30,892 bases of DNA from Atopobiaceae bacterium (GTDB lineage Bacteria > Actinomycetota > Coriobacteriia > Coriobacteriales > Atopobiaceae). The translations under genes were made by a program, and so were the position numbers. Of the stretch, positions 1 through 30,892 are shown in pieces. Where the stretch lies: the NCBI GenBank assembly GCA_017510875.1, contig JAFWLX010000169.1, forward strand, positions 1 through 30,892, read 5' to 3'. Below the pieces are notes generated by a model, which was given only the letters and a program-made list of their open reading frames with translations, was not told where the DNA came from and made no database searches. Each line of letters opens with the position of its first letter. The stretch's first letter is position 1.

Positions 1-120
1 CCAGCTGCCTCCATGGCAAGCGGACAGTGCATCAACAGCATGGCCAATAGTATCGAAGCTGCCGTACGTCATGATGTCATGGATTTCTCTTTTGCTCGCG
101 TGGTAAGCCCAGACGTTTGA
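1..120 (+). CDS. Possible 3' end of an unidentified CDS entering the window
   Basis: Frame 1 is open from base 1 to TGA at 118-120 (PAASMASGQCINSMANSIEAAVRHDVMDFSFARVVSPDV*). No recognisable motif. Confidence 0.3.
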   Translation, partial: PAASMASGQCINSMANSIEAAVRHDVMDFSFARVVSPDV

Positions 121-139
121 GTCCACGTAACGTGATTTT

Positions 140-373
140 TTACTTCACTGTCTTTGGAGCAAAAAGTCCGTTTATCCAACCATTCAGATAGGTTAGGCCA
201 TCATCATTGAGCTCGGAGCTAAGCGCATAAAGCTCTCCCAGCGTAAACCCCAACGGGCGCTCTTCCAAATGCACATAGTTTGACCTGCTTGTTCCTATAG
301 CTGTAGCCGCCTCCTCCGTAGTGAGCGCACTTGCAAGGCGCGCGCAGGCTACAGGTGATAGATCGTCATCCAA
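140..373 (-). CDS. Small Cro/XRE-like helix-turn-helix protein (about 77 aa)
   Basis: C-terminal part of ORF 140..721. ARLASALTTEEAATAIGTSRSNYVHLEERPLGFTLGELYAL has an XRE HTH pattern. GGAGGA lies 3 nt before an in-frame TTG at 373. Divergent from a CI-like gene. Confidence 0.65.
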   Translation of the reverse strand: MDDDLSPVACARLASALTTEEAATAIGTSRSNYVHLEERPLGFTLGELYALSSELNDDGLTYLNGWINGLFAPKTVK

Positions 374-473
374 GAATCCTCCAACGGCATATAGGAGCTT
401 TAAACATCTCTTTTCCAACATCCTAGCATCACATCTAATGAATGAGAACACACGGCATGAAAGGGAGGTTACG

Positions 474-1097
474 GTGAGCATCATCGGCGATAATATCCGC
501 GCACTTCGAAAGCGCGAGAATCTTACCCAGCAAGATCTGGCCGATATTGCCCACGTAACGCGCGAGACCGTCAACAAATGGGAGAACGGCACCATCGAGG
601 GGCTTCGCGAACACAACATCACAAGACTGCGCAAACACTTTGGCCTTACACTTGATGACCTGCGGTCTGAAAGCAACGGCTTGGCCGCGCAGATACGCAT
701 GGCAAGTATTATGCCAAACACCGTTATCGTCTACACGCCCCACTCCTTTGAGGTGTTATCCAGCTCGCACGCCATCATTGACGAGTATCTTTCACTACGC
801 CATCCGCACGCATTTGCCGTAGAGATGGACGACTCCATGGACAGGGTGATGCCCAGACGATGCCACGCCCTTGTGGACCCAGACCTTCCGGCTCGGACAG
901 GATCTATTGTCTATGCGTCCATTGACGGGGACAGCACGCACATCCACGTGGTGCGACGCCTGCATTTGGGCAGCATCATGGCCATGCTCAGCGCCGAAAG
1001 CCATAGGAAAGGCATCGAGGACATTGTGGTCGAGCGACACAACCTGCGCATAGAGGGCACGGTGTTCTGGTATCAGGCGGCAAAAGAAATGACGTAG
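474..1097 (+). CDS. CI/LexA-like repressor: XRE HTH plus S24 peptidase-like domain with a degenerate dyad
   Basis: GGGAGG RBS then GTG at 474. HTH IRALRKRENLTQQDLADIAHVTRETVNKWENG. S24-like motifs FAVEMDDSMDRV and VVRRL. Confidence 0.85.
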   Translation: MSIIGDNIRALRKRENLTQQDLADIAHVTRETVNKWENGTIEGLREHNITRLRKHFGLTLDDLRSESNGLAAQIRMASIMPNTVIVYTPHSFEVLSSSHAIIDEYLSLRHPHAFAVEMDDSMDRVMPRRCHALVDPDLPARTGSIVYASIDGDSTHIHVVRRLHLGSIMAMLSAESHRKGIEDIVVERHNLRIEGTVFWYQAAKEMT

Positions 1098-1115
1098 GGA
1101 GCATATGCAAGCTGC

Positions 1116-1607
1116 CTATGAAGCTTCCCCTACCTGCGTTACGAGCGCACTAGCGCGAGATCCGTGGGAGACGAGGCGCACTTGGCGCGGGGGCTCATCC
1201 CCTGGGGAGGCAAGCTCATCCAGGCGCGTGAGAAACACGTCCAACCGCTCGGGGCCAATCTCATCTGCAAACTGCTCGCCCCACTCTATGACACAGGGAC
1301 CATCTGACCCCAGCACGTCATAAAAGCCAATGTCCTCAAGCTGGGCCGGATCGTCCAGACGATAGAGGTCAAAGTGATAGAGAGGCATCTGCGCCCCGTC
1401 GTACACCATGAGGATATTGAAGGTGGGGCTTGTCACGTCATCGGTGATGCCCATGCCCGCAGCCATACCCTTGGTGAGCTGTGTCTTTCCGGCGCCAAGG
1501 TCACCCGTAAGAACCAGCACGTCACCGGGCTGCAGCAACTGCCCCAGGCGTCTGCCCAGCGCGATGGTCTCGTCAGTCGTGCGGGTAACAAAGCACTTCT
1601 CGGCCAT
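1116..1607 (-). CDS. tsaE: tRNA t6A biosynthesis ATPase TsaE
   Basis: Walker A GDLGAGKT, VTSPTF, YHFDLYRL and IEW motifs. AGAAAGGA RBS before ATG at 1607. Lies downstream of alr, a common context. Confidence 0.95.
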   Translation of the reverse strand: MAEKCFVTRTTDETIALGRRLGQLLQPGDVLVLTGDLGAGKTQLTKGMAAGMGITDDVTSPTFNILMVYDGAQMPLYHFDLYRLDDPAQLEDIGFYDVLGSDGPCVIEWGEQFADEIGPERLDVFLTRLDELASPGDEPPRQVRLVSHGSRASALVTQVGEAS

Positions 1608-1651
1608 GAGCGTCCTTTCTTGTGGCACAGCTTTTGGAAGCCCGCACCACC

Positions 1652-2314
1652 TTAGCCTTGCTGCACAGGATTGGCGGCAAGCCAAGCGCCCACCATACGC
1701 ATGTCGTCTTCGAGCAGCGGGAGCCATTGCTGGTGATAGATGGTGGCCGCGGGGTGGAAGGTGGGACACACCACAAAGTGGCCGGTCTGGTATAGCTGGC
1801 CGCGCAGCTTGGTCACACCCTGCTCGGTACGCAGCACAAACTGCGTGGCAAAGTTGCCCAGACATACGATCACATCGGGCCAGATGGAACGAATCTGCTC
1901 GCGCAAGAACGGGGAGCAGGCCGCTATCTCTTCGGGCAGAGGGTTTCGGTTTGAAGGCGGGCGACACTTGATGACATTGGCTATGTAGATGTCCTCGCGG
2001 CGTAGCCCAGCCAGCGCCAACAGGCTGTTGAGCCGCTGGCCTGCCGCACCTACAAAGGGCTCTCCCTGCAGGTCTTCGTTCTTGCCTGGCCCCTCGCCTA
2101 TGAACATCACGCGCGCATGAGGGTTGCCCACGCCAAACACCAGATTGGTGCGCGTATCGCCCAAGGGACATAGGTGGCAATCGCCCAGCACCGCGCGTAT
2201 CTCCTCAAGCGACACCTCGCGTGGTTTCTGATGGCTGTGGCCAGGTATCTGCATAACTGCCATGGTGCCCTCCGCATCCATGAGTGAGGGACGCTCCCTC
2301 TTCTTTCGTGGCAT
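1652..2314 (-). CDS. Uracil-DNA glycosylase, family 4 (Fe-S type)
   Basis: CHLCPL, GEGPG, NVIKCRPP, ACSP and TFHPA motifs. Start could instead be the ATG at 2281 or further downstream. Confidence 0.92.
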   Translation of the reverse strand: MPRKKRERPSLMDAEGTMAVMQIPGHSHQKPREVSLEEIRAVLGDCHLCPLGDTRTNLVFGVGNPHARVMFIGEGPGKNEDLQGEPFVGAAGQRLNSLLALAGLRREDIYIANVIKCRPPSNRNPLPEEIAACSPFLREQIRSIWPDVIVCLGNFATQFVLRTEQGVTKLRGQLYQTGHFVVCPTFHPAATIYHQQWLPLLEDDMRMVGAWLAANPVQQG

Positions 2315-2353
2315 CTATTGCTCGCCTTCCCATACCAGGGCGTTACGGGCCGA

Positions 2354-3514
2354 CTACACGTACACCTTTTCCATGCGCATGCCAAAGTTGCAGGTAACCT
2401 CGTAGTTGATAGTCCCGCGCAGTTGGGCCATCTCGTCGGCGGTTATGCACTCGTTGCCATCGTTGCCAATGATGGTCACCAGGTCGCCCTCTTGCACGGG
2501 CTGCGCGCGCCGGTACGAGCGCACGGGGTTGGTATCAACGGCAAACATGCACTGGTCCATGCAAATGTTGCCCACCTGACGTGCACGTTTTCCGTGCACC
2601 AGCACCTCCATGCGCCCCGAGAGCGAACGCGAGAGGCCGTCAGCGTAGCCCAGTGGGATAGTGGCAATCTGTACGTGAGGTGTGGGAACACGGTAGTTAA
2701 GGCCATAGCTCACGCCCTCGCCCACCGCCGGGTAGATGGCACGTGTCACACGGGCGCGCACGCTCATGGCAGGTACCAACTTTATGCGGGGCGCAGTGGC
2801 CTCGGAAGGCTGCAGGCCATAAAGGCCAATGCCCGCACGGCACATGTCAAAATGGTGATGGGGATGCAGAATGGTGCCAGGCGTGTTGTCGCAATGCACC
2901 AAGCCTACCTCGCGGCCAGCGTCACGCAGGGCCTCCACAGCCTCGTCAAAGCGACGAGCCTGCAGCTGAAAGTCCCAGTCCTGCACATTGTCGGCCGTGG
3001 CAAAGTGGGTGAAGGTGCCCATGCACTTGAGGCCACGGTGGAAGTCGATGGCATGACGAAACTCCAGCACGTCCTCGGGCAACACACCAATGCGCGTCAT
3101 GCCCGTGTCAATGGCTAGGTGGTACTTGCCTATCTTATCCATGGCAGCGGCGCTCTCGCCGTAGGCAAGGGCAAACTCGCTGGTATAGACGCTAGGCATG
3201 ATGTCGTACTCAAGCAGGGTGTCGATAGCGCCCATGGGTACCTGGTTAAGCAGCAGAATGGGCCACTCGATGCCCGCCTCGCGCAGCTCTACGCCCTCGG
3301 CAACCGTTGCCACGGCAAACTGGTCGGCGCCCGAAGCATGCATGGCCTTGGTACACTCGATGGCCCCGTGGCCGTAGCCGTCGGCCTTTACGGCACACAT
3401 GAGCTTGGTACCCCTTTTGAGCAGGGCCTTTATGGCGCGCGTGTTCTTACGGATGGCGTTGAGGTCAATCTCGACCCATGCCCACCTGTCTGTTGGCTCG
3501 TGGCTTAACGGCAC
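2354..3514 (-). CDS. alr: Alanine racemase
   Basis: PLP-lysine motif AVKADGYGHG; IDTGMTRIG, THFATAD, RAGIGLYG, GYADG and GNICMDQ motifs. Confidence 0.97.
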   Translation of the reverse strand: MPLSHEPTDRWAWVEIDLNAIRKNTRAIKALLKRGTKLMCAVKADGYGHGAIECTKAMHASGADQFAVATVAEGVELREAGIEWPILLLNQVPMGAIDTLLEYDIMPSVYTSEFALAYGESAAAMDKIGKYHLAIDTGMTRIGVLPEDVLEFRHAIDFHRGLKCMGTFTHFATADNVQDWDFQLQARRFDEAVEALRDAGREVGLVHCDNTPGTILHPHHHFDMCRAGIGLYGLQPSEATAPRIKLVPAMSVRARVTRAIYPAVGEGVSYGLNYRVPTPHVQIATIPLGYADGLSRSLSGRMEVLVHGKRARQVGNICMDQCMFAVDTNPVRSYRRAQPVQEGDLVTIIGNDGNECITADEMAQLRGTINYEVTCNFGMRMEKVYV

Positions 3515-3594
3515 GATGCGGCACCTCCTACGACTGCACTTGCCTATTGCAGACCCTCGCGGACTGCAGCCTCATCCGCCAGGGCGTTGTCATT

Positions 3595-5205
3595 CTACTC
3601 GTACTCTACGCCAGCCATCATGGCGCGCTCCTCTACGGCATCAACGGCAAGACCAACCATGTCGATTATGTCTCCGGCCATGACGCCGCGCGAGCCGTGA
3701 CGCTCGGTGGCAAGCAGACCTGCGTATCCGTGAATCTCGCACGCCAGCGCTGCTAGCAGCGGCAGGTCGCTCCCCTCCACCTGGCCGCGAGCCAAAAGCG
3801 TGGCCACAATGCCACCCAGCACGTCCCCCGAGCCTGCCGTGGCAAGCGAGGCCGGACCAGGCTTGGGAAGAATGGCCGACTCTACACCCACACAGGCGCT
3901 GGCGTTGCCCTTGGCAAGCACGGCAAGCTCGCTGCCGCCATCGGCCCACACCACCCTACGTGCAGCGTCAAGCATTGAGGTAAGGGAGTCGGGCGGCGTA
4001 TCGGCAAGGCCCACCAGCCGTCCCAGCTCGGCTCTATGCGGGGTAAGAACGATGGGCGAGGTGCGGCGCAGCAGCTCGGGATACTCGTCAATCTGCCCCC
4101 CGGTAAGGCGCGCGATGCAGTTGAGGGCATCGGCATCAACCACCAACTTGCACGTGGAGTTGAACAGGGCCGACACCACCGCCACGGTGCCCGACGACAC
4201 ACGCATGCCCGGACCCACAAGCGTTGCGTCGCGACGCTCGGCCAGACGCACCGCCATGTCGGCAGCACGGTTAGAGAAGCAACCGTCGGACTCGGACGGC
4301 AGGCCTATCACAGGAATCTCCATCATGTGCGCCTGAACTGCAGAAACGATGGCCTCGGGCACGGCGAGCGTAACGTAGCCAGCACCGGCGCGCGCCGCTG
4401 CCAAGGCCGCCATCATGGGTGCGCCCACAAAGCGCGTGGAGCCACCCACCACCAGCACCGAGCCACGCGAGAACTTGTCCACCGTAGTTGTAGGCGGAGC
4501 GATGACGGACTGGTAGTCGCCTAGGTCTGCTCGCCAGGCAACGGGGTCGGCCTCCATGGCCAGTTGATCGGTCTGCTCGGCCAGCGGAGCCACCACAATG
4601 GCGCCGCACATGTCACGTCCCTCATCGGAGAGAAGGCCGGGCTTCAAGGTGAGCATGGTCACGGTCTCGTCGGCCACGATGCAGGGACCGTCCGCATGGC
4701 CGGTCTGAGCCGAGAGGCCACTGGGGACGTCAACGGCCAACACGCGCGTGCCCGAGTTGTTGATAGACTCGATCCAGATGTCAAACGGAGCGCCAGCCTG
4801 ACCGTGAAAACCAGTGCCAAACATGCAGTCGATGACCACGTCGGCCTGGGCCAACAGGCTCTCTATCTCGGCGCGCGGAGGGGCCACCAGAGCCTCCACA
4901 CCCACCGAGAGGGCGCTCTTGGCCACCACCGGAGCCAGATCGCCCTTAAGCTCGCCGGCCTCGATGGGAGTTATGACCACCACGCGCTTTCCCTTACGCA
5001 GCAACTCTTCGGCAGCAACCCAGCCATCACCACCGTTGTTGCCAAAACCGCAGAACACGAGGGCAAACTCTATATCTCCCATGCCCAGGGCCTCGTTGGC
5101 TGCGGCCAAGCCGGCACGATGCATGAGCTCGGAAATGCTTACCCCCACACGCGTGAGGGCTATCTCAAGCGAGCGTACGTCCTCAACGTTCAGAACCGGC
5201 TGCAT
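3595..5205 (-). CDS. nnr: Bifunctional NAD(P)H-hydrate epimerase/dehydratase (YjeF/Nnr)
   Basis: N-domain GFGNNGGDG, DCMFGTG and AVDVPSG; C-domain GSVLVVGGS, DADAL, LTPHRAE and LATAGSGDVL. GGAGG RBS before ATG at 5205. Confidence 0.93.
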   Translation of the reverse strand: MQPVLNVEDVRSLEIALTRVGVSISELMHRAGLAAANEALGMGDIEFALVFCGFGNNGGDGWVAAEELLRKGKRVVVITPIEAGELKGDLAPVVAKSALSVGVEALVAPPRAEIESLLAQADVVIDCMFGTGFHGQAGAPFDIWIESINNSGTRVLAVDVPSGLSAQTGHADGPCIVADETVTMLTLKPGLLSDEGRDMCGAIVVAPLAEQTDQLAMEADPVAWRADLGDYQSVIAPPTTTVDKFSRGSVLVVGGSTRFVGAPMMAALAAARAGAGYVTLAVPEAIVSAVQAHMMEIPVIGLPSESDGCFSNRAADMAVRLAERRDATLVGPGMRVSSGTVAVVSALFNSTCKLVVDADALNCIARLTGGQIDEYPELLRRTSPIVLTPHRAELGRLVGLADTPPDSLTSMLDAARRVVWADGGSELAVLAKGNASACVGVESAILPKPGPASLATAGSGDVLGGIVATLLARGQVEGSDLPLLAALACEIHGYAGLLATERHGSRGVMAGDIIDMVGLAVDAVEERAMMAGVEYE

Positions 5206-5776
5206 GGTTGCTTCCTCCCTGGAAATTGGTTTCATCTGGCTGGGCGGGCGCAGGCGGCTTGGCAGGACGGGCCTCCAGCGTTGCGGCAACATCGCCCTGC
5301 AGGCGCTCAAGCTCGTCAATCACCGAGCGTGCCTCTCTAAATGACGAAAGCAGCTCGCGTTTGGGATCGCGCTCTTCCTTGGGCTTGGGCTTTACCTCGT
5401 CGGTCACCAAAAGGGCCATGGCCGTGGCCACGTCGTGGGTAAAGGAGAGCGAAAGCGCTATCTCGGTAACACCGCGCTTGGCAGCAGCCGCTTGCGCAGC
5501 ACCCGACAGCAGAGCATTGGGTCGGCCATTGTCAGAATGGCCCACCGAGATGTCATAGCGACCAAAATGACTGCCGTCCTCACCGGTAAGGGCCTTGGTC
5601 ACAGCGGACCGGGCGGCGAGGCGCGCGGCGTAGTGCTCGGCAGGACGAGCCGTGCCCTCGCAAAAGCGGCGTTCCTCGTCGGTAAAGACGCGCTTGGCAA
5701 AGCCCGCGCGCCGCCCAAGAGCGCGCTCCATGCGCGCAATCTCGAGAATGCCTATGCCCACACCGGCTGATGGCAT
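5183..5776 (-). CDS. acpS: AcpS-family phosphopantetheinyl transferase-like protein with a C-terminal extension; metal-binding acidic residues lost
   Basis: GVGIGILEIARM, FTDEERRFC, HYAARLAARSAVTKAL, GRP and SLSFTHD match the AcpS fold. Occupies the usual position upstream of nnr-alr and overlaps the nnr start. Confidence 0.8.
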   Translation of the reverse strand: MPSAGVGIGILEIARMERALGRRAGFAKRVFTDEERRFCEGTARPAEHYAARLAARSAVTKALTGEDGSHFGRYDISVGHSDNGRPNALLSGAAQAAAAKRGVTEIALSLSFTHDVATAMALLVTDEVKPKPKEERDPKRELLSSFREARSVIDELERLQGDVAATLEARPAKPPAPAQPDETNFQGGSNHAAGSER

Positions 5777-5864
5777 GCCGCCCCTTTCTTTGTAAACAAA
5801 GTGCCGCACCACATACGGAAAGAGTTTAGCAGTACCCACGCCTCCTCGGACGGAACACTTTGTA

Positions 5865-5908
5865 GATGCAGCGGGGCGGGAGGCCGCACCTTCCCGCCCC
5901 GCTGCATC
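5865..5908 (-). terminator. GC-rich hairpin, likely terminator of the adhE-kinase unit
   Basis: 17-bp stem GATGCAGCGGGGCGGGA/TCCCGCCCCGCTGCATC with a 10-nt loop, 25 nt after the kinase stop. No strong U-tract. Confidence 0.6.
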
Positions 5909-5932
5909 AGCTTGCGTGGTCTGTCGCCTTGT

Positions 5933-6691
5933 CTAGTAGTAGTCCACCACGTCAATCATAGAGAGCAGGTAGTCCTGCTCGACTACGCGACCGCGCGCCA
6001 GCTCGGCCGCGGCAACGATGGACATCCAGTTTTGGATGTAGGACATCTCGCAGCCCTGGCGCTCACAGTAGGTACGCAAGTACTTCTCGGCGATCTCCTT
6101 CTCGCCGCCGAGCATGAGATGCAGGTAGGTGGTGGCGCAGTCAGCGCCGCCGTTGCCCTGGGTGGCATGGGCCCAGTCGCACACGCTCATGGTGCCGTCC
6201 TCGCGCACGATGATGTTGGAGGGCACGAAGTCGCCGTGGCAGATCTTGTTGTGGTTGGGCATGCCGTCCAAACGCACCAGCAGCTCGTACTGGGTGGCCT
6301 CGCTGATGATGTCGCCCAGGCTGTTGATCATGCGGGCGTACTTGTCCTTCTGGCGGTTCATCAGCGGGTTCTTGTGGGCGTGAATCTGCAGCTCAAGCTC
6401 CACGAAGTCAGCCATGCGCTCGACCTCGGGATCCTCGTTGATGAGCTGGCGCAGCGTCTTGCCCTCCACCTTCTTGGTGGCGATGGCCCACGTGTTGCCC
6501 ACCTTGCCCACCTCAAGCAGTTCGGGCACGTCGATGCCCGCCTGGTCGGCGCGGGCGAGGTTCAGGGCCTCGTTCATGATGTCAGCCGCAGGCTTGTTGC
6601 CGTTGAACACCTTGACCACAGTGTCGCCGCAGTCGTAGACCACCTTGTTGTGGCGCTCTACGATGACGCTCTTGTCCTTGGGAAGTTTCAT
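5933..6691 (-). CDS. APH/choline-kinase-like phosphotransferase
   Basis: VVKVF lysine, Brenner motif HGDFVPSN and CDW motif. Starts 33 nt after the adhE stop. Confidence 0.85.
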   Translation of the reverse strand: MKLPKDKSVIVERHNKVVYDCGDTVVKVFNGNKPAADIMNEALNLARADQAGIDVPELLEVGKVGNTWAIATKKVEGKTLRQLINEDPEVERMADFVELELQIHAHKNPLMNRQKDKYARMINSLGDIISEATQYELLVRLDGMPNHNKICHGDFVPSNIIVREDGTMSVCDWAHATQGNGGADCATTYLHLMLGGEKEIAEKYLRTYCERQGCEMSYIQNWMSIVAAAELARGRVVEQDYLLSMIDVVDYY

Positions 6692-6724
6692 GAGATGCCA
6701 ATCCTTTCTTGCGACGGGCGCGCC

Positions 6725-9373
6725 TTAGTCCTCGTAGCTCGAGGCCGGACGGTCGTAGTAGGCGTCGAGGTAGATTTCCTTGATCTCGCTGATGAGCGGA
6801 TAGCGCGGGTTGGCGCCGGTGCACTGGTCGTTGAAGGCGTTCTCGCTCATCTCGTCGAGCGTGTCGAGGAAGTACTGCTCGTCCACGCCGTACTCGGCGA
6901 TGGTCTTCTTGACGCCCACGTGCTCCTTCAGGTCCTCGATGCCAGCGATGAAGTTCTCGAAGACCTCGTCGTCGGTAGCGCCGTCAAAGCCGCAGGCGCG
7001 ACCAAACTCGACGTAGCGTTCCTTGGCGTGCGGGTACTCGTACTGGCTGAAGCTGCCCATCTTGGTCGGACGCTCGGCGGCGTTGTAGCGCATGACGCGC
7101 GTGAGGATGATCGCGTTTGCCCAGCCGTGCGGGATGTGGTGGTAGGCGCCCAGCTTGTGAGCCATGGAGTGGTTGACGCCCAGGAAGGCGTTGGCAAAGG
7201 CCATGCCTGCCAGGCAGCTGGCGTTGGCCATGTGGTCGCGGGCCTCCAGGTCATCGGGGTTGTCGTAGGCGCGAGCCAGGTACTTGAACACCAAGGCGCC
7301 AGCGCGCAGGGCCAGCGGGTCGGTGTAGTCACTCGCCATGATCGAGACGTAGGCCTCCATCGCGTGGGTAAGCACGTCAACGCCCGAGGCGGAGGTCAGG
7401 CCCTTGGGCTGGCTCATCATGTTGTTGGTGTCCACGATGGCCATGTTGGGCAGCAGCTGGTAGTCGGCCAGCGGCCACTTGATGCCAGTCTCGGCGTCGG
7501 TGATGATGGCGAACGGCGTGCACTCCGATCCTGTGCCGGAGCTGGTGGGGATGGCCACGAAGTAGCACTTGTTCCCCATCTGCGGATAGGGGTAGATGCG
7601 CTTGCGGATGTCCATGAAGTTCATGGCCATGTCCTCGAAGCGAGCCTCTGGATGCTCGTACATGAGCCACATGATCTTGGCTGCATCCATGGCGGAGCCA
7701 CCGCCTACGGCAATGATCGTATCGGGCTCGAAGGAGCTGAGCTGCTTCACACCCTCCTGCGCGCACTGCAGCGTGGGGTCGGGGGCGACATCGTAGAAGC
7801 AGGCGTGGGCGATGCCCATCTCATCGAGCTTGGACTCGATCTGCTTGGTGAAGCCGCTCTTGTACAAGAAGGAGTCGGTCACGATGAAGGCGCGCTTCTT
7901 GCCCATGATGGTGCCCAGCTCGTCGAGCGCCACCGGCATGCAGCCGCGCTTGAAGTAGACCTTCTCGGGCACGCGGTACCACAGCATGTTCTCTCGCCTC
8001 TCTGCCACCGTCTTGACGTTGATCAGGTGCTTGACGCCCACGTTCTCGGAGACGGAGTTGCCGCCCCACGAGCCGCAGCCCAGCGTGAGGGACGGGGCCA
8101 GCTTGAAGTTGTACAGGTCGCCGATGCCGCCGTGGCTGGAGGGAGTGTTGACCAGGATGCGGCAGGTCTTCATAGCGGCGGCGTGCTTGGCCATCTTCTC
8201 GGTCTCGCGCGTGTCGATGTAGAGCGAGCTGGTGTGACCGTAACCGCCGTCGGCCACGAGGCGCTCGGACTTGGCGATGGCCTCGTCGAAGGTGTCGGCG
8301 TGATACATTGCCAGAACCGGCGAGAGCTTCTCGTGCGCGAACTCCTCGGTGATGTCGACGCTCTCGACCTCGCCGATGAGGATCTTGGTGCTCTGCGGCA
8401 CCTTGACGCCGGCCATCTCGGCGATGGCGGCGGCACGCTGCCCCACGATGCGGGCGTTGAGCTTGCCGTTGATGATGATGGTCTTGCGGACGCGGTCGAG
8501 CTCCTCGCCCTCCAGGAAGTAGCAGCCACGGAGCTTGAACTCGGCCTTCGCGGCGGCGTAGGCCTCGTCGCCCACCACGGTCACGCTCTGCTCGGAGGCG
8601 CAGATCATGCCGTTGTCGAAGGTCTTGGAGTGGATGATGGAGTTGACGGCCATGCGCACGTCCGCCGTGCTGTCGATGATGACCGGGGTGTTGCCCGCGC
8701 CCACACCAAGGGCCGGCGTACCGGAGCTGTAGGCCGCCTTGACCATGCCAGGGCCACCGGTGGCCAGGATGATGTCGGACTCGGCCATGAGAACCTGGGT
8801 GTTTTCGAGCGAGAGTGCCTCAATCCAGCCGACGAGGTGCTCGGGTGCGCCGGCGGCCACGGCGGCGTCATTGACGATGCGCGCTGCCTCAGCCGTGCAG
8901 CCCTTGGCGCGCGGGTGCGGGCTGATCATGATGGCGTTGCGGGTCTTCAGCGCGATGAGGCACTTGAAGATGGCCGTCGAGGTGGGGTTGGTGGTGGGGA
9001 TGACCGCGCCGATGATGCCGATGGGCTCGGCAATCTTCTTGATGCCAAAGACGGGGTCCTCCTCGATGACGCCGCAGGTCAAGGTGTCCTTGTAGGCGTT
9101 GTAGATGTATTCGGAGGCGTAGTGGTTCTTGGTGACCTTATCCTCCACGCAGCCCATGCCGGTCTCCTCCACGGCCATCTTGGCCAGAGGAATGCGGGCC
9201 TTGTTCGCGGCCATGGCCGCCTCGAAGAAGATCTTGTCCACCTGCTCCTGAGTGAAGGTCGCAAACTCCTTTTGCGCCTCGCGCATGAGGGCAAGCTTCT
9301 CGAGAAGCTCCTCGTTGCTTCTCACGACGAGGGCCGCGCCGTCATCAAAGACGGTCTTGGTCTCTTCGGACAT
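6725..9373 (-). CDS. adhE: Bifunctional acetaldehyde-CoA/alcohol dehydrogenase
   Basis: 882 aa. ALDH motifs PTTNPTST, ATGGPG, FDNGMICASEQ and HEKLSP; linker GCGSWGGNS; Fe-ADH motifs GGGSAMDAAK, PTSSGTGSE, DVLTHAMEA and NHSMAHKLG. Confidence 0.98.
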   Translation of the reverse strand: MSEETKTVFDDGAALVVRSNEELLEKLALMREAQKEFATFTQEQVDKIFFEAAMAANKARIPLAKMAVEETGMGCVEDKVTKNHYASEYIYNAYKDTLTCGVIEEDPVFGIKKIAEPIGIIGAVIPTTNPTSTAIFKCLIALKTRNAIMISPHPRAKGCTAEAARIVNDAAVAAGAPEHLVGWIEALSLENTQVLMAESDIILATGGPGMVKAAYSSGTPALGVGAGNTPVIIDSTADVRMAVNSIIHSKTFDNGMICASEQSVTVVGDEAYAAAKAEFKLRGCYFLEGEELDRVRKTIIINGKLNARIVGQRAAAIAEMAGVKVPQSTKILIGEVESVDITEEFAHEKLSPVLAMYHADTFDEAIAKSERLVADGGYGHTSSLYIDTRETEKMAKHAAAMKTCRILVNTPSSHGGIGDLYNFKLAPSLTLGCGSWGGNSVSENVGVKHLINVKTVAERRENMLWYRVPEKVYFKRGCMPVALDELGTIMGKKRAFIVTDSFLYKSGFTKQIESKLDEMGIAHACFYDVAPDPTLQCAQEGVKQLSSFEPDTIIAVGGGSAMDAAKIMWLMYEHPEARFEDMAMNFMDIRKRIYPYPQMGNKCYFVAIPTSSGTGSECTPFAIITDAETGIKWPLADYQLLPNMAIVDTNNMMSQPKGLTSASGVDVLTHAMEAYVSIMASDYTDPLALRAGALVFKYLARAYDNPDDLEARDHMANASCLAGMAFANAFLGVNHSMAHKLGAYHHIPHGWANAIILTRVMRYNAAERPTKMGSFSQYEYPHAKERYVEFGRACGFDGATDDEVFENFIAGIEDLKEHVGVKKTIAEYGVDEQYFLDTLDEMSENAFNDQCTGANPRYPLISEIKEIYLDAYYDRPASSYED

Positions 9374-9565
9374 TAATGATCCCCCTTCTCTGAAACGAAC
9401 GTGATAGAAACTGATCGTGCGTCGAATACGTCATGTTGATCTGACGGCGTAGGGCTGACGCGCTTCCTATGATCTTCGCTGCGCTGAGACACCGTGGGCA
9501 CGACGCGGACGTACGAATGACCTCCCCGCACGCACCTGCCCGTGGCAGCGCGCCAGCGCAACTCC

Positions 9566-10324
9566 TTAGAGCAGCGTAACAGATGCGTCCTCGCAGGCAC
9601 TGACGAATTCGTCAGACAGTCCCCCATCAGAGACCACGGTGTCCACCTGCTGCAATCCGCATATCCTGAACGTGGATGGTCTGCCCTCCTTGCTCGAGTC
9701 CATGAGGACGATGCACTTGTGCGAACGCTCGACCAAGGTGGCCTTGAAGACCGCCTCGTCATCCGAGCCACATGAGAAGCCCTCGCCGCGCTGGTAGCCT
9801 GTCACACCCAAGAACACCTGGTCAAACCTCATCGAACGCACCGACTCGATAGCACGTGCGCCCGTGGTACTCATGGAATAGCAGTTGAGGCGACCTCCCA
9901 CCACGAGGGTCATGACCCGCTCGAAGCGCGCAAGCTCGGAGGCCACGGTGAGCGAGTTGGTAAACACCAGCAGCTCCATGTCCTCCATCGCCGCGGCAAG
10001 CGCCGTGGTCGTACTTCCCGAGTCAATGAATATGGTGCGGCCCTCTCGAACGAGGCCGGCAGCCTTCTGTGCGATGGCCGTCTTCTCGGCCAAACGCCTG
10101 CCCACACGGCGTGCAAGCAGGTCGTCAGTACCCACCGCAAAGCCCACGGACTTGGCTCCACCATGAACCCTGATGATCTGGTGGTTTTGGTCAAGCGTCT
10201 TGAGGTCGGTTCGCAAGGTCATCTCGCTGACGTCGGGAAACGCATGCTTCAGCTGGGCAAAGGTGACGCTGCCCTCATTATTGATGAAATCAACAATGAG
10301 CTCTCGGCGCTCGGCCATAGCCAT
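9566..10324 (-). CDS. DeoR/GlpR-family transcriptional regulator
   Basis: HTH VSEMTLRTDLKTLD, IRVHGGA, IFIDSGSTT, VFTNSL and LMDSSK. GGAGGAG RBS before ATG at 10324. Confidence 0.93.
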   Translation of the reverse strand: MAMAERRELIVDFINNEGSVTFAQLKHAFPDVSEMTLRTDLKTLDQNHQIIRVHGGAKSVGFAVGTDDLLARRVGRRLAEKTAIAQKAAGLVREGRTIFIDSGSTTTALAAAMEDMELLVFTNSLTVASELARFERVMTLVVGGRLNCYSMSTTGARAIESVRSMRFDQVFLGVTGYQRGEGFSCGSDDEAVFKATLVERSHKCIVLMDSSKEGRPSTFRICGLQQVDTVVSDGGLSDEFVSACEDASVTLL

Positions 10325-10401
10325 GCTACTCTCCTCCCGCTCGCTTATGCACATATCCTCTCCTTCATGATATCGCATGAGGTGCCCCATTCCGTCAGAC
10401 G

Positions 10402-10431
10402 GGGGCGATGGGACGCAAATCCCATCGCCCC
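10402..10431. terminator. Hairpin between the dehydrogenase and deoR (possible terminator, attenuator or processing stem)
   Basis: 12-bp stem GGGGCGATGGGA/TCCCATCGCCCC with a 6-nt loop. Confidence 0.45.
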
Positions 10432-10446
10432 GCGTTATCTTGGTCG

Positions 10447-11709
10447 CTACTCAGCCCAATGCTCCAGCAGGTAGCGCTCCGCCTCCGGGCACCAGAGGCC
10501 ATTGTTGCCTTCGACGATGTCGGCGAGGCCCGCATAGCGCTCGTCCTCGTCAGCCTTGCTCCGCAGCTCGTCCAGCGCTATGAGCGGCATGGAGATGTGC
10601 GTGTAGATGAGCTTCTTGCCGCCAGCGATGGAGGGCAGGTTGCAGGTGGCCTCGGCGGCTGCGTCAAGACCGCCGATGTGGGTGACCATGACAGCCGGGT
10701 CGATGCGGCCAGCCGCCGTCAGCTCGAGCGACTCGACCATGTCGGCCGTGTTGCCGCCCGTGGTTCCCATGACGTGCGTGGAGTTGTAGTGCACGTCATA
10801 GAAGTTGATGGGCGCCTTGAACTGGGTGTCCGTCGGGCCCGCAAAGAAGTTGAGGCAGCCGTCGCGACCAAGGATGGCGCTGGACTGCTCGATGACCGCA
10901 GTCACCGGCGCGTAGCACAGCACGTCGTCGTAACCCTTGCCGCCCGTGATGGCGCGCAGCTCGGCCACGGGGTCGTCCATCTCGCCCGTGTTGACGAAGT
11001 GCAGCTCGACGCCCGTCTCCTCCTTGACCTGCTCGGGCGGGAACAGGCTGGCCGCACGGTCGAGACGCTCCTGGTTGATGTCGGTCACCACAAGGAGGCC
11101 GGGCTTGCGATCACGATGCAGCGCATAGGTGAGTGCGCCCAGGCCCATCGGGCCCGCACCGGCGGTGATGGCAAGGTTGCCACCCTCACGGATGCCCATC
11201 TCGTGGGTGTAGACGCCCATCTGCGTGTGATAGGCCGCGTTGAGCGCGCCGACGGAGCAGGAGAGCGGCTCGGCAAGGGACGCCTGGTAGTACGCCTCGC
11301 CCTCGTAGACGAGGAAGCTGTTGGTGGCAAATATCTCCTGCGGCAGGATGCAATAGGTAGCATCTCCCCCGCAGAACTCATAGGAGTAGCCCGGAGAATC
11401 CATCGAGCCCTTGTAGTTGATGGCAGGCTGGATGGTGAACTTCTGGCCCGGGTGGTAGAGGTCGGCATACTTGGCCCCAACCTCAACGATGTTACCCGCA
11501 AACTCATGGCCTGTGATGGGCGGATGCTCGGCGGCGTCCTCATGCACCCGCTTATGCTCGGTGCCAAGCTTGGCCATCTTGTAGGTTGACATGCAGATGG
11601 AGTCAGATATGACCTCGACCAGCATCTCGTCGTCGGCGATCTGGGGAAGCTCGAACTCCTCCAGCCTCAGATCCATCGCCGCATGCAACCTCACTGCTTT
11701 TGCCTTCAT
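10447..11709 (-). CDS. Zn-dependent MDR dehydrogenase, L-sorbose-1-phosphate reductase (SorE)-like
   Basis: DSICMS and GHEFAG catalytic Zn ligands, no four-Cys structural Zn lobe, AGAGPMG Rossmann motif, VTDIN, GTTGGNT, GGKKLIY. The N-terminus parallels enterobacterial SorE. Confidence 0.85.
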   Translation of the reverse strand: MKAKAVRLHAAMDLRLEEFELPQIADDEMLVEVISDSICMSTYKMAKLGTEHKRVHEDAAEHPPITGHEFAGNIVEVGAKYADLYHPGQKFTIQPAINYKGSMDSPGYSYEFCGGDATYCILPQEIFATNSFLVYEGEAYYQASLAEPLSCSVGALNAAYHTQMGVYTHEMGIREGGNLAITAGAGPMGLGALTYALHRDRKPGLLVVTDINQERLDRAASLFPPEQVKEETGVELHFVNTGEMDDPVAELRAITGGKGYDDVLCYAPVTAVIEQSSAILGRDGCLNFFAGPTDTQFKAPINFYDVHYNSTHVMGTTGGNTADMVESLELTAAGRIDPAVMVTHIGGLDAAAEATCNLPSIAGGKKLIYTHISMPLIALDELRSKADEDERYAGLADIVEGNNGLWCPEAERYLLEHWAE

Positions 11710-11762
11710 GGATGGAACCCCTCCCATACGTTGTGCGCCTTGCGCAATTCTGTTGGAATGAC

Positions 11763-11988
11763 TGTTGTTTCAACACCTTGCTTAGCATTCTACTTATCAA
11801 TTCAACATTGTCAAGTGTTTAAACTGAAAGTTTTGCTCTAAAGGCCATGCCTCTTCTGGCAACACCGACTGCCTTTACTTTTATACCGTTTACCTGCCTA
11901 TTAGCGGCTAGCTTCCGGTTTCTTGCCAAAAGTTTCTTGCACTTTTATTTCAAAAGGTCTAGAGTCTGAATTGTCGTTTCAACACCTT
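11763..11988. promoter_or_regulatory. Divergent AT-rich promoter region with two near-identical 17-bp boxes (candidate DeoR operators)
   Basis: TGTTGTTTCAACACCTT at 11763-11779 and TGTCGTTTCAACACCTT at 11972-11988. Core palindrome TGTTG-N3-CAACA. Partial copy TTCAACA at 11801. Confidence 0.6.
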
Positions 11989-12030
11989 ACATAACAACGA
12001 CATTCACGCACCACAACGAAGGAGAGGGAA

Positions 12031-13890
12031 ATGGCAGACATTCGAGCAGGAATAGCCAAGTTTGGCAAGTTCCTCAGCGGCATGGTCATGCCCAATATCG
12101 GTGCCTTTATCGCATGGGGTTTCCTTACGGCACTGTTCATCGAGACGGGCTGGCTGCCAAATGCGCAGCTGGCCGAAATGGTTTCGCCCATTCTTAAGTA
12201 CCTGATTCCCGTCATGATCGCCGGCCAGGGTGGCCAGGCCATCGCAGGCCAGCGCGGTCGCGTCATCGGTTCCATCGCCGTCATGGGCGCCATCGTTGGA
12301 TCCGACTACACCATGCTCATGGGCGCCATGGTCATGGGTCCGCTCGCCGGCTTCGTCATCAAGAAGTGGGACGAGTGGGCAGCCAACTGGAAGCCCGCCG
12401 GCCTCGAGATGCTCGTAGACAACTTCTCGCTCGGCATCCTGGGCATGCTGCTCGCCATAGCTGGCTACTACGGCGTAGGCCCCTTCATGGGCGGCATCCT
12501 GGTAGTGCTGCAGGCAGGCGTCGAGATGCTTGTCAACGCACACGTGCTTCCGCTTCTGGCCATCTTCATCGAGCCGGCCAAGGTGCTGTTCCTCAACAAC
12601 GCCATCGGCAACGGCGTGTTCGTGCCCATCGCGACCGAGCAGGCCAAGGAAGCCGGCCAGTCCATCATGTACATGCTTGAGTCCAACCCCGGCCCCGGCC
12701 TCGGCGTGCTCCTTGCCTACTGCTTCTTCTGCAAGGACCAAGCGACCAAGCAATCCGCGCCCGGCGCCATCATCATCCACTTCCTTGGCGGCATCCATGA
12801 GATCTACTTCCTGTATGTCCTCATGAACCCCAGGGTCATCATCGCCCCAATCGTGGGCAACATGGTCTCCATCCTGCTCTTCAGCGTCTTTGGCTGCGGC
12901 CTAGTTGGCCCCGCCTCCCCCGGCTCCATCATCGCCTTCATGGCTATGGCGCCTCAGGGCCAGACCATCCCAATCCTGCTTGGCGTGCTCGCAGGCGCTG
13001 CCGTGTCGTTCGTCATCGCTTCGCCCATCGTCCGCGCCTCTGACGTCTCCGACCTCGCCTCCGCGCAGGCCACTGTCTCCAGCATGAAGAGCGGCGACTC
13101 CGCCACGAACGCAAGCGCTGGCTTTGGTGACAAGATCGTCTTTGCCTGCGACGCTGGCATGGGCTCCTCCGCCATGGGCGCAACCCGCTTCCGCAACCGC
13201 ATCAAGCTGGACCGTCCCGACCTCATCGTGGAACACGCCTCCGTGGACGAGGTCCCCGCAGACGCAAGCATCGTCGTCGTGCAGGCAAACCTTGCCGACC
13301 GTGCTCGCAAGAGCGCCCCGCAGGCCCAGTTCGTGGTCATCAACAACTTCCTGTCCGACCCCAACCTCGACAATCTGTACAACTCGCTCGTGTCGGCCGC
13401 TGCGGCAGCTGGCGTCGGCGAGACCGATGACGCCATCCTCACCGAGAAGATCGAGTCTCCCAACGCGCCGAGCATCGCCATCGACCGCGCGGGCATCAAA
13501 CTCGGCTGCCCCTCAGTGAGCAAGGACGAGGCCATTCGCGCCTCTGGCGAGCTGCTCATGGCCCATGGCGCCGTTGACGCAAGCTACATCGACGCCATGC
13601 TCGAGCGCGAGCGCGTCCAGAGCGTCTACATGGGCATGGGCGTTGCCATCCCGCACGGCACCAACGAGGCAAAGGACTCCGTCAAGAAGACCTGCGTGAC
13701 CCTGCACCAGTATCCCAATGGCGTTGACTGGGGCGAGGAGAAGGCCTACCTGGTCTTTGGCATCGCCGGAGCCGGCGGAGAGCACCTGCAGGTGCTTGCC
13801 AACGTCGCTCGCGCCCTCGAGGACGAGGCGGTCGTCGAGAGGATGCGCACCACCGATGACGTCGACTGGCTGCTGCAGATTCTGAGCTAG
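12031..13890 (+). CDS. mtlA: PTS mannitol-family transporter, fused EIICBA
   Basis: FGKFLSGMVMPNIGAFIAWG, EPAKVLFLNNAI, ESNPGPGLG, GGIHEIYF; IIB FACDAGMGSSAMGA; IIA GVAIPHGT. Confidence 0.93.
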   Translation: MADIRAGIAKFGKFLSGMVMPNIGAFIAWGFLTALFIETGWLPNAQLAEMVSPILKYLIPVMIAGQGGQAIAGQRGRVIGSIAVMGAIVGSDYTMLMGAMVMGPLAGFVIKKWDEWAANWKPAGLEMLVDNFSLGILGMLLAIAGYYGVGPFMGGILVVLQAGVEMLVNAHVLPLLAIFIEPAKVLFLNNAIGNGVFVPIATEQAKEAGQSIMYMLESNPGPGLGVLLAYCFFCKDQATKQSAPGAIIIHFLGGIHEIYFLYVLMNPRVIIAPIVGNMVSILLFSVFGCGLVGPASPGSIIAFMAMAPQGQTIPILLGVLAGAAVSFVIASPIVRASDVSDLASAQATVSSMKSGDSATNASAGFGDKIVFACDAGMGSSAMGATRFRNRIKLDRPDLIVEHASVDEVPADASIVVVQANLADRARKSAPQAQFVVINNFLSDPNLDNLYNSLVSAAAAAGVGETDDAILTEKIESPNAPSIAIDRAGIKLGCPSVSKDEAIRASGELLMAHGAVDASYIDAMLERERVQSVYMGMGVAIPHGTNEAKDSVKKTCVTLHQYPNGVDWGEEKAYLVFGIAGAGGEHLQVLANVARALEDEAVVERMRTTDDVDWLLQILS

Positions 13891-13936
13891 TCCCTCCCTT
13901 CCCTGTTGCCCGATGGTCCACAGCATCGGGCAATGC

Positions 13937-13982
13937 AAAAGGCGCCGGAGCAGTCGAAAGGCTGCTCCGGCGTCCCCTTTGT
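13937..13982. terminator. Bidirectional intrinsic terminator between mtlA and the HAD gene
   Basis: AAAA-GGCGCCGGAGCAG..CTGCTCCGGCGTC-CCCTTT stem between convergent genes. Confidence 0.75.
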
Positions 13983-14023
13983 GCAGAAAGCATCATCGCT
14001 GGCGGGCCAGCTCTCAGTTGTGC

Positions 14024-14677
14024 CTATCCTACCGCCCCTGCGGCAAGTTTGTCTCGCACCTCAAACAGGTCCGAGCAGATGAGCGCCGCGTTCTCCTTGG
14101 CAAAGTCGTCTGGGGCTATCATGTCGGGCACCATGATGGTTATGAAGCCGCCTGCCACACCCGCACGCACGCCCGAGAGGCTGTCCTCGAGCACCAGCGT
14201 GTGCGCAGGGTCAACGCCCATGGCCTCGGCCGTCTTGAGAAAGATGTCGGGCTCGGGCTTGGGATGGGCCATGCCCACGCCTGTGAACAGCTCGCCAAAG
14301 TACTCCTCCACACCACCATTGGCCAGGTTCATCCGTATGGCCTCAAGCGAGCTGGACGAGGCGACGGCCATGGGAATGCCCTGTTCCTTGAGGTAGGCAA
14401 GCAGCTCATCGAGGCCAGGCTTCTTGGGCACGCCCTGACGAATGCGCTCGTGGACCTTAGCGTAGGCCGTCTCGCGCACATAGGCCGCATCTACGTCCGG
14501 CACGAAGCGGTTGATAACCGCCTCCATGCTCTTGCCCGACGTGCCCCTCACCGCATCGGCAAGCCCATGGGGATACTCCTTCCCCACCGTTGCCAGCACC
14601 GGCGCCCAGGTCTCGGTCCAGATGGGCTCCGTGTCAAACATCAGGCCGTCCATGTCAAAAATCGCGCCTTCAAGCAT
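14024..14677 (-). CDS. HAD-IA family sugar-phosphate phosphatase (YniC/HxpB-like)
   Basis: Motif I AIFDMDGLMFDTE, VASSS, KPEPDIF and LEDSLSG. GAGGAGG RBS before ATG at 14677. Confidence 0.88.
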   Translation of the reverse strand: MLEGAIFDMDGLMFDTEPIWTETWAPVLATVGKEYPHGLADAVRGTSGKSMEAVINRFVPDVDAAYVRETAYAKVHERIRQGVPKKPGLDELLAYLKEQGIPMAVASSSSLEAIRMNLANGGVEEYFGELFTGVGMAHPKPEPDIFLKTAEAMGVDPAHTLVLEDSLSGVRAGVAGGFITIMVPDMIAPDDFAKENAALICSDLFEVRDKLAAGAVG

Positions 14678-14895
14678 TGTGCTGACCTCCTCGCTCGCGC
14701 CGTTTGCATCAATGACTCCAGTGTAGTGCATTACCTGCGCCCTCGATCTGCGAGCGGCCTGCGTATCGGGCGGAGGAGCGAAGCGATACGTGGCAACGTG
14801 CACAGGAGCCTTCCCCGTAGCCACCCACGCGAAAGCGGAGCGAAGGGCAATACGCCCCTCGCACCGCTCGAAAAGTCCCAGGAGATGGGTGGTCC

Positions 14896-16233
14896 CTACG
14901 CCCGGTAGCGCTCCACGACCTTGAGCACAATATCGTCCGCCTGGCGACACAGCTCGTCGGTGGGTGCCTCGGCCAGGATGCGCACCAGCTGCTCGGTGCC
15001 GCTCGCTCGCACGAAGCAGCGCCCGTTGCCCGCAAGGAACTTGTTTGCCTCCTTCTCGGCAGCCTTCACCTCGGGGTCGGCCATCGCGGCATCGCGATCG
15101 GTCACCGGCACGTTGATCAGCAGCTGCGGGTAGAGCTTGACCGGACGCACCAGCGTGGAGAGGCTCTCCTTCTCGGAGCGTACCGCCTCCATGATACGCA
15201 GGCTGGTCATGATGCCGTCACCGGTGTTTTCGATGTCGCCAAAGATGATGTGGCCGCTCTGCTCGCCGCCAAGACTGTAGCCGTTCTCGCGCATGCAGGC
15301 ATAGACGTACTTGTCGCCTACGCTGGTGGTCTCGTACTTGATGCCAATCTCCTCAAGCGCCTTGAAGAAGCCAAAGTTGCTCATAACGGTGGGCACCACG
15401 GTGGACTTGGCCAAACCGCCGTGCTTGTTGAGGTAGCGGCCGCATACGTACAGGATGAGGTCGCCGTCGACCACATGGCCCTTGTCGTCCACCGCAAGGC
15501 AGCGGTCGGCGTCACCGTCATAGGCAAAGCCCACGTCAAGGTTGTTGCGCAGGACGAAGGACTGCATCTGGTCGATGTGGGTGGAACCGCAGTTGACGTT
15601 GATGTTGAAGCCGTTGGGCGTGTTGTTGTAGACGTAGACGTCCGCACCCAGCGCGTCGAACACCGGCTTGGCAACGCTCGAGGCAGCGCCGTTTGCGCAG
15701 TCGAGGCCGACCTTCACCCCCTGCAGGCTGAATTTGGCACTGGCGATGAGGTGGGCGATGTAGCGATTGCGGCCCTGCATGAAGTCCACGGTGCAGCCAA
15801 TCGCGTCGCCCGTGGCCAGGGGCACATCAATCTCGCCGTCGATGTAGCGCTCGATCTCCTTGAGGACGTCCTCGTCCATCTTCTCGCCCTGGCCGTTGAC
15901 GAGCTTGATGCCGTTGTCGTAATAGGGGTTGTGGCTTGCCGTAATCATGATGCCGCAGTCAAAGGCGCCATCAGCCGTCACGTAGCTCACTCCTGGGGTG
16001 GGGATAACATGGAGCATGTAGGCGTCGGCGCCACTGGCAACCAAGCCGCTTACCAGCGCAGACTCAAACATGTAGCTCGAGCGGCGGGTGTCCTTGCCCA
16101 ACACGATACGCGCCTTGCGCTCCTGGCGAAGGCCGTAGTACCAACCCACGAATCGACCGATCTTGAAGGCGTGCTCAACGTTAAGGCCCTCGTTTGCCTG
16201 TCCACGAAAGCCGTCGGTTCCGAAATACTTCAT
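14896..16233 (-). CDS. glmM: Phosphoglucosamine mutase
   Basis: YFGTDGFRG, GKDTRRSS, phosphoserine motif ITASHNP, DGDADR, GGEQSGH and RASGTE. Confidence 0.96.
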   Translation of the reverse strand: MKYFGTDGFRGQANEGLNVEHAFKIGRFVGWYYGLRQERKARIVLGKDTRRSSYMFESALVSGLVASGADAYMLHVIPTPGVSYVTADGAFDCGIMITASHNPYYDNGIKLVNGQGEKMDEDVLKEIERYIDGEIDVPLATGDAIGCTVDFMQGRNRYIAHLIASAKFSLQGVKVGLDCANGAASSVAKPVFDALGADVYVYNNTPNGFNINVNCGSTHIDQMQSFVLRNNLDVGFAYDGDADRCLAVDDKGHVVDGDLILYVCGRYLNKHGGLAKSTVVPTVMSNFGFFKALEEIGIKYETTSVGDKYVYACMRENGYSLGGEQSGHIIFGDIENTGDGIMTSLRIMEAVRSEKESLSTLVRPVKLYPQLLINVPVTDRDAAMADPEVKAAEKEANKFLAGNGRCFVRASGTEQLVRILAEAPTDELCRQADDIVLKVVERYRA

Positions 16234-16397
16234 ATGATGCTCCTTGGTTTTATTTGCACGCTTACGTGTATCTGAACGATTTTAGCAGGATGATCCGTTT
16301 TGCCAAATGCCCACACGCATACGCCAAGAATTGCCCTCATCAAGACAAACGAATGGCGCATCGTCACGTATCGCCATGAAAACGGTAGGGCACTTTG

Positions 16398-16498
16398 CTA
16401 TTCGTCGCAAGTTTGCGACGAATAGACCTCCTGTGCACGAGTACCGCTATGGCAGCTCCTCATGAGAGGCCTATCTGTCGCAAACTTGCGACGAATAA
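16398..16498. repeat. REP-like palindrome doublet, downstream flank of the nuclease-like gene
   Basis: Copy 1 (16398-16425) is CTATTCGTCGCAA-GT-TTGCGACGAATAG with perfect 13-bp arms. Copy 2 (16471-16498) is CTATCTGTCGCAA-AC-TTGCGACGAATAA, inverted relative to copy 1. Spacer 45 nt. Confidence 0.9.
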
Positions 16499-16499
16499 G

Positions 16500-17507
16500 C
16501 TACACGACACTCTTTTTCTGTCGAGTATGCCTCTTGCGCTCATCCTGCCTGGGAGTAACCTTCTTGCCAAGAATGTCCAACAGACGTTGAACCTCATTGA
16601 TGCTGGGCCACACTTCCTCCCGAACGTGCTTGCGGGTCTTTCTCGCCACCCACCGAGCGATATAGTCCATTTGAACGGCGCTGCTCAGCTGGCCGTTAGT
16701 CACATAGAGAAGCTCATATCCCTCTGTGCAAAGGGCATAATGCCTTGAGCAGTCATCCTCAATCTGCTTTTCATGGTCCTTGCCAAGGTATTCAAGACCG
16801 AAAAAGCGCTCCGGCCAACACAAGTCAATCCTACATTCTTTACGCGCATAGAATTTCTTGGCATATTCATCCAATGGGACGCTGTAGTTCATCTGAGGAA
16901 GCGCAAGACCAAACCCGTAATACGACGGAGGCAACGACAGCGCAAGCTGCAAGTTAATCTCTTGAGGTGACGCCGCTCCCGCACAAGTCCAACGTAACGC
17001 TTCTCGTAACTGCCCGACTCCCCTAGCACCAGACGCGCCCTTGACGAAGCGATATAGGTCGTCCTCTTTGATTAGGGGCAATCTGTCCTCAAGAACATCT
17101 TGGCCATTCTTCCCCATGGTCGGAGATTTCGTTGCGAGGTAGCGTCCCAACATCATGCAGAGATTAATCATGTGAAGCTCGGATGCCTGCTGCATGAGGC
17201 AGAACGCAGGGGACGACACATACAGCCCCATTGTGTTAGGAGCACGAAGTAGCGCCCCCTCGGGCAGTCGCCCTGTCCACCTGTGGCACACGACCATATC
17301 GTTTTCTCGCGGAGCTCCCCCGTCTCCAACAAGAACCTCAATACCATCGCTAAACACATCGGCCAAGTAGGACGGTATCCAGACGCCTTCAAAATCCGCC
17401 CTGAACTGAGTAACGCAACTTGATGAGACGGGCTCCATCTCAATGCCCTTGTGCGCAAACAGCTCAAGCGCTTTGTCGGCCGATGCATTACATAAACAGA
17501 TGCTCAT
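16500..17507 (-). CDS. AbiEi-like/DUF559-type putative endonuclease (PD-(D/E)xK-like), 335 aa
   Basis: LYVSSPAFCL and ASPQEINL motifs; C-terminal RIDLCWPERFFGLEYLGKDH...DCSRHYALCTEGYELLYVT resembles Vsr/DUF559 domains. AAAGGGGG RBS before ATG at 17507. Family call is by motif recognition only. Confidence 0.7.
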   Translation of the reverse strand: MSICLCNASADKALELFAHKGIEMEPVSSSCVTQFRADFEGVWIPSYLADVFSDGIEVLVGDGGAPRENDMVVCHRWTGRLPEGALLRAPNTMGLYVSSPAFCLMQQASELHMINLCMMLGRYLATKSPTMGKNGQDVLEDRLPLIKEDDLYRFVKGASGARGVGQLREALRWTCAGAASPQEINLQLALSLPPSYYGFGLALPQMNYSVPLDEYAKKFYARKECRIDLCWPERFFGLEYLGKDHEKQIEDDCSRHYALCTEGYELLYVTNGQLSSAVQMDYIARWVARKTRKHVREEVWPSINEVQRLLDILGKKVTPRQDERKRHTRQKKSVV

Positions 17508-17613
17508 GATGCCCCCTTTCGCTCGGGAACACCTATCATCCATGAGTGAGCACAAAAGTGCCTGAGAATTCCAATCGCTTCATTTTTCATGCAGCGACCT
17601 TAAAAGTAGTTAC

Positions 17614-17631
17614 GTGCGACATTCGTCGCAC
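17614..17631. repeat. Mini-hairpin carrying the REP core, upstream of the nuclease-like gene
   Basis: GTGCGAC-ATTC-GTCGCAC contains ATTCGTCGCA, identical to the repeat arm. Confidence 0.55.
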
Positions 17632-17697
17632 CGGGTCGTTTTCTTCTCGAAGCCATAGGCATGGATAGCTTGTTGTTCAAAAATCGAAGCCTCGTGC

Positions 17698-17804
17698 CTA
17701 TTCGTCGCAAGTTTGTGACAAATAAGGCTCTCGCGAAGCGATGTCGCCATCGGCCCCATCATGAGAGGCTTATTCGTCGTAAACTTGCGACGAATAAGCC
17801 TCTC
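17698..17804. repeat. REP-like palindrome doublet, upstream flank of the nuclease-like gene
   Basis: Copy 3 (17698-17725) is CTATTCGTCGCAA-GT-TTGTGACAAATAA. Copy 4 (17763-17804) is GAGAGGCTTATTCGTCGTAA-AC-TTGCGACGAATAAGCCTCTC, a 42-bp palindrome with one mismatch. Same polarity as the left doublet, starting exactly 1300 bp away. Confidence 0.9.
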
Positions 17805-17881
17805 GGTAAAAAAGCACGCCATTTTGTCTCGAGTGCCGGGAATCAAAGCGACCATGAGCAAGTACTGCACGGGCGAGCACG

Positions 17882-17917
17882 AAAAACGCCCCGCCGGACA
17901 AGCCAGCAGGGCGTTTG
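17882..17917 (-). terminator. Intrinsic terminator of rplM-rpsI
   Basis: On the minus strand: AAACGCCCTGCTGGCTTGTCCGGCGGGGCGTTTTTC, a stem followed by a U-tract, 20 nt after the rpsI stop. Confidence 0.8.
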
Positions 17918-17936
17918 AGAGCATATGGGACAAACG

Positions 17937-18332
17937 TTAGCGCTTGGAGAACTGCGGACGCTTGCGGGCCTTCTTCAGACCGTACTTCTTGCGCTCGACG
18001 GCGCGGGAGTCGCGGGTGAGGTAACCGGCCTTCTTGAGATCGGTACGGTAGTCGCCAGCCTCGAGGAGGGCACGGGCAATGCCCAGACGCAGAGCGCCAG
18101 CCTGACCGTTGATGCCGCCGCCCTTGCAGTTGGCGAGCACGTCAAAGCGGGCGTCGGTGTCGGTAGCGCGCAGCGGCGCGGTGGCGTTGTCAACAAGCTG
18201 CTGACGGCCAAAGTAATCGGCAGCGTCACGGCCGTTGACGACGACCTTGCCGGTGCCGGGGACGAGACGGACGCGAGCAACGGCCTCCTTGCGACGGCCG
18301 GTACCCATGTAGACTGCGGTGTTGTCAGCCAT
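17937..18332 (-). CDS. rpsI: 30S ribosomal protein S9
   Basis: [22 protein letters not shown] and C-terminal [19 protein letters not shown]. Confidence 0.99.
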
Positions 18333-18335
18333 CGG

Positions 18336-18776
18336 TTACGCCTCCATTTCAATCTTGACGGGGTTCTGGGCCGCATGCGGATGCTCGGGGCCAGCGTAGA
18401 CCTTGAGCTTCATGCCCTGCTTGCGACCAAGGGTGTTGTGGGGAAGCATGCCCTTGACGGCGTGCTCGACAACCCACTCGGGCTTTTTGGCCATGGCATC
18501 CTTGAAGGACTCGGTCTTGAGTCCGCCCAGGTAGCCAGAGTGACGCCAGTAGAACTTGGCGTCGGCCTTGTTGCCGGTAAGCACAACCTTGTCGGCGTTG
18601 ACGATGACCACAAAGTCGCCGGTGTCGGTGTGCGGGGTGTACTGGGGCTTGTTCTTGCCGCGCAGAATCATGGCTGCCTTGGTGGCAAGGCGACCAAGCG
18701 TGACGCCATCAGCGTCGATGAGCACCCACTTGCGCTCGACCTCGCCGGGCTTGGCGTAATGAGTCGACTTCTTCAC
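18336..18776 (-). CDS. rplM: 50S ribosomal protein L13
   Basis: [33 protein letters not shown] and [24 protein letters not shown] then GTG at 18776. Confidence 0.99.
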
Positions 18777-18804
18777 TTGACTCCTCCATACGTGCGTACG
18801 ATGT

Positions 18805-18870
18805 ACGCCAACCCCTGGACTGGTTGGCGTGTGCTTGTTCTTGTCAGAGAGTACGGGGCTCTGCAAAAGA
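18805..18870 (-). promoter_or_regulatory. Possible rplM leader structure (L13 autoregulation)
   Basis: Minus-strand hairpin ACGCCAAC-CAGTCCAGGG-GTTGGCGT and a GCCCCG tract in the 5' UTR. A TACACT -10-like hexamer lies upstream. Not matched to a covariance model. Confidence 0.3.
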
Positions 18871-18911
18871 AGCCTTAAAAGTGTACAGCATCTTTGGGCT
18901 TGGAGCACGCA

Positions 18912-19816
18912 CTACTTTTGCGCATCACAGGCAGAGCAAAACTTGCTCAGCTGGTCGAGCTTTTCTGTGGCTGCCTGTCGACCTTGAAGGTACAGGGTCA
19001 GCAGCTTCTCGCCATCTGATCCAGTGCTGCCCACATCAACGGGCCGAGGCGGCTCGAGCACAATGACCCTCCCCTGCTCCTCAAGTTCGAACAGCTGGCG
19101 CCTGCTTTCGTTGTAGCGATCGGCTCTAGTGGTAAGCGCCTCGATATAGTACGGATAGCCATCGTAGCGACGCGAGCGCAGGTACATCTGCTCGGTCTTG
19201 TTTGTCTTGACATATCCGCGTTCGCGCGTGAGCACAACCACAGCCGTATCCGCAGGGGTATGGCCAGCCACACGAGGAGCCCCAGGAAGCCCTAAGGCCA
19301 CAGCATAGGGAATGGAGTCGGAGGTTCCCCCATCAAGATATAGGTGGCCATTGACCTCAACGCGATTTGAGACCATGGGAAGCGACGCCGACGCCCGCAC
19401 CTTTATCACGTCATCGGGAAGGCTCGTGCAAGGGAGATACGCCGCAGTACCAAACAGAGTATCGGTTGCCACTGCATACATACGCAGGGGGTTAGCGTTG
19501 AAGGTCTCGTTGTCGCAGGGGTCTATATGGTTCTGGATTTCCTCGTACATGAAGTCGGCCCCCGCAATGTTGCCGGTGTTGCCCATGACCACAACGACAT
19601 GAAGCGCTTGTCATCGCGAAAGGCCAGGACAACGCGCATGCTACGGCCAATCTGTCTGCTCTTGTACGAAACTGCGTTAATGGCCCCGGCTGACACGCCC
19701 CAAACGCTATCAAAACCGTAGATACCCTGCTCCTGCATGACATCAAGCACGCCGGCAGTAAAGATGCCCCTAAAGCCGCCGCCCTCAAGAACAAGTGCCG
19801 CGCTGCCGTCCACCAT
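18912..19816 (-). pseudogene. Patatin-like phospholipase, frameshifted near 19580
   Basis: GGGFRG and GVSAG lie in ORF 19523..19855; DGG (YLDGGTSD) lies in ORF 18912..19592. Adding one base in TGGGCAACACCGGC joins the frames as ...WAT-TGNIAG... Confidence 0.8.
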
Positions 19817-20076
19817 GTGTCCCTTCGTCGTTTCCGTTACGGTTGCCCGTATCATACCAGTAGGGAACCATGTGCCCGTTCGGGCCTTCTTGGCATTTTG
19901 CGAGTCGCGTGCATAGCTCCTCTTCTCCTACCAGAGCGACCATCGCTGACCGCAAATGTGCTGGTAGCACCTTTTGCCGTCTTGACTCTGGCAATCGGTT
20001 CTTGCCTAGGCAAAAGGTGGTAAGCTGCAACAAACCGTCGCAAAGGGCGACGACACAAAAGAGAGAGGATCACGCC

Positions 20077-20217
20077 ATGGCAGAGGAGACCACCTATACG
20101 TTCCGTTGCACCGTCTGTGGCTGGGAAGTCACCGTTGACACCCCCGAGCTTCCCGAAGACTTCGTCTGCGAAGTGTGCGGCGTTGGCCCCGAGATGTTTG
20201 AGCTCGTAGAAGAGTAA
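20077..20217 (+). CDS. Short rubredoxin-like protein (46 aa)
   Basis: MAEETTYTFRCTVCGWEVTVDTPELPEDFVCEVCGVGPEMFELVEE has two CxxCG motifs. GAGAGGA RBS before ATG at 20077. Confidence 0.88.
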   Translation: MAEETTYTFRCTVCGWEVTVDTPELPEDFVCEVCGVGPEMFELVEE

Positions 20218-20229
20218 CGCAACAGACCT

Positions 20230-20371
20230 AGAGCCCTCCCTGCGCCATGGTGCGGATTAGGCAACCTGTCCCATGGCGCAGGGAGGGCTCTGTTGCCTCC
20301 TCGCGAGGCTGCCAGCTACAGCTGGGCTGGGCTGGACGTTTTTGCACCCCGTCTGTAGCTGGTAGCCTTGC
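20230..20371. other. Two long tandem hairpins between rubredoxin and tmRNA
   Basis: A perfect 21-bp stem (20230-20250/20271-20291) and a 19-bp stem (20303-20321/20353-20371) whose two mismatches are G-U pairs on the plus strand. Confidence 0.7.
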
Positions 20372-20518
20372 AAACGGTGGTTGTGATTTGAGAGACATCC
20401 AACTTGTAGGGTTTGTTTTGTCACGAGTACTAATGTGCCCCGCGTTGGGTAGAATCTCTCATGTGTTCTTTGACAGGTGCATGGTGGACAGCTTTCACGC
20501 CTCATCCACGCACCCTTT

Positions 20519-20883
20519 GGGGGTGACTGGTTTCGACAGGGTGGTTCTGAGGTGGGCAGCAGGCCGTGGTCTCCTCGCCACGTTAAACAGGGGTACCGTC
20601 AAATTGAATTGACAACAAGAAGTCTTTTGAGCCTATGGCTCTCGCCGCTTAATTAACAGCTGGCGCGTCTAACCGTAAATTTCTCTCGTTTCCGGGGTGA
20701 CGTCATTTTAGGGAGATGCTCTTGCGGACGTAGCTGGTATGCCGCAGGAAAAGACCGAACCCGCTAGAACACCGAGTGTGAGTCGTCGCACGTGACGTGT
20801 TTGAACCTCAATCGACGACTGAGCCTGGAGACACCTGCCAGGGTGCTGCTTTGGACCGGAGTTCGATTCTCCGCACCTCCACC
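20519..20883 (+). ncRNA. ssrA: tmRNA; tag peptide (A)DNKKSFEPMALAA encoded at 20611-20652
   Basis: 5' GGGGGTGACTGGTTTCGAC; 3' T-arm CGGAGTTCGATTCTCCG then CACCTCCACC. The acceptor stem GGGGGTG/CACCTCC has the G3-U Ala determinant. The tag ORF ends in ALAA*. Confidence 0.95.
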
Positions 20884-20945
20884 TGCGTACGAAGAGTCGA
20901 ACTATCCTTCTTCGGAAGGACCAAGTTCGCTCTAACCTATAGATT

Positions 20946-20980
20946 GGGAGCCGACTAGCTCGGCTCCCTTTCTTTTTTAT
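20946..20980 (+). terminator. Intrinsic terminator after ssrA
   Basis: GGGAGCCGA-CTAGC-TCGGCTCCC followed by TTTCTTTTTT. A cUUCGg-capped hairpin at 20894-20932 precedes it. Confidence 0.85.
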
Positions 20981-21095
20981 ACGCATGCCTCCTACGGGCC
21001 GAATGGCTCTTTGCAGACACTAGAGTCCTTGCATTGACATTCCTCTCGGCAATACCGGCTGGAGGCTTGTAGATGCTCCCTTGTCTCAAAAGACT

Positions 21096-21398
21096 CTATT
21101 CGAATGCCGAGCTGAACTCCCTTGCGTCGTACTTGCATCCCCTGGCCTTGCATCCAACCAGTACTTCGCCTGAGCGTGGCTTTACGGTTAGGTAGTTCAG
21201 CTCATCCCTCAGCGAGCCCGTGTAGTAGCTCAGCGTTCTTGGGTCGGTGTTTCCACAGGAGGGGCATGCGGTAGCGGGGCCGTATTCTTTGGAGGCCCCA
21301 CAATACATGCAGAGGTAGTATCCCTCCCTGTCTCGCATCCTGCACTCGCGGCTGTCGATTATTCGGTGGCAGTTCAGGCAGTAGTGGATGTCACGCAT
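21096..21398 (-). CDS. Small Cys-rich putative zinc-ribbon protein (about 100 aa)
   Basis: CLNC, CMYC, CPSC and CKARGC motifs. RBS is weak, so the start is uncertain. Confidence 0.55.
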   Translation of the reverse strand: MRDIHYCLNCHRIIDSRECRMRDREGYYLCMYCGASKEYGPATACPSCGNTDPRTLSYYTGSLRDELNYLTVKPRSGEVLVGCKARGCKYDAREFSSAFE

Positions 21399-21401
21399 AC
21401 C

Positions 21402-21755
21402 AGCAGCTTTGTTTCCTGTGCCTGTCTGTCGGGATCGGTCTGGTACGAGGGTTGGATCGAGCACCTGCGCGAGCTCAATCTGAGCCTTGACGGCCGCTAC
21501 GCCTACCTCTCGCTGGGAACCAAGGAGCGCAGGGCGGCCCGCCCCATTCTCAAGACCGTGCAGGACCGCATGGAGGCGTGCGCTGACATACTACGCGAGG
21601 CGGGAGCCGCCGTCGACTATCGCACGAGTCCGGGCAACCATTTGCAACACATACCCGAGCGCCTGGACGCAGGCCTTACTGCGCTTGACTCCCATCTTGC
21701 GCGACTGGATGCGATACCGACCTCACACGTTGTCGAAGGGGGTCACCAGTCATAG
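21402..21755 (+). pseudogene. 5'-truncated alpha/beta-hydrolase (putative esterase) C-terminal fragment
   Basis: ACLSGSVWYEGW...YLSLGTKE...PGNHLQ matches the post-nucleophile half of small esterases. No GxSxG, RBS or plausible N-terminus upstream. Confidence 0.55.
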
Positions 21756-21817
21756 TGTCGGGTGCATCAAGTAGGATGTCTACAGTCTCATTTGTATGAC
21801 CTTGGCAAGGAGGACCT

Positions 21818-22711
21818 ATGAGCACGCAAGAAGCACCATCCCAAACACCACTCATTCCAAGCGACCGCGTCGACGAACTCGCTCAACTCATCAAGGACTC
21901 AAGCGTCACACCCATGTTTGCGCTCAAAATCAATGAGGAATGCACCACCTCGCTTACCAGCACCAAGTTGGGCGGGCTCCCCTACTGGCCGCAAGGCATG
22001 GATTATCCCACGACAAAGAAGGGTATCAAGCTCATGCTTCTTGCCCAGCTTAATCTTGGCGACTTTGGCGATTGCGATATGTTTCCCGGCACAGGTCTAC
22101 TGCAGTTCTTTGTGGATTCTGATGACGACTGCTCGGGCATGGACTTTGACGATGGGACAAACCAAAACGGCTTCAGGGTAATCTGGCACAAGGACATCGA
22201 CCCAACCATCACCGAGGAAGACGTTCGCTCTTTGGAGATCCCCACTTCATTCGACTCTTGGGATGACTTCTTGGGCAACCCGTTGCGCGGCGAGTACGCA
22301 CTTGACATCAACAAGACCACTGGCTGGATCAATCCCGCAACTGATGGCTTTGACGAGGCATTCCTTGCCTGTGCCAAACAGCTGCTGGGCGAAGAATACG
22401 TAGCAGGGCGCGACGACTGGTACGACTGCCTCGCGCGGCCCGACAGCGACAAGATCTTTGACCTGTTCAATTTGGAAGGGCCGCAGCACCAGGTGTTTGG
22501 CTATCCCTTCTTCACGCAGACCGACCCACGCTCCTATACCGAGAGCCTTCGCGACCTTGACACGCTGTTGCTGCAGATTGACTCTGACGGCACCAAGGAA
22601 GGCGACCGCGTGCTCTGGGGCGACGTGGGCATTGGCAACTTCTTCATCAGCAAAGAGGCCTTACGCCGCGGCGACTTCTCCCGCGTCCTGTTCAATTGGG
22701 ACTGCTACTGA
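21818..22711 (+). CDS. YwqG/DUF1963 family protein
   Basis: STKLGGLPYWP, LAQLN, GLLQFF, HQVFGYPFFTQTDPR, LLLQIDS and WGDVGIGNFFI...DFSRVLFNWDC. AAGGAGG RBS. Confidence 0.85.
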   Translation: MSTQEAPSQTPLIPSDRVDELAQLIKDSSVTPMFALKINEECTTSLTSTKLGGLPYWPQGMDYPTTKKGIKLMLLAQLNLGDFGDCDMFPGTGLLQFFVDSDDDCSGMDFDDGTNQNGFRVIWHKDIDPTITEEDVRSLEIPTSFDSWDDFLGNPLRGEYALDINKTTGWINPATDGFDEAFLACAKQLLGEEYVAGRDDWYDCLARPDSDKIFDLFNLEGPQHQVFGYPFFTQTDPRSYTESLRDLDTLLLQIDSDGTKEGDRVLWGDVGIGNFFISKEALRRGDFSRVLFNWDCY

Positions 22712-22788
22712 TCGCACTTTCCAACCATAACGGGCCATCGCTAAGGTGACAGTCCTTAGCGATGGCCCAAGCTCTTGGCAAAATCGAA

Positions 22789-23565
22789 CTACGCCAGCCC
22801 ACGCACAAACTTTTGGACGGCAACGCACACCTGATCAAGATGGCGATGATAGCCATGGTCATCGCCATCGATGAGCGCCAGGTGTGCATTTTCGTATTTC
22901 CGTGCCGTCTCGATGGAGTCGCGGGCGGGAACCCCCTCGTCGGCCGTGCCATGCACCAAGAGCACGGGGCCGTGATAGCCTGCAATGGCATCATCCACAT
23001 CAATGTGCTGCGCAATGCGGAAGTAGTCGCCACAGAAGCTGGGGCCTTCGGTTCCCCCATCGGCCAGGTCGGGATTGCCAAAGTACAGCCGGTCGGGCAC
23101 ATGCGTAGGGTCGAAGGTAACCCCAAACATATTGCCTGCGCGGGCGGCATCGACAATCACGATGGCTGGTGACATGGGGATGATGGCCGCCAGGTCATCC
23201 TTGCGCAACGCAGCGACCAGCATGGTCAGCAGGCCACCCTGCGAATGCCCACACAGGTAAATCTGAGACACGAAGGGAAGGCCCTTTACGTAGTCGATAA
23301 CATCCAGCATGTTGTCAATCCACTTGAGCAGGGTGTGCTTGGCAAACGAGCCGCCGCTCTTGCCGTGGCCATACATCTCAACGCGCAGCGTCGCCACACC
23401 CACTTCGCGCAGTGCTGCCGCAACGGCCACAATGTGGTTCTCTTCCATATGACCTGTCAGGCCATGCTGCACGATGCAAAGCGGGCAACGGTCGGATATA
23501 CCCTCTGGCATCTCGAGCTTTGCGTGAATGGGAATGCCGTCACTGTCGATGAAGAACTCCTGCAT
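22789..23565 (-). CDS. Alpha/beta hydrolase (cinnamoyl/feruloyl-esterase-like)
   Basis: QHGLTG oxyanion motif, GHSQGG nucleophile elbow, LVHGTADEGV and GDDHGY. GAGGAGG RBS. Confidence 0.88.
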   Translation of the reverse strand: MQEFFIDSDGIPIHAKLEMPEGISDRCPLCIVQHGLTGHMEENHIVAVAAALREVGVATLRVEMYGHGKSGGSFAKHTLLKWIDNMLDVIDYVKGLPFVSQIYLCGHSQGGLLTMLVAALRKDDLAAIIPMSPAIVIVDAARAGNMFGVTFDPTHVPDRLYFGNPDLADGGTEGPSFCGDYFRIAQHIDVDDAIAGYHGPVLLVHGTADEGVPARDSIETARKYENAHLALIDGDDHGYHRHLDQVCVAVQKFVRGLA

Positions 23566-23737
23566 GGCTGCCTCCTCACAAGTTGCCTGATCACATGGTC
23601 CATAGTATCAGCACCATAGAAGGCAAGCCATCTCCGACACCAGACGCACCACACGGCACGCAGCCGTCCTGCAGGGGCACCGGATGCTATACGATGGTAC
23701 AAAGTCGGCATTTCAGCAGCTCACAGGGGTGGTCGGC

Positions 23738-24382
23738 ATGATTGACAAGATTACGGCAGTTGTCGCGGACATTGACGGCACCATCAACCTCAAGGGTTCA
23801 AAACTCATGCCGGAAACCTTGGCCGCCATCAACCGACTTCACGAACGCGGAATCCTTTTTGGTACGGCGTCCGGCCGTCCCCTTGACCACCGCACCTTTG
23901 ACAAAGCGCACGACTGGGGCCTCAACTTTGAGTTTGACATGGCCATAGGCATGAATGGCGGCGACCTGTGGGACAAGGACCACGAGGGTATCGAGCACAT
24001 CATGCTGCTGAGCAGGGATTTCATTGGCGAGATCTGCGAGTTCATGTGGCCCCTCGACTGCAACGTCATCGTCTATGCAGACGCCTATGACCGCGTTCTC
24101 GTCAAGCGCTACGACGAAAAGCTCGAGAGCAGCGTCATTCGCAACAAGTCGCACGTCGAATACGTCACACCCGAGGTAGGTGATGGCTCTCGCGGACACC
24201 GGCAAGATCGAGGTCCAGTACGACCTGTCAATTGACGACGAGATCATGGCCGTGGTCAATGCGCACCCCTCACCCAACTGGAGCGCCGTGCGCACCTTCC
24301 CTGGCACGGTCGAGTTCATGACACCAGGTCTTGACAAGGGTGTGGCGCTGCGACGCTACTCCAAACGCAATAGCATTCCCCT
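23738..24382 (+). pseudogene. Cof-type HAD-IIB hydrolase, frameshifted by a 4-bp duplication and 3'-truncated
   Basis: VADIDGT, TASGRP, GMNGG and LDKGVAL motifs. AGGT is duplicated at 24174-24181. Motif IV (GDxxND) is missing. Confidence 0.8.
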
Positions 24383-24490
24383 TATGGCATCCCGTGCGAG
24401 GTCATCCCCATGACCGACTACGGAATGGTCAATGGCAAGGCCGTGTTTGCCCTTGCGCAAAAGCTAGCTACCGAGGCGGGACGCATCTAG
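24383..24490 (+). pseudogene. C-terminal remnant of a Lac/Cel-family PTS EIIB
   Basis: YGIPCEVIPMTDYGMVNGKAVFALAQKLATEAGRI* matches the IPVEVI-x-MxDYGMMNG-x-KVL C-terminus of cellobiose-type IIB. Confidence 0.7.
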
Positions 24491-24531
24491 GGCACTGAGC
24501 CAGCATCACGAGGAACCTGATTCTTTATACA

Positions 24532-24571
24532 ACAGAGCCATCCAGCGCACGCACTCACTGGATGGCTCTGT
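24532..24571. terminator. Hairpin between convergent genes (likely rpiB terminator)
   Basis: 14-bp stem ACAGAGCCATCCAG/CTGGATGGCTCTGT with a 12-nt loop. Confidence 0.6.
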
Positions 24572-24610
24572 CACATTCGCCAAGGGATATGAAGCCGGTC
24601 TGGCCAGACA

Positions 24611-25084
24611 TTACTCCTCGGCAGCAGCAAGGTGCTGCGTCTTCTGGATCTCGTCAATCATGTCGATGCGTACCTGGTGACGTCCGCCCTCGTACTCGCC
24701 ACCAAGCCATGCGTCAACGATGTCCTTGGCGGTCTCGATGCCAATGACGCGTGCGCCAAAGGCGACGATGTTGGTGTTGTTGTGCTGGCGCGAAAGCCGT
24801 GCCGAATAAGGCTCGGAGCACACCACAGCGCGAATGCCCTCGACCTTGTTGGCAGACAGGCTAATGCCCACGCCCGTGCCGCAGATCAGGATGCCGCCGT
24901 CAACCTCGCCGTCAGCGACCATGCGGGCAACCTTATATCCGCTGATAGGATAGTTGAAGCGCTCGGGACTGTCGGTTCCCACGTTGATGACCTCGATGCC
25001 CTTTTCCTGCACGTAGGCCATGATCTCGCTCTTCATATCGATTGCGGTGTGGTCGTTGCCGATTGCCAGCTTCTTGAATGCCAT
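24611..25084 (-). CDS. rpiB: Ribose-5-phosphate isomerase B (RpiB/LacAB family)
   Basis: IGNDH, LICGTGVGIS, ANKVEGIRA, SRQHNNTN, FGARVIG and GGRHQVR. AAGGGA RBS before ATG at 25084. Confidence 0.95.
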   Translation of the reverse strand: MAFKKLAIGNDHTAIDMKSEIMAYVQEKGIEVINVGTDSPERFNYPISGYKVARMVADGEVDGGILICGTGVGISLSANKVEGIRAVVCSEPYSARLSRQHNNTNIVAFGARVIGIETAKDIVDAWLGGEYEGGRHQVRIDMIDEIQKTQHLAAAEE

Positions 25085-25175
25085 GGTGGTACGTCCCTTC
25101 CTTTTGATGTGCCTGTTCTTAACTTGAAATGACCAGCTGGGCTCCGTGACTCGACGTCGCCGCCCAGCGCCTGAC

Positions 25176-25838
25176 CTAGAGTGCGCGAAGCTCAGCCATG
25201 CTCTGCGCGTAAGGGCCGTGTCCAAAGAGGCCGGCCGTACCCAACACAAACCCCTGCACGCCCATCTTGGAGGCCTGCGCGATGCGCTCGGGACTGCAGT
25301 TGCCGTCAACCAGCACCTTGTAATGATTGCCGCCGACGTTGCTTGCCTCGACCAGCTGCTCGATCTTGGGGTTGACAAAGTCGAGCCAACTCTGACCGGC
25401 AAAGCCTGGGTTGACGGTCATGACTAGCACGTCATCGCAAAGAGGCAGAATCGTCTCGACGGCCGCAAAGCTCGTACCAGGGTTGATGGCGATACCGGCC
25501 TTGACACCGAGAGCCGAGATCATGGCCAGCGTGCGTGCAATGTGCTGGTCCGCCTCGGGATGCACATAGATGACGCGCACTCCAAGGTCGGCAAACTTCT
25601 GAATGTATCGACCAGGCTGCTCGACCATCATGTGCACGTCACAGGGGACGTGCGCGTTCTTGCTGATCCACTCGATGTCCTGCAGTCCCATGCCGTAGTT
25701 GGGCACGAAGGTGCCGTCCATCAGATCGAGATGGAACCCGTCGGCCCCCGCCTCCTCAAGAGCTGCTACGTCGTCAGCAAGGCGACCGAAGTCCGCGCAC
25801 ATCATTGAAGGGAGGAGGAGTTTGTCTGCCGTGTTCAT
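25176..25838 (-). CDS. Ribulose-phosphate 3-epimerase family protein, AlsE-like
   Basis: PSMMCADF, HLDLMDGTFVPN, DVHMM, VMTVNPGFAGQ and LVDG motifs. Confidence 0.9.
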   Translation of the reverse strand: MNTADKLLLPSMMCADFGRLADDVAALEEAGADGFHLDLMDGTFVPNYGMGLQDIEWISKNAHVPCDVHMMVEQPGRYIQKFADLGVRVIYVHPEADQHIARTLAMISALGVKAGIAINPGTSFAAVETILPLCDDVLVMTVNPGFAGQSWLDFVNPKIEQLVEASNVGGNHYKVLVDGNCSPERIAQASKMGVQGFVLGTAGLFGHGPYAQSMAELRAL

Positions 25839-25889
25839 GTGACTGCCTTTCTCTGCTTTCCAGCACCGAGGTTCTTGTTGACCTGATAA

Positions 25890-25955
25890 TAAAACGGTTA
25901 ATCTCGTTAGTTAACCGTTTTTGCTCTGTTCATAAGTTCAACATAAATCGGTTAA
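25890..25955. promoter_or_regulatory. Three LacI-type operator candidates in the divergent promoter
   Basis: TAAAACGGTTAA (25890-25901), TTAACCGTTTTT (25911-25922) and TAAATCGGTTAA (25944-25955) fit TWAAN-CG-NTTWA with the central CG typical of LacI operators; the middle copy has one mismatch. Confidence 0.65.
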
Positions 25956-26021
25956 TCCCTTTGTTAACCCTACCCCATCACTGCATAATGGACTCACGGC
26001 GTACAAAGGATGGCGGTTGGC

Positions 26022-30892: not shown

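What the first reader, a model, noticed from the sequence alone, without database searches (positions are those of the whole stretch)
16398..17804. Nuclease-like gene bracketed by REPIN-like palindrome doublets: candidate non-RAYT repeat/nuclease selfish system
Seen: a 28-bp palindrome (consensus YTATTCGTCGCAA-GT/AC-TTGCGACGAATAR) occurs four times, as two doublets. In each doublet the copies are inverted (GT centre, then AC centre), centres are 72-73 bp apart, and both spacers end in TCATGAGAGGC. The two ~100-bp units are direct repeats exactly 1300 bp apart and enclose one gene; copy 2 ends one base from its stop codon. A few 60-nt lines of the gene counted by hand are about 43-48% GC, against about 65% in adhE. 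Established: REP doublets (REPINs) flank RAYT HUH transposases, and rpsI-glmM is often adjacent in Actinobacteria. Inference: the same architecture is built here around an AbiEi-like/DUF559 PD-(D/E)xK-type protein, which may bind or cut the hairpins and spread itself or the repeats. Direct orientation would also allow excision of a 1.3-kb circle.
Basis: partly seen in the sequence, partly recalled or inferred. Interest (0 to 1): 0.88.

Follow-up and report, generated by a model that had tools for sequence, protein, structure and literature searches.

The report
Nuclease gene framed by matching hairpins
A gene for a probable DNA-cutting enzyme sits between rpsI and glmM, framed by its own ~100-base hairpin repeats; it belongs to a large gut-bacterial family in which each gene has its own repeat type and gene-less copies are scattered in the genome, like REPIN/RAYT systems but with an unrelated enzyme.

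Summary
Four 28-bp palindromes form two ~105-nt doublets exactly 1300 bp apart. They enclose one minus-strand gene of 335 aa (16500-17507). The stretch has about 52% GC, not 43-48%, against about 62% around it.

The cassette lies between the rpsI terminator and the glmM promoter. In at least 9 of 18 species of the same genus that gap is only 109-171 nt.

The protein has a confidently modelled C-terminal Vsr/DUF559-type nuclease domain with its acidic and His residues conserved. Its 178-aa N-terminal domain has no solved structural neighbour, so the "AbiEi-like" label remains only a lead.

The family is large (1934 clusters at E<=1e-30). It occurs in most Coriobacteriales genomes sampled, at 1 to 10 or more copies each.

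All three paralogues in this genome carry their own, different doublets, and those doublets also occur without a gene. Complete genomes of relatives hold about 13 such doublets. The window's own palindrome has no gene-less copy.

This genome does hold six orphan doublets that match a 58%-identical sister gene, found at the same rpsI site in another organism. That points to cassette replacement.

Cutting or moving of DNA is not shown. I found no paper describing this. Earlier notes of this scan (e1-5053132, e1-4331698) describe the same family on other DNA.

The parts
16396..16500 (.). Doublet downstream of the gene: palindrome 1 (16398-16425), a 45-nt spacer and palindrome 2 (16471-16498). It abuts the stop codon.
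   Evidence: The single-strand fold is one long hairpin, z -8.4 / -9.6.
16500..17507 (-). Gene for the 335-aa two-domain protein (P0001). Residues 1-178 form an uncharacterised domain and about 180-300 a Vsr/DUF559-type PD-(D/E)xK nuclease. The ATG is at 17507, preceded by AAAGGGGG.
   Evidence: AF2 pLDDT 91. Conserved E184, D229, E240, H246, D253, R256. Paralogues hit PF04480 and PF18741.
17577..17631 (-). Promoter-proximal block conserved upstream of the 58-70%-identical homologues, with one palindrome half-site-like word (CATTCGTCGCA, 17620-17630) at its distal edge.
   Evidence: Comparison of the upstream regions of the window, L080, L081 and L083. The promoter role is inferred.
17696..17804 (.). 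Doublet upstream of the gene: palindrome 3 (17698-17725), a spacer and palindrome 4 (17770-17797, extended to 20-nt arms at 17763-17804).
   Evidence: In other samples 17780 is C, which makes palindrome 4 perfect.
17887..17900 (-). rpsI terminator-like hairpin, outside the cassette. Homology to the empty sites of congeners starts at 17867-17890.
16279..16306 (-). Promoter-like site of glmM (TTGGCA-16-TAAAAT), outside the cassette. Homology to the empty sites of congeners reaches at most 16290.
17937..18332 (-). rpsI (ribosomal protein S9), upstream neighbour.
   Evidence: Pfam PF00380, E 1.3e-45
14896..16233 (-). glmM-type phosphoglucosamine mutase, downstream neighbour.
   Evidence: Pfam PGM_PMM domains I-IV

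Best explanation
The stretch is a ~1.4-kb single-gene cassette lying in the harmless gap between the rpsI terminator and the glmM promoter. Its protein joins a lineage-specific N-terminal domain, probably the DNA-recognition part, to a Vsr/DUF559-type hydrolytic nuclease domain.

The cassette belongs to a large Coriobacteriales family that behaves as a nuclease-plus-repeat partnership. Each gene is bracketed by ~100-140-nt doublets: two inverted units, often each a palindrome, at fixed spacing with a variable interior. The doublet sequence is specific to that gene, and gene-less doublets of the same type are scattered in intergenic DNA of the same genome.

Inferred mechanism: the protein binds its cognate palindrome as a dimer and cuts at or near it. 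Host repair or copying of the hairpin then duplicates, homogenises or replaces doublets and whole cassettes. In function this is a REPIN/RAYT analogue with an unrelated enzyme.

The window copy looks like a young or freshly swapped-in variant. Its own palindrome has not spread, while six orphan doublets of a sister type remain in the genome.

Shown: the anatomy, the insertion relative to empty sites, the family-wide gene-repeat linkage, the dispersed gene-less doublets, and purifying selection. Inferred: binding, cutting, and any causal role in spreading the repeats.
For: Anatomy and significance.

The cassette is an insertion:
- The rpsI-glmM gap is 109-171 nt in G002, G004, G006, G008, G010, G011, G014 and G016, and 145-285 nt in four other genera of the family (G019, G022, G023, G024).
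- GC drops to about 0.52.
- The cassette lies between the rpsI terminator and the glmM promoter.

Nuclease domain:
- Paralogues exceed the DUF559 cut-off.
- 10 of 26 members hit MTES_1575 and 6 of 26 hit DUF559.
- E184, D229, E240, H246 and D253 are invariant or nearly so.
- The AF2 model has pLDDT 91, with a local Foldseek match to the I-Bth0305I catalytic domain and a weak profile match to it.

Cognate repeats:
- The 3 paralogues in this genome each have different doublets on both sides.
- 23 of 45 loci have spaced inverted pairs, against 1.1% of random windows.

Gene-less doublets:
- Own genome, types A, B and C.
- The G016-type occurs in G016, G014 and G002, which have that gene, and not in G015, G005 or G012, which lack it. 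One copy is present in G016 and G014 but absent in G002.
- G223 has about 13 doublets and G131 has 13.

Cassette turnover:
- The 58% sister P0005 lies directly behind rpsI in another organism.
- Its 3' repeat matches six orphan doublets in this genome.
- A second locus is occupied, empty or holds a divergent cassette in different congeners.

Other support:
- Selection: dN/dS is 0.15-0.17 among three orthologues.
- I-Bth0305I is a multidomain homodimer whose best-recognised target is a 14-bp pseudopalindrome (PMC3239194).
- REPINs are defined as two inverted REPs with a variable spacer, about 100 bp (bioRxiv 10.1101/2021.07.10.451892).
Against: - No biochemical or read-level evidence of cutting, excision, circles or new insertions. 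Contigs of four runs show only the occupied form.
- The window's own palindrome occurs nowhere else in the assembly or in JGI metagenome contigs.
- A hydrolytic PD-(D/E)xK nuclease cannot rejoin DNA by itself, so any transposition-like step needs host factors.
- Many family loci show a doublet on one side only or none at my thresholds.
- The formal test of protein identity against repeat similarity was weak: rho 0.11, against 0.08 for control flanks.
- Exact junctions could not be resolved at occupied versus empty sites, and no target-site duplication was seen.
- This genome also has 45-copy and 12-copy hairpin families with no family gene nearby, so hairpin repeats can exist here without this enzyme.
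- Co-occurrence counts come from related genomes and are not independent.
Confidence: 0.55

Rival explanations
1. An autonomous IS-like element. The gene plus its two end doublets transposes as one unit, and the gene-less doublets are its MITE-like deletion derivatives.
For: The cassette is bounded by matching repeats and is absent from the same site in congeners. The L003 cassette has 190-nt terminal inverted repeats. G131 doublets look like 140-nt MITEs with near-identical 30-nt terminal inverted repeats.
Against: No two near-identical gene copies were seen in one genome: the four genes here are 26-34% identical to the window protein, each with its own repeat. There is no target-site duplication around 13 G131 copies. 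No known transposase fold or Pfam family was found. A hydrolytic nuclease alone cannot do strand transfer. Orthologues stay at one locus across three species under purifying selection. Most relatives closest to the window protein have a doublet only downstream.
Confidence: 0.15
2. A host or domesticated DNA-binding nuclease, for repair, regulation or chromosome structure. The palindromes are its operator or target sites, or plain terminators and mRNA stabilisers. Nothing is mobile now.
For: Purifying selection and vertical descent at locus B. The doublet abuts the stop codon, as a terminator would. A half-site-like word sits at the conserved promoter block. The family is present in nearly all genomes of three Coriobacteriales families.
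Against: Distribution within the genus is patchy, with empty and replaced sites. Each paralogue has a different repeat, and unit sequences turn over fast. One doublet shows presence or absence between sister species. G131 has 13 doublets with near-identical ends but diverged interiors, which implies recent copying or homogenisation. The cassette has low GC.
Confidence: 0.15
3. A chance or indirect association. The doublets are independent small mobile repeats moved by some other enzyme, and they tend to land in the same safe intergenic gaps where these genes sit.
For: This genome holds abundant hairpin repeat families with no family gene beside them. The covariation statistic is weak.
Against: All four genes in one genome are each bracketed on both sides by a repeat type found at no other family gene. 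Enrichment is roughly 25-fold over the chance expectation of about 2% of loci with a pair in either flank. The G016-type doublet is found only in the three genomes that carry that gene allele. Close protein pairs (L003/L004 at 54%, P0004/P0005 at 59%) have visibly related units.
Confidence: 0.08
4. A restriction-like or anti-phage defence nuclease, with the palindromes serving as self-regulatory sites.
For: The nuclease domain resembles the restriction-type families MTES_1575 and Vsr. The distribution is patchy and hot-spot-like.
Against: No PADLOC model matches any of the four proteins. There is no methylase or partner gene in the cassette; the neighbours are rpsI and glmM. No relative was found on viral contigs, and only one on a so-called plasmid that looks chromosomal. 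This reading does not explain the dispersed gene-less doublets.
Confidence: 0.05

Closest known systems
REPIN/RAYT systems (REP doublets with REP-associated tyrosine transposases; Bertels & Rainey, bioRxiv 10.1101/2021.07.10.451892)
   Same: The ~100-nt extragenic doublets are made of two inverted units, each with its own short palindrome, with conserved units and a variable spacer. The enzyme gene is bracketed by its cognate repeats and gene-less copies lie elsewhere in the genome. Each gene has one repeat type. In at least one clade the gene stays at a fixed locus under purifying selection.
   Different: The enzyme is a Vsr/DUF559-type hydrolytic nuclease with an uncharacterised N-terminal domain, not an HUH-Y1 transposase. 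There are several divergent paralogues per genome (1 to 10 or more) instead of a single copy. Repeat populations are small (0-13, not hundreds). The pattern within the genus is patchy, with gain, loss and replacement. The window's own type has no dispersed copies.
EDxHD (Vsr-like) homing endonucleases, prototype I-Bth0305I (PMC3239194; family first described in PMC2677866)
   Same: A Vsr-type catalytic domain at the C-terminus of a multidomain protein. It is the best structural and profile match among solved structures. I-Bth0305I is a homodimer that best recognises a pseudopalindrome centred on its cut site, which fits palindromic candidate targets here.
   Different: The gene here is not inside an intron, an intein or a split gene. 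It is free-standing in intergenic DNA, flanked by repeats, with gene-less repeat copies. The N-terminal domain is unrelated by sequence. Homing into a defined allele is not shown.
DUF559 (PF04480) / MTES_1575 (PF18741) proteins of Actinomycetota with AbiEi-type N-terminal domains
   Same: The same nuclease superfamily and a similar two-domain length class. Language-model and predicted-structure neighbours include AbiEi_1/AbiEi_4 + DUF559 clusters.
   Different: The window protein itself hits no Pfam or NCBIfam model at E<=1. Its N-terminal domain hits no AbiEi model in 40 members. There is no AbiEii-type partner gene. I found no published function for these proteins in the library searched.
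MITEs and IS elements with terminal inverted repeats
   Same: Short non-coding copies have conserved inverted ends and diverged interiors, and a longer gene-bearing form carries the same ends.
   Different: No transposase of a known class, no target-site duplication, and no multiplied identical gene-bearing copies.

Membership tests
REPIN/RAYT system | The repeat is a doublet of two inverted REP units, each with a short palindrome, about 100 bp in all, with a variable spacer | tested here: met
   window; relatives; definition.
REPIN/RAYT system | Many dispersed extragenic copies of the doublet in the same genome (typically hundreds) | tested here: not met
   The window's type has 0 copies outside the cassette. 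Sister and paralogue types have 3-13 copies, far below typical REPIN numbers.
REPIN/RAYT system | The associated enzyme is an HUH / catalytic-tyrosine (Y1) transposase | tested here: not met
   No Pfam or NCBIfam hit. The fold and motifs are Vsr/DUF559-type.
REPIN/RAYT system | A single-copy, vertically inherited enzyme gene flanked by its REPs | tested here: inconclusive
   Flanked by its repeats: yes. Vertical descent with dN/dS 0.15-0.17 at one locus across three species. But there are 4 paralogues in this genome and up to 10 or more elsewhere, with a patchy distribution.
DUF559 / Vsr-like PD-(D/E)xK nucleases (PF04480 clan) | Match to the family profile above its curated cut-off | tested here: inconclusive
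   P0001 itself has no hit at E<=1. The paralogues L003 and L004 score 24.8/21.4 and 27/23.1 bits against a cut-off of 20.6. 6 of 26 C-terminal domains hit DUF559 and 10 of 26 hit MTES_1575. P0001 aligns full-length with these paralogues.
DUF559 / Vsr-like PD-(D/E)xK nucleases (PF04480 clan) | Conserved acidic and His residues of the E...D...E/H...D active site on an alpha-beta-beta-beta-alpha-beta core | tested here: met
   E184, E240 and D253 are invariant; D229 and H246 are at least 90% conserved. The secondary-structure order in the model fits. There is a local match to 3r3p_B with TM 0.54 by target and probability 0.66.
EDxHD homing endonucleases | The gene is embedded in a self-splicing intron or intein (or between split-intein halves) of a host gene | tested here: not met
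   The gene is free-standing between rpsI and glmM.
EDxHD homing endonucleases | Cleaves the element-free allele at the insertion site | not testable with these tools
   Needs enzyme assays. Empty sites of other species are too diverged to define a target.
AbiEi antitoxin (type IV toxin-antitoxin) | An N-terminal AbiEi_4-type winged helix and an AbiEi_1-type domain recognisable by profile or fold | tested here: inconclusive
   No Pfam hit at E<=1 in 40 N-terminal domains. No PDB neighbour. Language-model neighbours with AbiEi_1/AbiEi_4 score 0.83-0.89, and one predicted-structure neighbour has TM 0.63: a lead only.
AbiEi antitoxin (type IV toxin-antitoxin) | An adjacent AbiEii-type nucleotidyltransferase toxin gene | tested here: not met
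   The cassette holds one gene; its neighbours are rpsI and glmM.
Insertion sequence / MITE | A transposase of a known class, and target-site duplications at the ends | tested here: not met
   No transposase family was found. No duplication flanks 13 G131 doublets. Junctions at the window could not be resolved.

The most novel reading that the evidence does not exclude
Coriobacteriales carry a second, independently evolved kind of REPIN-type replicator. In it a Vsr/DUF559 nuclease, not an HUH transposase, recognises and propagates its own hairpin doublets. Specificity switches happen by swapping cassettes at fixed intergenic sites. The window would have caught this in the act: a new-specificity gene with unspread palindromes, beside six orphan doublets of the previous type.
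Probability: 0.4. Interest if true: 0.85.

Novelty: new variant of a known kind. Interest (0 to 1): 0.72.

Why it matters
REP/REPIN repeats are so far explained only through HUH-type RAYT enzymes, and they are known mainly from Proteobacteria. Here the same repeat anatomy and the same gene-inside-its-repeats layout recur around an unrelated, unannotated nuclease family. That family is nearly universal in three families of gut Coriobacteriales (Atopobiaceae and Collinsella-type genomes).

If the enzyme really services its repeats, three things follow:
- It gives a function to about 2000 clusters of "hypothetical" proteins.
- It shows that repeat-enzyme partnerships evolved more than once.
- It offers a set of natural nucleases with long, rapidly diversifying palindromic targets.

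The prediction is simple to test: cognate against non-cognate palindrome binding and cleavage.

Tried and rejected
- **Population-level empty sites or excision.** I laid the contigs of four public runs on 15600-18500. Runs with a partial word share turned out to be low-depth fragments of the same occupied form, and no joint skips the cassette. Contigs drop rare variants, so this says nothing about absence.
- **Exact junctions and target-site duplication.** Congeners are only 80-87% alike and their intergenic DNA does not align, either at rpsI-glmM or at locus B. The one standalone doublet with an empty orthologous site shows a 209-nt indel without a clean duplication. G131 has no close relative in the set.
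- **Other copies of the window palindrome.** There are none in JGI metagenome contigs.
- **Phage, plasmid or defence link.** No relative on viral contigs. One chromosomal-looking Collinsella record among the plasmids, annotated hypothetical. No PADLOC hit.
- **Whole-chain and N-terminal fold searches against the PDB.** These gave no significant neighbour apart from the local nuclease-domain match.
- **Formal protein-versus-repeat covariation over 1024 locus pairs.** The result is weak: rho 0.11, with control flanks at 0.08. I rely only on qualitative examples.
- **Inserts at rpsI-glmM in other congeners.** These are not family members. They carry an unrelated 586-683-aa ORF at normal GC.
- **Integron cassette/attC reading.** Considered and set aside: the same gene family is always the cargo, there is no integrase in the cassette, and gene-less doublets are dispersed.
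- **Not possible or wasted.** One literature query (BoxC or DUF559) returned nothing useful.
Full report
**1. What is in the window**

The half-site TATTCGTCGCAA occurs six times at up to 1 mismatch. Shuffles give a mean of 0.08, and none of 100 reaches six.

The sites form four 28-bp palindromes at 16398-16425, 16471-16498, 17698-17725 and 17770-17797. These make two doublets whose starts are exactly 1300 bp apart.

Each doublet is nearly its own reverse complement. As a single strand it folds into one ~100-nt hairpin (z -7.0 to -9.6).

Between the doublets lies a single minus-strand ORF, 16500-17507, of 335 aa. Palindrome 2 ends one base before its stop codon.

GC across the cassette is 0.49-0.55, against 0.59-0.66 around it.

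**2. Context and insertion**

On the minus strand the order is rplM, rpsI, cassette, glmM. The cassette lies between the rpsI terminator-like hairpin (17887-17900) and a glmM promoter-like site (16279-16306).

Titles of related loci place the organism among rumen and gut Atopobiaceae/Coriobacteriaceae MAGs. The genome held is a 77%-complete MAG of 345 contigs.

- In at least nine of 18 species of the genus the rpsI-glmM gap is empty. Eight of them (G002, G004, G006, G008, G010, G011, G014, G016) measure 109-171 nt.
- The gap is 145-285 nt in four other genera of the family (G019, G022, G023, G024).
- Homology to the window ends at or before 16290 and resumes at 17867-17890.
- Other congeners hold an unrelated 586-683-aa ORF there, at normal GC.

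So the cassette is an insertion into a variable but harmless gap. Exact junctions could not be resolved.

**3. The protein**

P0001 hits no Pfam or NCBIfam model at E<=1, but it belongs to a large family.

- There are 1934 clusters (at 50% identity) with E<=1e-30, almost all about 320 aa long and matching over the full length.
- Family members are present in 93 of 200 sampled Coriobacteriia genomes. They are concentrated in three families of Coriobacteriales (19/20, 21/25 and 50/50 genomes), at 1 to 10 or more copies per genome.

C-terminal domain:
- The two most distant paralogues in this genome exceed the DUF559 cut-off and also hit MTES_1575. Of 26 C-terminal domains, 10 hit MTES_1575 and 6 hit DUF559.
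- E184, E240, D253 and R256 are invariant across the alignment. D229 and H246 are at least 90% conserved.
- The AlphaFold model is confident (pLDDT 91, pTM 0.89).
- The only meaningful solved neighbour is the catalytic domain of the Vsr-like homing endonuclease I-Bth0305I. The local match has TM 0.54 by target and probability 0.66, and the profile E-value is 0.17.

N-terminal domain (178 aa):
- It is also confidently modelled (pLDDT 93).
- It has no PDB neighbour and no Pfam hit in 40 members.
- A language-model search points to AbiEi_1/AbiEi_4 + DUF559 clusters (score 0.89), and one predicted-structure neighbour has TM 0.63. This is a lead, not a finding.

**4. Do relatives carry their own palindromes?**

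Yes. The genome has exactly four family genes. The three paralogues are 26-34% identical to P0001.

Each paralogue is bracketed on both sides by an inverted pair of its own sequence and spacing:
- type A: TTCCTAGAATCGAC..., spacing 49
- type B: AAGTGCGTAACTTTTG, spacing 95
- type C: AAAGTGCGTAATCAT, spacing 83-94

Types B and C share a core, and their proteins are 54% identical.

Among 45 non-redundant family loci from many genomes, 23 have a spaced inverted pair within 400 nt (arm at least 16 nt, at least 85% paired, loop 20-130 nt). Only 1.1% of random 400-nt windows of this genome do.

The relatives 44-47% identical to the window protein usually have a doublet of two palindromes only downstream of the gene, with a different sequence in each.

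**5. Gene-less doublets**

- **This genome.** Type A, B and C doublets occur at 3-6 further places, with conserved units, fixed spacing and more variable interiors. They lie in gaps between long ORFs.
- **The G016-type doublet.**
  - It has standalone copies in G016 (3), G014 (at least 6) and G002 (2), the three species that carry that gene allele.
  - It has none in G015, G005 or G012, which do not carry it.
  - One copy is present in G016 and G014 but missing, as a 209-nt indel, from the orthologous site of G002.
- **G223, a complete genome.** The unit that flanks a family gene occurs as about 13 doublets plus six single units. The reversed-pattern control gives 0.
- **G131.**
  - There are 13 doublets, 10 of them exactly 140 nt, with near-identical 30-nt ends and diverged interiors.
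  - None shows a target-site duplication.
  - The doublets are absent from 12 related genomes.
- **G082.** Only the two flanking doublets exist, as in the window.

**6. The window's own type, and evidence for cassette swapping**

The window palindrome occurs nowhere else in the assembly or in JGI metagenome contigs.

The closest homologues come from short metagenome contigs. They share a conserved promoter-proximal block with the window but carry different end repeats.

One of them, P0005 (58% identical), lies directly behind rpsI and its terminator in another organism. That is the same site as in the window, but without an upstream doublet.

The sequence just after the P0005 stop codon matches the outer arm of a six-copy, ~140-nt doublet family in the window's own genome (C122, C199, C33, C37, C55, C80). 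One copy matches exactly over about 32 nt. That family has no cognate gene in this assembly.

A second locus shows the same dynamics:
- Three congeners share an orthologous cassette, about 87% identical at the nucleotide level, with dN/dS 0.15-0.17.
- A fourth congener has a divergent cassette between the same flanks.
- A fifth has an empty 141-nt gap.

My reading, which is an inference: cassettes are exchanged at fixed safe sites. The window holds a variant whose palindromes have not spread, beside orphan doublets of the earlier type.

**7. What was not found**

- Contigs of four public runs from at least three studies carry the identical cassette at the same site. None skips it.
- There is no evidence of circles or excision.
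- The family is not on viral contigs, is essentially absent from plasmids, and matches no PADLOC defence model.
- A Mantel-like test of protein identity against flank similarity is weak.

**8. Mechanism**

The closest studied enzyme, I-Bth0305I, is a multidomain homodimer. It footprints about 60 bp and best recognises a 14-bp pseudopalindrome centred on its cut site (PMC3239194).

By analogy, the family protein would bind its palindrome as a dimer and cut there. Two palindromes 72-73 bp apart could be bound together.

A hydrolytic nuclease cannot rejoin DNA. Copying or homogenising the doublets would therefore depend on host repair or replication of the hairpin. All of this is inference.

**9. 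Comparison with what is known**

The repeat anatomy matches the published definition of a REPIN: two inverted REPs, each with a short palindrome, a variable spacer, about 100 bp, extragenic. The gene-inside-its-repeats layout matches RAYT loci.

The differences from REPIN/RAYT are:
- the enzyme class
- the copy numbers of the repeats
- the number of paralogues per genome
- the patchy inheritance

Searches of the paper library found no description of such a partnership for DUF559-type proteins. One paper lists DUF559 proteins as enriched among predicted inversion targets (PMC9881135). That fits genes flanked by inverted repeats.

Earlier AI notes of this scan describe the same Coriobacteriia family (e1-5053132, e1-4331698) and analogous DUF559 cases. 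My tests were made independently on this genome and its relatives, and they agree.

**10. Verdict**

I class it as a new variant of a known kind.

Noticed in passing
own genome G000: C122:4236-4373, C199:102-235, C33:5483-5624, C37:31-166, C55:7694-7787, C80:1596-1737: Six ~140-nt doublets whose outer arm matches the 3' flank of the P0005 gene. P0005 is a 58% sister of the window protein and sits at the same rpsI site in another organism. No cognate gene for these doublets is in this assembly: they are orphan repeats of a sister type.
   Followed up: partly
own genome G000, many contigs (e.g. C158:13173-13280, C28:1178-1288, C87:12065-12152, C309:3505-3592): A cluster of about 45 hairpin repeats of 85-110 nt, in two sub-types (GCGTGGATTGGGGGACCGTCCC... 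and GGGACAGTAGGGGGCAGCCCCTTTCTGTTCC). No gene of this nuclease family lies beside them, and there is no further DUF559 hit in the genome. Their partner enzyme, if any, is unknown.
   Followed up: no
own genome G000 (e.g. C131:14668-14913, C207:1396-1660, C249:4126-4403): A 12-member family of long inverted repeats (arms up to 74 nt, loops 70-140 nt) that share GGCGACCCTCGGGAC.
   Followed up: no
window 17780: The window has T. Contigs of three other runs have C, which makes palindrome 4 a perfect match to the consensus half-site.
   Followed up: no
L017-L021 (G003, G015, G017, G005, G013), between rpsI and glmM: Four congeners carry a 641-683-aa ORF in the rpsI-glmM gap where the window has the cassette, and a fifth (G013) carries a 586-aa ORF. 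The ORFs have no significant Pfam match and normal GC (0.62-0.64).
   Followed up: partly
L088:2500-2700, and standalone copies L093-L095, L097, L101-L103: The G016-type doublets have an ATGCAT(AA) motif about 20-25 nt outside each end, in the same orientation on both sides. It may be part of the element or a preferred target.
   Followed up: no
L089 (G014:C16), codon 302 of the family gene: An in-frame TAG truncates the C-terminal tail of the orthologue in G014, the genome with the most standalone doublets of that type.
   Followed up: no
L080-L085 (Logan contigs of P0003-P0005): Five of these six contigs (L081-L085) end 15-36 nt after the stop codon, exactly where the inverted repeat should begin. 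This is probably the assembler breaking at inverted repeats, so short-contig collections systematically hide these repeats. The sixth contig (L080) ends in an Illumina adapter.
   Followed up: no
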